Source: an uncultured bacterium
Lineage (GTDB): Bacteria > Krumholzibacteriota > Krumholzibacteriia > LZORAL124-64-63
Reading direction: 5' to 3'
Assembly (NCBI GenBank): GCA_963727525.1
Contig: CAVSGO010000007.1
Span: forward strand, 1,504,001-1,568,000
Length of the DNA: 64,000 nt
Of the stretch, positions 1 to 64,000 are shown in pieces. The notes below the pieces were generated by a model. The model was not told the origin of the DNA. It ran no database searches and worked only from the letters and a program-made list of their open reading frames with translations. Position 1 is the stretch's first letter. Each line of letters begins with the position of its first letter. The translations under genes and the position numbers were made by a program.

Positions 1-1101
1 CTCTTGGTCATCGTAACAATTTTGAAGCTGATTGAGCTTGAAAACGACCGTATCGAGCACCGACGTAAGTGTTGTCATTGGAAACCCCGCGCCACGCAAA
101 GCATTTTCGAGTTGCGCGATACCGCAAATTTCTCGCAGACTGGGATCACTCCTACATTTCCCCAACAACCTTCTCAACTCGAGGAGTCCGTACTTCGATC
201 CGATCCCGAGAAAAACTCCATATTGCGACAATATCGCCCCACACACATGCTGGAAGTACGAGCGTAGACTCTGAATGTAGTTGATTGATTTTCCCGCTGT
301 CCGGGCCGACTCGGCGCATTTCAGATGATGCCACGCGCGCTCTAGATTGTAAGCCGTAACGCGAACGCGAGTAGCGTCGTTGACGAGCCAAGGATGCGGC
401 GGCCCCACGACGATATCCTCAAGTAGGTATAAAAGAGTCTTGTAGCGGATGCCGTAAACATCAAGCGTCCCAACAAAGCGCACGATCTCATGCGACATCT
501 TACCGAGATTATAAGAACTGAAAAGGTGAGACAACTCGGATCTTGGATCATCTTCTTGCCCCATTCCCAGGATCCTGCGGAAAAGATGCGGCAAGATCAT
601 ATTCTCAATATATTCATAGTCCAGATCATATTCGACATCATTGTCGACAACTCTCAAGAACTGCTGGTTCGGGTCACCATAGCGACGAATATATGCGGCA
701 CACCACCATTCGGCCTCCGGGTGGACACATTCGAGATCGCGAATGACCGCCACCACCGCGACTCTCATGTCCGATGTCGTCAACACGCATTTATCCTCGC
801 GCTCGTCCAACATCAGCGCGAGCATGTTCACAACCCGAAACGGAATTGCGATAGACACCTTCAATGGAATCCCGATGCGCATAAGGGAAGTCACAAGCAT
901 TTCCGATGAGTATTCGATCGAACGGGCGCCGCGCACGAGCCTACCTGCTGTATTGAGCTTGGTCGCAAACAGATCGTCCGCGCACCGGAACATATCCGCA
1001 AAGCTACTTTCCGTCACCTGTGTCTTGGACAGATAGATATCCCCGCCGGCCACGATGTTTTGATCCCCGTCGATTCCCAGCTGACGCTTGTCGCCCTTCA
1101 T
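1..1101 (-). CDS. Hypothetical protein, 3'-partial (>367 aa); N-terminal GxxNxVxGGDI motif, possible tandem ATP-cone-like and HEPN-like regions
   Basis: Manual translation: ATG at 1101 after a GAGGTG SD, open for 367 codons to the window edge (MKGDKRQLGIDGDQNIVAGGDIYLSK...QNCYDDQE). Missing from the ORF track because it has no stop in the window. Visibly lower GC than the core genes. Confidence 0.85.
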   Translation of the reverse strand, partial: MKGDKRQLGIDGDQNIVAGGDIYLSKTQVTESSFADMFRCADDLFATKLNTAGRLVRGARSIEYSSEMLVTSLMRIGIPLKVSIAIPFRVVNMLALMLDEREDKCVLTTSDMRVAVVAVIRDLECVHPEAEWWCAAYIRRYGDPNQQFLRVVDNDVEYDLDYEYIENMILPHLFRRILGMGQEDDPRSELSHLFSSYNLGKMSHEIVRFVGTLDVYGIRYKTLLYLLEDIVVGPPHPWLVNDATRVRVTAYNLERAWHHLKCAESARTAGKSINYIQSLRSYFQHVCGAILSQYGVFLGIGSKYGLLELRRLLGKCRSDPSLREICGIAQLENALRGAGFPMTTLTSVLDTVVFKLNQLQNCYDDQE

Positions 1102-1109
1102 GCGGCACC

Positions 1110-1265
1110 TCACCTGCGAATGTTTATATCCCCACCGGACATGACGTTATTTCTGCCTCGGATCGACAACGTAGTTCTAATCGAGGAAACCGTTCGAAAT
1201 ACGAGAATTGTGATTACAAGCGACGCAATTGACGCTATTGACCCCACGATCGCCAGAACCTCCAT
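1110..1265 (-). CDS. Small single-TM protein (51 aa) with C-terminal GxNNVxxGGDI motif
   Basis: GGAGGAG SD, then MEVLAIVGSIASIASLVITILVFRTVSSIRTTLSIRGRNNVMSGGDINIRR. Hydrophobic residues 3-23. Its TGA overlaps the SD of the next gene. Confidence 0.8.
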   Translation of the reverse strand: MEVLAIVGSIASIASLVITILVFRTVSSIRTTLSIRGRNNVMSGGDINIRR

Positions 1266-1423
1266 GACATCTCCTCCATTGTTTATGACATCCCTCACCG
1301 CGAAACACCGGTCGATTGCCAGACAACGTCCAGGTTGAGAAGGAAACAGACCTGGCCGAGCCGACTGCAGAACTCGAAGATGCCACCGGATTCCCGCCCC
1401 GGCAAGCATTTCCCGATATTCTT

Positions 1424-1460
1424 CTCGCGCGGATCTGGCGCAAGCCAGGTGCGTGACAAG
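1424..1460 (-). repeat. Degenerate attC central-stem remnant
   Basis: 27/37 ungapped identity to 15226-15262 inside the intact attC, with a compensatory pair change (CTGGC-gcaa-GCCAG vs CTTGC-gcac-GCAAG). R boxes not recognisable. Confidence 0.55.
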
Positions 1461-1577
1461 TGGTGTTTTCATTGGAAAGCGCTTGGTCCCCAACGAGGCC
1501 TGTTCCTTCCGCGGCAAGCACGGAGGGCTGGGGTGAGGCGGGTCGCACTCAGATCCAAATGCCAGACCCTGAGCGTC

Positions 1578-3077
1578 TCAATCGAAGTGTCTGAGTGCGG
1601 ACCAGAGGCCGGCAGCCGGCCGCAACAGGCCGCGGCAGTAGGTGATCGGGACCCCGGTGTCCTCGTTCCGGAATCCCATGACGCTCTCGACTTCCCCCAG
1701 GGGCCTCACTTCGGAGTACTGCCGCTGGAGCCAATCACGATCGTACCCGATGACGATGAGAGGGTCGAGGGCGGGCGCCTCCTCCCAGTAGGCGTAGCCG
1801 TTGTGGCCGGAAACCGCCGCCGGCAGGCCATGCGGGCGACCGTAGACATCCACGGCACCGGCAACTCCGTAGTTGTTGGCCAGGATCCTCAGGCCGTCCC
1901 GCTCGTCCGGAGCCAGTTGTTCGTACAGGTTCACCGTCTGCACGGCAAGCTCTTCCCATCCGAACATGTTCTGCCAGTCGTCGTGCGGAAGATGCTCCAC
2001 CAGACTACCTAGCTGCGCCGGGGGAATCACAGGGAGGAAGAACGGCACCATCAATACATGCGAGGCCAGCAACCAGACGACCCCCCGCTTCGCGCCCCGG
2101 ATCGTACTGCGTGCCAGATATCGCTCGACCGCGACGGCACCCCCGGCATACAATAGCGGCAGCGTCGGTCCCACGTAGTAGGGCTTGCCGCCCGTCACGA
2201 GGAAGACAGCCCAGGCCACCACCACGGCCACCCCCAGGCTACGCCAGCGACTGCCGGCACCCCGGCCCACCAGGAACTTGAAACCGCCGACCATCAGCAG
2301 CACACCCATGATCGGTCCGGCCTCCGCGGCAGCCAGCAGCAGGAATGTCCACGGCCTGACGGCTTCACCGTCGCGATTGTGAGCGATGAATTCCAGCAAT
2401 GGCCAGCCACGTTCTGCCTGCCAGACGAGCGTCGGCACCGCCGCGATCGCCGCGAGAAGAGCACCTGCCCAGAGCCAGCCAGACCGCAGCAACGCCCGCT
2501 GCGGCGTCAACAGCAAACCCACCAGCACACCGAGTCCCCAGCCCAGGATCGTCAACTTCGACAGGAGGCCAAGGCCGAGCACCAGGCCGAATAGCAGAAA
2601 AAGTCGCCTATCCCCGCCGCCGATGATGGCAACCAGGACCGCTGCGCTGGCCGCCCACGCCAGTTGATCCAGCGAAACCGTCTGGAGCATCGAATTGGCC
2701 AGCAGGAACAACGGTGAAACCACGACAGCCAGCGAAGCGAGGGTCTGGGCGAGCCGTCCGCCACCGAAGCGCCGTGCCATCCAGCCTGCAAGAACGACCA
2801 GGATCGCGCCCACCATGGCCGGCCAAAGACGTAGCCAGAATGGCGAAAGGCCCGCCAGGCGTTCGGTCACTGCTGCCAACCACGGCACCAGCGGCGGTTG
2901 GTCGGGATAGCCCCAGGCCGGATGTCGACCGCACATGACGTAATACAGCTCGTCCCGGTGCAGCGGATAGTGGGTCGCCGTCACCAGGTGCATCAGCAGC
3001 TTGAGGCCCCCGAGGGCGAAGACGAATCGCGAAAGCGGTGCGGAAGGTGCCTCTTCGATCTCGAGTGCCTGGGACAT
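1578..3077 (-). CDS. ArnT/PMT-like (GT39/GT83-type) membrane glycosyltransferase
   Basis: LHRDELYY...AWGYPDQPPL motif and many TM helices; 499 aa. Confidence 0.85.
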   Translation of the reverse strand: MSQALEIEEAPSAPLSRFVFALGGLKLLMHLVTATHYPLHRDELYYVMCGRHPAWGYPDQPPLVPWLAAVTERLAGLSPFWLRLWPAMVGAILVVLAGWMARRFGGGRLAQTLASLAVVVSPLFLLANSMLQTVSLDQLAWAASAAVLVAIIGGGDRRLFLLFGLVLGLGLLSKLTILGWGLGVLVGLLLTPQRALLRSGWLWAGALLAAIAAVPTLVWQAERGWPLLEFIAHNRDGEAVRPWTFLLLAAAEAGPIMGVLLMVGGFKFLVGRGAGSRWRSLGVAVVVAWAVFLVTGGKPYYVGPTLPLLYAGGAVAVERYLARSTIRGAKRGVVWLLASHVLMVPFFLPVIPPAQLGSLVEHLPHDDWQNMFGWEELAVQTVNLYEQLAPDERDGLRILANNYGVAGAVDVYGRPHGLPAAVSGHNGYAYWEEAPALDPLIVIGYDRDWLQRQYSEVRPLGEVESVMGFRNEDTGVPITYCRGLLRPAAGLWSALRHFD

Positions 3078-3345
3078 GGAGCATCCTCACGAGCCGGTAG
3101 GTGGTGCAACGGCGCCGAGGGCAACCACACCCTCAGCGACACGTCGCACTGAGACGTATTCCCTCCGCAATAGTTGCTGCTGATCGTCGCCTGGCTCAAA
3201 ATACCAGGCAAGCGCGTTCCGCAGCACAGGCTCGCTCGTGGCCATGGACCGCGCTGGCAACGGGTAGACAAAGGCCTCCCTTGCTATCCTGGCCAGGAAG
3301 TCGGGCTCCGGTCCATGACCGACACTCGCGACAGTCAGCCCGCCA

Positions 3346-3483
3346 GAACCCCCGCACCTTGTCCCGCAATTCCTTCAACGAGAATGGTTTCTGGATGAAA
3401 TTCTCGCCTTCGTCCAGCACCCCGTGATGGGCAATGATGTTGGCCGTGTAACCGGACATGAATAGGATCTTCAGGCCGGGTCG
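3346..3483 (-). pseudogene. C-terminal fragment of a response-regulator receiver domain (hybrid kinase type)
   Basis: [44 protein letters not shown]; the N-terminal part is absent. Confidence 0.75.
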
Positions 3484-3653
3484 TCACCCTCGCCCGCCAT
3501 CGCCGCCATCAGGGCCATACCGTCGTCCTCGCCGCCGCCAACGACCGCGTCAAGAACCTCCTGCATATCACGTCCCTGGACATCGCCCTGCCGACCTACG
3601 ACTCCCTCGCCGCGGCCACCAGGGCACTGCGCCCCGACCCGCCGACGACGTAG
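3480..3653 (+). pseudogene. C-terminal fragment of a STAS/anti-sigma-factor antagonist
   Basis: VVLAAANDRVKNLLHITSLDIALPTYDSLAAA...TAG; no start codon or N-terminal half. Confidence 0.65.
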
Positions 3654-3841
3654 GCATCGTGTCCGGACTCGCGAGCAACGTCTCCGACCTTCGAGCGGGC
3701 CGACACGAGGGCGCCGATCTGCTTCCAGGTCACAGAGCCTGAGCCCTCCAGGATCGTCACCAGATCGGCTAGTCTACTCGCGGGGTGGCGCTTCAAAGGC
3801 GCCATGGTGCTCGCCCACAAACGTGCGACTCTTGATGACAA

Positions 3842-4312
3842 TTAAGGCGTCTGTTCGGACGACAGGTGACGTCCTACTTCACCAGCGGCAGATCGCCTTT
3901 CGATCTCGTCGGCCACCGCTCGCGGCACGCACTTCTTGTTGACTGGGTTAAAAAATGTCCCAAGCGATTTCGCCAGCACAATCGCCAAAGGAATTCCTGC
4001 AATGGTGACAAATAGGCCAGCTATTTGTAATATGCAGATCATGGAGAGAATCAATCCGAAGGGAATGTAGACAACAGTCACGACAAAGGAATACGCTTTC
4101 CATACGTCGTTCTGCTTCTCATTCAACGCACTGCGGCTCACCATGGCCTTCGAAAACGGCGCAAGAAGAAACTTTCCGTATTCCATCAGGCCGCGCCCGA
4201 TCGGTGCAGCAATAACCGTCACGGTGAGAATCAGCCCAAGAAGCCAAGTCAGCGCGGCTTGAACGAAGCCAAAGAACGGGAAATGCCACAAGATGTTGCC
4301 CAGAGTCCTCAT
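3842..4312 (-). CDS. yccF: YccF-domain inner membrane protein
   Basis: MRTLGNILWHFPFFG...AAPIGRGLMEYGKFLLAPF; GGAGGAG SD. Confidence 0.85.
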   Translation of the reverse strand: MRTLGNILWHFPFFGFVQAALTWLLGLILTVTVIAAPIGRGLMEYGKFLLAPFSKAMVSRSALNEKQNDVWKAYSFVVTVVYIPFGLILSMICILQIAGLFVTIAGIPLAIVLAKSLGTFFNPVNKKCVPRAVADEIERRSAAGEVGRHLSSEQTP

Positions 4313-4351
4313 ATTCTCCTCCAATCTAGACGGTACAGTATTGTGTTGAAA

Positions 4352-4496
4352 ATCCAACGCTCTCGGCCAGGACAGGGGTACACCTGCACATCCCGCCGCA
4401 ACCATGAATCGCTGTGGCCATCCGCCAAGCGTAAGGAGGCGAAGCTGACTGCAGCGGGGTCGGGATGAGCCGCATGCCAGTCCAACCCTGTTAGAT
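4352..4496 (-). repeat. Degenerate attC candidate
   Basis: ATCTAAC just after the cupin stop and GTTGGAT shortly before the yccF SD. L boxes pair poorly and 145 bp is long for an attC. Confidence 0.35.
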
Positions 4497-4509
4497 GTCG
4501 GGCCTGAGC

Positions 4510-4853
4510 CTACTCTTGCCTGACTATATCGACCGAGATCTCCACTGCCGGAACCGTTCCTCTGTTCTCAAGCCAGTGCAGGTGTTCCTATCCTCGGGCC
4601 AGCCCACTCCCGGCCCATACTCCGTAGCGACCCCATCTCGATGGTCAGTGATCGTTCCCTGCAATATATAGACGGTGCCCGGCCTGCCTATATGGTCGTG
4701 AATCGGGCCGAAGACACCTCCAGGCTCGATGGTCACCAAACGCATTCGAAGTTGGCGCCCCGTCATGCCCTCGATCTCAGGGCCAAGGTCAACCGTCGCA
4801 GGGGACTTCACCGTAACACCTCTTGTCTCAGGTGCCACCTTTTCGTTGCTCAT
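4510..4853 (-). pseudogene. Cupin-domain protein with a 1-nt frameshift near 4581
   Basis: PIHDHIGRPGTVYILQG...WPEDRNT continues in another frame as HWLENRGTVPAVEISVDIVRQE-stop. Confidence 0.75.
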
Positions 4854-5299
4854 CTTACCCTCCCTTTTCTACCTCCAGGGCCTGACGCCGGCTTCCGCTG
4901 CAAGCAATTTCGAGGCATAATCCTCAAGAACACCATCAATGCTGCGGGCCGTGCTCGCTTGGGTCGAGCTCGTCGAGCAACCTCACATTGGATTCCCCCT
5001 TGCCGTGTCGACGGCTCCACTGGAAATCACAATTGTGACGAGAACAAGCTATTTCAAGAGATTGGCCTCACCCGTTGTTGAAGAGAGATCGAAGGCGCGC
5101 CCTTGTGTCAACCTTCTACTCATCCGACCTAGACCGGATCAGATGTGAGCGCCAGAGTTTCCTTCCGCGACGACCGCATCCCGATTGCCATGGCTGGGCG
5201 GCTGCGAGACCTCCCGTCGCATCCGCCCTCCTTCCATAGTGCTTGGCGGCGTCGATCGACACGGAGGCTGAGAAGACCTGGTCCTCCTCGAGCGCACCT

Positions 5300-6370
5300 T
5301 TACCAGGGCCCATTTCTCGTCACGTTCACGAATGACGTCCCATCGTAGCGAAAGGCTCCCTTCCAGCCGCCACACCAGATCCGCCCGTCGCGATCCTCGA
5401 AAACGCAAAATACGACTGGAGTCTCGATGCCGTCCGCGTCGTCGAACCTCGTGTACGACGTTCCATCGTAGCGATACACGCCGACGTGCCCGACGGGGAT
5501 CCAGAGATCTCCGTTGCTGGCCTCGCAGAAGGGCCCCACTGCGGTGCCACTCAGCCCTTCCTGCCGGCTGATGCTGGTGAACGTCTCGCCATCGTAGCGG
5601 ATGACTCCCGTGTACCGCGTCGAGAACCAGATATCGCCATTGCGATCCTCGAGGACGGAACTCACACTCGTCTCGACGCCACGATCGGTGACGGACACGC
5701 GTGCAACGGTGTCCCCGTCATATCTGTACACCCCGGACTCCGCCACGAACCACAGGTCGCCCCCGCGATCTTTCGCCAGGGACCAGACGACGTGCGGTCC
5801 CCAGACACCCTTGCGATCGTCCCGCGTGGTCGCCGCGGGAAGCGGAAACGGAACGAACGTGTGTCCGTCCTGACGGCAGGCTCCCGCGAAGCTACCGACC
5901 CAGACCGTTCCCGCGTCGTCGACGAGGACGCTCCAGACATCATTGCTACTCAGACCGTCCTCGACGGTGTAGCGGGTGAAGGACTCCCCGTCATATGCGA
6001 GCAGACCGCCCGTCGTCGCGAACCACAGGTGGCCGTCTCCATCCTCGGTGATGGCCTTGACGGTGAACCCCTTGGCGAATTCATCGCGAATGTCGTAGAA
6101 GACCAGCGAGGTCCCGTCATAGCGCTGCACACCATCCTGCGTGCCGAACCAGAGATCGCCTTTCCGGTCCTGGAAGATCGTGCGCACGACCCCGCTGATC
6201 TGGTTCCCCTCCGATTCCCTCACGTGAGGGTCCGTCTTGAACTCGGGAAGGCCACTGGCCAGCCGGGCCACGTCATCGGCAACCACCCTCGTCGCGGCCG
6301 AGGCGCCATGAGAGAGCAGGAGAAGGCCAATGAAGGACGAGGCGACCACGGACATGACGGATTTCATCAC
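5300..6370 (-). CDS. Secreted beta-propeller protein (two-component regulator propeller repeats)
   Basis: Signal peptide; repeated 'I.ED..G.LWF.T..G...YDG..F' blades. Confidence 0.85.
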   Translation of the reverse strand: MMKSVMSVVASSFIGLLLLSHGASAATRVVADDVARLASGLPEFKTDPHVRESEGNQISGVVRTIFQDRKGDLWFGTQDGVQRYDGTSLVFYDIRDEFAKGFTVKAITEDGDGHLWFATTGGLLAYDGESFTRYTVEDGLSSNDVWSVLVDDAGTVWVGSFAGACRQDGHTFVPFPLPAATTRDDRKGVWGPHVVWSLAKDRGGDLWFVAESGVYRYDGDTVARVSVTDRGVETSVSSVLEDRNGDIWFSTRYTGVIRYDGETFTSISRQEGLSGTAVGPFCEASNGDLWIPVGHVGVYRYDGTSYTRFDDADGIETPVVFCVFEDRDGRIWCGGWKGAFRYDGTSFVNVTRNGPW

Positions 6371-6453
6371 GGGCGATCACCAATCGGCTGGGGACTCGTC
6401 GAATAGACCATGGTGGCGGGCGATTCCATCTGCCAGCCGCCACTCGCATGCCG

Positions 6454-6840
6454 TCACGACGCCACCGCACTGATCATGACGTAGTAGCCGTCGGGATCCC
6501 GGAGCGCGAACTCGAGCGTGTCGGTATTCGGATTGCGGTGCGGCTCTTCCGCGAGCCGTGCCACGAGCGACCGCGCATTCGCGAGCACCGCCTCGTAGTC
6601 ATCGACGCGAAAGAACAGGATGAGTCCATTCCCCACGTCGCCGCGATCCGGACTCGTCAGCGTGGGATGCTCATGCGCCCCCCACTGGTGCAGACACAGG
6701 AGCACGGTGCCATCGTCATCGTGGATCTGCGCGAAATAGTCGTGCGCCGGCGCCGCGGCAGGCTGGCCGAAGAGCGTCTGATACCAGCGATAGCTGCGCC
6801 CCACGTCCTCGACACCGATGATCGTCCAGGTGCGTTTCAT
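6454..6840 (-). CDS. VOC/glyoxalase family protein
   Basis: IIGVEDVGRSYRWY...LFFRVDD...EFALRDPDGY. Confidence 0.85.
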   Translation of the reverse strand: MKRTWTIIGVEDVGRSYRWYQTLFGQPAAAPAHDYFAQIHDDDGTVLLCLHQWGAHEHPTLTSPDRGDVGNGLILFFRVDDYEAVLANARSLVARLAEEPHRNPNTDTLEFALRDPDGYYVMISAVAS

Positions 6841-6998
6841 ACTGGCGAACCTTTTCGCTGGATCGTTCTTCGACAAGCGATCTCAAAACGTAGCGACGCT
6901 TGCCCCCCGGAAAGGTACACGAGAGTTCAGCCCACCGTCAGCTCTCCGGCCGTCATTGAACACGGAGCCGCCACGTCGCGCTGGCCATGGGCCGGGAC

Positions 6999-7146
6999 AA
7001 TGTCCAGCAGATCCGCCATCACCGCCGTCGCCGTCGGCCAGCGACCGGCGGGATCGGCCTCGTACAGTCCATCCACATCCTTCACGAGCCGGCACCGCGT
7101 GGCCTGCATTTCGCAGGCGAGGAAGAGCGCCGTCAGGTCTCGACCT
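6999..7146 (-). pseudogene. Fused remnant: amino-acid-kinase (aspartokinase-like) fragment plus homoserine dehydrogenase C-terminal fragment
   Basis: DLTALFLA...CRLVKDVDGLYEADP joined directly to AGRWPTATAVMADLLDI. Confidence 0.55.
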
Positions 7147-7162
7147 TCCCAATGTCCCAACC

Positions 7163-7660
7163 TCACCGCCGCACCAGCCGACCAAGCTCTTCCCAGTACC
7201 CGCGATCCCAGTATCCATTCGCCGCCCCACTCGTCGACGGCGCCACGAACAACGTCGTCACCCCAACCCTCTCCTCCTGAACACCAAAGCCGATCCGGCG
7301 CCGCCCCAGGAACACCTGCGCCGCCTTCTTCCCATTAAATGCCAGGACGGTCGGCCGCAACTCGATTGCCCGCCCCCTCAACCGCGCCACACTCGCCCGC
7401 CGAAAGTCGATCGCCACATCACTCCCCGACTGCCCCTTCACCAGATCCGTCAGGCCGATACCAAATTGCAGAAGCTCGCGGAACTCGTGAGGCTCGAGTC
7501 GCCGCGGCGTGAGACCGACCTCACCGAGCACCCGCCAGAACTTGTTCCCGGGCCCAGCATAGTATGCCCCTCGCGCCGCCGACACCGCCCCCGCCGCCGC
7601 CCCACAGACGACCAGTCGCAATCCCGGCGCCAGCACATCCTCGAGCACGTCACGAGCCAT
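7163..7660 (-). CDS. mug: Mismatch-specific uracil/thymine DNA glycosylase
   Basis: YYAGPGNKFW, GIGLTDLVK, LAFNGK, PSTSGA motifs. Confidence 0.85.
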   Translation of the reverse strand: MARDVLEDVLAPGLRLVVCGAAAGAVSAARGAYYAGPGNKFWRVLGEVGLTPRRLEPHEFRELLQFGIGLTDLVKGQSGSDVAIDFRRASVARLRGRAIELRPTVLAFNGKKAAQVFLGRRRIGFGVQEERVGVTTLFVAPSTSGAANGYWDRGYWEELGRLVRR

Positions 7661-7710
7661 GGCATCTCTCCCGGAATTGATCACATTCGGACCGGAGCAG
7701 AAAGGTCGCG

Positions 7711-9303
7711 CTACTTAAGCAACGTCACCGTTCCGCTGCTCGCGCCCTGCGGACCGAGTACCTGCACGAGGTAGATGCCGCTGGCGAGATCCCGCCCGCG
7801 ATCGTCGCGCCCGTCCCAGGGCACGGTGTGCTCACCGGCCGTGACCACCTCGTCGAACAACGACCGCACGAGCCGGCCGCGCGCATCGCACAGCCGCACC
7901 TGGATGCGCGCCGCTACCGGTGCGCGGAAAGCGAGCGTGGTCCGCGGATTGAACGGATTCGGCGACGCTCTTGTGAAGACCACCCCAGCCGTGCCGCCAG
8001 GCAGCTCCGCCACGCCGGTGAGCTGATCGCTGCCCCGATAGATGCGCACGCGGTCCTGGTACCCACTGCGGATGTGCACGAGCACGTCAGCCCGGCCGTC
8101 GCCGTCGACGTCGCCGGCCCGGCCCACCTGGACCTGATCCCACACCTCGCCTTCATCCGGCCTGATCATCTGGTCCGCCACGGCATCGGGCTGCGCCCCA
8201 CCCTGGAAGATCCAGACCACCTGCAAGCTGTCCACGACCGCGACATCGTCGAACCCGTCGCCGTTGACGTCCCCGAGCCCCGCCACGTCCCGACCGGGAG
8301 CAAGGGCGAGGACCGTATCGGCCGTGAGGTCGGTCGACCCGAAGAGGATGCGACCGGCGTCGATGGACGGCGCCGCCGCGATGACATCGTCGAGACCATC
8401 GCCATTGAAATCGAAGGCGCCGTCAATGCCATCGCCCAGCGCCGCCGTGCCGGTATCGGTCGGCTGGTAGACGTGTCCGGCGGCGAGCCGCAACGAGCCA
8501 CCATGGATCATGAGGGTGGCGCCAACGGCCTCGGCCGGATGGGTCCCCTCGTCGTCGATGAGAAACCCCGCCGTCCACGGCAACCCGTGCACGAGATCCC
8601 CCGCACCATCCCCGTTGGTATCCCCCGCAAACGCCAGGTAGCTGGGGAAACCATCGAGGTAGACGGCATGCACGCGGTGCCACACGGCCTCGCCGGGCGG
8701 CGTCGGACCGCCGGCAAAGACGTACACCGTCGGCGGCGGCCCCCACCCGTAGATGGTGTCGATGGTCACCGCGAGATCGTCGTAGCCGTCGTCATCGAAC
8801 CGCCCGGCCCGCGCCAGTCCCGTCCCGAAGTAGTACCGCGTCCAGGGCCCCGGAATGACCACATCCGCCACCGCATCGATATCCGGCCCCCCGAAATAGA
8901 CGAAGACCGCCCCCGCGTTCTCGTGCCCGTCGATGTCGTAATCGCGAGCACTGATGGCAATGTCGCCGTACCCATCACCATTGAAGTCGAACGGCCCCTT
9001 CACCGCCTTCTGCAGACGCCCCGAAGCATTCTGCTGCAACACGAGATCCGGCACGTCATCGACATCCGGCCCCCCGAAGTACACGTAGGCCCGCCCGGAA
9101 TACCCGGCCCCGGTCTCGAAGGGATCCATGATCAGGACATCATCATACCCGTCGCCATCGACATCCCCGAGCCACGCCATTTCCCGCCCGAATGCCTGAC
9201 CGTCGTGCTCCGGCCCCAATGTCACGATCACATCACCCGACACCGCCAGCCCGGCCCCGAGCTGAACCATCAACCACATCGCCAGCATGACCACCTCCCC
9301 CAT
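7711..9303 (-). CDS. Secreted FG-GAP (integrin-alpha-like) repeat protein with C-terminal FlgD-Ig domain
   Basis: Repeated GDxxGDGxDD motifs; C-terminal SPNPFNPRT...WDGRD..G..LASGIY. Confidence 0.85.
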   Translation of the reverse strand: MGEVVMLAMWLMVQLGAGLAVSGDVIVTLGPEHDGQAFGREMAWLGDVDGDGYDDVLIMDPFETGAGYSGRAYVYFGGPDVDDVPDLVLQQNASGRLQKAVKGPFDFNGDGYGDIAISARDYDIDGHENAGAVFVYFGGPDIDAVADVVIPGPWTRYYFGTGLARAGRFDDDGYDDLAVTIDTIYGWGPPPTVYVFAGGPTPPGEAVWHRVHAVYLDGFPSYLAFAGDTNGDGAGDLVHGLPWTAGFLIDDEGTHPAEAVGATLMIHGGSLRLAAGHVYQPTDTGTAALGDGIDGAFDFNGDGLDDVIAAAPSIDAGRILFGSTDLTADTVLALAPGRDVAGLGDVNGDGFDDVAVVDSLQVVWIFQGGAQPDAVADQMIRPDEGEVWDQVQVGRAGDVDGDGRADVLVHIRSGYQDRVRIYRGSDQLTGVAELPGGTAGVVFTRASPNPFNPRTTLAFRAPVAARIQVRLCDARGRLVRSLFDEVVTAGEHTVPWDGRDDRGRDLASGIYLVQVLGPQGASSGTVTLLK

Positions 9304-9468
9304 GTCAAAGAATGAGAAGAGGATATCACCCGCGCCGGTCCCGGGTCAACGCGATCCCGAAAGACGACGGCCCGGCGGCGCCACGCACGGCCGACCCGGG
9401 ATGGTCAGATCGAGCAGGCGCATCCGCGAATCCATGCTTATAGGTGAGGCTGACAAGGGAGGAGCGCG

Positions 9469-9837
9469 ATGAGACCTGTGATGATGCACTGGCTGGTCAT
9501 GACCGTAGCCCTCGGCCTGACGGCATACCTGATCCCCGGCATCGCGGTGACGTCATTCGGCGCGTTGATCGTGGCCGCCCTCGTCCTCGGCTTCCTCAAC
9601 GCCGTGCTGCGGCCGATCCTGGTGCTGCTGACCCTGCCAGTCACGATCATGACGCTCGGGTTCTTCTACCTCGTCGTCAATGCCATCGTCTTCGCCCTGG
9701 CCGCCGTCCTGGTCCCCGGCTTCGTTGTAGCCGGCTTCGGTCCAGCACTGATCGGCGCGATCCTGGTCAGCCTGGTCTCATGGTTCCTCGGCAGCGCCAT
9801 GAAGCCGCGATCGCAGGACCGCCGGGTACCGCGGTGA
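9469..9837 (+). CDS. YvlD/phage holin 4-like membrane protein
   Basis: LNAVLRPILVLLTLPVTIMTLGFF.LVVNA motif; GGAGGAG SD. Confidence 0.85.
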   Translation: MRPVMMHWLVMTVALGLTAYLIPGIAVTSFGALIVAALVLGFLNAVLRPILVLLTLPVTIMTLGFFYLVVNAIVFALAAVLVPGFVVAGFGPALIGAILVSLVSWFLGSAMKPRSQDRRVPR

Positions 9838-9900
9838 GGCCAACCGCGACCCGCCGGACTGGCAAGCTCATTTTCGAGTGCCCAAGTACAGCGTCCGGAA

Positions 9901-10069
9901 GAGCCATCGGAGCGCCGGCTAGGCGTTCGGAGTGCGCGACACCGACCACTTGTCGGCGCCTGGAACAATGCCAAGGCAACCTGCAGCGTTTGCTAGGATG
10001 ATCGCTGCGCCCCGTCGGGCCGATCATCCCGCTAACGATCCTCTACGAGATTGGCGATATCGATCGGTT
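9901..10069 (+). mobile_element. Scrambled fragments of the IS110-family element
   Basis: 9901-10010 resembles 13961-14072 (non-coding end); 10015-10069 resembles 13554-13608 (transposase). Confidence 0.8.
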
Positions 10070-10594
10070 AGCCAGCAAGCTCAAGACGCGTTCGGCGGTC
10101 ACGGCGGGCGGTTCAGCCGACGTGTCGAGGAAGCACCCCGACGGGATGGCGCGACCATTGAACTTCGAGTGCAGGGCCGCTACGCGCAGCGCGCCCAATG
10201 AGCCGCTTTCACGACCCGCGTCGCGCGCGATCGCAACCTGCACCCGAGGATGCAGCACGCACAGATGCCACGCGATCTGCGCGCCGGCGAACATCTCACG
10301 ATACTCCGCCAGCGCCTCCGGAGGTGATTCGTGAATGGTGGCGTCGATCACCACGTTGAGCCCAGCGCGCCGAGCCAAGATCACGCTTGCCAGAACCTCT
10401 CGGTGGACGACTTCGCGTTTCTGACGGTGCTCCACTGTCCCGAATGCGCCGCGGTTCTTGCCAAAGCGACGCGGCCAGATATCATCTTCACTGACGCGGC
10501 ACCACCCCCCACGCGACTGAAGTAGGCGCGCGATCGTGCTCTTGCCACTGCCGCAAGTCCCCGTGAGGACCAGGACCTTCAAGCCCTGCGCCAT
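10043..10594 (-). CDS. P-loop kinase (AAA_33-like)
   Basis: Walker A GTCGSGKS and VVIDAT; the C-terminus runs into IS-derived sequence. Confidence 0.8.
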   Translation of the reverse strand: MAQGLKVLVLTGTCGSGKSTIARLLQSRGGWCRVSEDDIWPRRFGKNRGAFGTVEHRQKREVVHREVLASVILARRAGLNVVIDATIHESPPEALAEYREMFAGAQIAWHLCVLHPRVQVAIARDAGRESGSLGALRVAALHSKFNGRAIPSGCFLDTSAEPPAVTAERVLSLLANRSISPIS

Positions 10595-10692
10595 GGTGCC
10601 TCCGACGAAATGCTGGCTGTCCGTCACGCCGATAAGCTGCGGGCGCCCTGCCCCACGGAAGCAGCATCTTCTCCGATCAATCACGGCTCGAG

Positions 10693-11340
10693 TCAATGAC
10701 GTCTTTTCAGCACGACATGAGTTGCGGCGGCGGTTGGGACATGAGCGGTGCACTCATAGCCCAAAACAGTGAGATCGAGGCCATATAAGAGATGCTCGCC
10801 AGAACCGAGCAGCATCGGTGCGATCGCCACGTGTAGCTCGTCGATGAGTCTCGCTTCGAGATACTGGCGGACCGTCGCCACGCCACCGCTGATCTGCACG
10901 TCCTTGCCCTCCGCGGCCGCCACGGCGTGCTCCATCGCCTCTCGAATACCCTCGGTAACGAAGTGGTAGACTGTACCGCCTTCCATCTCCACCGACGGGC
11001 GAGCATGATGGGTCAGCACGAAAACCGGGCCGTGGTATGGGGGGTTCTTTCCCCACCAGCCGCGCCAGGAGTCATCGGGCCAGGCACCTCGAATCGGACC
11101 GAACATGTTGCGACCCATGATCCACGCGCCAACGCCATCGCCGAATCGCGCAGCGAAATCCTCGTCGACGCCAGTAGTACCGCCGGCCTTCCCAACCATG
11201 CGCTGAAACGTGCGTGTCGGAAAAAGCCACTCGTGCAACTCCTCCCCGCCGGCGCCGAGAGGCTCCTCCCGAGTCTGGCGCGGGCCGGCCCCGAAGCCGT
11301 CGATCGAGATCGCAAAGTTGTGCACGCGTACGCGAGTCAT
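10693..11340 (-). CDS. Dihydrofolate reductase/RibD C-terminal family protein
   Basis: ISIDGFGAGP, MGRNMF, GGVATVRQYL..RLIDE motifs; GTTAGAC core-like site at 11370-11376. Confidence 0.85.
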   Translation of the reverse strand: MTRVRVHNFAISIDGFGAGPRQTREEPLGAGGEELHEWLFPTRTFQRMVGKAGGTTGVDEDFAARFGDGVGAWIMGRNMFGPIRGAWPDDSWRGWWGKNPPYHGPVFVLTHHARPSVEMEGGTVYHFVTEGIREAMEHAVAAAEGKDVQISGGVATVRQYLEARLIDELHVAIAPMLLGSGEHLLYGLDLTVLGYECTAHVPTAAATHVVLKRRH

Positions 11341-11510
11341 GGTTCCTCCCAGGCAAAGATGCCGTCCGAGTCTAACGGGAACGCAACGTCCGCCGGGACA
11401 AGCCATCAAGAACGAATAGCAGCCCGACACCTTGCATCAACGCGGCGCCACTCCGAGACCGCAGCGCCAATACCACGACTCTCGTCAACCCGGTATGTCT
11501 CGACGATCCC

Positions 11511-12044
11511 TCAGACTGCCGGCAGATCAGAGGTGCGGCCGAGATCGAGACGCATGGGCTGTTGCATGAGTGATGACCCCGGCCGAAGCGGCTGCGGCTC
11601 CCCGGCCGGCCGGAATCCCGCCCGCGCATACAGCCGCCTGGCAGGACTATCGCCGTCCGTCACCTCCAGTGCGACTTCTCGCGCCCCCACGTCCCTCGCC
11701 CAAGTGATGACCGCGTCCAGGAGGCGGCGCCCCACGCCCCGCCCACGATACTCCGGCGCAACCCACACCTGATACAAATGCACCGCCGTCGGCTCGGACG
11801 GGTCGACCCGCCCCCAAGCGAGCGCGATCGCCTCCGCGCCGACCAGCGCGACGAGCGGCAGATCCGTCGGCGAGTGTACACCCGCCGCCAGACGCCGCTC
11901 CCATTCAATATCCGGGCGCGCGATCTCCCGCGCGCGCGTGCTACTGAAGGCGTCCGGCGACTCCTCGAGTGCACGGAGCCTCAGTTCGCGATACATCTGC
12001 CACTCGTGCGCGCGAAGACGCCGGACGAGGGCCGTATCAGTCAT
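11511..12044 (-). CDS. GNAT family N-acetyltransferase
   Basis: VWVAPEYRGRGVG and ARRLYARAGF. Confidence 0.9.
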   Translation of the reverse strand: MTDTALVRRLRAHEWQMYRELRLRALEESPDAFSSTRAREIARPDIEWERRLAAGVHSPTDLPLVALVGAEAIALAWGRVDPSEPTAVHLYQVWVAPEYRGRGVGRRLLDAVITWARDVGAREVALEVTDGDSPARRLYARAGFRPAGEPQPLRPGSSLMQQPMRLDLGRTSDLPAV

Positions 12045-12120
12045 ATCTCTGTGATCGTCCTATCACCATGGTCCAAAATCCATAGGTCCACCTGCGTCGC
12101 ATTCGCGGTCGTCTTCGCGC

Positions 12121-12627
12121 CTATCGCTTTCTCTTCCCCACGCCGGGCACGGCGGCGACTTGTTTCATCCACGCCGCGATCTGGCGTTCGTCGAGATCTT
12201 CCACGGATTCGAGTTCCACGCCGCGCGTGGACTTGCCCATCGCCACCGGCGTCACCGGCGGCACCGGCGTGAGCGTCGCGCCGTTCATGAACATGAGCTT
12301 GACGTGATTGGCAAAGCCACCGCAGCAGAAACACCAGCCGTCGCCGACGCCATAGTACGACATGCCCCACTTCACGGACCTCTGCAGGTCCGGAAGCGTC
12401 TCGGCTGCCAGGGCATCGATTCTCTCGGCGATGCCGCGCTGCGGTTGCGGCAAGCCGGCGATATAGGCAAAGACCGGCCTGTCGCCGTCCGCTGCCTTCG
12501 CCGGGCTTGCTTTGCCGGTAATCATGGATTCCGGCAGCGCCGTGTCAGCCCGGCCTTGCACCGGCGCGCGCTTGGCCGTATTCCGTACCGCCGGCTTCGA
12601 GGTCCGGTCTGGGTTGCGGGCGGGCAT
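12121..12627 (-). CDS. DUF1801-domain protein
   Basis: YIAGLPQPQR...VKWGMSYYG...HVKLMF..GATL. Confidence 0.75.
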   Translation of the reverse strand: MPARNPDRTSKPAVRNTAKRAPVQGRADTALPESMITGKASPAKAADGDRPVFAYIAGLPQPQRGIAERIDALAAETLPDLQRSVKWGMSYYGVGDGWCFCCGGFANHVKLMFMNGATLTPVPPVTPVAMGKSTRGVELESVEDLDERQIAAWMKQVAAVPGVGKRKR

Positions 12628-12786
12628 GGTAGTCTCCTGCAGATTCGAAGTCTGTCAACTTGACGACATACATTCAGATCCAGGCGTGAAGATACCCGAC
12701 GAAATTCTACACCAACGCGTCGCCAGACCCCACAAGTACATCAAGACAAGAAGTCGAATTCTTGCCCGATTACTCGTTATCGTTTT

Positions 12787-13383
12787 CTATGCTCTCGCCG
12801 GCTCGTACGTGGCGATGACCACGCCGGCCGATGAAGTCACGCATTCCGTCAATCGGAGCGCCAACTTGGCTTGCTCGGAGAAGAGCCGACGACCGGTGCC
12901 GAGAACCAGAGGGTGGATCATCAGCAAGAATTCGTCGATCAAGTCAGCGGGCAACAATGCCCGAATCAACTCCCCACTGCCCATGATACCCAGCACACCA
13001 TCCGTCCGGGCCTTGAGTGCTCCGACCGCCACCGGGATATCGCCACGCAGCAGCGTCGTGTTCGGCCACGGTAGTGGTTCCCTGAGCGTGGTCGACACGA
13101 CAAACTTCCGCGCCTGATTCAGCCCATCCTTGAATGGCCCACCCTCACGGTTCCAGTGACCCAGCAAGTCGTCGTAGGTCCGCCTTCCGAACAGCCACCC
13201 CGCCAATCCACCCCCAGCCGCGATCCGCTGGCCCATCACCTCTTGCACCTCGTTGCCAGCCGTCGCGGACCGTCGAGCCCACCCCCCTTGCATGAAACCA
13301 CCGCGAGTATCTTCGTCCTGGCGGCCAGGCGCCTGCATGACCCCATCCAGCGTCAGATGGTTCATCACAATGATCCGACCCAC
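12787..13383 (-). CDS. Dihydrofolate reductase/RibD C-terminal family protein (second paralog)
   Basis: TLDGVMQAPG, FGRRTY, GSGELIRAL...LIDEF..HPLVLGTG; GTG start after a GGAGG SD. Confidence 0.85.
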   Translation of the reverse strand: MGRIIVMNHLTLDGVMQAPGRQDEDTRGGFMQGGWARRSATAGNEVQEVMGQRIAAGGGLAGWLFGRRTYDDLLGHWNREGGPFKDGLNQARKFVVSTTLREPLPWPNTTLLRGDIPVAVGALKARTDGVLGIMGSGELIRALLPADLIDEFLLMIHPLVLGTGRRLFSEQAKLALRLTECVTSSAGVVIATYEPARA

Positions 13384-13489
13384 GGAAGCCTCCCTTCGTC
13401 CGATCAACACCGACGTGGTGCCCAGTGGCCGCGGGGCCGCCGACCGCGATGTCGGTCCGCCGCCGCGCTCTGCCGGACTCTCACGTGGT

Positions 13490-14400
13490 TGCCCGCGCCA
13501 GAATGGCTGCGCGAAACCTCAGGCCCTCTACCGCTTGCGCTCGGTGCCAGGCATCGGGCCGATCATCTCGCTGACGATCCTCTACGAGATTGGCGACATC
13601 GATCGGTTCCCGAGGGTCCAGGATTTCGCTTCCTACGCCCGCCTCGTCAAGTGCGCCAAGGAGTCCGCCGGTAAACGGTACGGCAGCTCCGGTGCCAAGA
13701 TCGGCAGCGCCCACCTCAAGTGGGCCTTCTCCGAAGCCGCGGTCCTCTTCCTGCGCAACAACCCTGACGGAATGAAGCTCAAACGCCGACTCGAGAAGAA
13801 GCACGGCAAGGCGAAGTCGCTTTCGATCCTCGCCCATAAGATCGGCCGTGCCGTCTACTACATGCTCAAGCGTGACCAGGCCTTTGACCTCCAGCGATTC
13901 GTGACGGCATGAAAGGGAGGGGGCGGTCAAGCAACTCGTCTAACTGGAGCCGCAACGGCAGAGCCATCGAAGCGCCAGCTAAGCTATCAGAGTGCGTGTG
14001 ACACCGATCACGTGGCGGCGCATGGAGCAATGCCAAGGCAACCTGCAGCGTTTGATTAGATGATCGCTCCGCTCCCGCAAATTTCACCTGACAAAGGTCG
14101 GACCCAATGCCCTGCCCCTTAACCGAGCCCGGGAACCAACTGGCGAGCGCCGCGCGCTCAGCCCGACTCTTGACTGGGCCGACACAAGGGCACCGATGTG
14201 TTTCTAGGTCGCGGGGCGCGAGCCTCGCAGGCTCATCACCGGTGAGCGAACCTCGATAGGTGTTTGGTGCAGGGCACCGACCTGCGCCAGTACCGAGAAA
14301 CTAAGCCGGGGCAGAAGTGATCCGCGCCGTAGCCCTCTATGCGATTGTCAAAGATCGAGACCGGATCGGATTGCCTACTTGACGGGGTGGGGCCTCATAG
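13490..14400 (+). mobile_element. 5'-truncated IS110-family element: transposase C-terminal domain (to 13912) plus ~490-bp non-coding right end
   Basis: LRSVPGIG...IGDIDRF...ESAGK...LKWAFSEAA...AHKIGRAVYYML; the RuvC-like N-terminal half is absent. The right end carries TTGACG and GGGGCCTCAT. Confidence 0.85.
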
Positions 14401-14430
14401 GTGTTATGAGGTCGCGATACCCTTTTCCCC

Positions 14431-15177
14431 TTATGAAGATACACCCACCGCTGTACGCAAGTATATGTCCGACTCAAGTTGGTTTAGCATGAAGCCAGCA
14501 ACATCCGCCCTGGAAATACTCGTTGTCATAAAGTAGCTGCCCACAGATGGGCCATGTCGCGGCCAGCCCTGCTTCCGCCCGTTGGTCAGTGCGCCAGGCC
14601 GCACGATAACCCACTCCACACTGCTGCGTGCAATTATCTGTTCTTGGCGCGTTTTGTCCCAAAAGTAGAATGCCAAAATTACTGGAATTACAAAAAACGT
14701 GTAGTACGCCCCCAAGCGCCCAGTACTATCCCCGATGCCGAGTGAGGTTTCACAGATGAGGCGCGGAACCTTGTGAGCCTCCATAGCGTGCAGGATATTG
14801 CGAGTGCCTTCTGAGAGTATTCGAGTGGGGCCAAAGAACCGCTTGTGACCGAGGGCTGACAATACCGCGTCCTGACCAGCCATTGCTGCTTCCAACGTGC
14901 CCACATCAAGCACATCACCTTGGACAACGGTCAATTGGGGATTGTCATCTTTGAGCCGTGACCGATCTCGGACAAGAGCTGTGACCTGAAGGCCACGATC
15001 CAACGCCTGCGAGACAAGCATTCGACCAGTTCCACCAGTCGCGCCTACAATTAGCACGCGTGAACAAGAGTTCACAGTGTTCTCATTGGCGAGTGGCACG
15101 TGCGAGCGATGGCCCGCTCGCGCTAACGCGACCGCCAGGAGAATCGCGTACCCGACGTAGCACAGCAAATAGACCAT
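14431..15177 (-). CDS. NAD(P)H-binding Rossmann protein (flavin/biliverdin reductase B-like); gene cassette
   Basis: VLIVGATGGTG, WVIVRPGAL, ISRADVA. Begins after R' GTTATGC and is followed by TCATAAC. Confidence 0.85.
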   Translation of the reverse strand: MVYLLCYVGYAILLAVALARAGHRSHVPLANENTVNSCSRVLIVGATGGTGRMLVSQALDRGLQVTALVRDRSRLKDDNPQLTVVQGDVLDVGTLEAAMAGQDAVLSALGHKRFFGPTRILSEGTRNILHAMEAHKVPRLICETSLGIGDSTGRLGAYYTFFVIPVILAFYFWDKTRQEQIIARSSVEWVIVRPGALTNGRKQGWPRHGPSVGSYFMTTSISRADVAGFMLNQLESDIYLRTAVGVSS

Positions 15178-15195
15178 GTTTCTATCCCCTCATCC

Positions 15196-15294
15196 GCATA
15201 ACGTCACGTTGAGCAGCGGGCGGGCTTGGCGCGGCGCTTGCGCACGCAAGCGACGTGACAAGGCCGATCCGTCTGCTCCAACTACTCGTTAGAC
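15196..15294 (-). other. Integron attC site (99 bp)
   Basis: R'' GTCTAAC, 5-nt spacer, L'' GTTGGAGC, central hairpin CGCTTGCG-TG-CGCAAGCG, L' GCTCAAC, 5-nt spacer, R' GTTATGC; one extra base in L''. Confidence 0.9.
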
Positions 15295-15316
15295 CCATTC
15301 TCGTCGATACCTAGCG

Positions 15317-15769
15317 CTACTGTGCGGGTACCAGGGCTTCAAGTTTCGACTCAATGTCGCGAAACGCCTGCACATATTGCGATCGAAGATTACTCATTTC
15401 AACTGGCCGGTCCGCCCAGGTCGCCGCCGTCTGTTGCTCTAAGATATACTGCAACGAAACGCGCGTTCCGCCGGGAACGACTCCGACCATCGCCGTCCAC
15501 TGTGCGCGAGTGGTGCCGCCGATTCCCTCCAACTTCTCGGGGAATACCCTCGTCTTGGTGTACACAGTGCCGCTTGCCGAATCTACTAGGGCAATTGTGA
15601 ATCCATAATCGACAAGCAGGGCTGTCACAGCCCCAATCGCCGCGGGGGCACTGCATGAAAACACACGAGAGCGCTCATTAAGCGGCAACTGATAGCTTGC
15701 GACATGGGCGCAACCGCCCACGCCAAGAGCAACCAACGCCGTGACCAAAGCAATCTTCCATCGGACCAA
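15317..15769 (-). CDS. Hypothetical lipoprotein; first gene cassette
   Basis: TTG start after GGAGG; lipobox-like VGGC. The cassette start GTTAGAC is the exact complement of its R'' GTCTAAC. Confidence 0.7.
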   Translation of the reverse strand: MVRWKIALVTALVALGVGGCAHVASYQLPLNERSRVFSCSAPAAIGAVTALLVDYGFTIALVDSASGTVYTKTRVFPEKLEGIGGTTRAQWTAMVGVVPGGTRVSLQYILEQQTAATWADRPVEMSNLRSQYVQAFRDIESKLEALVPAQ

Positions 15770-15801
15770 TGTAGCCTCCCAAGTATCTTCGAACTTCGCA
15801 G

Positions 15802-15910
15802 GTCTAACAATTCAGTAGCTTGACCTGGTGTATCCGTTTCCACCTGACCTGGGATATCTGATATCCCGGGTCTTTGGTATCGGGGTGGCTTGGTCTGGGT
15901 ATCTGGATAG
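15802..15910 (-). other. attI-like cassette entry site with upstream repeats
   Basis: GTTAGAC core with no attC palindrome upstream; TGACCTGG twice (15821, 15845); GGGATATC-T-GATATCCC palindrome (15851-15867). Confidence 0.45.
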
Positions 15911-16053
15911 CGCCACTGACGACGCGAGCGCATGCAAGCGTGCCGCACGCTTGGTGGCGCGGCGCATACTTGGCGTGTTGATGTGGCGTGATGGTATTCC
16001 CCCCTGGCCCCGCCGCGGGTCCCCACCCGTGGCTTCGTTTCGGCTGGTTGGGT

Positions 16054-16085
16054 GCCGGGCCGGCCCTTTTTGGGGTCGGCCCGGC
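16054..16085. terminator. GC-rich stem-loop downstream of nrdJ
   Basis: GCCGGGCCGGCCC / GGGTCGGCCCGGC arms; no clear U-tract. Confidence 0.45.
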
Positions 16086-16123
16086 TGGGGTGGAACGCGC
16101 GTCCTTTCGGTTCCCCCGCTTCG

Positions 16124-19036
<2,913 letters not shown>

Positions 19037-19210
19037 GGGTCCAACGCTCCTTCGTCTATTTCGCCATCTTGCGTCTACGTTGCAATGACACCGGGCCCGT
19101 CGCGACGTTGCTCCTGCCGGGAGAGCCATCTCTCGCCGTGCCGCGACGGGTACCGCGGCCCTTCATGATCGATCGTCGGGAGCGGTCGCGGAACGAATCT
19201 TGAGATAAAT

Positions 19211-19258
19211 CCACAAGATATGGGGGCGAGTTCGCGCGGCCACCACACTCCCTAGGGG
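19211..19258 (-). promoter_or_regulatory. Tandem NrdR boxes
   Basis: CCCCCATATCTTGTGG (19211-19226, minus strand) fits the NrdR consensus; a weaker copy lies 32 bp away; both upstream of nrdJ. Confidence 0.65.
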
Positions 19259-19542
19259 GAGAAGGAGGAGAATATCTCGCACCACAGGCGGGTCGCCAAG
19301 GGGGAATTCCGCGCACCCCACCGCGCTGGCCCCTCACCCCTTCGCGTTCGAGGCCAAGCCAAGGAATTTGCACGGATTTCCCCCGCTGGCAGCCCCGAAA
19401 AAAATTTACGAGATCTTCACGCATCCCCGCGGCGCAACCCTCCGGGGACCGGCCGGAGCGAGGCGTCGTCCCCGAATCAAGAAAATAAGTTATTGTTACA
19501 GAACAGGTTAAGAGCGCAGGCGACGAGCCTCGAAATGCGGAC

Positions 19543-19962
19543 TCAGGCGTCGTCTCCCTCACCGGCCACGACCGCACTCACGATCTTCTCGATCGTGTCG
19601 CGGCCGGTGCGGAACGCAGCCCGCACCTCGTCGGGTGGGCCGGTGGCGCCCATGGGATCGGTCACGGGGTGCGCGAGGTGGCGCTGCCCGGGGCCCAGCG
19701 CGGGCAGGTAGCGGCCGGCCTCCTCACTGAGGGTGACCACGAGGTCGAAACCGCCCAGTTCCACCTCCTCGATCGTCTTGGAGTGCTGCCCCGCCATGTC
19801 GATCCCCACCTCGGCCATGACGGCGCGCGCGCGTCGGCTGACGGGGTAGGTGAGCAGGCCGGCGCTCGCCACGGTCCAGCCCTCCGGAAAGAGGCGGTGG
19901 GCCCAGGCCTCGGCCATCTGGCTGCGGCAGGCATTGGCGGTGCAGACGAAGAGGACGTTCAC
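19543..19962 (-). CDS. LMWP-family protein (ArsC/low-MW tyrosine phosphatase-like)
   Basis: VLFVCTANACRSQMAE P-loop and DP motif. Confidence 0.9.
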   Translation of the reverse strand: MNVLFVCTANACRSQMAEAWAHRLFPEGWTVASAGLLTYPVSRRARAVMAEVGIDMAGQHSKTIEEVELGGFDLVVTLSEEAGRYLPALGPGQRHLAHPVTDPMGATGPPDEVRAAFRTGRDTIEKIVSAVVAGEGDDA

Positions 19963-20801
19963 GGTGCCTCACCCAGGACGGTCAGCATACCTTCGAGATC
20001 GCGGCAAACCTCGGCGGCCAGCGTCGGGACGTCCACCGCCGTGGCGCCGGCGTGCGCGATGGCGGCCGCCACCTCGTCATCGTCGACGAGATCGGCACCG
20101 GCCGGAAAGCCCGCGCGGTTCGCCAGCAGATTCGCGGCCGCCACCACCCGGACCACGGCCGGCGCGTCGGCGGCCGGCGCATGATGGTGGCCGATGGAAG
20201 CGGCGAGATCGACAGGGAAGCTCCAGGCCTCCGCCAGCGCGGCGCCGGCCATGGTATGGTCGAAGCCGAGGATGTGGAGCTCCGCGTTCAGCAGCTCGTG
20301 GGCGCGCGCGTGCGGCGGCACCACCTCGACCTGCCCCTGCAGCGGCTTGTCGAGCAGGAGCTTGCCGATGTCGTGCACGAGTCCGGCCGTGAAGGCGCGG
20401 TCGCGGTCCTGACGGCTACCGTCGGCGGCGAGCCGGGCGGCGGCGATGGCAGAGCTCAGGGAGTGGTGCCAGAGCTGGCGCCGCCGCAGGCGATACCCCG
20501 CCAGGGGCCCGCGCATGATCTCGCCCATGCTCGCGGCGAATGCGAGCGTGAGGACGGCGCGGTTGCCCAGCATGACGAGCGCCTCGCGCACCGTGCCTAC
20601 GTTGCGCCGCAGGCCGTAGTATGCGGAGTTGCTCAGCTTCAGCAGATTGGCGGTGAGGCTCGGATCCTTCTCGATGACCTCGAGCACGGCGTCGGCACCC
20701 ACATCGGGTTCGTCGAGCAGGTCGAGCAGGCGCACCGTCGTCGACGGCAGCGAAGCGAGTTCCGTGGTTGCGGTGATCAGCTCGGCGAGTGTGCGGGTCA
20801 C
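19959..20801 (-). CDS. HDOD-domain protein
   Basis: DPSLTANLLKLSNSAYYG, LWHHS, AGLVHDIGK, GFDH...W.FP; GTG start after AAGGAGG. Confidence 0.9.
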   Translation of the reverse strand: MTRTLAELITATTELASLPSTTVRLLDLLDEPDVGADAVLEVIEKDPSLTANLLKLSNSAYYGLRRNVGTVREALVMLGNRAVLTLAFAASMGEIMRGPLAGYRLRRRQLWHHSLSSAIAAARLAADGSRQDRDRAFTAGLVHDIGKLLLDKPLQGQVEVVPPHARAHELLNAELHILGFDHTMAGAALAEAWSFPVDLAASIGHHHAPAADAPAVVRVVAAANLLANRAGFPAGADLVDDDEVAAAIAHAGATAVDVPTLAAEVCRDLEGMLTVLGEAP

Positions 20802-20984
20802 GTCTCCCTCCTTCTTGTCGTCGCCCCCCAAGGCGTCGTCGCATATAGAAACACAGGCCACTACGAACGTAAAGTCCAGGCGTCGGCGGCCGTCAGCTCG
20901 ACGTCCTTGCATCCCGAGCGATCTGCGGTACGATGGCCGCCGTGTTCGTGGCACCTGGCCCCGCGGCATGCAAGTCGAGGTCGC

Positions 20985-22370
20985 ATGCGCTCTCCCCGCG
21001 CCGCTCTGGCGGTCGTCAGCTTCAATCTGACCCTCGTGATGGCCGTGAACCTGGCGCGCACGAGCCTCGCCGAGCGCCCCTTCGCCGCCCCTTTCCCGTT
21101 GCCGGCCGCGTGGTGGCCACCAGTGGTGGCCGCGCTCGCCGCGGTGGCCGCCGTCGTCGTGGCGATGGCGGTGCGCGATGCCCGGGCGCACAGGCGTGGG
21201 ACATGGCTCCTCGACGTGCTGCTCGTACCGGGCGTGGCGGTGGCCTGGATCGCCGCGCGACCGGCCGCGACGGGTCCCGCGGCGACGGACGGCGTGGCGC
21301 TGGTGGTGGTCGGCGCCCTGGTACTCGTGATCGCCCGCCGCACGCCGCCGCGTCCGGACTCCCTTGCGTCCCGGCGCGGCCTCGCCGCGCTGACGGCCGG
21401 CCGCGCCTGGCGCGTCGCCCATGGGGTCGCGCTGGTCGTGCTGCTGGGAGCCGCCGTGGCCACCCACGCGCATCCCGACGGGAAGGCGTTGCTCGTATCG
21501 CTGGCGACGTATCCGTGGTACGCGCTGGTGCAGCTCGCGCTGGTGCTGGCCCTGCCGTGGTCGCGCCTGAGCGCGCTGGCGGGTCCGCGCGCCGCCGTCG
21601 TCACCTGCGTCGTACTCTTCGCGCTCATGCACTGGCCGAATCCGGCGCTCATGGGACTCACCGCGCTGGGCATGGCGCTGTGGGCGCTGGAATACCGGCG
21701 CGGGCGGCCGCTGTGGGCGCTGGCGTTGTCGATGAGCCTGCTGGCCACGATCTGGGCCCAGCTCCTGCCCCACGACTGGACACAGCACATGCGCGTGGGA
21801 TCGGGTTACACGCGCGTGCGCGCCGTGCCGGCAGTGACCGCTCGAGCCGCCACGCAGGCCACGACGGATGGTACGTCGACGGGCACCGGCTGGTCGACCC
21901 TTACCTTCGTGGCCGCGCTGTACCCGCCCGTGGTGGGCCGGCCGGCGACCGCCCCGGAACTGGATCGCTGGCTCGCCGTGATCCGCGCCGCCACCCACGG
22001 GACCCTGGCCTGGCGCTTCTTCATCAGCCGGGAGTACCGGATCAAGTTCGCCGGTCCGCGCGGCGAGGCGCCGCTCTCGCCCGACGTGCACTGGACCACC
22101 CTCGATCCGGCCTGGCGCGCGCGGATCCTGCGATTCGCGAGCCCCGCCTACGCCGACTCGACCGGGGGCACCTGGGACGGCTTCCTCGCGGGGCTCTACC
22201 GCGACATCCTGCACCGCCGTGCCTCGCCCCAGGAGATCGCCCGGTGGCCGCGCACGCCCCCGGTGCCGTTGCAACGGCAGGTGACCGTGACGCTCTTCGA
22301 GCGGAGGGACGCGCTGCGGTCGGCGCCCTTCGACACCCTCACCGCCGGGCAGCTCCTACGGCACGACTGA
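20985..22370 (+). CDS. Membrane protein: degenerate CPBP (CAAX type II) domain plus two DUF4214-like repeats
   Basis: FALMHWPNP; FVAALY..VVGRP...ELDRW and FLAGLYRDILHR...EIARW. Confidence 0.6.
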   Translation: MRSPRAALAVVSFNLTLVMAVNLARTSLAERPFAAPFPLPAAWWPPVVAALAAVAAVVVAMAVRDARAHRRGTWLLDVLLVPGVAVAWIAARPAATGPAATDGVALVVVGALVLVIARRTPPRPDSLASRRGLAALTAGRAWRVAHGVALVVLLGAAVATHAHPDGKALLVSLATYPWYALVQLALVLALPWSRLSALAGPRAAVVTCVVLFALMHWPNPALMGLTALGMALWALEYRRGRPLWALALSMSLLATIWAQLLPHDWTQHMRVGSGYTRVRAVPAVTARAATQATTDGTSTGTGWSTLTFVAALYPPVVGRPATAPELDRWLAVIRAATHGTLAWRFFISREYRIKFAGPRGEAPLSPDVHWTTLDPAWRARILRFASPAYADSTGGTWDGFLAGLYRDILHRRASPQEIARWPRTPPVPLQRQVTVTLFERRDALRSAPFDTLTAGQLLRHD

Positions 22371-23831
22371 CGACTTCGCGGGGAAATGGCGCTGGCTGAG
22401 GAACGTCCAGTCGCCGGCGCGCACCGCGACCGGGCCAACGTCAATCGTGCCCAGCGCGCGATCGCTGCCGTCGGTGAGCGCCAGGTGCAGGGTGTGCTCG
22501 CCCGCGGGCAGCACCATCCGCACCAGGTAGATCGCATGAGGCAGCGTGAGCCACTCGCGCGTGTCGGCCGTCTCGGTGGCCGCGCCGAAGAGGTTGGCCA
22601 GCACCCCGGCCACCTTGCCGGCCTTCTCGGCCTGGCGCGTGGTGAGGTACTTGGTGAGCGCACGCGCCGCGGTCTTGAGGAGAATCTTGCCAGACTCGGC
22701 GTCGAACGTGAGCCGCGCCAGCGCATCGAGATCCTGCGTCCGGTACCCGCGCGCGTGCCAGCCGGTATCGGCGGTCACGCGCACGCCGCCCACGCGCGGC
22801 GGATTGGGCGGCAGCGTGGGCACGGCGAAGGAGAGCCAGTAGGCGATCTTGGCCCTTCTCGGCACCACGTAGTGCGCGCCGTAGCGCGATGTCACCACCA
22901 TCGCGAGGCTGTTGACGTCGTCGTCCTTCTCGGACTCGAGGATCGGGACATCGGCCCGCACCTGCTCCTTGGCGGACACGAACCCGGTCTCCACGAAGAG
23001 CACCACCTGGCCGGTGCCGGACGGCCAGTCTCCGGTCGCCACCGCATCCGGCGAACCGCCATCCCGCGCCGTGTCGCCCGCGGCCGCGAAGACGGCGGGA
23101 TAGTTGCGCCGCGCCTCGGCGAGTTCACTACCGAAGCCGAGCCAGCGCGCCGTGCGCACGAGATCGCCGGCCAGCGACGGTGGGATCTGCAGACCGAGCC
23201 GTGCCGCGTTGTCCTGATAGGCGGCGGCCGCGTTGCGGTAGGCGATGAAGGCGTCGTTCACCTCGTCGTCCCACTCGTAGAGCATGCCGCTGAGGTGCAG
23301 GAGGAAGGCGTCGTTCTTCGTGCTCGCGAAGTCGTCGCGCTTTTCGTCGTCCAGCTCGTCGAGGGTGGCGTCCACGTACTTCGCCATCAGCAGGCTGGCC
23401 TTGCGGCCCTCCACGACGGCGTCGGTACGCTGGCCGAGGTCGACGTAGTTGAGCGCGCGGAAGTACGGGATCATCGCCAGCTCGTACGGGCGTGCGCGAT
23501 AGCTGATGTTGGTGTCGTTGGTCAGGAGCGACAGGGCGCCCTCGCTGATGCTCTTGGTATAGAGATCGTCGGCCGTGCGCTCGGCCGCCTCGAAGGCCTC
23601 GTTGCTCTCGGCCCAGCGGTCGGCGTAGTGCAGCACGGTACCTCGCTCGAGCCACGTGAGCAGGACGTCCTTGCCATCGTCGTGCTTGTCGAGGGCCTCG
23701 AGGGCGGCCTGGTAGTCGCCGCCGGCGAGCTGCGGGCGCAGCTCGCCCATCTGCGATGTGTACGTGGAACAGCCGGTGGTCAGGAGCCAGGTCCCGACCG
23801 CCAGCCAGGCGAGGATGCGCCGCATCGGCAT
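22356..23831 (-). CDS. COG3014-family TPR-like lipoprotein
   Basis: Lipobox TTGC; Y..RPYE, ALNY, A.VE.R, E.ADTR.W.TLP motifs. Confidence 0.85.
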   Translation of the reverse strand: MPMRRILAWLAVGTWLLTTGCSTYTSQMGELRPQLAGGDYQAALEALDKHDDGKDVLLTWLERGTVLHYADRWAESNEAFEAAERTADDLYTKSISEGALSLLTNDTNISYRARPYELAMIPYFRALNYVDLGQRTDAVVEGRKASLLMAKYVDATLDELDDEKRDDFASTKNDAFLLHLSGMLYEWDDEVNDAFIAYRNAAAAYQDNAARLGLQIPPSLAGDLVRTARWLGFGSELAEARRNYPAVFAAAGDTARDGGSPDAVATGDWPSGTGQVVLFVETGFVSAKEQVRADVPILESEKDDDVNSLAMVVTSRYGAHYVVPRRAKIAYWLSFAVPTLPPNPPRVGGVRVTADTGWHARGYRTQDLDALARLTFDAESGKILLKTAARALTKYLTTRQAEKAGKVAGVLANLFGAATETADTREWLTLPHAIYLVRMVLPAGEHTLHLALTDGSDRALGTIDVGPVAVRAGDWTFLSQRHFPAKSSVVP

Positions 23832-23853
23832 CGCAGGACTCCCGCGCCGTCGC

Positions 23854-24474
23854 CTAGCCCTTGTACCGCGACTTGCCGATGAATTTCTTGATCTTGCTGA
23901 AGCCCGACCAGACCTTCACGTTGGTCTCGAGATCGGCCAGGTAGCAGTCGACCTGGTAGTACTTCACTTCCTTGCCTCCCTCGCTGTCGACGATGGAGTT
24001 GATCTCACCGATCAGCATGTAGTCGGCGCCCAGCTCGCGACCCCATTTCTTGATCGTCTCGGGCGCCGCGTAATCCTGCTGGTCGGCACGCTCGTCGCGC
24101 AGTTGCTCCCGCTCCTCTGGCGACGCCACCACGGACACGCGGCCGTTATTGATGAAGGCCCGCTCGAGATCACCGTAGAGCGTCTTGGTGGGGATGTGGT
24201 CGGTGGTCTTGTTGCGGGGCTCGCCGAGGATGAGCACGGGCTTCTTGCCGACACGCTGGCTGAAGTCCGAGATCCAGCCGGCGGACGTGATCTGGTCGAC
24301 GAGGTCGTCGGCCACGATCCGGCTATCCACATCGTTCCAGCGACCGGACAGGTCGATCTGCTCCCCCACGTCGACCCTGGTCACCTGCTTGCCGCTGCTG
24401 CAACTGCCCAGCAGGGCGAGGGCGACCACGCCGAGGATGAGAGTCGCCAGCGTGAACATTCGAGATCTCGTCAT
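23854..24474 (-). CDS. lpoB: LpoB-family penicillin-binding protein activator lipoprotein
   Basis: Lipobox LGSC; DLSGRWND.D, NKT.DHI, GADYML.G.I.SI.D; upstream of COG3014. Confidence 0.8.
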   Translation of the reverse strand: MTRSRMFTLATLILGVVALALLGSCSSGKQVTRVDVGEQIDLSGRWNDVDSRIVADDLVDQITSAGWISDFSQRVGKKPVLILGEPRNKTTDHIPTKTLYGDLERAFINNGRVSVVASPEEREQLRDERADQQDYAAPETIKKWGRELGADYMLIGEINSIVDSEGGKEVKYYQVDCYLADLETNVKVWSGFSKIKKFIGKSRYKG

Positions 24475-24617
24475 GAGCAAGGCCTCCTGTGATCCACAGG
24501 CTCCGCGGCCAGGCGCGCCCGGGCCGCCGTGCTGGTGAGGTGTTCGGGCCCATCCTCGCCGACGGGACCTGAACGATCAAGGTCTAAAGAGCCGGTCGGG
24601 GGCGCAACCGTGAGCGC

Positions 24618-25004
24618 TCAGGTGTCGCCCTCGGGCAGCGCCGGGCGCACGACGAGCACCGTCTCGCGGCGAATCGTCACCGTGCCGGTGGGAGCGCCGC
24701 GCGGCTTGGAGACGAAGCGGGCGCGGGTGCACGACACACCCACCTGCCGCGCCTCCCGTTTCTTGCTGTGCCAGGCGGCGATGGCGGCCGCGGCCTTGAG
24801 CGTGTCGCGGTCGGGTTCCTCGGGCCCCGGCACCTGCAGCACCACGTGGCTGCCCGGCAGGCCCCGCACGTGAAACCAGAAGTCGTTGCCGCGGGCCATC
24901 TTGAGGCTGAGGTACTCGTTGTCGCGGTCGGTGCGGCCAGCCAGCACGACCCAGCCGCCGGGCAGGGTGTACTCATGGTACTGGTTGCCGCGTGCCGCGT
25001 CCAA
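24618..25004 (-). CDS. NFACT RNA-binding domain protein (DUF814)
   Basis: GRTDRDNEYL, WFHVRGLPGSHVV, AAWHSK, VSKPRGAPTG. Confidence 0.9.
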   Translation of the reverse strand: MDAARGNQYHEYTLPGGWVVLAGRTDRDNEYLSLKMARGNDFWFHVRGLPGSHVVLQVPGPEEPDRDTLKAAAAIAAWHSKKREARQVGVSCTRARFVSKPRGAPTGTVTIRRETVLVVRPALPEGDT

Positions 25005-25191
25005 GGGGGTCCTTTCGGGCTCGATTTTCGTCGAATGAGCTTGGAACTCTCACGCGAGCGGGTTGTATAGTGCGCGTTTCGCGCCTCGCCCGTCCCGCCG
25101 GATTTCGCCGCGTCGCCTCGCTGCGCGGTTTCCAGCGCGCGGGTATGCAGTGTCATTTTTTTATCACCGTCCTGCAAGGAGAGCTTCGCCG

Positions 25192-26154
25192 ATGATCGAA
25201 GTCCGCGACGTCACGAAGCGCTTCGGGACGACGGTCGCGCTGAGCAAGGTGTCGTTCGAGGTTGCCCGCGGCAAGATCCTGGGATTCCTCGGCCCCAACG
25301 GCGCCGGCAAGAGCACGACCATGAAGATCATCACCACCTTCCTAGCCGCTGACGCGGGTTCGGTGAAGGTGGACGGGATCGACGTCCTGGAGCAGCCCCT
25401 GTCCGTGCGGCACAAGATCGGCTACATGCCCGAGAATGTGCCCCTCTACCATGACATGACCGTCGACGAGTACCTGCGCTTCGTCGGCCGCGCCCGCGGC
25501 CTCGACGGGGCTCGGCTGCGCGATCGGCTCGACTGGTGCACCGAGGCCTGCGGTCTCAAGACGGAGTTCAAGCGCAAGATCCAGGAGCTGTCGAAGGGTT
25601 ACCGGCAGCGTACCGGCCTGGCGCAAGCCCTGATCCACGATCCGGACATCCTGATCCTCGACGAGCCCACGAGCGGACTCGACCCCCTGCAGATCATCGG
25701 GATCCGCGATCTGATCAAGAGCCTCGCCGGACACAAGACGATCATCTTCTCCACCCACATCCTGCAGGAGGTGGGGCCGGTCACCGATCGGGTGGTGATC
25801 ATCAACCAGGGCACGGTGGTCGCCGACGGGCGCATCTCCGAGCTGACCGAACGCGCCATGGGTACCAACCGCATCTACCTCGGGGTGCGCGGCGCGGCCG
25901 CCGACGTGCAGCCGGCGCTGGTGGGCCTGCCCTACGTCACCGACCTGCGTCCCCTGCCCGACGCGGCTCCCGGCACCTGCCGCTTCGAGCTGCGCGGCGC
26001 CTTCGCGGACGACCTGGTGGGCGTGGTCACCCGCACGGTGACCGAACGCGGCTGGTCCCTGCTCGAGCTCCACGAATCGCGATACTCGCTCGAGGACACG
26101 TTCATCGCGCTGACGCGGCAATCGTCGGCGCGGCCCCAGCAGGAGGTGGCGTGA
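25192..26154 (+). CDS. ABC transporter ATP-binding subunit (GldA-like)
   Basis: GPNGAGKS, LSKGYRQR, ILDEPTSG. Confidence 0.92.
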   Translation: MIEVRDVTKRFGTTVALSKVSFEVARGKILGFLGPNGAGKSTTMKIITTFLAADAGSVKVDGIDVLEQPLSVRHKIGYMPENVPLYHDMTVDEYLRFVGRARGLDGARLRDRLDWCTEACGLKTEFKRKIQELSKGYRQRTGLAQALIHDPDILILDEPTSGLDPLQIIGIRDLIKSLAGHKTIIFSTHILQEVGPVTDRVVIINQGTVVADGRISELTERAMGTNRIYLGVRGAAADVQPALVGLPYVTDLRPLPDAAPGTCRFELRGAFADDLVGVVTRTVTERGWSLLELHESRYSLEDTFIALTRQSSARPQQEVA

Positions 26155-26879
26155 TGCGCAACGTCGGCGTCGTCTTCGGACGCGAGTTCGCCAGCTACTT
26201 CAACAGCCCGATCGCCTACATCTTCATCATCGTGTTCCTGCTCTTCAACTGCGGCCTCTACATGCTGGGATTCTTTCTCGGCGGCCAGGCCGACATGCGC
26301 GCGTTCTTCGGCAGCCTGCCGCTGATGCTGTGCATCTTCATCCCGGCCGTGAGCATGCGGCTGTGGGCGGAAGATCACCGGCGCGGCACCTTCGAGCTGC
26401 TGATGACGCTGCCGATGAAGGCCAGCGAGGTGATGCTGGGCAAGTACCTGGCCGCACTCGCCTTCTTCCTGGTGGCGCTGGCGGCCACCTTCCCCATCCC
26501 CATCATGCTGAACGCCCTGGCCAACCCGGACAACGGCACCATCGTGGCCGGCTACCTGGGCTCGCTCCTGCTCGGTGCGCTGTACCTGAGTGTGGGCATC
26601 TTCACCAGCGGCCTGATGCGTGACCAGATCTCCGCCTTCATCCTGGGCGTGATGGCCTGCCTGGCCATGTTCTTCCTGGGCAACGCGGCCGTTGCGTCGG
26701 TCTTCGACGGCTGGCTGCCCGGCTTCGGCAGCATGTTGCAGCGTTTCCTGGGCCTGATGTCGCACTTCGAGCCCATGCTGCGCGGGGTGATCTCGCTCGG
26801 AGATGTCGTCTACTTCCTGGCCCTGTCGTCCCTCTTCCTGGCGCTCAACTCCCTCTGGCTGGAAGGGAGGAAGTACTGA
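26154..26879 (+). CDS. ABC-2 permease (GldF-like)
   Basis: REFASYFNSPIAY, SMRLWAED..GTFELL; ATG overlaps the upstream TGA. Confidence 0.9.
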   Translation: MRNVGVVFGREFASYFNSPIAYIFIIVFLLFNCGLYMLGFFLGGQADMRAFFGSLPLMLCIFIPAVSMRLWAEDHRRGTFELLMTLPMKASEVMLGKYLAALAFFLVALAATFPIPIMLNALANPDNGTIVAGYLGSLLLGALYLSVGIFTSGLMRDQISAFILGVMACLAMFFLGNAAVASVFDGWLPGFGSMLQRFLGLMSHFEPMLRGVISLGDVVYFLALSSLFLALNSLWLEGRKY

Positions 26880-28657
26880 TGGCAACCGCCAAGCGACGCA
26901 ACTTCCGCGCCACCTTCACGGTGGCGACCCTGGTGATGGTGGCGATCGTCGTGCTCCTGATCTCCGTGCTGAGCAACATGACCGGCGCGCGGGTCGACAT
27001 GACGAGCGACAAGCTGTTCACCCTCTCGCCCGCGGCCGTGAAGATCCTGAAGGATCTCAAGGTGCCGGTGCAGGTGAAGCTGTACATCACGCCTGCCGAC
27101 AAGATGCCCACATCGTACAAGACGCTCGAGCGCGACATCGGCGAGCAGTTGCACAACTACGAGCGCGTGTCCGACGGCAAGCTCCAGTTCTCGGTGTACA
27201 ATCCGCAGGACAACGAGGACATGCAGAAGGAGCTGACGAGCAAGGGCATCCGGCCATTCCAGGTGCAGTCGGTGGACAAGGACGAGATCGGCCTCAAGCT
27301 GATCTGGAGCGCCATGACCATCGCCTACAAGGACCATCCCGCCGAGGTGGTGCCGCAGATCCTGCCGGAGACGCTGCCCAACCTCGAGACCATGGTCATC
27401 GTGCCGGTGTACCGCCTCACGCGCGACAAGCAACCCAAGGTCGCGGTGTTCGCGCCGAAGAAGGAAGTCGATCCGCAGCTCGCGATGATGTACCTCCAGC
27501 AGGGCATGCAGCCGCCGCAGCCTGAGGATCAGTACAAGTCGATCGGCCAGCTCCTCGACCAGGAGCACTACGAGTCGGTGAAGGTGGATCTCACGAAGGA
27601 CTCGCCGATCCCGGCCGACGCCGATCTGCTCATCGTGATGGCTCCGGTGAACCTGAACGAGCGGCAGGCTTTCGCGATCAACCGCGCCCTGAGCAACGGC
27701 ATGCCGGTGCTGATGGCGGTGCAGGCGCACGAGTACAACTACTCCCCCGCGCCCACCGGCGGCTGGCAGATCTCCGGACGCGAGAACAAGAGCGGTCTGG
27801 AGAAGGTGCTCGGCGCCTTCGGCCTCAGCGTGGGCACCGATCACTTCCTGGACGCCAACCTGCAGGTGCTCGACCTGCCGCGCGAGGTCAACCTGGGCGG
27901 CCTGCGCATGCAGACCCGCGAACCGGTGAAGACGCCGATCCAGATCAAGGTGACCGAGGACCAGATGAACCCGCAGGAGGCGATCACCAATCGCATCAGC
28001 CAGCTGCTGTACCTGTGGGGCACGCCCATCGACGAGGACACGGCCAAGCTGTCGCAGGACAACCTCCAGGCCACCACCCTCATGTCGAGCAGCGACCGCT
28101 GCTGGACCGTACCGTTCAACGGCGGTTCCCTGTCCACGAGCGACATGGATCCCCGCGGCAAGACCATGCTCGGGGCCCAACCGCTGGCCGTGAGCGTGGA
28201 GGGCATCTTCCCCGACGCGTACGCCGGACAGGACCCGCCCGCGTGGCCGGCGGCGAAGGATGCGAACGGCGACGAGGCCAGCGCTCCCGCCGCCGACGCT
28301 CCTCCCACACCGCTCACGCCGGCGCCGTCGCGCCTGGTCCTGGTGGGTTGCGCGAAGATGTTCGACGACAACATCATCCAGGGCGGCCAGAATTCGTTGC
28401 TGCTCATGAACGCCATCGACGCGATGGGCGGCAGCTCCGCGCTGCTTTCGATCCGTGCGAAGACGCTCACCGAGCGGACGATCCGCCCCGTGTCGGCGGG
28501 GTCCAAGGCCATGTGGCGCTTCGCCACCGTGGCGCTCATCCCCGTCCTGTTCGCGGTCTTCGGGTTCGCGCGCATGGCGCGGCGCCGCCGCGAGGCAGTC
28601 CGGTACCGTCGCGAGCTGACCAATCACCCGAACGCCGGTCACGGAAGCGTGCAGTAA
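26879..28657 (+). CDS. GldG-family ABC auxiliary protein
   Basis: RVDMTSDKLFTLS; TM helices at both ends; operon context. Confidence 0.88.
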   Translation: MATAKRRNFRATFTVATLVMVAIVVLLISVLSNMTGARVDMTSDKLFTLSPAAVKILKDLKVPVQVKLYITPADKMPTSYKTLERDIGEQLHNYERVSDGKLQFSVYNPQDNEDMQKELTSKGIRPFQVQSVDKDEIGLKLIWSAMTIAYKDHPAEVVPQILPETLPNLETMVIVPVYRLTRDKQPKVAVFAPKKEVDPQLAMMYLQQGMQPPQPEDQYKSIGQLLDQEHYESVKVDLTKDSPIPADADLLIVMAPVNLNERQAFAINRALSNGMPVLMAVQAHEYNYSPAPTGGWQISGRENKSGLEKVLGAFGLSVGTDHFLDANLQVLDLPREVNLGGLRMQTREPVKTPIQIKVTEDQMNPQEAITNRISQLLYLWGTPIDEDTAKLSQDNLQATTLMSSSDRCWTVPFNGGSLSTSDMDPRGKTMLGAQPLAVSVEGIFPDAYAGQDPPAWPAAKDANGDEASAPAADAPPTPLTPAPSRLVLVGCAKMFDDNIIQGGQNSLLLMNAIDAMGGSSALLSIRAKTLTERTIRPVSAGSKAMWRFATVALIPVLFAVFGFARMARRRREAVRYRRELTNHPNAGHGSVQ

Positions 28658-28670
28658 GGAGGATCACGGG

Positions 28671-29714
28671 ATGCTGAACCGGAAGAACATGATCGCCCTG
28701 ATCGCCGTTCTCGCGGTGCTCCTGCTCGTGAGCCTCGTGCAGCAGCGCCGCCACGAGCAGGTCACCAGCCGGTCGAGCAGTGATCAGCTGCTCGCCGGGC
28801 CCTTCACCAGCGCCGACCTCGGCCGCATCGAGATCGGCTATGGCGCCTCACCCGACGCCGTGGTGCTGACGCAAGGTCCGTCGGGCTGGGTGGTGACGAC
28901 GAGCCACGACGCCAAGGCCAGCACGCAGAAGATCGACTCGCTGCTGGGCACGCTGAGCGAACTGCGCGGAGAGTACCGCAGCGAGACCGCCGACGTGCTG
29001 CCCGACTACGGCTTCACCGACTCCACGACAGTGCACCTCGTGGGCCTCGACAAGTCGGGCCAGCAGGTCTTCGCACTGGAGGTAGGCGACAAGCCGAGCC
29101 AGGGCACGGGCAACTTCGTGCGCCTGCCGGATGACGCGAAGGTGTACCTCACGTCGGCCGGCATTCTCGGCAACCTCGGTCTGTACAGCGGGCCGGCGCT
29201 GCCGACGGGCCGGCAATTCCTCGATCTGCAGGTGGTCACGTGCGACCGCAAGGACGTCGACGCGATCACGCTGCAGGACGGGAAACAGACGGTCCACCTG
29301 GAGAAGCAGTTCACGACGGTGCAGCCGGCGGCGGACGACACGACGGGCGCCGGACCCACGACCGACCGTGCCAATTGGGAATGGCAGATTACCAGGCCGA
29401 AGAAAAGCGCCGTGGCCAAGACCAAGGCCGACGCGGTGCTCAACAGCCTGTGCAACCTGCGCGCCCAAGACGTGGCCGATCCGTCGCAACCCCTGGACAC
29501 TTATGGTCTGCAGTCGCCGGCAAAGGTCGCCACGCTGACCAAGCAGGACGGCTCCACCGTGACCGTGGCCTTCGGCGCCACGCGCGCGGCGGAGGGCGGC
29601 ACGCCCGGCGGCGTGTACGCCCAGGTCGCGGGCGAGGCGACGGTGTGGATCGTGGCGGAGTACCAGCTCAAGTCGATCTTCAAGTCCCCGGACGATCTCA
29701 AACCGGCGTCGTGA
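28671..29714 (+). CDS. DUF4340-domain protein
   Basis: N-terminal TM anchor and duplicated 'W....A....L..L..L......YG' units; usual fourth gene of this operon. Confidence 0.75.
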   Translation: MLNRKNMIALIAVLAVLLLVSLVQQRRHEQVTSRSSSDQLLAGPFTSADLGRIEIGYGASPDAVVLTQGPSGWVVTTSHDAKASTQKIDSLLGTLSELRGEYRSETADVLPDYGFTDSTTVHLVGLDKSGQQVFALEVGDKPSQGTGNFVRLPDDAKVYLTSAGILGNLGLYSGPALPTGRQFLDLQVVTCDRKDVDAITLQDGKQTVHLEKQFTTVQPAADDTTGAGPTTDRANWEWQITRPKKSAVAKTKADAVLNSLCNLRAQDVADPSQPLDTYGLQSPAKVATLTKQDGSTVTVAFGATRAAEGGTPGGVYAQVAGEATVWIVAEYQLKSIFKSPDDLKPAS

Positions 29715-29873
29715 TCGCGCGACATCCGTCATGGCCGGCCATCTCCCGCGGAGGTGGCCGGCCGTGTCATGTCGTCACCGTTCTTGTCGCGAACCTGGGC
29801 GCGGCGTAGTATTGAGCCATCCTCCCGGCGCGGGCGCCCGGCCCGCGCCGCACGTCACGGCAAAGGAGAGACC

Positions 29874-31280
29874 GTGGGCACCGAATCTCGGCGTTCCCCG
29901 CAGCAGACCACCCGCGCTCGCACCCCCAGGGACGGCGGCTGCCGGCAGTCGCGCGTCCTGCTCAGGGGTGGCCGGATCCTCGACTACTTCCCCGAGCCGC
30001 TGGACGCCGACGCGCAGCCACTGGTCGAGGATGTCGACCTGCGCGTGGCCGACTGCCGCATCGTCGAGCGCGGCGCGAACCTGTCGCCGCAGGACGGCGA
30101 CACGGTGATCGAGCTGGACGGCGCCACCGTCCTGCCGGGAAACGTCAATGCCCACATGCACCTCTACACGTCGCTCACTGCCGGCGCACCGTCGCCGCCA
30201 CGCACCCTCTCCACGTTCAAGGAGGTGATGAGCGAGGTGTTCTGGGCGTTCGACCGCGCCCTCGACAAGGACGCGATCTACCTGAGCGCCGTCGCCGGCG
30301 CCTGGGACGCGGTGCGCAGCGGCACCACGCTCATCTTCGACCTGCACTCGAGCATGAGTGCGATCGACGGCGCCCTCGATCTGGTGGAGGACGGCGTGCG
30401 CGCGGTGGGTCTGCGCGCCAGCCTCGGCTACGAGGTGACCGATCGCGCCGGCCAGGGCGTGCGCGACACCGCGATGGAGGAGACGGCCCGTTACCTGGCG
30501 AAGGTGCGCGAGGGCGACGCCGGCTGCGTGCGCCAGTTCCACGGGGTGGTGGGCGCCCACGCCAGCTTCACGCTGGAGCCGCGCGCGCTGCAGCTCCTGG
30601 GCGAGCTGGCCGAGCGGTACGCGGCGCCGATCCACATGCACGTCGGCGAAGGCCCCACCGACCGCGAGATCAGCAAGCAACGCGGCTGGCCCGATCCCCT
30701 GCAACGCCTGCGGGACGGCGGCCTGCTGCGCCGCGGTTCGATCTTCGTGCACGGCGTCGACCTCACGCCGCTGGAGGCCCTGGAGATCGACCGCAGCGGC
30801 GGCTGGCTCGTGCACTGCGGGCGTTCGAACATGAACAACGGCGTCGGCCGTGCCGACCTGCGGCGCTGGCCCTGGCGCGCGGCCCTGGGCACCAACGGCC
30901 TCGACCAGAACATGTGGGGCGAGCTGCGCGCCACCTACTTCCGCGGCCACGAGAACCCCGAACCCGACCTGCCGCGGGACGCGGCCGAACGACTGTGGCT
31001 CGGCGGTTACCGTCTCGCGCGCGAAGCCTTCGGCGAGGCATTCGGCAGTCTGCGACCGGGCGCCCCGGCCGACTTCATCATCCTCGACAACTTCCAGAAG
31101 ACGCCGTTGACCACCGATACCTGGTTCAACCACCTGCTCTTCGATTTCCACCCGTGGGACATCGGTTCGGTGTACGTGGGCGGCTGCCCCGTCTACCGCA
31201 GCGGCGACGGGCCGCCGGTCGCCCCCCGGGAACTCCAGGCGACCGCAACGCGCATCTGGCAGGCGATGGGCTGGCGCTGA
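29874..31280 (+). CDS. Amidohydrolase family protein (SsnA/chlorohydrolase-like)
   Basis: PG.VNAHMHLY, GAHASFT, HMHVGEG, SNMNNGVG, G.L.PG..AD. Confidence 0.85.
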   Translation: MGTESRRSPQQTTRARTPRDGGCRQSRVLLRGGRILDYFPEPLDADAQPLVEDVDLRVADCRIVERGANLSPQDGDTVIELDGATVLPGNVNAHMHLYTSLTAGAPSPPRTLSTFKEVMSEVFWAFDRALDKDAIYLSAVAGAWDAVRSGTTLIFDLHSSMSAIDGALDLVEDGVRAVGLRASLGYEVTDRAGQGVRDTAMEETARYLAKVREGDAGCVRQFHGVVGAHASFTLEPRALQLLGELAERYAAPIHMHVGEGPTDREISKQRGWPDPLQRLRDGGLLRRGSIFVHGVDLTPLEALEIDRSGGWLVHCGRSNMNNGVGRADLRRWPWRAALGTNGLDQNMWGELRATYFRGHENPEPDLPRDAAERLWLGGYRLAREAFGEAFGSLRPGAPADFIILDNFQKTPLTTDTWFNHLLFDFHPWDIGSVYVGGCPVYRSGDGPPVAPRELQATATRIWQAMGWR

Positions 31281-31302
31281 GAGGCGCCAGCCCCCCGCCG
31301 CA

Positions 31303-33738
31303 TCAGTGCACGATCGTCACCGGCGCAGTGGACTCGCCGCCGGCCGTGTGCAGGCGGCAGACATAGGTGCCGCTGGCCACGCGTCGGCCGGTGGCATCGC
31401 GCAGATTCCAGCCGATCTCCTGATCCCCGGCCGGGTAGACGTCGTCGCCGAGCCGCGCGATGAAGCGCCCCCGCAGGTCGTAGATCGTCACCCACGCCCG
31501 ACCGGCTGCCGGCAGCGTGAACTGCAGGTACGCGGTGGCGGGACCGCCCGGATTGGGCGCGAGGCCGTGCAGCACCGCGCGCGGCGACAGTGGCGGTTGC
31601 GTGGTCCCGAAGGCGAGGATCGCGACGTCGTCGATGTTCCAGCCGCACGACTGCACGGTGCCGTTCGTGGGCCCCAGCGACCAGCGCACCATGACGCCGG
31701 CCTCGTCGTCGGCCACGGCGCTGATGTCGTAGGCCACCTCGGTCCAGGCGGTGTCGGCCACCGGGTCGATGTTCGTCCACACCGTGGCGTAGTGCACGCC
31801 GTCGGCGCTCACGGCGACCGTGGCGTGGTCGTGCGGCGAGGCCTCCACGCCGAGCCAGCGCCAGAACCTCAGCTGCACGTCACGCAACCCCCGGCAATCG
31901 AAAGGGCCGGCCGTGAGCGACGAGGCCGCCGTGAGGTCGGGCGGGTAGTCGCCCGCGAGGTTGTTGCCGAAGACGTTGCTGCCGGTGTGACCCGACGAGG
32001 GATCCGGCACGCCCCCGCTCCCCAGCCCCTGGGGCTGCCCATAGGCCCATTCGGTCCCGCGGCTCCAGCCGGGATCGCTGGCCAGGTCGACACTGTACCG
32101 CGACGACCGCTCGCCCACCTGCACCTGCAGCATCCGCGTGGTCGTGCCCACGCTGTCGGTGAGGTTGGCGAAGGTGACGGCGGTGCGGTGCACGCCGAGC
32201 GGCAGATCGGCCGTGGTGCTGGCGAGGGCCAGGTCGACCGCGATCGTGTCGCCCACGGCGAGCGTGCCCGACCCGCCGGTGATATCGACCCAGTTCGAGT
32301 CGCTGGTCACGTTGTAGACCAGGGACGCGCTACCGGTGTTGGCGAGCCGATAGGTCCAGAGCGCGGGCGCGAATGGGCCGCCCGGGTCGCCACTGGCCTC
32401 CATGCCGAGAACGGGGATCACCGCCAGCCCGGCGTCGGGATCGGAGAGATCCAGGGAGGTCACGCCGAGCGCGAGGGGATCGAGCCAGTCGCGCAGTCGG
32501 CTCGCCGCATCGCCCCCACCGGTCCACGACACGAAAAAGCGCCCATACCAGTCGGAAAGGTCGTTGCCGCAGGCCGCGTAGCCGCCGTGGAGCTGGCCGA
32601 CGATATGGTGCTGCGGATCGAAGAGGGGCGAGCCCGAGGAACCGGGCTCCGTGGTGCCGAGGTCCCAGTCGGTGATGCGCAGGTGCGTGCCGTTGCCGGG
32701 CACGTCGTTCAGAAGATAATTGGTGACGGTGAGCGGATCATTCTCGAAGCTGATACACTTCTCGTCGGTGTTGGGCTGGTGGATCGTCACCGCGGCGCTC
32801 GGCGTGGTGTCGGTGGCGTCCCAGCCCGCGTACGTGACGCGGAAGTCGGCGTCGGGCATCGCGTCCAGCTCGAGCAGTGTGACGTCGCTCGTGGCGTAAG
32901 TGGCGCGCAGCGTGGCGCCCGACTGGTGCTCCGCCAGGCTCCCGCCGCCGAGCTCACCGCACACGGGGCTCTCGTAGTTCCAGTACACGACGACCTCGGG
33001 TGCGAGGTCGGGATTGCTGATGCAGTGGTTCGCCGTGAGGAAGTACGGCCGGCCGTCGCGGGCCGTGTTGTTGATCATGGCGCCGGTGCACTTCCAGGCG
33101 CCGGCGACGGTGTACACGCCCACGGACCGGATCTCCTCCCGCCAGCCGTCGCCCTCGGGACACACCACGTCGATATTGCACGCGCCCACCTTCTCGCGCA
33201 CGGGTTCGCCGAAGTAGCGGTAGCCACGCCCCACCCGCGCGAGGTGCAGGTCGCAGGCCGCGGCGGCGTCGTCCGGCACGGTGAGCGAGAGGACGACGGC
33301 GTCGGTGAGCAGCACGGGCGTCCAGAGCTGGCCGTGACGGTTGTTGTCCGCGGCGGTGTAAACGAGCACCGGGCCGCTTCCGTCACGCGCGCGCAACGTC
33401 AAGCGCGCCCCCCATGGGAGTCGGAAACGGTCGAACCCGAAATTCAGGGAAAGGCAGCCGGAACTGACGACCTCGCACTGCCACGTGGCGGTGCCAGGCT
33501 CGGCGCCGGTCCAGCCGTCGGCCGCGGACAGGGGATCGATGTCCAGATCGGCCGGCCAGGCGAAGCGGTAGGGCTCGCCGACCGCGAGGCGCGTGTCATC
33601 CTCGGCGGCGAGGGCGGCGCGATCGGGGGACGCGAGGTCGAGCCGACGCGGCGCGGCCAGGGCCGTGCCCATGGCGACGACGACGCATGCCAGACTCATC
33701 ACGACGGATATTCCAGGGCGCAAGCGCGGCAGCGGCAT
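31303..33738 (-). CDS. Secreted lysyl-endopeptidase-like serine protease with C-terminal FlgD-Ig domain
   Basis: CNIDVVC, CTGAMINNT, LTANHC, TEPGSSGSP, GQLHGG; signal peptide. Confidence 0.88.
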   Translation of the reverse strand: MPLPRLRPGISVVMSLACVVVAMGTALAAPRRLDLASPDRAALAAEDDTRLAVGEPYRFAWPADLDIDPLSAADGWTGAEPGTATWQCEVVSSGCLSLNFGFDRFRLPWGARLTLRARDGSGPVLVYTAADNNRHGQLWTPVLLTDAVVLSLTVPDDAAAACDLHLARVGRGYRYFGEPVREKVGACNIDVVCPEGDGWREEIRSVGVYTVAGAWKCTGAMINNTARDGRPYFLTANHCISNPDLAPEVVVYWNYESPVCGELGGGSLAEHQSGATLRATYATSDVTLLELDAMPDADFRVTYAGWDATDTTPSAAVTIHQPNTDEKCISFENDPLTVTNYLLNDVPGNGTHLRITDWDLGTTEPGSSGSPLFDPQHHIVGQLHGGYAACGNDLSDWYGRFFVSWTGGGDAASRLRDWLDPLALGVTSLDLSDPDAGLAVIPVLGMEASGDPGGPFAPALWTYRLANTGSASLVYNVTSDSNWVDITGGSGTLAVGDTIAVDLALASTTADLPLGVHRTAVTFANLTDSVGTTTRMLQVQVGERSSRYSVDLASDPGWSRGTEWAYGQPQGLGSGGVPDPSSGHTGSNVFGNNLAGDYPPDLTAASSLTAGPFDCRGLRDVQLRFWRWLGVEASPHDHATVAVSADGVHYATVWTNIDPVADTAWTEVAYDISAVADDEAGVMVRWSLGPTNGTVQSCGWNIDDVAILAFGTTQPPLSPRAVLHGLAPNPGGPATAYLQFTLPAAGRAWVTIYDLRGRFIARLGDDVYPAGDQEIGWNLRDATGRRVASGTYVCRLHTAGGESTAPVTIVH

Positions 33739-33991
33739 GGTGATACCTCGGGACGCTGGACCAGGGATGGCGATGCCCGAAACATAGCCGAGACCGGCGG
33801 GGAACTCCAGTGCCCAGCCACACTGCCCGAGCGGTATTCGGCTTCGCAACGCCTTCGCGAGGCGGTATTTGCCGACTCGGCCAAAAATAGTTACGGAATG
33901 CCGGGACAGATGGGTTATCGTTGACCCGACGTAGTCCGCCTGGCGAGGCGGGCCCGAAACGAACCCGACGGATGACAAGGCCAGGACCGAC

Positions 33992-35116
33992 ATGCACGAC
34001 CAGCCCATCAACAGCGATTTCACGGATCCCGACGAGACCCAGGCGAGCGAGGAATTCGCCCAGTTGCTGGAGGAATCCGCCGCCACGGAGACGAGCGAGC
34101 CCAACCCGGGCGACAAGGTGACCGGCACGATCGTCCGCATCGATCCCAACGAGACCTTCGTGGACATCGGCAGCCGCAGCGAACTGGCACTGCCGACGTC
34201 CGAGATCGTCGATGCGGACGGCCATCCCCGTTTCGAGGTGGGGGCTTCGATCACGGCGTACGTCGTCAAGCACGATCACGAGCTGTCCCTGACCACCGCC
34301 CTCGACGGCAAGGACCTGGGCTGGCAGATGCTCGAGCAGGCTGCGGCCAGCGGCACGCCGGTCGAGGGCAAGATCACCGCCACCAACAAGGGCGGCCTGT
34401 CGGTCGACCTGGGCGGCAAGCGCGGCTTCTGCCCCTTCAGCCAGATCGACCTGCGGCGCGTGGACGATCCCGACCGGTTCATCGGTCGCAAGGAGCGCTT
34501 CCGCATCCTCGAGATGTCGCCCGACGGACGCAACGTCGTGCTGTCGCGGCGCGCGGTGCTCGAGGCGGAGCGCGCCGATCAGGCCCAGCAGACGCGCGAC
34601 AACCTGAACGTGGGCGCAGCCTTCACGGGGCAGGTCACGCGGCTCGTGCCCTACGGCGCGTTCGTCGACATCGGCGGAATCGAGGGCCTCGTGCACATCT
34701 CGCAGATCAGCCATGCGCGCGTGAACGACCCGTCGGACGCGCTGAGCGAGGGGCAGGAAGTACGGGTGAAGGTGCTCGAGCTCCAGAACCTCGGCGAGGG
34801 CCGCAACGAGCGCATCAGCCTGTCGATCAAGGCGCTGGCCCAGGACCCCTGGCCGGCCACGGCCAGCAGCCTCGAGGTGGGCACCGATTGTGAGGGCACC
34901 GTGACGCGGCTCGCCGATTTCGGCGCCTTCGTGCAGATCCAGCCGGGCGTGGAGGGCCTGATCCACATCAGCGAGCTCGCCAACCGCCGTCTGCTGCACC
35001 CGCGCGAGGTCGTGGGCGAGGGCGATGTCATCGCCGTCCGCGTGCTGGACGTCGATCTACAGCGCCGCCGCATCAGCCTGTCGCGCAAGCAGGCCAGCGA
35101 CTACGACGGAGACTAG
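33992..35116 (+). CDS. S1 RNA-binding protein with four S1 domains (ribosomal protein S1-like)
   Basis: GFCPFSQID, YGAFVDIGGIEGLVHISQI, FGAFVQI.PGVEGLIHISEL. Confidence 0.88.
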   Translation: MHDQPINSDFTDPDETQASEEFAQLLEESAATETSEPNPGDKVTGTIVRIDPNETFVDIGSRSELALPTSEIVDADGHPRFEVGASITAYVVKHDHELSLTTALDGKDLGWQMLEQAAASGTPVEGKITATNKGGLSVDLGGKRGFCPFSQIDLRRVDDPDRFIGRKERFRILEMSPDGRNVVLSRRAVLEAERADQAQQTRDNLNVGAAFTGQVTRLVPYGAFVDIGGIEGLVHISQISHARVNDPSDALSEGQEVRVKVLELQNLGEGRNERISLSIKALAQDPWPATASSLEVGTDCEGTVTRLADFGAFVQIQPGVEGLIHISELANRRLLHPREVVGEGDVIAVRVLDVDLQRRRISLSRKQASDYDGD

Positions 35117-35145
35117 ACGCCACACGACCCTGCGAGGCTCGAATG

Positions 35146-35171
35146 GGCGGCACCCTTCCGGGGTGCCGCTC
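35146..35171. terminator. Stem-loop between convergent genes
   Basis: GGGCGGCACCC...GGGTGCCGCTC. Confidence 0.55.
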
Positions 35172-35181
35172 GCGTCTCACC

Positions 35182-36339
35182 TCAACACGCTTCCCTGCGC
35201 AACGTGGTGACGGCCGCCACGATCACCGCCGCCGCCTCGTCGACCTCGGCCTCGGTGGTGAACCGCCCCAGCCCGAGGCGCAGGCTGTTGCGGGCCAGCG
35301 CGGGATCCACCCCGAGCGCGGCCAGGATCGGCGAGGTCTCGGGCGTGTCGCTGCTGCAGGCCGCGCCGGCCGACACGGCCAGCCGCGTGAGGGCGGGCAG
35401 CAACCGCCCGGGGGGCAGTCCGGGCACGCTCACGTGAAGGTTGCCGGGTAGGCGCCGCCGCGCATCCCCGTTCAGACGCAGATCGGTGATCCCGTCCCGC
35501 AGCCGCTTCCACAGCCGGTCGCGCAGGGTCCGCAACCGCGACGCCTCGACTTCGCGTTCCAGGCGCGCGAGGCGGCACGCCTCCCCGAAGGCTACGATGC
35601 CGGGCACGTTGAGCGTTCCACTACGCAACCCGCGCTCCTGACCGCCGCCCACGATCTGCGGCACCAGCGAGACGCGCGGATCGCGGCGGCGCACGAACAG
35701 CGCCCCCACGCCCTTGGGCCCGTAGATCTTGTGTGCCGAGAAGGCGAGGAGGTCGATGCCGTCGGCCTGTACGTCGAGCGGCACCTTGCCCACGGCCTGC
35801 GCACCGTCGACGAACAGGCGGGTGCCGCGTGCGCGGCAAGCCGTGGCGATCTCGCGTACCGGCTGCAACGTGCCGATCTCGTTCTGGGCGGCGATGACCG
35901 CGACGAGCACTGTCGTGTCGGTGAGCGCCGCCACCACGGCCTGCGGATCCACCAGCCCGTGCGTGTCGGCCGCCACCGTGGTCACGGTCCAGCCGGCGTC
36001 GGCCAGGCGCGCGAGGGGCGCGCTCACGGCGGGGTGTTCCAGGTTGGTGGTCACGATGTGGCGCCCGGCCGGCTCGGCAGCCTGGGCCAGTCCCGTGAGC
36101 GCGAGGTTGCACGACTCGGTGGCACCGGAGGTGAAGACGATCTCGCGGGCCGTGGCGCCCACGAGTGCGGCCACCTCCTCGCGCGCGGCATCCACCAGGG
36201 CGTTCGCCGCCCAGCCGTAGGCGTGGCCGCTGCTCGCCGGGTTGCCGAACTGGTCGCGCAGCACCGTCACCATGCGCTCGAGCACGCGCGGATCGACGGG
36301 CGTGGTGGCGTGATGATCGAGATAGATCGGCCCCGTCAT
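35182..36339 (-). CDS. iscS: Cysteine desulfurase (IscS/NifS group I)
   Basis: IYLDHHATTP, FTSGATE, SAHKIYGPKG, SAGAACSS. Confidence 0.88.
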   Translation of the reverse strand: MTGPIYLDHHATTPVDPRVLERMVTVLRDQFGNPASSGHAYGWAANALVDAAREEVAALVGATAREIVFTSGATESCNLALTGLAQAAEPAGRHIVTTNLEHPAVSAPLARLADAGWTVTTVAADTHGLVDPQAVVAALTDTTVLVAVIAAQNEIGTLQPVREIATACRARGTRLFVDGAQAVGKVPLDVQADGIDLLAFSAHKIYGPKGVGALFVRRRDPRVSLVPQIVGGGQERGLRSGTLNVPGIVAFGEACRLARLEREVEASRLRTLRDRLWKRLRDGITDLRLNGDARRRLPGNLHVSVPGLPPGRLLPALTRLAVSAGAACSSDTPETSPILAALGVDPALARNSLRLGLGRFTTEAEVDEAAAVIVAAVTTLRREAC

Positions 36340-36346
36340 GCCCAAC

Positions 36347-37306
36347 TCAGCGGCTCAGGGCGAGCATGCGCGCGATCGGCGCGCGCGCGCGATCGGCGAG
36401 ATCCCGCGGCAGCGTGAGCTCCGGCGCGCAATCGCGCATGCAGAGGTAGAGCTTCTCGAGCGTGTTCTTCTTCATGTGGGGACATTCGTTGCAACTGCAG
36501 CTCTCGTCGGCTCCGGGCGCGGCGATGAGTTCCTTGTCGGGATTTTCCTTGCGCATCTGGTGCAGGATGCCGCTCTCGGTGACCACGATGACCTGCCGCG
36601 CCGGTGTCTCGCGCGCGAAGCGGAGAATGCTGCTCGTCGATCCCACGTGGTCGGCGTGGCGCAGGATGGCCTCGGGACACTCGGGGTGCGCGGCCACCAC
36701 GGCCGCCGGATGCAGCGCCTTCAGCTCGACGAGCCGACGCTCGCTGAACACCTCGTGGACCTCGCAGCTCCCCGGCCAGAGCACAAGATCGCGCCCGGTC
36801 TGCTGGGCCACGTAGCGCCCGAGGAAGCGGTCCGGGGCGAAGACCACCGGCTGGTCGGCCGGGAACGACTCCACGATCTTCACGGCGTTGCTGCTGGTGC
36901 AGATGACATCGCTGAGCGCCTTGGTGCCGGCCGAGCAATTGATGTAGCTGACGACCTTGTGGTCCGGGTACTGCTCCAGCCAGCGGGCGAACGCGGCCGG
37001 CGGACAGCCGTCGGCCAGGCTGCAGCCCGCCGTGAGGTCGGGCACGAGAACCTGGCGGTCCGGATTCAGGATCTTGGCGGTCTCGGCCATGAAGTGCACG
37101 CCGGCGAAGACGATGACGTCGGCATCGGTGGCCGCCGCCTGCTGGGCGAGCGCCAGGCTGTCGCCCACATGGTCGGCGACGTCCTGGATATCCGGTTCCT
37201 GGTAGTAGTGGGCCAGGATCACGGCGTTCAGTTCTCGGCGCCGGGCATCGATGGCGGCGAAGAGGTCGAGTCCGGGCTCGCTGCCGGTCATGGTCGGCTG
37301 GCTCAT
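36347..37306 (-). CDS. nadA: Quinolinate synthase
   Basis: [43 protein letters not shown]. Confidence 0.95.
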
Positions 37307-37559
37307 CGGGTCCTCCCGGAAAGAGGGATCGCGTCACCCAAACCGGGGATGTCGTCCTGGCGAGAACGCCATCCTGGCGAGAATGTCGTCACGCCACGGC
37401 CATTCGGCAAGGCGCCGGCGGGGTGGTTGGGTGTGGACTTTCCCCCTGCCAGTGTTTAGATTTACGGGAGTTTATGCGCCGCGGCGCGGGCGCCGGTAGT
37501 GGCCCCGCCACCCCTTCCCGCGGTGCCGGTTCGATCTGCGTCCGTGTAAGGGAGAGCCC

Positions 37560-38672
37560 GTGATGACCGTTGCCCGAGCCCTGGTTAGCCGCGGCCGGCT
37601 ACCCCTGCTTCTCGTCGCTCTATTCGCTCTTGGTGTGCTCTGGGGCTGTAAGGGCGTGAGCGACGCCCCCACGTATCCGGATCCTCCGGTCGTCTTGCCG
37701 CCGAACTACTTCTACGCCGTCTGGGGCACCGGGGCGGACGACGTCTACGTGGTGGGCCAGCCGGGGTTGATCTACCACTGGAACGGCAGTGCCTGGGCGC
37801 GCGAGGATAGCCACACGACGGAGGTGCTCACCGACGTCTGGGGCGATGGCTCGGGGACCGTGTACGTCACCGGCAACAACGGGACGATCCTGCGCAAGAG
37901 CGGCGGCGGCTGGAGCCGCATGAACTCGGGCACGAGCAAGAATCTCTTCGCAGTCGGGCAGTACCACGGCACCGTCGTGGCGGCCGGACGCAACGGCGCG
38001 GTGCAACGACTCAGCGGCGGCAACTGGACGACTTCGCCGTCGGTGATCTTTGTCCGCGACCCCAATGGCGCCGTCACCGACACGCTCGATCTCTCGAAGG
38101 ACATCGAGTCGCTCACGACGGTCTTCGAGTACGGCATCGGCGGCTCTGACGGCATCGTGCTCATGCAGGACCAGGATGCCGACTACCTGCTGCGCCGCGT
38201 CAAGGGTGGCGAGGGTTGGGTCGCGGCGTCGTTCGGGAGCGCCGACATCTCCGCGAATTTCATCGTCACCGATTTTGGCCGCCTCTTCCAGATGGTGGAG
38301 CTGGAGAGCGGGGCACTCTCGTGGAAGGAGAGGTTCAGCCCCGCTGAAATCGGCGAACGCATCTACGGCATCTGGGTCGACGACCAGAACACGGTGTTCG
38401 TCTGCACCGAGCGCGGACGTGTCAACCGCGTCCGCCCGTCGGAACCGGATGGGGCCTTCCAGCAGCTCTACGGCGATGGCGCGAGCCTCTACGATATCTG
38501 GGGCACGTCGGCTCTCGATCTCTACGCCGTCGGCATCGACGCACGAATCCTGCACTACAATGATCCCGGCGACGGCGGTGGCCAGCGCTGGGTCGCCGAG
38601 TCGGTCCCGGATCTTCCCGGAGACAAGACCGTAGCTCAGGATGGTCGCGACAAGTTCGGCCGCCGGTTCTGA
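37560..38672 (+). CDS. Lipoprotein with 'vWG....vyavG' beta-propeller repeats
   Basis: Lipobox LWGC; repeats AVWGTGADDVYVVG, DVWGDGSGTVYVTG, DIWGTSALDLYAVG. Confidence 0.75.
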   Translation: MMTVARALVSRGRLPLLLVALFALGVLWGCKGVSDAPTYPDPPVVLPPNYFYAVWGTGADDVYVVGQPGLIYHWNGSAWAREDSHTTEVLTDVWGDGSGTVYVTGNNGTILRKSGGGWSRMNSGTSKNLFAVGQYHGTVVAAGRNGAVQRLSGGNWTTSPSVIFVRDPNGAVTDTLDLSKDIESLTTVFEYGIGGSDGIVLMQDQDADYLLRRVKGGEGWVAASFGSADISANFIVTDFGRLFQMVELESGALSWKERFSPAEIGERIYGIWVDDQNTVFVCTERGRVNRVRPSEPDGAFQQLYGDGASLYDIWGTSALDLYAVGIDARILHYNDPGDGGGQRWVAESVPDLPGDKTVAQDGRDKFGRRF

Positions 38673-38778
38673 GTTCCTGCGCAGTCATGACACGCGACCG
38701 GCAACCCACGAATCCCCGACATGCCCGGCTGCGATCGCGGCCGGGCTTTGACCTGCTTCCCGCTTCAGGAGGTCCTCC

Positions 38779-40710
38779 ATGCGACTCTTCGGCTCCCTCC
38801 CGGCCGCTCGACTTCTGGTCGCGCTGATTGCGCTCGGCTGCATGGTCGGCGCGGCATCCAGCTTCGCGTACGAGCCCGACGCCGCGGCGCCTCGCTCCGC
38901 CATTCCCACCGAGTACCAGTGGCGCTGGTCCGACGTGTTCCCGAGCGACGAGGCCTGGCAGCAGGAGCTCGACGCGGTCGGCCGCGATATTCCGACGCTG
39001 ACGCGCTTCCAGGGCCACCTTGCCGATTCCGCCGCCAAGCTGCTCGAGGCCCAGGAGGCCGTGTACGACATCCTGGATCGTTACATGAAGCTGCGGATCT
39101 ACGCCCAGCTCAAGTTCGACATCGACCAGGGCGACAACACCTCGCGGACCAACGCGGGGCGCGTGGGCCAGCTCGGCCCCAAGCTCGGACAGGCCACCGC
39201 GTACATGGAGCCGGAGATCCTGCAGATCCCGCGGGAAACCATCGAGACGTGGATGCAGCAGACACCGGCCCTGCAGGACTGGAAGTACTACTTCAGCGAG
39301 TTGTGGCGCCAGCAAGCCCACACGCTGAGCCCGCAGGAAGAGAAGCTGATGGCCATCACGGGCCGTATGCGCGGCACCCCCGGCGACGCACACGAGGCTC
39401 TGCTGGGCGTGGACATGGACTTCCCCAAGATCGTCAACGCCCAGGGCGAGCTGGTGCCCCTGACGCTGAACAATTTCTCGAAGTACCGCGCCGACGCCAA
39501 CTATGCCGTGCGCAAGCAGGCGGCCGAGGCCTTCTTCGGTACGCTACGCGGCTATGAGAACACCTTCGCGGTACTCCTCGACGGTCTGGCCCAGAGCCAC
39601 GTGGCCACGAAGGAGGCACGGAACTACGACTCATGCCTGGAGGCCGCCCTCGCGCCGGACAACATCTCCACGAAGACGTATCGCAATCTCATCGACACGG
39701 TGCGCAAGAATCTGCCGAACACGATGCACAAGTACGTGGAGCTGCGTCGCAAGGTGCTGGGCATCGACGGACCTCTGACCTTTGCCAACCTCTACAACGA
39801 CCTGCTGCCCGTGGAGAACGTCAACTACACCTACGAACAGGGCCGCGCCATGGTCGCCCAGGCGCTCGCGCCCCTCGGCAAGGCCTACGACCAGGAAGTC
39901 ACCCTCGGCATGGATCCGGCGAACGGGTGGACCGATGTCTATCCAAACGAGGACAAGCGCAGCGGCGCCTATAGCACGGGTTCGGTGGCGCACGATATCC
40001 ACCCGTTCGTGATGCAGAACTTCGACAACACCCTCGACGCCGTCTTCACCACGGCCCACGAGTATGGGCACGCGATGCATAGCTACTACAGCAGCCACGC
40101 GCAGCCGCCTCAGTACCGTGGTTACACGACCTTCCTGGCCGAGATCGCCTCGACCTGCAACGAGGCGCTGCTGACGAACTACATGCTCAAGAAGTACAAG
40201 GGCGACACCGACATGACGCTCTTGCTGCTCAACCAGCGGCTGGAGAGCATGCGCTTGACGATCTTCCGCCAGACGCTGTTCGCCGACTTCGAGCTGCAGT
40301 TCCACGAGTATGCTGAACAGGGCAACCCGCTGACGGCCGAGTGGTTGAACAACAAGTACAAGGAACTCATCGAGACCTACTACGGGCCGGACTTCCAGCT
40401 CTCCGAGAACGACGACTGCGAGTGGATGTTCATCCCCCATTTCTACTACGACTTCTACGTCTTCACCTACGCGACCGGCCTCACCAGCGGCCTGGCCATC
40501 GCCGACCGCATCGAGAGCAAGGGCGACGCGGCTGCCAAGCAATACGTCGACAACATGCTCAAGGCGGGCGCGAGCGCGCCGCCGCTGGATATCCTGCGGG
40601 CGGCCGGCGTGGATCTCGAGACGCCGGCGCCGATCCAGTCGGCGATGGACCTCTTCGCACGCACCTTGGCCGACTTCGACCGCACGTGGACGAAGGCTCA
40701 CCACGAGTAG
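38779..40710 (+). CDS. pepF: Oligoendopeptidase F (M3B) with N-terminal signal peptide
   Basis: KRSGAYS, AHEYGHAMH, AEIAST.NE, RQTLFADFE, IPHFY. Confidence 0.92.
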   Translation: MRLFGSLPAARLLVALIALGCMVGAASSFAYEPDAAAPRSAIPTEYQWRWSDVFPSDEAWQQELDAVGRDIPTLTRFQGHLADSAAKLLEAQEAVYDILDRYMKLRIYAQLKFDIDQGDNTSRTNAGRVGQLGPKLGQATAYMEPEILQIPRETIETWMQQTPALQDWKYYFSELWRQQAHTLSPQEEKLMAITGRMRGTPGDAHEALLGVDMDFPKIVNAQGELVPLTLNNFSKYRADANYAVRKQAAEAFFGTLRGYENTFAVLLDGLAQSHVATKEARNYDSCLEAALAPDNISTKTYRNLIDTVRKNLPNTMHKYVELRRKVLGIDGPLTFANLYNDLLPVENVNYTYEQGRAMVAQALAPLGKAYDQEVTLGMDPANGWTDVYPNEDKRSGAYSTGSVAHDIHPFVMQNFDNTLDAVFTTAHEYGHAMHSYYSSHAQPPQYRGYTTFLAEIASTCNEALLTNYMLKKYKGDTDMTLLLLNQRLESMRLTIFRQTLFADFELQFHEYAEQGNPLTAEWLNNKYKELIETYYGPDFQLSENDDCEWMFIPHFYYDFYVFTYATGLTSGLAIADRIESKGDAAAKQYVDNMLKAGASAPPLDILRAAGVDLETPAPIQSAMDLFARTLADFDRTWTKAHHE

Positions 40711-40793
40711 AGCAGGGCGCCCGGCGCGCTTCCTACCGCGAACCGACGGGGCGCTTGCAAGAGCGCCCCGTCTCGCGTCAGATGGGCTCGTGA

Positions 40794-40823
40794 AAAACCC
40801 CGCGCCGACGAACGGCGCGGGGT
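40794..40823 (-). terminator. Intrinsic terminator of tRNA-Lys
   Basis: ACCCCGCGCCG-ttcgt-CGGCGCGGGGT followed by a T-run on the minus strand. Confidence 0.8.
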
Positions 40824-40828
40824 CGCGA

Positions 40829-40904
40829 TGGTAGGCCGCCCTGGACTCGAACCAGGCACCCTCTCCTTAAAAGGGAGATGCTCTGCCAGATGAGCTAGCG
40901 GCCC
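40829..40904 (-). tRNA. tRNA-Lys(UUU)
   Basis: Cloverleaf; anticodon arm TCTCC-CTTTTAA-GGAGA; GTTCGA T-loop; encoded CCA. Confidence 0.95.
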
Positions 40905-40924
40905 CCCGATTCGATATGGCGGGA

Positions 40925-40953
40925 AACATAGACCAGCCGCCAGGCGGTGTCAA
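40925..40953 (-). promoter_or_regulatory. Sigma70-type promoter of tRNA-Lys
   Basis: TTGACA-17-TATGTT. Confidence 0.7.
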
Positions 40954-40980
40954 AAGCCCGCGATCGACGACGACGACGCT

Positions 40981-42276
40981 CTACAGCGTGACGCCCGTCG
41001 GCGTCCAGATCATCTGCTCGCGGTCCTTCCCCACGCTCACACCGACGATGAGCACGCCAAGCTCGCGCTCGAGATACTCGAGGTACTGGCGAGCCGCGGC
41101 CGGCAGATCGCTGAGGCGTCGGCACTGGCTGATGGGCCGTTCCCAGCCGGGGAAGTCGCGGCACACGGGCCGGGCCCGCTGCAGCACGTCGTGGCGGATC
41201 TCGAAAGTCTCGCGCTGCTCGCCGTCCACCTCGTACGCGTGGGCCACCTTGATCGTCGGCAGCGTGTCGAGCACGTCGAGCTTGGTGATGACGACGCCGG
41301 TGAGGCCGTTGATCTCCACCGCATAGCGCCCTGCCACCAGATCGAACCAGCCGCAGCGCCGCGGCCGTCCGGTGGTGGAGCCATACTCGCCGCCGAGCTG
41401 GCGTAGCTGCTCCGCCTCGTCGGCCAGCAGTTCGGACGGGAAGGGCCCGTTGCCGACACGCGTGCAGTAAGCCTTGTAGATGCCCCACACGTCGCCCAGC
41501 ACGCGTGGCGGCAGTCCCGTGCCCGTGAGCGCGCCGCCCACGGTGCAATTGCTGCTCGTCACGAAGGGATACGTGCCGTGGTCGATATCCAGGAGCGATC
41601 CCTGGGCCCCCTCGAAGAGGGCCGACTCCGTGCCCTCGCGCACGCCGCGCAGGGCGGTGAAAGCGTCGACGATGAGCGGGCGCAGGCCGCGCGCCAGGAA
41701 GATGAGCTCCTCGGCCACGATCTTGGCCGGCAGCGGCTCCGCCTCGTAATGTTCCTGCAGGACCTCGTTCGCGCTCAGGATGTGCTCGATCGCCAGTCGC
41801 TCCAGATTGTCGTGGGGCAACAGCAGGTCACCAAGGCGCATGCCGCTGCGCATGAGCTTGTCCAGGTAGGCCGGACCGATCCCGCGACCGGTGGTGCCGA
41901 TGCTGCGGCGCTTGCGCTTCGATTCCTGCAACTCGTCCAGGCGCTTGTGGTACGGCATGAGCAGGTGCGCGCCACTGGCCACGAAGAGCCGGTTACGCAC
42001 CTTGAACCCGTTCTCCTCCAGCTCCACGATCTCGTCGCGCAGCGCCCAGGGATCGACCACGAGACCATTGCCGAGAAAGCAGCGCACGTTCTCGCGGAAG
42101 ACGCCCGAAGGCACCAGGTGCACCACGTGCTCCTTGCCGCTCACCCGCACGGTGTGGCCCGCGTTGGCGCCGCCCTGGTAACGGATGACCCAGTCGAGGC
42201 CCTCGCTGAGGGCGTCGATGATCTTGCCCTTGCCCTCGTCTCCCCACTGACCGCCGACGATGACTCGATTCTCCAC
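40981..42276 (-). CDS. purA: Adenylosuccinate synthetase
   Basis: GGQWGDEGKGK, QGGANAGHT, EGAQG, DHGTYPFVTSS, TTGRPRRCGW. Confidence 0.96.
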   Translation of the reverse strand: MENRVIVGGQWGDEGKGKIIDALSEGLDWVIRYQGGANAGHTVRVSGKEHVVHLVPSGVFRENVRCFLGNGLVVDPWALRDEIVELEENGFKVRNRLFVASGAHLLMPYHKRLDELQESKRKRRSIGTTGRGIGPAYLDKLMRSGMRLGDLLLPHDNLERLAIEHILSANEVLQEHYEAEPLPAKIVAEELIFLARGLRPLIVDAFTALRGVREGTESALFEGAQGSLLDIDHGTYPFVTSSNCTVGGALTGTGLPPRVLGDVWGIYKAYCTRVGNGPFPSELLADEAEQLRQLGGEYGSTTGRPRRCGWFDLVAGRYAVEINGLTGVVITKLDVLDTLPTIKVAHAYEVDGEQRETFEIRHDVLQRARPVCRDFPGWERPISQCRRLSDLPAAARQYLEYLERELGVLIVGVSVGKDREQMIWTPTGVTL

Positions 42277-42377
42277 CGTGGACTCCTCGGGTTCCGTCGC
42301 CGCGAGCCTGGCTTTGCCCAGCCAAAAAAAAAGCCCGCGACCGAGCCCGGATCGACCGTCTGTTCCCAGACGGCCCG

Positions 42378-42821
42378 TTACCTCGTTTCGAACAGTGCTT
42401 TCAGATCGCCCCAGGCGGTAGCATCGATCAACGACCCGCAATCCTCGACGCCGGGATTCGAGGTCAGGCTGGTCACGTTTCCGTCCGTGATCCCGTCGCC
42501 ATCGGCGTCGCCCAGCTCCACGCCGTTCGCGCAGCCATCGAAGTCGGAATCGAGGGCCGCCAGCGTCCCGTCCCACTGCCGCAGGTTCGCGAGGAAATCG
42601 TCTCCGAAGCGGTTCAGGGCGTCATCGCCGGTCTCGTCCGGCGCGGATATATGGCAGATCACACAGGTGAAGGGGTCGGAGATCGGTAGGCGAGCCATGT
42701 CCTGCGTCGTGGCATGGGCTGGCGCGACGAGCCCCGCCACCACGAGGGCGACGGTCCACACCACGGCTCCAACCTTGCTTCTGGCGGCTCGCATTCGAAC
42801 GGACATCTCCTTGTGTTCCAT
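42378..42821 (-). CDS. Small secreted protein with CxxCH, DxDxDG motifs and a C-terminal WGxxK tail
   Basis: Signal peptide (AHA), CVICH, LNRFGDDF...DSDFDG..NG.ELGD, AWGDLKALFE. Confidence 0.75.
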   Translation of the reverse strand: MEHKEMSVRMRAARSKVGAVVWTVALVVAGLVAPAHATTQDMARLPISDPFTCVICHISAPDETGDDALNRFGDDFLANLRQWDGTLAALDSDFDGCANGVELGDADGDGITDGNVTSLTSNPGVEDCGSLIDATAWGDLKALFETR

Positions 42822-42829
42822 CTGCCTCC

Positions 42830-42859
42830 ATTATACCCACGGACGCCGGTGGAAGTCAA
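42830..42859 (-). promoter_or_regulatory. Sigma70-type promoter
   Basis: TTGACT-18-TATAAT immediately upstream of 42821. Confidence 0.7.
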
Positions 42860-43464
42860 ATATCAGCTTCCGTGTCATCCCCCACCGCCGGAGCGAGCAG
42901 ATCCTCCATCCATCCGAGCAACTCCTTGCGCCCCAGCTTTTTGGCGGCGCTGGTGGGCACGAAGGGCGTGGTGGGTGGCAGCGCCAGCCCGGCGATGATG
43001 CGCCGGTACTGCCCGGTGCGATCGACCTGGGCCACCTTGTCGATCTTCGTCACCGCCACTGCGTAGGGATGGCCGCAATCCCGGATCCAGCCGGCGACCT
43101 CGCGATCCTGTGCGCTGGGCTCGTGGCGGCCGTCGAGGAGATGCACCACGGCCAGGGCCCTGTCCTGCCCCGCGAGCAGCCGGCGAAACAGTGTCCACCA
43201 GCGCTCGCGTCGTTCCTTGCTGACGCGAGCGTAGCCGTAGCCCGGCAGATCGACCAGGTGATAGCGATCGTCGACGAGGTAGTAGTTCAGGAGCTGGGTC
43301 TTGCCCGGGCGCCCGCTGGTGTGGGCGAGGTTGCGCCGCTGCAAGAGGTAGTTGATGAGCGACGATTTCCCGCAATTGCTGCGCCCGAGGAACACGAACT
43401 CCGGCAACGGCGTCGCGGGGCGATCGGTGAGATCGGCGCAGCTCTTGACGAACACCACTTCCAT
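42856..43464 (-). CDS. engB: Ribosome biogenesis GTPase YihA/YsxC
   Basis: GRSNCGKSS, PGKT, DLPGYGY, TKID. Confidence 0.93.
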   Translation of the reverse strand: MEVVFVKSCADLTDRPATPLPEFVFLGRSNCGKSSLINYLLQRRNLAHTSGRPGKTQLLNYYLVDDRYHLVDLPGYGYARVSKERRERWWTLFRRLLAGQDRALAVVHLLDGRHEPSAQDREVAGWIRDCGHPYAVAVTKIDKVAQVDRTGQYRRIIAGLALPPTTPFVPTSAAKKLGRKELLGWMEDLLAPAVGDDTEADI

Positions 43465-43504
43465 GGGCCGCCTCAGAACCTCGCAGCACTGGCCGTGCCG
43501 CGGG

Positions 43505-45853
<2,349 letters not shown>

Positions 45854-45869
45854 CGCTCATCCTCGCCAA

Positions 45870-45904
45870 GCGAACGAGCCGGGCTGGGGCCGCGGCTCGT
45901 TCGC
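45870..45904. repeat. Intergenic inverted repeat (clpX-lon)
   Basis: GCGAACGAGCCG...CGGCTCGTTCGC. Confidence 0.6.
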
Positions 45905-45923
45905 AAGTCGGACATGGTGGGAA

Positions 45924-47189
<1,266 letters not shown>

Positions 47190-47259
47190 CTTCCCTCCCC
47201 GGTCCGAAGTCGAGGGGACCTTTCAGTCGGCCCGGTCTCTAGACGTGATCCCTGGACGA

Positions 47260-47865
47260 TCAGTCCTTCTTCTTCGCAATGATCTCTTCACGGCTTTCGA
47301 TCACCTTGTCGACGAGGCCGTACTCGCGAGCCTCCTCGGCCGACATGAAGAAATCGCGATCGCTGTCCAGCGCGATCTTCTTCGCTTCCTGCCCGGAATG
47401 ACGGGCCAGGATCTCGTAAAGCTTGTCCCGGACCTTGAGGATCTCCTTGGTGTAGATCTCCAGCATCGCGGCCTGACCCTGGCTTCCGCCCAGGGGCTGG
47501 TGGATCATCACGCGGGAGTTCTTCAACGCCGAGCGCTTGCCTTTGGCTCCGGCCGCGAGCAGGACGGCGGCCATGCTCGAAGCCTGCCCCATGCAGATGG
47601 TAACTACATCATTTGTAATGTATTGCATCGTATCGTAAATAGCAAGTCCGGCGGTCACGCTGCCGCCTGGACTGTTGATGTAGACGTAGATATCCCGCTC
47701 CGGGTCCTCGGCCTGCAGGAAAAGCATCTGGGCGATGATCAGGTTGGACACGTTGTCGTCCACGGGCGAGCCCAGAAAGACGATCCGGTCCTTCAGGAGA
47801 CGCGAATAGATGTCGTAAGCGCGCTCGCCGTGACTCGTCTGGTCCACTACCATCGGGACAAGCAT
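47260..47865 (-). CDS. clpP: Clp protease proteolytic subunit
   Basis: [29 protein letters not shown]. Confidence 0.96.
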
Positions 47866-47972
47866 GGTCGCTCCTTTGCTGGGCAAAGGCGCCTCGGAAC
47901 GACGCCAAGCCCGGTGAACCCACCAGGAGGCTGGGGGTTCCCTCCCCCGCCCCGCGGCCTTGCCAACACAGT

Positions 47973-49322
47973 CTAGCCAGTGGCCCCATCGGCCGCATCG
48001 GCCTGACCGGCCCCCGGCTCCTCATGCACGATCTGGGCCCGCGCCAGGAGCAAGTCGTAGGCCTTGCGCTCGTTCACCTCGCGGCGAATCCGCTCACGCT
48101 CCTCGCCGCGGTTCACGTAGTCCCGGAATTTCTCCAGGTCGAAACCGTTCTCGGCCGCATGCACCGCGATGCGGTCGTCAATCTCCTGATCCGTCGCCTC
48201 GAGGTTCTCCTGGCCACGTACAGCCTCGAGCAGGAACAGGCCCTTGATGACGCGCTCGGCCATGGGCCGGGCAGCCTCGCGGTACTTCTGGTCCTCGTCG
48301 TCACTGCTCTCGCGCCCCATCTTGGTGTTGCGCTCGTGCAGCTCCTTGATCCCCATCTCGAGATAGTCGGCAACCATGCTGGGCGGCACCGGCACCTCGT
48401 TGCGCTCGACGAGCGCCTCGAGCACCTGTTCGTCCATCTCCTGGGCGATGCGGCGGCGCGCCTCCTCCTCGAGCTTCTCGCGCACGGTGTCGCGCAGCTC
48501 GGCCAAAGTCTGGCCCTCCTGCAGGGAACTGGCAAAGGCGTCATCCACCGTGGGCACCGTACGCGCCCGCACCTCCGTGACATGACAGCGGAACGCCACG
48601 GTGCGGCCCTGCATGGCGGTGTTGGGATAGTCGTCCGGGTAGGTCGCCGTCACGGTGCGCTCGTCGCCGGCCGACGCGCCGAAGAGCCCCTCGTTGAAGG
48701 CCGGCAGGTTCTGCTCACTGTCGAGGATGATGCTCTGACCGACGAGTCGCTTGTCCTCCTGCGCCGTGCCGTCTTCGTCCACGGGCACCAGGTCCATGAC
48801 CACCTGATCGGTCGCCGCCGCGGGTCGCTCCGCCTTCTCGAAGTAGGCGCGGCTCTCCTGCAGACGGGCGATCATCTCGTCCACCTCCGATTCGGCCACC
48901 TCGGCGGCCCGCTCGCGCACCGGCAAGTTCTCATAGTCGTGTGCCGTCACCTCGGGCCTCACCTCCACCACGAGGTCGAAGCCGAGATCCTGGCCTTCCT
49001 CGAACTTGAGGTTCTCCACCCGGGGATCGGTGAGCGGGTAGAGACCATGTTCCACGACGGCCGCACGATACGCGCGTGGCACCAGCCCCTCGAACGTGTC
49101 GGCGCGCAGGCGGCTGCCCAGCTCGCGCTCCACGACCGGGCGAGGCGTCTTGCCCTTGCGGAAACCGGGCCGCTTGTGGTTGCGCACCGCCTCGGTGAGC
49201 CGTCGTTGATATTCCTGTTCGAATGCGGGCCGGGTCATCGACACCTTGATGATGCGCTGCCAGGGCTCGGGCGATTCGACGTCGATCTGGAATCCGTGAC
49301 CGGAAGAAGCATGCTGTGTCAT
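47973..49322 (-). CDS. tig: Trigger factor
   Basis: PGFRKGK signature; position between tRNA-Leu and clpP. Confidence 0.93.
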
Positions 49323-49384
49323 CGAAGAACCTCGTCGTGACGAGAGGCCGGCATCGCGATCGATTCCGGGCACCCGTACTTGGC

Positions 49385-49469
49385 TGGTGCGAGAGGGGGG
49401 ACTCGAACCCCCACGGGTCGCCCCACAGGGACCTAAACCCTGCGCGTCTACCAGTTCCGCCACTCTCGC
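49385..49469 (-). tRNA. tRNA-Leu(UAG)
   Basis: 85 nt with long variable arm; CAGGG-TTTAGGT-CCCTG; encoded CCA. Confidence 0.95.
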
Positions 49470-49545
49470 GCTCACCCGCGACCGCGGGTACCGGACCGAT
49501 CTGGGACCAGGGTCAGATTGCGGCTATCCCCTGAGAGGAGGCCCC

Positions 49546-49574
49546 AATGTAGCAAGGCGCCCGGAGAGGGTCAA
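49546..49574 (-). promoter_or_regulatory. Sigma70-type promoter for the tRNA-Leu-tig-clp operon
   Basis: TTGACC-17-TACATT with an extended TG. Confidence 0.6.
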
Positions 49575-49589
49575 GGTGGCGCCAGATTG

Positions 49590-50963
49590 TCACTTCAGCT
49601 TGCGATAGATGGTACGCGAGGCGATGCCGAGGATCTTGGCGGCCGTCTCCTTGTCGCCCCCCACGCTGTCGAGCGTGGCCTCGATGAGCTGCATCTCCGC
49701 GCGGTCGAGGGTGGTGCCCACGGGGATGGTCACGTGCTCGAGCCGCTTGCGTCCCGCCAGGATCGTCGATGGCAACACGTCCACATCGACGAACGGCCCC
49801 TTGCTCAGGACGACCGCGCGCTCCACGCAGTTCTCCAGCTCGCGTACGTTGCCCGGCCAGGCGTAGCGGACGAGCGCCTCGAGCGCCGCCTTCGTGAACC
49901 CGCCCAGGTCCTTGCCATTCTTGGCGTTGAGGATCTGCAGGAAGTAGTTGGCAAGCAGGATCACATCCTCGCCGCGGGCGCGCAGGGGCGGCAGCTCGAT
50001 GTTGATGACGTTGAGTCGATAGAACAGATCCTCGCGAAACTCGCCACGGGCCACCTTGTCGGGCAGGCTGGCATTGGTGGCGGCCACGAGGCGGACGTCG
50101 GCCTCCACGGGCTCGTTGCTGCCCAGGCGTTCGAACATTCCCTCCTGCAGGACGCGCAGCAGCTTGACCTGCGTGGTGGGTGTCATCTCCCCCACCTCGT
50201 CGAGGAAGAGCGTCCCGCGATCGGCCATCTCGAAGCGCCCCTTGCGGCGACCGACCGCGCCGGTGAAGGCGCCCTTCTCGTAGCCGAAGAGTTCGGCCTC
50301 CAGCAGGGTCTCGGGCAGGGCGGCGCAGCTCACCTTCACCAGGGCGCGCGCTCGTCGTTCGCTCCAGCGATGGACCGCGTTGGCAAAGACCTCCTTGCCC
50401 GTACCGCTCTCGCCCGTCAGGAGCACGGTGGCGGTGCTGGGCGCCACCTGCCGCGCCGTCTCCACCGCCTGCCGCATGACGTCGCTGCGGCCGATGATGT
50501 CGTGCTGGCCCTGGATCTCCTCGAGTTGACGGCGCAGCTCGAGGTTCTCGGCCAGGAGCTGCTGCTTCTCCAGAGCCTTGCGCACCACATTGAGCGTGGT
50601 GGCCGAAGTGAAGGGCTTCTCGATGAAGTCGTAGGCCCCCAGCTTCATCGCGTCGACAGCGGCCTCGATGGTGCCATGGCCGGTGATGATGACGAACTCG
50701 GTGGCGGGCGCCAGGACTTGCGCCGCCTTGAGCAAATCGAGACCGCCCATGCGCGGCATCACCAGGTCGGAGAGCACGAGGTGCACCTCGTGCTGGCGCA
50801 GGATGGCGAGAGCCGCCTCGCCGTCGCCGGCCGTCAGCACGTCGTAGCCATTGCGGATCAGCAGCTTGCCGAGGGCGCGGCAAAGCTCGGGCTCGTCGTC
50901 CACCACCAGGATGGCCGGGCGGACGGCGGGCGAGGTCGTGGTGAGGTCTTCGTCGACGGCCAT
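49590..50963 (-). CDS. Sigma54-dependent response regulator (NtrC/AtoC family)
   Basis: Receiver domain, [29 protein letters not shown], Fis HTH. Confidence 0.94.
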
Positions 50964-51154
50964 GGCGCGCTCTCCGCACGGCTTCGGGTGCGGCGACAAC
51001 TTGTCAAGGATTCGACAATGCGTCAAGAGGCGTCCTCGCGGGGTCGGATCGCGCGGCCAATCGCAGGTTGGCGCGGCTCCGCGCTTACGGTACCCTTCCC
51101 GGAACCTGTGCATCCGAGCCTCGGCCACCCAGCGCCCTGCGGAAGGACACGACG

Positions 51155-52576
51155 ATGACCGAGCCCCCTGCCGTCTCCGGCGCCACCACCTGGCGATTCT
51201 CCCCGGCATTCTGGATCGCCAACGGCGTGGAACTCCTCGAGCGCGCGGCCTGGTACGGCGTCTTCGTGGCCATCACGCTGTACCTCTCCCGCATCCTCGG
51301 GTTCAGCGACGTCGCGGCCGGCGTCATCTCCGGCGTGTTCTCGGCGGGCCTCTACTTCCTGCCCACCTTCAGCGGAGCCTGGGCCGATCGCATCGGCTTC
51401 CGCGCCGCGCTGTTGCTGGCCTTCGGACTGCTGACGCTCGGCTACGGACTCATGTGGGTGTTGCCGGAGGTGCTGCAGTCGGCCGGCCTGGTGCAGTATG
51501 GGCGCGAGGTCGTCTTCACCGGCCTCGAGTCGACGGGCTATCGCTGGCTGTTCATCCCGGTGATGCTCATCGTCATGGTGGGCGGGTCGTTCATCAAGTC
51601 GGTGATCACCGGCACCGTGGCGCGCGAGACCACCGTGGGCAACCGCGCCCGCGGCTACTCCATCTTCTATGCGATGGTCAACGTCGGCGCGTTCTCCGGC
51701 AAGACGCTCGTGCATCCCCTGCGCGCCAACCTCGGTAACGAGGGCCTGATCGTGCTCAATCTGATGGCGGCGGGATGCACGCTCCTGGCCTTCGTCCTGG
51801 TGCTGCTCTTCTACCGCAGCGCCCGCGCCGAGGGACCGGCTCGCACGTTCGCCGAGATCGGCCACGCCCTCTGGGCCGTGCTGCGTCAGGGGCGGCTCAT
51901 GGTGCTGATCCTGATCATCACCGGCTTCTGGATGGTGCAGAGCCAGCTCTACGCCACCATGCCGAAGTACGTGCTGCGCATGGCGGGCGAGGGCACGGCC
52001 TTCGCGTGGTACGCCAACGTGAACCCGGCGGTGGTGGTGCTCACCGTGGCCTGGGTGACGCAGATGATGCGCCATCGCAGCGCCTTGATATCGATGACGG
52101 TGGGCATGTTGATCATGCCCATCTCCGCCTTCTGCATGGCGGCCGGCAACATGATCGACAGCACGATCCTCGGGCAGAACCCGATCGCGGTGATGATGAT
52201 CGTGGGCATCGCCTTCCAGGGTGTCGCCGAGAGCTTCATCTCGCCTCGCTACCTCGAGTACTTCTCGCTGCAGGCACCGCGCGGCGAGGAGGGGCTCTAC
52301 CTGGGCTTCAGCCACCTGCACTCGTTCTTCTCGGCGATCCTGGGCTTCAGCCTGTCGGGCATCCTGCTTGAGCACTGGTGCCCCGAGCCGACCATGCTCC
52401 CGAACGCGGTGCAGTCGGCCCGCCTCGCCTGGCTCGCGGGCCAGGGTCCGGTGCCGGCGCAGTACGCCCACGCCCACTACATCTGGTTCGTCTTCGTGGG
52501 GGTGGCGCTGGCCTCGGCTCTCGCGCTCATCATCTTCGGCCGCGTGACGGCGCGGCGAGACGCCCCGCATGAGTGA
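51155..52576 (+). CDS. POT/PTR-type MFS peptide transporter
   Basis: ELLERAAWYG (ExxER motif), GYSIFYAMVNVGA, many TM helices. Confidence 0.85.
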   Translation: MTEPPAVSGATTWRFSPAFWIANGVELLERAAWYGVFVAITLYLSRILGFSDVAAGVISGVFSAGLYFLPTFSGAWADRIGFRAALLLAFGLLTLGYGLMWVLPEVLQSAGLVQYGREVVFTGLESTGYRWLFIPVMLIVMVGGSFIKSVITGTVARETTVGNRARGYSIFYAMVNVGAFSGKTLVHPLRANLGNEGLIVLNLMAAGCTLLAFVLVLLFYRSARAEGPARTFAEIGHALWAVLRQGRLMVLILIITGFWMVQSQLYATMPKYVLRMAGEGTAFAWYANVNPAVVVLTVAWVTQMMRHRSALISMTVGMLIMPISAFCMAAGNMIDSTILGQNPIAVMMIVGIAFQGVAESFISPRYLEYFSLQAPRGEEGLYLGFSHLHSFFSAILGFSLSGILLEHWCPEPTMLPNAVQSARLAWLAGQGPVPAQYAHAHYIWFVFVGVALASALALIIFGRVTARRDAPHE

Positions 52577-52594
52577 CGGCGACGAGCGGGATCG

Positions 52595-53502
52595 TTAGGT
52601 TGTGCCGTCGAAATTGTGTCCGCGGCCCGCGGCCATCGCCGGCGTCTCGCCCGGCCGCTTCACCCGCCGTGACTGCACCCATTTGCGCCAGACCGCCAGG
52701 ATCGCCAGGCGGTACGTCGACCCCTGCCTCCGCTTCGACCACGCGATCGTCTCCCGACGGTGATTCGCGCTCGCATGTCGCAAGATCAAGTCCAGCAAAT
52801 TCACCTCCCACAACGGATTGTCCTTGTCCCGGCGCTCCTTCGAGTGCGTCACCTGGTGCTGGATCCTGTGGGGCAGACTCGCGATGGCACGCTTGTAGGC
52901 GGGGTGATCGTCGCTGCGGACCGTCACCAGCCGTTCACACTTCGCGAGCACCATCGCCAGCAAGCCGCGAATGCCCTTCTGCACCGCCTTGGGGTCCGGT
53001 CGGCCGAATTGCTCTTCGAGATCCTGGCGACGACGCTTCTGGTAGGCCGTCATGCGACCCTTGCGGCGTAGCGGGCTGTCGGTGAAGCCCCGGATCAGCC
53101 CCGACTTCGCGTCGACGGCGAGGTTGTGGTGGAAGGGGAAGTACTGGCTGAGTTCGAAGGTCTCGAGTCCGTCGATCACGATGTCCGCAGGGGGCGGAGC
53201 CTTCAGCATCTCCTGGGCGAAGAAGAGCAGACAATGGCGACCGAGGCGGTCGAGCTGGCGGTTGACGGTGGTGGGGCAGACGGCGAGATCACGGGCGGCC
53301 TGGCGATTGGCCATGGCGCCGCAGGTCTTGGCCATGAGCTGGGGGAGGATGTCTGGTCGCTTGAGCCAGTAGTCCGGGGAGAAAGTCTGTGAACTGAAGG
53401 AGACACGGCAGTGTCGGCAGAGAAACCTGGGGATACGGTGGGGACATGGCCCTCGGCCAGGGCAAGCCGGAGGCCGGACACATTTTCGACGGCACAACCT
53501 AA
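52595..53502 (-). mobile_element. 908-bp unit bounded by 28-bp inverted repeats, carrying a truncated IS1-like DDE transposase ORF (52595-53497)
   Basis: IRs at 52595-52622 and 53475-53502 (27/28 identical); RFLCRHC..SFSSQTF, DGLETFE, SDDHPAY, TPAM motifs. Confidence 0.7.
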
Positions 53503-53926
53503 ATATTTGATGCGCAGCAGCGAATTCCTGGCGATCGATGACTCCCTCCTTCGTTTACCCAGAGACAAGTCTATCACCGGCAGTGAGGAGCCTGTCAAGC
53601 GGGGCCGCGGATGCGCGCCGCGGGCGTCCTCGGTGTACGATTCTGGTTCCGGTTTGCCGGCGATTTGGCGCTAAGACCATGCGGAGGGGTTGGAGTGCGG
53701 GCGAGGGATCGTATGTCCGGAATCTCGACGAGGTTGGCAAAACTGCCCCCCAGCGAGCCGCCTCAGAGAGAGGGCAGCGACCCTCGCCTCTTCCCTGACC
53801 GGACGAAGTCGACCCGGGCGAACGGGACGAGCCCGGCCCCGCCGTCGCCAGCGGGGCCGGGAGCGCCACGGAGAGGGCGCGCAGAGCATCACATGGTCGG
53901 ACTCGTGCCCGAGTCGGCTATTGTCC

Positions 53927-55339
53927 CTACTCCACGAAATCCCAGCCCTTGTCGAAGGCCGTCATATTGAGGTCGATGAGATCCTTCTTCTTCACGATGA
54001 CGCGTAGGGTATCCTTCACATAATCGCGATCGAAGATGCCCGTGGCCTTACAGAGTGCGCCGAGCATCACGACGTTGGCCACCTTCGGCGTACCCACCGC
54101 ATCGGCGATCTCCGCCGCGGGGATATTCACCACGTGCCGGCGCGATGTGTCCGGCCGCGAGGTGCAGATGGAACTGTCGACGAGGATCCAGCCGCCGTCG
54201 ACCACCTGATCCTCGAAGGCCTCGAGGGACGGCTGGTTCATCACGACCAGCACATTCGGGTTCTCTACCGTGGGGGCGCCGATCCGCTTGGCGCAGATGT
54301 TCACCGAGCAGTTCGCCGTGCCGCCGCGCATCTCCGGACCGTACGCAGGGAACCACGACACCTGGTGCCCCGCCTTCATGCCGATCTGCGACAGGAAGAG
54401 CCCCAGGGTGAGGATCCCCTGGCCGCCGAAGCCGGCGAACTTGCAGTGCAGGTCGTGATCGAGGGACACCGGCTCGCGATCGAGCGGCGACTCCAGGGTC
54501 TGCAGGTAATCGTTCACCACGGCGGGATCGAAGGGCTTCGACACGCGGTCCCAGGCGCCGGCCTCGCGCTCCTCGCTGACGTCCTTGTAGACGCCCAGCG
54601 GGAAGACCTCCTCCATGGTCTTGATGAGGTAGTCGCGGGCCTCGGGCGGATCCATCTTCCAGCCCGTGGGGCAGGGCGAGAGGATCTCCACGAAGCTGTA
54701 GCCTTTGCCCTCCATCTGCAGCTTGAGCGCCTTGCGGATGGCCTGGCGTGTCTGCATGATCTGCTTGCTGCTGCCCAGGGCCACGCGCGTGATGAACGTG
54801 GGTGCGGGCAACGTGGCCAGCATCTCGGCCATGTGGATGGGGTTGCCGTGGATCGACTCGACGCGGCCCTTCGGCGTGGTCGTGGTGCGCTGGCCGATCA
54901 TCGTGGTGGGCGCCATCTGGCCGCCGGTCATGCCATAGATCGCGTTGTTGATGAAAAACACCGAGATGTTCTCGCCGCGATTGGCGGCGTGGATGGTCTC
55001 GGCGGTGCCGATGGCGGCGAGGTCGCCGTCACCCTGGTAGCTCATCACGATGGCCTCGGGATTGACCCGCTTGACCCCCGTGGCCACCGCCGGCGCGCGG
55101 CCATGGGCAGCCTGGAAGTTGCCGCTGTTGAAGTAGTAGTAGCCGAAGACCGAGCAGCCCACGGGGCTGACAAAGACGGAGCGCTCGGAGATGCCGAGAT
55201 CCTCGAGGGCTTCGGCGATCATCTTGTGCACGTTGCCGTGGCCACAGCCCGGGCAGTAGTGCGTGGTCTTCTTGCTCCCGGCCGTCTTGCGTTCGAACTC
55301 GCTGTAGAGTCCTGGCGATTTCTCGTAGACCTTGGCCAT
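53927..55339 (-). CDS. 2-oxoacid:ferredoxin oxidoreductase fused beta-gamma subunit (VOR type)
   Basis: HYCPGCGH, GDGDLAAIG, NNAIYGMTGGQ, then AGFGGQG and YGPEMRGG. Confidence 0.92.
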   Translation of the reverse strand: MAKVYEKSPGLYSEFERKTAGSKKTTHYCPGCGHGNVHKMIAEALEDLGISERSVFVSPVGCSVFGYYYFNSGNFQAAHGRAPAVATGVKRVNPEAIVMSYQGDGDLAAIGTAETIHAANRGENISVFFINNAIYGMTGGQMAPTTMIGQRTTTTPKGRVESIHGNPIHMAEMLATLPAPTFITRVALGSSKQIMQTRQAIRKALKLQMEGKGYSFVEILSPCPTGWKMDPPEARDYLIKTMEEVFPLGVYKDVSEEREAGAWDRVSKPFDPAVVNDYLQTLESPLDREPVSLDHDLHCKFAGFGGQGILTLGLFLSQIGMKAGHQVSWFPAYGPEMRGGTANCSVNICAKRIGAPTVENPNVLVVMNQPSLEAFEDQVVDGGWILVDSSICTSRPDTSRRHVVNIPAAEIADAVGTPKVANVVMLGALCKATGIFDRDYVKDTLRVIVKKKDLIDLNMTAFDKGWDFVE

Positions 55340-56421
55340 CAGCGTGCACCTCCTGCCGCGAGGGTCCCCGACTCCGAAAGGATCTTCTCGTACTGCGCGA
55401 CAATTTCCTGGCCACCAGGCACCATGCCGCCGCAGCGGCCGTAGAAGTGCACCGGGCACCGACCCGCGACGGCGAGCCGCACGTCCTCCACCATCTGGCC
55501 GGTGCTCAGCTCGATGGCCAGCAGGTGTTTCACACGCCTCGCGAGCGCCGCGATGGCCTCGCTGGGGAACGGCCACACGGTGATCGGCCGCAGCAGGCCG
55601 ACTTTCAACCCATTCTCGCGCGCCTGGTCGATCGTCGAGTAGACGATGCGGGAGACGACACCGTAGGCAACGACGACGAGGTCGGCATCCTCGGTGAGGT
55701 ACTCCTCGTACCGCACCTCGTCCTTCATGATCTGCTGGTACTTGCGGTCGAGCGCGAGATTGTGCTGCTCGAGCTCCTCGGGTTCGAGGAAGATCGAACT
55801 GATCAGGTTCTGGCGCGTCGCTGCGTTGCCGCGTACCGCCCAGCTCGAGTGGTCGAAGGTCGCCGCCGCGGCCCGGGGAATCTCCACGACCTCCATCATC
55901 TGGCCGGTGATGCCGTCGGCCATGACACAGGCGGGGTTGCGGTAGCGGTCGGCGAGTTCGAAAGCGAGCATCGTCAGGTCGCACATCTCCTGGGCACCAT
56001 TGGGCGCCACGGTGATGAGACGGTAGTTGCCGTGGCCACCGCCCTTGGTGATCTGGAAGTAGTCGCCCTGTTCCGGCGCGATGTTGCCCAGGCCGGGACC
56101 GCCACGCATGATGTTCACGACAACGCAGGGCAGCTCGGCGCCGGCGATGTAGCTGAGACCTTCCTGCTTGAGGCTGAAGCCGGGGCTGGATGAGGCGGTC
56201 ATCGTGCGGATGCCCATGCCGGCGGTGCCGTACACCATGTTGATGGCGGCCACCTCGCTCTCGGCCTGGATGAACACACCGCCGAGGTTGGGAAAGTGCA
56301 GTGCGGCGGCCTGGGCGATCTCGCTGGCCGGTGTGATCGGATAGCCGTAGTACGCGCGGCAACCCGCGGCGAGGGCGCCGACGATGATGGCATCATTGCC
56401 CTTCATGAACTGTCTGGCCAT
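55339..56421 (-). CDS. 2-oxoacid:ferredoxin oxidoreductase alpha subunit (VorB-like)
   Basis: GYPITP, QAESEVAA, SSSPGFSLKQE, RGGPGLG. Confidence 0.92.
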   Translation of the reverse strand: MARQFMKGNDAIIVGALAAGCRAYYGYPITPASEIAQAAALHFPNLGGVFIQAESEVAAINMVYGTAGMGIRTMTASSSPGFSLKQEGLSYIAGAELPCVVVNIMRGGPGLGNIAPEQGDYFQITKGGGHGNYRLITVAPNGAQEMCDLTMLAFELADRYRNPACVMADGITGQMMEVVEIPRAAAATFDHSSWAVRGNAATRQNLISSIFLEPEELEQHNLALDRKYQQIMKDEVRYEEYLTEDADLVVVAYGVVSRIVYSTIDQARENGLKVGLLRPITVWPFPSEAIAALARRVKHLLAIELSTGQMVEDVRLAVAGRCPVHFYGRCGGMVPGGQEIVAQYEKILSESGTLAAGGAR

Positions 56422-56438
56422 GGTCGGACCCCCGATGG

Positions 56439-56660
56439 CTAAGGTTTGACGACCCGGATGGCGCCCGGCTCCGGGCAGGCGTAGAAGCAGAGGCCGCACC
56501 CGGTGCAGCCGTCCCCCAGGTAGTAGGCAGGGTGGTAACTCGAACTGTTGAGCTTGTCACTGATGGCGATGACACCCTTGGGGCAGACATCGATACAGAG
56601 CTGACAGCCTTTGCACAGTTCGGGATCGACTTCGAGGTACGGTTTCGGTGTTGTCGGCAT
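56439..56660 (-). CDS. 2x[4Fe-4S] ferredoxin (delta subunit)
   Basis: [12 protein letters not shown] and [13 protein letters not shown]. Confidence 0.92.
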
Positions 56661-56775
56661 GGGATTCACCTCGGGGCGGAAGGACCACGGAAGTGCCAGC
56701 CAACCAAACATAATCGCTGGTCTGGGGCGGAGAAAGAAATGAATGCCCGCTGAAAACGGGGTTCAGGAAGCGTGG

Positions 56776-57558
56776 TCAAGCATCGCGGAATGCCGGCGGA
56801 CGCTTCTCGAGGAAGGCCACGCAACCCTCGCTCGCATCGGCGCTCCCGCATACCACACCGAACAGCGCCGCCTCGAGACGGCAGCCTCCGTCGGGCGGGA
56901 GATTGGCGCCCTCGGACACGGCCTTGAGCGCACCGCGCACGCTGACCCGCGAGCGGCTGGCGATCGTGCCGGCCACCTTGTGCACCGCCTCCAACAACTC
57001 CGCCGCCGGCACGACCTTCTCCACCAGACCGAGCTGAAACGCCTCGGCCGCGGTGAGCTGGGCGCCGGTCAGGATCAGTTCGGCCGCCTTGCCCCGCCCG
57101 ACCAGGCGCGGCAGGCGCTGCGTCCCGCCGAATCCGGGGATCAGGCCCAGCGTGCATTCGGGCAGCCCGAGTCGGGCCTGATCGCTCGCGTAGCGGAAGG
57201 TGCAGGACATGGCCAGCTCGAGCCCTCCGCCCAGCGCGTAGCCGTTGATGGCCGCGATCACGGGCTTGCCCAGATTCTCGAGCCGCCACATGAGCTGCTG
57301 CCCCCGCGTGGCGTAGCGCTCGGCGCCGGGCGCGTCGAGGTCCCTGAGCTCGGTGATGTCGGCACCGGCCACGAAGGCCTTCTCGCCGGCGCCCGTCAGG
57401 ATCACGACCCGAACCTCGGTGTCGTCCGCGACGCTCCCGACAGCCTCGTGCAGCTCCTCGATGGTGCGGGTATTCAGCGCATTCAGGCGGGCAGGGCGAT
57501 CGATCGTGAGCGTGGCCACGCCATCGGCGACCGACAGGTTGATCTCCTGATATGCCAT
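56776..57558 (-). CDS. Enoyl-CoA hydratase (crotonase)
   Basis: AFVAGADI, NGYALGGGLE, GLPE..LGLIPGFGGTQRL. Confidence 0.92.
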   Translation of the reverse strand: MAYQEINLSVADGVATLTIDRPARLNALNTRTIEELHEAVGSVADDTEVRVVILTGAGEKAFVAGADITELRDLDAPGAERYATRGQQLMWRLENLGKPVIAAINGYALGGGLELAMSCTFRYASDQARLGLPECTLGLIPGFGGTQRLPRLVGRGKAAELILTGAQLTAAEAFQLGLVEKVVPAAELLEAVHKVAGTIASRSRVSVRGALKAVSEGANLPPDGGCRLEAALFGVVCGSADASEGCVAFLEKRPPAFRDA

Positions 57559-57648
57559 GAGTTTCCTCCCGGAGGGGGTCAGACCAGGGCCGACGACGGG
57601 CCACCGCGATCCGGAACACTCTAGCGTACCCGGATTCACTTCGCACTT

Positions 57649-57680
57649 TCGTTCTGCTAGCCACATCGTTCTGCTAGCCA
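57649..57680. repeat. 15-bp direct repeat (period 17) in a divergent intergenic region
   Basis: TCGTTCTGCTAGCCA at 57649 and 57666. Confidence 0.8.
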
Positions 57681-57751
57681 GGGGCACCGGCATTGATGTA
57701 CATTTACGGTCTGGATTGGAATTCGCCCGCCCCCACCCGAAAGCCGGTGCG

Positions 57752-59140
57752 ATGTTCGCTGGGGTCTCGAACGCGTGGCTGCTGGTTCCGGTCGCGTTTG
57801 CCGCAGGCTTCGGCGTCGCGCTCCTGGTCGCGTCGCGCCGACGTCGGCGCCAGCACGCGCGGCTGGAAGCTCAGACCGACTCGCTGCGCGAGCAGCTCCA
57901 GCGCGCTCAGCGCATGGAGGCACTGGGCATTCTCGCCAGCAGCATCGTGCACAACCTCAACAACCTGCTCACCGCCATCCTCGGCCACGCGCGGCTCGCC
58001 ATGGACGATCTCGACCGCCGGCATCCCGCGCAGCGCAGCCTCGAGCAGGTGGTGCGCGCCGGTCAGACCGCTGGCGAACTGACACGCGAGATCCTCGATT
58101 TCGAACACACGACGGATTCCGAGCGCCGCCCGGAGCGCCTGCAGGCGGTGGTCAACGACACCGTGAAATTGCTGCGCGATCTGCTGCCGGGATCGGTGGA
58201 GTTACGAACCGAACTCGATCCCGCCTGTGGACCAGTGCTCGCGAGCACGTCGCAGGTGCAGCAGGTCTTGCTGAGCCTTTGCAGCAACGCCTACCACTCG
58301 ATGCACCGCCACCGCGGCACCGTGACCATCGCCCTGTCGAACGCCGAGATCACCGAGACGCGTGAGGCCGTGCCGCAGCCGCTGGCGCCGGGCATGTACG
58401 TGCGTCTGTCCATTCTGGACGACGGGCGCGGCATGGACGCCCAGACGCTGGAGCGGATCTTCGAACCCTACTTCTCCGGACGTGAGCCGCGGCGCGGCGC
58501 GGGGCTCGGCCTGACCACCGTCAAGCGCATCCTCGCCGCGCACGACGGCGCCGCCATCTCGCAGAGCCAGCCGGGCCATGGAACGCGGTTCGATATCTAC
58601 TTCCCGGTGGTCGTACGCGAGGTGCAGCGAGGCGACGCCGCGACCGGCGCGCCGCCGGCGGGGGTGGAATCCGGGCCGGTCGACCTTCCGGCACCCCGTC
58701 AGCGGCGACGCGGCTCATTGCATGCCCGGCGCGCGCCGGGCACGCCGGTGCGGGTGCTCCTGGTCGACGACGAGATTCTCGTGGCGGGAATGCTGCGCAC
58801 CGGACTCGAACGGCTGGGATACCAGGTCACGAGCCGGGCGGGCGGGCCGCAGGCACTCGCCACCTTCGTCGAGAATCCGGACGCTTTCGACGTGCTCGTG
58901 TCCGACCAGATCATGCGCGGACTCTCGGGCGAGCACCTGGCGCGAGAGATCGTCGCCCTGCGTCCGGGCCTGCCCGTGATCCTGATCACCGGTTTCCGCG
59001 ACAGTGTCGAGGTGGATCATGCGCAGGCCAACGGCATCAACGAGGTCCTGGAGAAGCCACTGAGTCATCACGACCTGGCAGCCGCGATCGAGCGCGTCCT
59101 GGCGGATTCGGCCCGACGCGAGCTCGAAGATCGCGCCTGA
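57752..59140 (+). CDS. Hybrid histidine kinase/response regulator
   Basis: One TM, HNLNNLL H-box, DDGRGM...IFEPYF...GLGL, C-terminal receiver. Confidence 0.9.
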   Translation: MFAGVSNAWLLVPVAFAAGFGVALLVASRRRRRQHARLEAQTDSLREQLQRAQRMEALGILASSIVHNLNNLLTAILGHARLAMDDLDRRHPAQRSLEQVVRAGQTAGELTREILDFEHTTDSERRPERLQAVVNDTVKLLRDLLPGSVELRTELDPACGPVLASTSQVQQVLLSLCSNAYHSMHRHRGTVTIALSNAEITETREAVPQPLAPGMYVRLSILDDGRGMDAQTLERIFEPYFSGREPRRGAGLGLTTVKRILAAHDGAAISQSQPGHGTRFDIYFPVVVREVQRGDAATGAPPAGVESGPVDLPAPRQRRRGSLHARRAPGTPVRVLLVDDEILVAGMLRTGLERLGYQVTSRAGGPQALATFVENPDAFDVLVSDQIMRGLSGEHLAREIVALRPGLPVILITGFRDSVEVDHAQANGINEVLEKPLSHHDLAAAIERVLADSARRELEDRA

Positions 59141-59142
59141 CC

Positions 59143-60273
59143 CTACTTCAGCACGAACACCGAGAGGAAGACACCGGCCGCCACGGCCGAGCCGATCACG
59201 CCGGCCACGTTGGGCGCCATGGCGTGCATGATCAGGAAGTTCTGCGGATCCTCCCGCGCACCTACCATCTGACATACCCGTGCCGAGTCGGGCACGGCCG
59301 AGACGCCGGCCGCACCGATGATCGGGTTGATCTTGTCGTGAATGAATACGTTCAGCAGCTTCGCGAAGAGCACGCCTCCAGCAGTGGCCACGGCGAAGGA
59401 CATGGCGCCGAGACCGAAGATGAGGAGCGACTGCGGCGTGAGAAAACGACTCGCATCCGTGCTCGTACCCACGCACACGCCGAGCAGGATGGTGACGATG
59501 TCGATGAGCGACGTGCGCGCGGTCTTGGCCAGGCGCTCGGTGACCCCGCTCTCCTTCAGCAGGTTGCCGAAGAAGAGGAAGCCCAGCAGCGAGATCGCGC
59601 CCGGTGCGATGCTCGCGCAGAGCACGAAGGCCACGATCGGGAAGATGATCCGCAGCCGCTTGCTCACCGGCCGCGACGGTTTCATGCGGATCAATCGTTC
59701 CTCGCGCGAGGTGAGCAGCTTGATGATCGGCGGCTGGATCACGGGTACCAGCGCCATGTAGCTATAAGCCGCCACCGCGATGGCCCCCAGCAGATGGGGC
59801 GCGAGCTGGCTAGACAGGAAGATCGCGGTGGGACCGTCGGCGCCACCGATGATGCCGATGGCGGCCGCCTCGTTCACCTCGAAGCCGAGCGCGAGCGAGC
59901 CGAGGAAGGTGGCATAGATCCCCACCTGCGCCGCGGCGCCCAGCAGGACGAGGCGTGGATTGGAAAGCATGCACGAGAAGTCGGTCATCGCACCGATGCC
60001 CAGGAAGATGAGCGACGGATACCAGCCCTGCGTGACACCCTTGTACAGTATGTTCATCACGCTGCCGTCCTCGTAGATGCCGATGTTCATCCCCGTTTGC
60101 AGCGGGATGTTGCCGATGAGCATCCCGAAGCCGATCGGCACCAGGAGCAGGGGCTCGTAATCCTTGGCCACGCCGAGGTAGATGAAGAAGCAGCCCACGG
60201 CCAGCATGGCCATGTTGCCCCACGAGAAGTTGCCGACGATGCCGACCTGCAGAAAGCTCCATAATGCATCCAT
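59143..60273 (-). CDS. Na+-translocating decarboxylase beta subunit
   Basis: EPLLLVPIGFG, GIIGGADGPT, AVAAYSYMALVP, GVSAVP, PNVAGVIGSA. Confidence 0.95.
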   Translation of the reverse strand: MDALWSFLQVGIVGNFSWGNMAMLAVGCFFIYLGVAKDYEPLLLVPIGFGMLIGNIPLQTGMNIGIYEDGSVMNILYKGVTQGWYPSLIFLGIGAMTDFSCMLSNPRLVLLGAAAQVGIYATFLGSLALGFEVNEAAAIGIIGGADGPTAIFLSSQLAPHLLGAIAVAAYSYMALVPVIQPPIIKLLTSREERLIRMKPSRPVSKRLRIIFPIVAFVLCASIAPGAISLLGFLFFGNLLKESGVTERLAKTARTSLIDIVTILLGVCVGTSTDASRFLTPQSLLIFGLGAMSFAVATAGGVLFAKLLNVFIHDKINPIIGAAGVSAVPDSARVCQMVGAREDPQNFLIMHAMAPNVAGVIGSAVAAGVFLSVFVLK

Positions 60274-60284
60274 ATTCGTGCCGC

Positions 60285-60683
60285 CTACGCGAACTCGACG
60301 AGGATCTGATTCTCGCGAACGCTGTCGCCCACAGCGACCGGAATGGCCTTGATCTTGCCCGCGCTCGGTGCGGCGATGGCGGTCTCCATCTTCATGGCCT
60401 CGATGACCACGAGCGCCTGGTTGGCAGCGACCTCGTCACCAACCTTGCAGCGAATCTCCAGCACCGTACCCGCGATGGGCGACACGACACCGTTCTCGGC
60501 GCCGGCGGCCATGGGCGCGGCGGACGCGCGGCGCGGCGCGGCCGACGGCGCCAGGCCGGGCGCCGCCGTGGCCGTCGGTCGGGCGACGGGCGGCAGCGGG
60601 CTGCCGAGAAATTCCGTATCGGCGTCGAGGACCTCGACGTCCACCTCGTAGGCCACGCCATGCACGGTGATCTTGAGCTTCAT
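60285..60683 (-). CDS. Biotin carboxyl carrier subunit
   Basis: Ala/Pro linker and EAMKME. Confidence 0.93.
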   Translation of the reverse strand: MKLKITVHGVAYEVDVEVLDADTEFLGSPLPPVARPTATAAPGLAPSAAPRRASAAPMAAGAENGVVSPIAGTVLEIRCKVGDEVAANQALVVIEAMKMETAIAAPSAGKIKAIPVAVGDSVRENQILVEFA

Positions 60684-60741
60684 GACATACTCCCGTTGCG
60701 GGTGAAGCGGCTCCGATCGCCACATACCCGGATGCTGGCCA

Positions 60742-61110
60742 TCAACCTGAACGTTTGCGATCGATCGTATGCGAACCCTGGAGAATGAGCCGCCCCTGGG
60801 CCGACCACGGCGTCCGCTGCACGCGCGGCGACAGCAGACGTCGGATCTTGCGAATCCTGTGACGACCGGTGATCACGGTGGCTACCGCGGCGCTGATGAG
60901 CACGACCGTGGTCGTGTCGATCGTGGCTTGCTTGTGCAGCGCCTCGGCCAGGTTGCGTTCCTCGGTGCGCTGCCAGCGATCGTCGAGCTTGCGCAGCAGG
61001 CCGACGACGGTGGCGATCAGGAACAGCACGAAGAAGACGACCAGCAGTCCGATCGCCGAGAGCGCGATCGTGTCCGCGTGGATACCGCCCGCCATGGCAT
61101 GGCCCGTCAT
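60742..61110 (-). CDS. OadG/MmdD-family membrane anchor subunit
   Basis: GLLVVFFVL TM helix, VVLISAAV, W...GR; operon position. Confidence 0.8.
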   Translation of the reverse strand: MTGHAMAGGIHADTIALSAIGLLVVFFVLFLIATVVGLLRKLDDRWQRTEERNLAEALHKQATIDTTTVVLISAAVATVITGRHRIRKIRRLLSPRVQRTPWSAQGRLILQGSHTIDRKRSG

Positions 61111-61130
61111 GGTCGTCTCACTTCCCGTAT

Positions 61131-62681
61131 TTAAAGGGGGATGAGGCCGTGCTTCTTCGCCGGCCGCAGCTCGCGCTTCGACTTGAGCACCTCGAGCGAC
61201 TGGGCCAGGTAGGCGCGCGTCTCGGCGGGCTCGATCACATCGTCGACCATGCCGCGTCCCGCCGCCACGTAGGGATTCGCGAAGGTTTCGGTGTACTCCT
61301 TGATGAGCCGCGCGCGCATCTCCGCCGGATCCTCCGCCTCCTCGATCTCTCGGCGATAAAGCACGTTCACCGCACCGTCGGCGCCCATGACGGCGATCTC
61401 GCCGGTCGGCCACACAGCGACGCGATCGGCCCCCATGCTCTTGCCGCACATCGCCAGGTAGGCGCCGCCGTAGGCCTTGCGCGTGACGACGGTGAGCTTG
61501 GGCACCGTGGTGGCGCCGTAGGCAAACAGCATCTTCGCGCCATGCCGGATGATGCCACCGTACTCCTGCTGCACGCCGGGCATGAAGCCGGGCACGTCGA
61601 CGAAGGTGATGATCGGGATGTTGAACGCGTTGCAGAAGCGGATGAAACGAGCCGCCTTGCAGCTCGAGTCGATGTCGAGAACGCCCGCCTTGAATTGGGG
61701 ATTGTTCGCCACCACTCCCACCGTGGAACCCTCGATGCGCCCGAAGCCAATGATGATGTTGGGCGCAAAATCGCGCTGGATCTCGAGGAAGTCGGCGCCG
61801 TCCATGACGCCGGTGACGACGGCGTGCATGTCGTAGGCCTCGCGCGGATTGTCCGGCACGATGTCGTTGAGGAAGGCCAGGTCGCCCACCATCTCCTCGT
61901 GCATCTCGGGCAGGAACGGCGGGTCGGCGGTGTTGTTGCTCGGCAGAAAACTGAGCAGTCGCTTGCAGATCTCGAAGGCCTCGGCCTCGGTCTGGGCCAC
62001 GAAATGCGTCACGCCCGAGTAGCGCGCGTGGCTGGCGGCGCCACCGAGTTCCTCGGCCGACACCTTCTCGCCGGTGACCTGCTCGATGACCTTGGGTCCG
62101 GTGATGAACATCTGACCGATACCCTGGACCTGGATCACGAAATCCGTGAGCGCCGGCGAGTACACGGCGCCGCCGGCGCAGGGCCCGGCGATGATGCACA
62201 CCTGGGGCACCACCCCGGACAGAGCCACGTTGCGGTAGAAGATGCCGCCATAACCCGCCAGCGAGTCGACGCCTTCCTGGATGCGGGCGCCGCCCGAGTC
62301 GTTGACGAAGATGAACGGATCGCCCGTACGCAGCGCCTGATCCATGACCTCGCAGATCTTCTTGGCCGTGGCCTCGCCCACCGCGCCCCCGGCGACCGTG
62401 AAGTCCTGGCTGGCGGCATACACCGGACGCCCGTCCACGAGGCCGAAACCCGTGACCACGCCCTCGCCGGGAAACTCCACCTCCTGGAGCCCGAAATGCG
62501 TGCTACGATGCTTCATGAAGAGTTGCAGTTCCTGGAAGGAGTCGCCGTCATAGAGCAGCGCCAGACGTTCCCGCGCGGTGAGCTTGCCCTTCTCGTGCTG
62601 CTTGGCTATGCGCTTGTCGCCGCCCCCCTTGTAGAGACGACTGCGCATCTTGCGCAGGTTCTCGATCTTTTCGTTGGACAT
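61131..62681 (-). CDS. Acyl-CoA carboxyltransferase (methylmalonyl-CoA decarboxylase alpha-like)
   Basis: KGKLTARER, DSGGARIQEG, GPCAGGAVYSPA, DVPGFMPG, KKHGLIPL. Confidence 0.93.
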   Translation of the reverse strand: MSNEKIENLRKMRSRLYKGGGDKRIAKQHEKGKLTARERLALLYDGDSFQELQLFMKHRSTHFGLQEVEFPGEGVVTGFGLVDGRPVYAASQDFTVAGGAVGEATAKKICEVMDQALRTGDPFIFVNDSGGARIQEGVDSLAGYGGIFYRNVALSGVVPQVCIIAGPCAGGAVYSPALTDFVIQVQGIGQMFITGPKVIEQVTGEKVSAEELGGAASHARYSGVTHFVAQTEAEAFEICKRLLSFLPSNNTADPPFLPEMHEEMVGDLAFLNDIVPDNPREAYDMHAVVTGVMDGADFLEIQRDFAPNIIIGFGRIEGSTVGVVANNPQFKAGVLDIDSSCKAARFIRFCNAFNIPIITFVDVPGFMPGVQQEYGGIIRHGAKMLFAYGATTVPKLTVVTRKAYGGAYLAMCGKSMGADRVAVWPTGEIAVMGADGAVNVLYRREIEEAEDPAEMRARLIKEYTETFANPYVAAGRGMVDDVIEPAETRAYLAQSLEVLKSKRELRPAKKHGLIPL

Positions 62682-62780
62682 GCTACGGCGCTCCTTCCCG
62701 GGGTCCGGCGGCGGCCGCCAGACAGTTACCGCCGGAACTGGCCCCGGCGTCGTTGCGTGATATGGGGCCCGGATCGACGT

Positions 62781-62819
62781 TTGTCAAACCGCGCGGACCC
62801 CATTGTCAAAAATTTGTCA
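62781..62819. promoter_or_regulatory. Three helically phased TTGTCA repeats upstream of the decarboxylase operon
   Basis: TTGTCA at 62781, 62803 and 62814 (spacings 22 and 11). Confidence 0.4.
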
Positions 62820-62991
62820 GGTACGGCCGCCGTCGATCGCGACCCCCGTTCCCGGCCGACCCTGCCGCCGGGCTAGAACCAGAACACGAAGTCGAGCATC
62901 CCGAACCCGCCCCAGCCATGGGCCGAGAATGCGGAGGCGCGGCTGTGCCTAGCAACGCGGCGGGGCGCCGCAGCTCTTCCCGCCGGCCTTC

Positions 62992-64000
62992 TCATGGGTC
63001 GCCCCGTAGCAGATCGCCCGGATTGAGTCCAGCCAGGTCCGGCAACACGAAGAGACCGTCCTTGCGCACGAGCACATCGTCGAGCCAGATCTCGCCGCCG
63101 CCCCATCCGGGGGTCTGGATGCACACGATGTCCCAGTGGAGCGCCGAGCGGTTGCCGTTGAATGCCGCCTCGTAGGCGTTGCCCGGGGTGAGGTGGAAGC
63201 TGCCGGCGATCTTCTCGTCGAAGAGCGTGTCGAGCATGGGAGTGGTGATGTGCGGGTTCAGGCCCAGCGCAAACTCGCCGAAGTAGCGCGCCCCCTCATC
63301 GATGTCGAGGGCCTCGTTGAGCTTGGTCTCGTCGCCGTCGCAACCGGCCTCGACGATCTTGCCATCCTTCACCACGAAGCGGACGTTCTTGAAGCGCACG
63401 CCGCCGTGCATGGTGTCCGCGTTGTACTGGATCACGCCATTCATACTGTCCCGCACGGGCGCGGTGTAGACCTCGCCATCGGGGATGTTGCGGCCGCCGT
63501 CGCATTTCACCGCGGGCAGACCGGCGATGCTGAACCGCAGGTCCGTACCCGGCCCCTTGAGGTGCACGCGGTCGGTGCGCTCGAGCAGGGCGGCGAGCGG
63601 ATCCATGGCGCGGCTGAGGCGCGCGTAGTCGAGGCAGCACACGTCGTAGTAGAAGTCGGCGAACTCCTCGGTGGAGCGCTGCGCGAGCTGCGCCATGGCA
63701 GGATTCGGATAGCGAAGGACGCACCACTTCTTGCGCAGGCGTACGGGGATATGCACCTCATCCCAGTACGCCTTCTCGTACCATTTGAGGTGCTGGGCGT
63801 CGATATCGGCCAGGTCGAACGGATTGGTCGAACCTCGCACCGCGATGTAAGCGTCGACGGCCTCCATGATCGGCCGATGGAACTGCCCCCAGGCAGCGAA
63901 CTGCGCCTCGCCGGCGTTCTTGATGAAGGGCCGATTCAGCGTCTCGTCGTTGTAATACCAGAACGGCACGCCGCCGGCGAGCGTCGCAGCTCTGATCAGT
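62992..64000 (-). CDS. Aminopeptidase, M29 (AmpS/AmpT) family, 5'-partial
   Basis: NIPDGEVYTAP, GEFALG, LFDEKI.GS.H..PG.AY, N.S.LHWD. Confidence 0.92.
   Translation of the reverse strand, partial: LIRAATLAGGVPFWYYNDETLNRPFIKNAGEAQFAAWGQFHRPIMEAVDAYIAVRGSTNPFDLADIDAQHLKWYEKAYWDEVHIPVRLRKKWCVLRYPNPAMAQLAQRSTEEFADFYYDVCCLDYARLSRAMDPLAALLERTDRVHLKGPGTDLRFSIAGLPAVKCDGGRNIPDGEVYTAPVRDSMNGVIQYNADTMHGGVRFKNVRFVVKDGKIVEAGCDGDETKLNEALDIDEGARYFGEFALGLNPHITTPMLDTLFDEKIAGSFHLTPGNAYEAAFNGNRSALHWDIVCIQTPGWGGGEIWLDDVLVRKDGLFVLPDLAGLNPGDLLRGDP

Follow-up and report, generated by a model that had tools for sequence, protein, structure and literature searches.

Two adjacent genes in the genome of an uncultured Krumholzibacteriota bacterium raise a simple question: why should a membrane protein of 51 residues end in the same kind of short motif with which the large protein encoded immediately downstream begins? 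The genes lie at the start of the window, the 64,000-nucleotide stretch of DNA analysed here (contig CAVSGO010000007.1, positions 1,504,001 to 1,568,000). An earlier note on this stretch had proposed that the two proteins, referred to below as P0002 (small) and P0001 (large), signal to one another through the motif in the manner of amyloid-forming effector and sensor pairs. Their features are collected in Table 1. The window holds residues 1-367 of P0001, the final 25 codons lying past its start, and the gene is intact in the genome as a whole. The coding part of P0002 occupies 1113-1265 on the minus strand, followed by its stop codon at 1110-1112.

Table 1. Features of the gene pair in the window
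Feature	Position	Strand	Basis
P0001 large gene, 392 aa in the whole genome	1..1101	-	ORF; ATG at 1101
HEPN-like helical bundle of P0001, residues 240-392 (in the window to 367)	1..384	-	VIA-align
Second hairpin-plus-helices unit of P0001, ~residues 149-238, ending in near-invariant PPHPW	388..657	-	DSSP
ATP-cone-like domain of P0001, ~residues 48-148	658..960	-	VIA-align on AF2 model
N-terminal motif of P0001, LGIDGDQNIVAGGDIYL, residues 8-24	1030..1080	-	Motif alignment
Shine-Dalgarno (SD)-like AGGTGAGG enclosing the P0002 stop codon, 6 nt ahead of the P0001 ATG	1108..1115	-	Sequence reading
P0002 gene, 51-aa membrane protein	1110..1265	-	ORF and translation; stop codon counted in
C-terminal motif of P0002, LSIRGRNNVMSGGDINI, residues 33-49	1119..1169	-	Motif alignment
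Predicted transmembrane helix of P0002, ~residues 2-26, with conserved Ser/Ala/Gly stripe	1188..1262	-	
GGAGGAG, Shine-Dalgarno-like, 5 nt ahead of the P0002 ATG	1271..1277	-	Sequence reading

A motif shared by adjacent genes

The two 17-residue motifs described in the earlier note were reproduced, both in their positions and in their degree of identity. Aligned without gaps, LSIRGRNNVMSGGDINI and LGIDGDQNIVAGGDIYL are identical at 8 of 17 positions and score 43 in BLOSUM62, the top value among all pairings of 17-mers from the two proteins. When the comparison is extended to the six-frame translation of the genome, with 7,258,584 stop-free 17-mers, a score of 43 is reached only by the motif itself and its partner; the runners-up score 38 and 39, and the two motifs are reciprocal best non-self matches. 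A recent tandem duplication of DNA was rejected as the origin of the motif, with nucleotide identity at 29/51 and the same codon used at only four of the eight identical residues. The match is maintained at the level of protein and not of DNA.

The conserved core of the motif spans some 15-17 residues and follows the pattern G-x-x-N-x3-G-[GR]-[DN]. Within the P0002 family G37 and N40 hardly vary, and in the close subfamily of P0001 their counterparts are an invariant G12 and a nearly invariant N15. A strict form of the N-terminal pattern is found in 48 of 151 representatives of the P0001 family, and N-rich variants of the form [FI]-G-x-G-N also occur. Relative to background, the motif is enriched in G (3.7-4.1 fold), N (2.0-2.5 fold) and V (1.8 fold), with L reduced to 0.3 and P to 0.04-0.08 of the expected level, a bias that is partly circular because the windows were chosen by a pattern that fixes one G and one N/H. 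In AF2 models the motif-bearing tail of P0002 is unstructured (pLDDT ~51), as are residues 1-30 of the P0001 monomer (block pLDDT 48, 74 and 67). A complex prediction with three copies each of P0001 residues 1-45 and P0002 residues 22-51 scored 0.26 against a mark of 0.32, and counts neither way.

Conservation and setting of the gene pair

The tight coupling of the genes reported earlier is plain in the sequence. The TGA stop codon of P0002 falls inside the SD-like AGGTGAGG that precedes the P0001 start, an arrangement which predicts translational coupling of P0001. In all related loci the interval between the stop of the small gene and the start of the large one is between -14 and +38 nt, and purine-rich GGAG-type stretches likewise lie ahead of the small gene.

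The earlier note had suggested looking for an upstream transmembrane ORF beside homologues of the large protein, and for co-variation of the motifs. An upstream ORF for a single-helix protein of about 50 residues ending in the motif is present in all 12 loci that encode a motif-bearing large protein (the window, L003-L008, L010-L012, L015 and L016), each of which thus places an effector with a C-terminal motif beside a sensor with the same N-terminal motif. The small ORF persists even where the large proteins share no more than about 25% identity. In the 12 cognate motif pairs, two of them joined solely through contigs of equal length, the mean BLOSUM score is 37.1, whereas non-cognate pairs average 26.7; by permutation, with kinship ignored, p is 1.1e-4, or 1e-3 when the two most divergent pairs are left out. 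The cognate partner ranks first for six of the 12 small motifs and is not the best match for the other six. The P0002-P0001 pair is therefore a conserved module, as its synteny and co-variation attest.

These observations bear on the most trivial explanation, that the similarity is due to chance, the small ORF spurious, or the pair a decayed or split single gene, which is very improbable. In its favour, the ORF is short and is absent from the database matches as a protein of its own genome. It is refuted by the reciprocal best match within 7.26 million 17-mers, by the presence of the ORF, preceded by an SD-like stretch, at every one of the 12 loci, by the 21 members of the P0002 family in the database and by the co-variation. 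The large gene, moreover, is intact at 392 codons, and as each protein retains a motif of its own a simple fission cannot explain the arrangement.

There is a second explanation. The motif could be a stoichiometric, non-amyloid adaptor, a small beta-zipper tethering the sensor to the membrane, with the small protein as anchor or co-receptor and the output coming from the large protein, for example from its HEPN-like bundle or from the extra C-terminal domain of a 540-aa subfamily. A shared, co-varying motif and conserved synteny suit any direct motif-motif contact, and the motif is short, at about 15-17 residues. Evidence considered below nevertheless makes such a tether unlikely.

The charge pattern to which the earlier note had drawn attention fared less well. 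Two Arg residues of the P0002 motif do stand opposite two Asp residues of the P0001 motif in the window, but this complementarity is not conserved over the 12 cognate pairs. By hand count, the position before the anchor Gly carries opposite charges in 4/12 and same-sign charges in 4/12, and the position after it opposite charges in 1/12. For this reason the proposal that the motifs stack through salt bridges fails.

The low GC content ascribed to the pair was confirmed, at 0.46-0.56 compared with 0.59-0.68 in the flanks, and a low-GC islet in high-GC surroundings is seen in the window and at L003, L004, L007, L009 and L010. The pair occurs in one of 401 genomes in a sample of the genus of Pseudomonas putida and is missing from all 90 other genomes in the family to which the window belongs. 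Members of the large-protein family include one from a P. putida genome and one whose source is named as Marichromatium purpuratum. There were no relatives on viral contigs (0 among four pattern matches), and tblastn with P0001 and P0028 found no match on plasmids. Among sequencing runs, no RNA run was listed for the pair, and one DNA run shared a small part (0.11) of its sequence words. The module occurs sporadically, as an islet of low GC. Related loci adjoin housekeeping genes, and a defence-island context was rejected on that ground. The eroded attC site once suspected upstream was not borne out: a generic inverted-repeat scan of the intergenic region gave short repeats only, the best a perfect 10-nt pair (1544-1553/1590-1599). 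With nothing but such generic repeats upstream in that scan, the reading of the pair as an integron cassette is unsupported.

The small membrane protein

P0002 is predicted to be little more than a membrane helix with a tail. Its hydropathy peaks at 2.52 (Kyte-Doolittle, 17-residue mean), and the AF2 model has a helix over residues 2-32, the first 20 residues of the protein having pLDDT values of 94-98. This single helix and tail do not amount to a helical membrane-targeting domain of the Bell/HeLo type in the model. The family numbers 21 database proteins (E 9e-20 to 4e-6), in which S12 hardly varies; the consensus shows a serine at each of positions 9, 12, 15 and 19 and then K/R-V-x-K/R-I. 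No significant match to Pfam, NCBIfam or PADLOC families was found, and comparison with the Protein Atlas returned unnamed clusters only (0.87-0.88). Homology of the helix to the N-terminal helix of Bell or Bab domains is a lead. The database matches hold no entry from the window's own genome, where the gene may not have been called.

The degree to which the transmembrane helix is conserved exceeds what a passive anchor would need, which argues against the tether described above. Small single-transmembrane peptides are common toxins, and a third explanation builds on this. The pair could be a toxin-antitoxin-like addiction module, in which the small peptide would be a constitutive pore toxin self-associating through its tail, and the motif of the large protein would cap that tail and keep it inactive for as long as the sensor is neither triggered nor degraded. 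A coupled two-gene operon in a sporadic low-GC islet among housekeeping genes fits a selfish module, and motif matching could serve inhibition as well as activation. The explanation is nonetheless improbable in view of the fused relatives and of the experimental precedent discussed below. That the putative toxin is encoded first, in tight coupling, decides for neither side.

Architecture of the large protein

The P0001 family comprises 200 representatives at E <= 1e-3. P0001 has no significant match in Pfam, NCBIfam or PADLOC, PADLOC-DB v2 holds no family matching P0001 or P0002 at E <= 1, and the core of about 350 residues is represented in neither Pfam nor PADLOC. Searching the P0001 profile against PDB sequences yielded coiled-coil and designed-protein noise only (best E 7e-4). 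A Foldseek search of the model against the PDB gave nothing at E <= 1e-3, with ATP-cone proteins on top of the weak rows.

The AF2 model of P0001 has a mean pLDDT of 92.3. By VIA-align, residues ~47-148 of the model superpose on solved ATP-cones, among them 9d3x (Z 9.2, rmsd 2.6, 93 residues aligned), 5olk (Z 9.0), NrdR 7p37 (Z 8.2) and 9fzf (Z 7.0). The Pfam ATP-cone family (PF03477) does not match P0001, and the best relative, at 23.7 bits, stays under the cut-off of 25.8; six of 40 members match below threshold (E <= 0.05), and two relatives give E values of 7e-5 and 3e-4. Immediately after this domain, DSSP assigns strands at 150-153 and 156-159 and then helices, repeating the pattern of residues 54-125. 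P234, P235, H236, P237 and W238, at the end of this unit, are invariant or nearly so. In the model, residues ~149-238 are possibly a second, degenerate ATP-cone.

ATP-cones couple the binding of ATP or dATP to changes in oligomeric state. P0001 resembles ATP-cone regulators such as NrdR and the allosteric domains of ribonucleotide reductases in its residues 48-148, which in the model superpose on ATP-cones with Z 8.2-9.2, and the oligomeric switching of those proteins is the step that the mechanism proposed below requires. Unlike them, the P0001 family falls under the Pfam ATP-cone threshold and has neither a Zn-ribbon nor a reductase body.

The C-terminal bundle resembles HEPN domains (1ufb, Z 11.4; 3o10, the sacsin HEPN, 11.3; 2hsb, 11.2), at scores to be read against the value of about 13 that helical bundles reach by chance. 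Pfam HEPN models match 1 of 40 members (E 0.0044), and the Protein Atlas offers leads to Abi_C/AbiJ-type and HEPN-like clusters (0.78-0.81, below the tool's evidence level). In common with AbiJ-type HEPN proteins (Abi_C, PF14355), the family combines variable N-terminal modules with a C-terminal HEPN-type bundle, but Pfam gives no match to Abi_C, and the last helices lack a conserved R-x4-6-H. In an alignment of 105 sequences, that RNase motif is not conserved there, and beyond G299 only L309 and D334 are near-invariant; a conserved E-R-A-x-x-H, with a spacing of 3, lies in the first helix. No NACHT or NB-ARC NTPase was matched in Pfam or NCBIfam, and P0001 models as ATP-cone-like and HEPN-like parts only; the earlier note was right that it is no NLR.

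In many defence systems HEPN domains act as RNases, which would suit a tethered sensor that delivers its own output, as would the 540-aa subfamily, whose members carry the motif together with an extra C-terminal region weakly matching Mrr_cat (E 8.6e-4, with 19.9 bits falling short of the cut-off of 21). The lack of a conserved Arg...His pair in the last two helices of the bundle speaks against it.

The N-terminal slot in relatives of P0001

Elsewhere in the family, other domains occupy the position of the motif. In 39 of 151 representatives the protein has an N-terminal extension of at least 60 residues. Occupants of this slot are TIR_2, DUF4062, an alpha/beta-hydrolase or DUF676 lipase, Metallophos, AAA_35, HTH, EAD1 and EAD7, and the relatives with TIR_2, DUF4062, lipase or Metallophos are ‘all-in-one’ proteins with a fused effector. 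PADLOC recognizes only the fused parts of such relatives (ThsB, 1.2e-61; LmuA; a CBASS-type effector). In one relative the motif is absent and a TIR domain is found at the C-terminus.

At the fused TIR-like and DUF4062-like loci L009, L013 and L014 the small gene is present in 0/3. The logic put forward in the earlier note, of an effector motif beside a sensor motif, is thus strengthened: where paralogues hold fused effectors or EADs, those domains take the place of the motif. Since the slot is interchangeable with effectors or EADs, the motif behaves, to judge from the sequences, as a homotypic adaptor. By the same argument the conserved core would be the sensor, and its N-terminal occupant or recruit the output.

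This pattern weighs against both remaining alternatives. A mere tether does not account for enzymatic effectors and EAD adaptors in the slot of paralogues. As for addiction, the fused TIR, lipase and phosphoesterase paralogues imply a core that activates the attached effector rather than neutralizing it.

Relationship to known signalling systems

The closest precedent is Bab/Agp, an abortive-infection pair of E. coli that signals through BASS11, a shared amyloid motif of 20 residues, and in which, by experiment, the sensor triggers amyloid templating that leads to cell death (Ibarlosa et al., bioRxiv 10.1101/2024.11.07.622273). That precedent acts through activation, a further point against an addiction module. 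As far as the available text of that preprint describes the system, the likeness extends to adjacent genes, a small membrane-targeting protein with a hydrophobic N-terminal helix and a C-terminal G/N motif of about 20 residues, and a large sensor with the same motif at its N-terminus; the BASS11 motif family also occurs with TIR and EAD7. By the same text, there are also differences. [quoted passage not shown] Among the BASS11 positions named in the text (Q92, D99, N100 and I87-G88-S89-V90), none maps in an obvious way onto the core of the present motif.

BASS motifs more widely are about 25 residues long, rich in G, N, Q, V and I and poor in P, L and K (Dyrka et al. 2020, bioRxiv 10.1101/2020.01.06.895854). 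In the available portions of that study, BASS1-10 resemble the present case in having the motif common to an effector C-terminus and the N-terminus of the adjacent sensor, in enrichment of G, N, V and I with depletion of P and L (partly circular here), and in the existence of ‘all-in-one’ relatives and of alpha/beta-hydrolase and TIR as alternative effectors. They differ, within those portions, in their NLR sensors (NB-ARC/NACHT) and Bell domains, neither of which is found here, in the length of the motif (~25 residues compared with ~15-17 for the core here) and in their hosts, multicellular Actinobacteria and Cyanobacteria as against the P. putida and M. purpuratum found among the members here.

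EAD1 and EAD7 (PF19955, PF19960) occupy the same N-terminal slot and are likewise homotypic adaptors linking a sensor to a separately encoded effector. Unlike these folded helical domains of 60-90 residues, the adaptor here is an unstructured, beta-prone motif of 15-17 residues.

Literature searches, which covered running text, listed no paper joining an ATP-cone with HEPN or with TIR/EAD, and only the Bab/Agp preprint as relevant to amyloid signalling combined with transmembrane, antiphage and BASS. For the terms searched, the available text of Kaur et al. 2021 and of the 2025 ASM-detection paper holds no relevant passage. Within amyloid signalling as known from BASS and Bab/Agp, the pair looks like something new, a new sensor with a minimal effector.

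Proposed mechanism

Taking these lines of evidence together, we think it somewhat probable that the pair is a self-contained, horizontally mobile conflict module, most likely acting in abortive infection or defence through motif templating that leads to membrane damage. The analysis shows the gene pairing, the co-varying motif, the equivalence of the N-terminal slot to fused effectors and EADs, the folds as predicted and the scattered low-GC occurrence; that the pair senses nucleotides, oligomerises, takes up an amyloid-like state, damages membranes and defends against phage is what we infer. Against this reading stand the shortness of the motif core compared with BASS, the housekeeping neighbours of the related loci, the sub-threshold ATP-cone matches, the HEPN-like scores within the range of chance, the uncorrected permutation test and the six of 12 small motifs that match another partner better. 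P0002 would be a single-pass protein, its N-terminal helix faced with Ser/Ala/Gly and followed by positive residues and a flexible cytoplasmic tail with the G/N/V/I-rich motif. P0001 would be a cytoplasmic sensor carrying the motif within its first ~25 residues on a flexible arm, followed by an ATP-cone-like nucleotide-binding module, possibly in tandem, and a HEPN-like bundle with no recognisable RNase motif. A nucleotide-dependent shift in the oligomeric state of the sensor could gather several N-terminal motifs, which would then stack into a cross-beta (beta-arch) nucleus. Such a nucleus might recruit and template the matching motif in the membrane-peptide tails, and the helices so clustered would form a membrane-permeabilizing assembly by which the infected cell is killed or arrested.

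A bolder version is possible but doubtful. The pair would then represent an unrecognised immune family in which the ATP-cone reads phage-induced shifts in ATP or dNTPs, amyloid templating relays the signal, a ‘naked’ pore-lining helix of about 50 residues executes, and TIR, lipase, phosphoesterase or EAD outputs are pluggable. In the same doubtful version, the executioner would in effect be a Bell/HeLo-type death domain reduced to its N-terminal helix, stripped of the protective sheath, and the smallest executioner known.

Implications

If the proposed mechanism is true, amyloid-type immune signalling would reach past NLR/Bell pairs and the single tested system of this kind in E. coli, Bab/Agp. 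It would have gained a new class of sensor, which by virtue of its ATP-cone-like part possibly reads nucleotide pools, and an effector consisting of scarcely more than a single transmembrane helix. With an effector of 51 residues and a tag of 17, the pair would be the simplest known system in which templated aggregation leads to membrane damage. Finally, the core of about 350 residues would serve as a marker by which further defence loci, with outputs of the TIR, lipase, phosphoesterase and EAD types, could be recognised.

A gene pair with a shared motif

The small membrane protein P0002 and the large putative sensor P0001, encoded next to it, share a 17-residue motif rich in Gly and Asn, which lies at the C-terminus of the former and at the N-terminus of the latter. 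The earlier note had proposed this match, and both its positions and its identity (8/17 residues) were reproduced exactly; it is the top gapless 17-mer pairing between the two proteins (BLOSUM62 score 43). Each motif was scanned separately against all 7,258,584 stop-free 17-mers of the six-frame translated genome, and a score of 43 was reached only by the motif itself and its partner, the next-best 17-mers scoring 38 and 39. The encoding DNA is identical at 29 of 51 nt, with a common codon at only four of the eight identical residues. Thus, the likeness is kept at the protein level and does not stem from recent duplication.

The P0002 stop codon, TGA, falls within the SD-like AGGTGAGG, 6 nt before the P0001 ATG, and GGAGGAG precedes the small gene. 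GC content over the pair is 0.46-0.56, against 0.59-0.68 alongside it in the window. Neither protein has a family match in Pfam, NCBIfam or PADLOC.

Features of the gene pair, its surroundings and related loci (L002, the genomic stretch holding the pair and the DNA beyond the window start; L003, L007, L010 and L012, related loci)
Feature	Location	Strand	Remarks
Small gene (P0002, 51 aa)	window 1113-1265	minus	ORF translation
Large gene (P0001)	window, ATG at 1101, runs off window start	minus	392 aa in whole genome
Small-protein motif	window 1119-1169	minus	matched with large-protein motif
Large-protein motif	window 1030-1080	minus	matched with small-protein motif
PMT_2 glycosyltransferase gene	window 1578-3077	minus	upstream of pair, same strand
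Perfect 10-nt inverted repeat	window 1544-1553 / 1590-1599		36-nt loop; straddles PMT_2 gene stop codon
251-aa ORF	L002 11133-11885	minus	directly downstream of P0001, just past window start
16-nt inverted repeat	L002 11866-11904		between 251-aa ORF and P0001 stop
Large ORFs resembling TssK/TssL/TssM-like type VI secretion components; ORF resembling FHA-domain protein	L002 1-7000		upstream, outside window; by eye only
PMT_2 gene	L003 4222-5769	minus	downstream of pair, convergent
HemN-like radical SAM gene with HemN_C	L007 13-1722		upstream of islet
Second ORF, HemN_C alone	L007 4158-4715		downstream of islet
Group II intron reverse transcriptase/maturase (RVT_1 + GIIM)	L010 2019-3542	minus	directly downstream of pair
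Small and large genes, both broken by frame shifts	L012 1-725		short metagenome contig

Conservation of the two-gene arrangement

An exhaustive HMMER search places 200 representatives in the P0001 family at E <= 1e-3, 171 at E <= 1e-10 and 41 at E <= 1e-30, and in many of its members the sequence opens with a form of the motif (consensus G-x-x-N-x-x-A-G-[RG]-D). Relatives made up one of 17 pattern matches in species genomes (L003, on a Pseudomonas putida chromosome), 13 of 39 in metagenomes (L004-L016) and none of four in viral contigs.

It had been proposed that motif-bearing homologues would be accompanied by an upstream transmembrane ORF, and this was borne out: an ORF with helix and motif precedes the large gene in 12 of 12 loci with a motif-bearing large protein (the window, L003-L008, L010-L012, L015 and L016), a count that includes L008, which encodes the same proteins as L007, and the frameshifted assembly L012. 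In L003, a 50-aa ORF comprising a hydrophobic helix and then a motif-bearing tail stops 23 nt short of the large gene. Across the 12 loci, the two genes are -14 to +38 nt apart, and helix hydrophobicity (Kyte-Doolittle, 17 residues) peaks at 2.1-2.7; the small genes of related loci have SD-like purine stretches ahead of them. The frame shifts in L012 are likely to be sequencing errors.

Such an ORF was found in none of the three fused loci (L009, L013 and L014), where a TIR-like or DUF4062-like N-terminal region takes the place of the motif; the best match there to a profile of the small family has an E value of 1.9 and lies on the opposite strand. L013 is the weakest of these controls, as it has only ~220 nt of upstream sequence. 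The profile matches the 12 positive loci by construction, having been built from them, and retrieves 21 database proteins of 49-72 aa (E 9e-20 to 4e-6). Roughly half of these come from outside the loci studied and lend the family independent support.

Co-variation and composition of the motif

The motifs of the two proteins co-vary, as the earlier note had anticipated. Windows of 15 residues anchored at the conserved Gly were compared in 12 cognate pairs, 10 from loci (leaving out the duplicate L008 and the frameshifted L012) and two from the database (P0166/P0005 and P0163/P0013, paired only by the equal size of their source contigs, 5542 and 5096). The mean score is 37.1 for cognate and 26.7 for non-cognate pairs (p = 1.1e-4, 100,000 permutations; the same when the anchor G and N are omitted; 1.5e-3 without L016 and 1.0e-3 without L016 and L011), p-values that are indicative only, because the permutation takes no account of phylogeny or shared composition. 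For six of the 12 small motifs, the cognate large protein is the top-ranked match. By hand count, the choice of G or R in A-G-[GR]-D is concordant in 9 of 11 pairs, and the most divergent pair, L016, has G-D-H-N in both proteins. The proposed pairing of Arg with Asp holds in the window and is not general: charges are opposite in 4/12 pairs and of the same sign in 4/12 at the position before the anchor Gly, and opposite in 1/12 after it (hand count).

Compared with the remainder of their proteins, the motif windows hold more G (3.7-4.1x), N (2.0-2.5x) and V (1.8x) and less L (0.3x) and P (0.04-0.08x). This bias is partly circular, since the pattern used for selection itself demands one G and one N/H. 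It agrees with the composition bias of BASS motifs reported by Dyrka et al. 2020 (10.1101/2020.01.06.895854).

The small membrane protein

The small family has the consensus M-E-[IL]-L-x-I-x-x-S-x-x-S-I-x-S-L-x-V-S-L-F-V-A-x-K-V-x-K-I, followed by a short linker and the motif; S12, I29, G37 and N40 are nearly invariant. An AF2 model of P0002 (22 sequences) has a helix at residues 2-32 (residues 1-20 at pLDDT 94-98), then a tail that lacks structure (pLDDT about 51). K/R residues follow the helix, which by the positive-inside rule suggests that the tail is cytoplasmic. Ser or small residues at positions 9, 12, 15 and 19 line one helix face. Conservation of the helix equals that of the motif, which argues for specific helix-helix contacts rather than passive anchoring.

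The large protein

The AF2 model of P0001 (105 sequences; mean pLDDT 92.3, pTM 0.84) has no secondary structure in residues 1-30 (block pLDDT 48, 74 and 67). Foldseek gave no match at E <= 1e-3, its top weak rows being ATP-cone-containing reductases. In an all-against-all structural search, two regions stand out: residues ~240-392 resemble HEPN domains (Z 11.4 to 1ufb, 11.3 to 3o10 and 11.2 to 2hsb, values that helical bundles can also reach by chance) and residues ~48-148 resemble ATP-cones (Z 9.2 to 9d3x, rmsd 2.6, 93 aligned; 9.0 to 5olk; 8.2 to NrdR, 7p37). Sequence-level support is weaker, with sub-threshold ATP-cone matches in 6 of 40 members, E values of 7e-5 and 3e-4 for ATP-cone in two relatives, and a HEPN match in one of 40. 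Residues 149-238 repeat the pattern of a hairpin plus helices, ending in a near-invariant P-P-H-P-W, and may form a second ATP-cone. As a conserved R-x4-6-H is absent from the last helices of the family, the bundle is not called a HEPN RNase.

Genomic setting

The pair lies in low-GC islets in L003 (0.45 vs 0.56-0.64), L004 (0.38 vs 0.55) and L007 (0.48 vs 0.69), and L009 and L010 are likewise low-GC islets. Flanking genes vary by locus and are of the housekeeping kind (amidohydrolase, MFS, GH97, HemN-like radical SAM, PMT_2). In L007, the 3' end of the target gene seems to have been duplicated when the islet inserted. The PMT_2 gene adjoining the pair in both the window and L003 may be a coincidence or a preferred insertion neighbourhood. 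In a sample of 401 genomes from the P. putida genus, the pair turned up in one, the source genome itself; none of 90 further genomes from the family to which the window belongs has it, and plasmids gave no match.

The 251-aa ORF next to P0001 has weak, sub-threshold matches to IS1/IS1595 transposase zinc-ribbon models (E 0.012-0.03), and the 16-nt inverted repeat may be an operon terminator. The 10-nt repeat is probably what the earlier note took for an attC remnant.

Relation to amyloid signalling

The closest tested system is Bab/Agp of E. coli. The preprint (10.1101/2024.11.07.622273) describes it as a protein of 109 aa that targets membranes and a sensor of the TPR-GreA/B-C-PIN type, with the ~20-aa amyloid motif BASS11 in both; when triggered by phage T5, they assemble in a sensor-dependent manner and the cell dies. 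On this description, P0002/P0001 is arranged in the same way; its putative sensor is a different one, its putative effector is cut down to one helix, and its motif may be distinct from BASS11. The pair fits the amyloid-signalling kind on comparative features; it lacks a Bell domain, and the partner is not an NLR, as the earlier note had held. Motif templating between P0001 and P0002 would lead to membrane damage, and this full mechanism is favoured with modest confidence; of its rivals, a stoichiometric membrane tether is considered unlikely and an inhibitory toxin-antitoxin-like arrangement slightly more so.

In the literature, no paper was found with both 'ATP-cone' and 'HEPN', or joining ATP-cone with TIR or EAD, and the Bab/Agp preprint was the sole relevant result on amyloid signalling combined with transmembrane and antiphage; these searches covered texts rather than supplements and figures, where the family may be listed.

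An output slot on a common putative sensor core

Judged from the domains found there in relatives, the N-terminal position of the large protein is an output slot. In place of the motif it holds TIR_2 (P0015, P0038), DUF4062 (P0060), an alpha/beta-hydrolase or lipase (P0075, P0138), Metallophos (P0137), AAA_35 (P0021), HTH (P0046) or the homotypic adaptors EAD7 (P0076) and EAD1 (P0101); P0004 has no motif and a C-terminal TIR_2. PADLOC matches in relatives (ThsB 1.2e-61, CBASS-type effector 4e-26, LmuA 1e-6) cover these fused parts only, and never the core. A 540-aa subfamily has a ~150-aa extra C-terminal region, with one weak match to Mrr_cat in P0070 (residues 464-526, E 8.6e-4, 19.9 bits against a cut-off of 21); on this match, its members would carry a nuclease of restriction endonuclease fold plus the motif.

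In a rough census of 151 representatives, 48 have the motif by a strict pattern, 39 an N-terminal extension of at least 60 aa, and 12 are N-truncated fragments; the other 52 have a short N-terminus failing the strict pattern, and by eye many of these bear degenerate or N-rich variants such as [FI]-G-x-G-N. In the distant members P0108, P0116, P0128, P0135, P0141, P0143 and P0145, the N-termini read, in rough form, [FI]-G-x-G-N and then alternating N/T and I. Since distant members start with a different Asn-rich variant, it is suggested that one sensor core serves several motif families.
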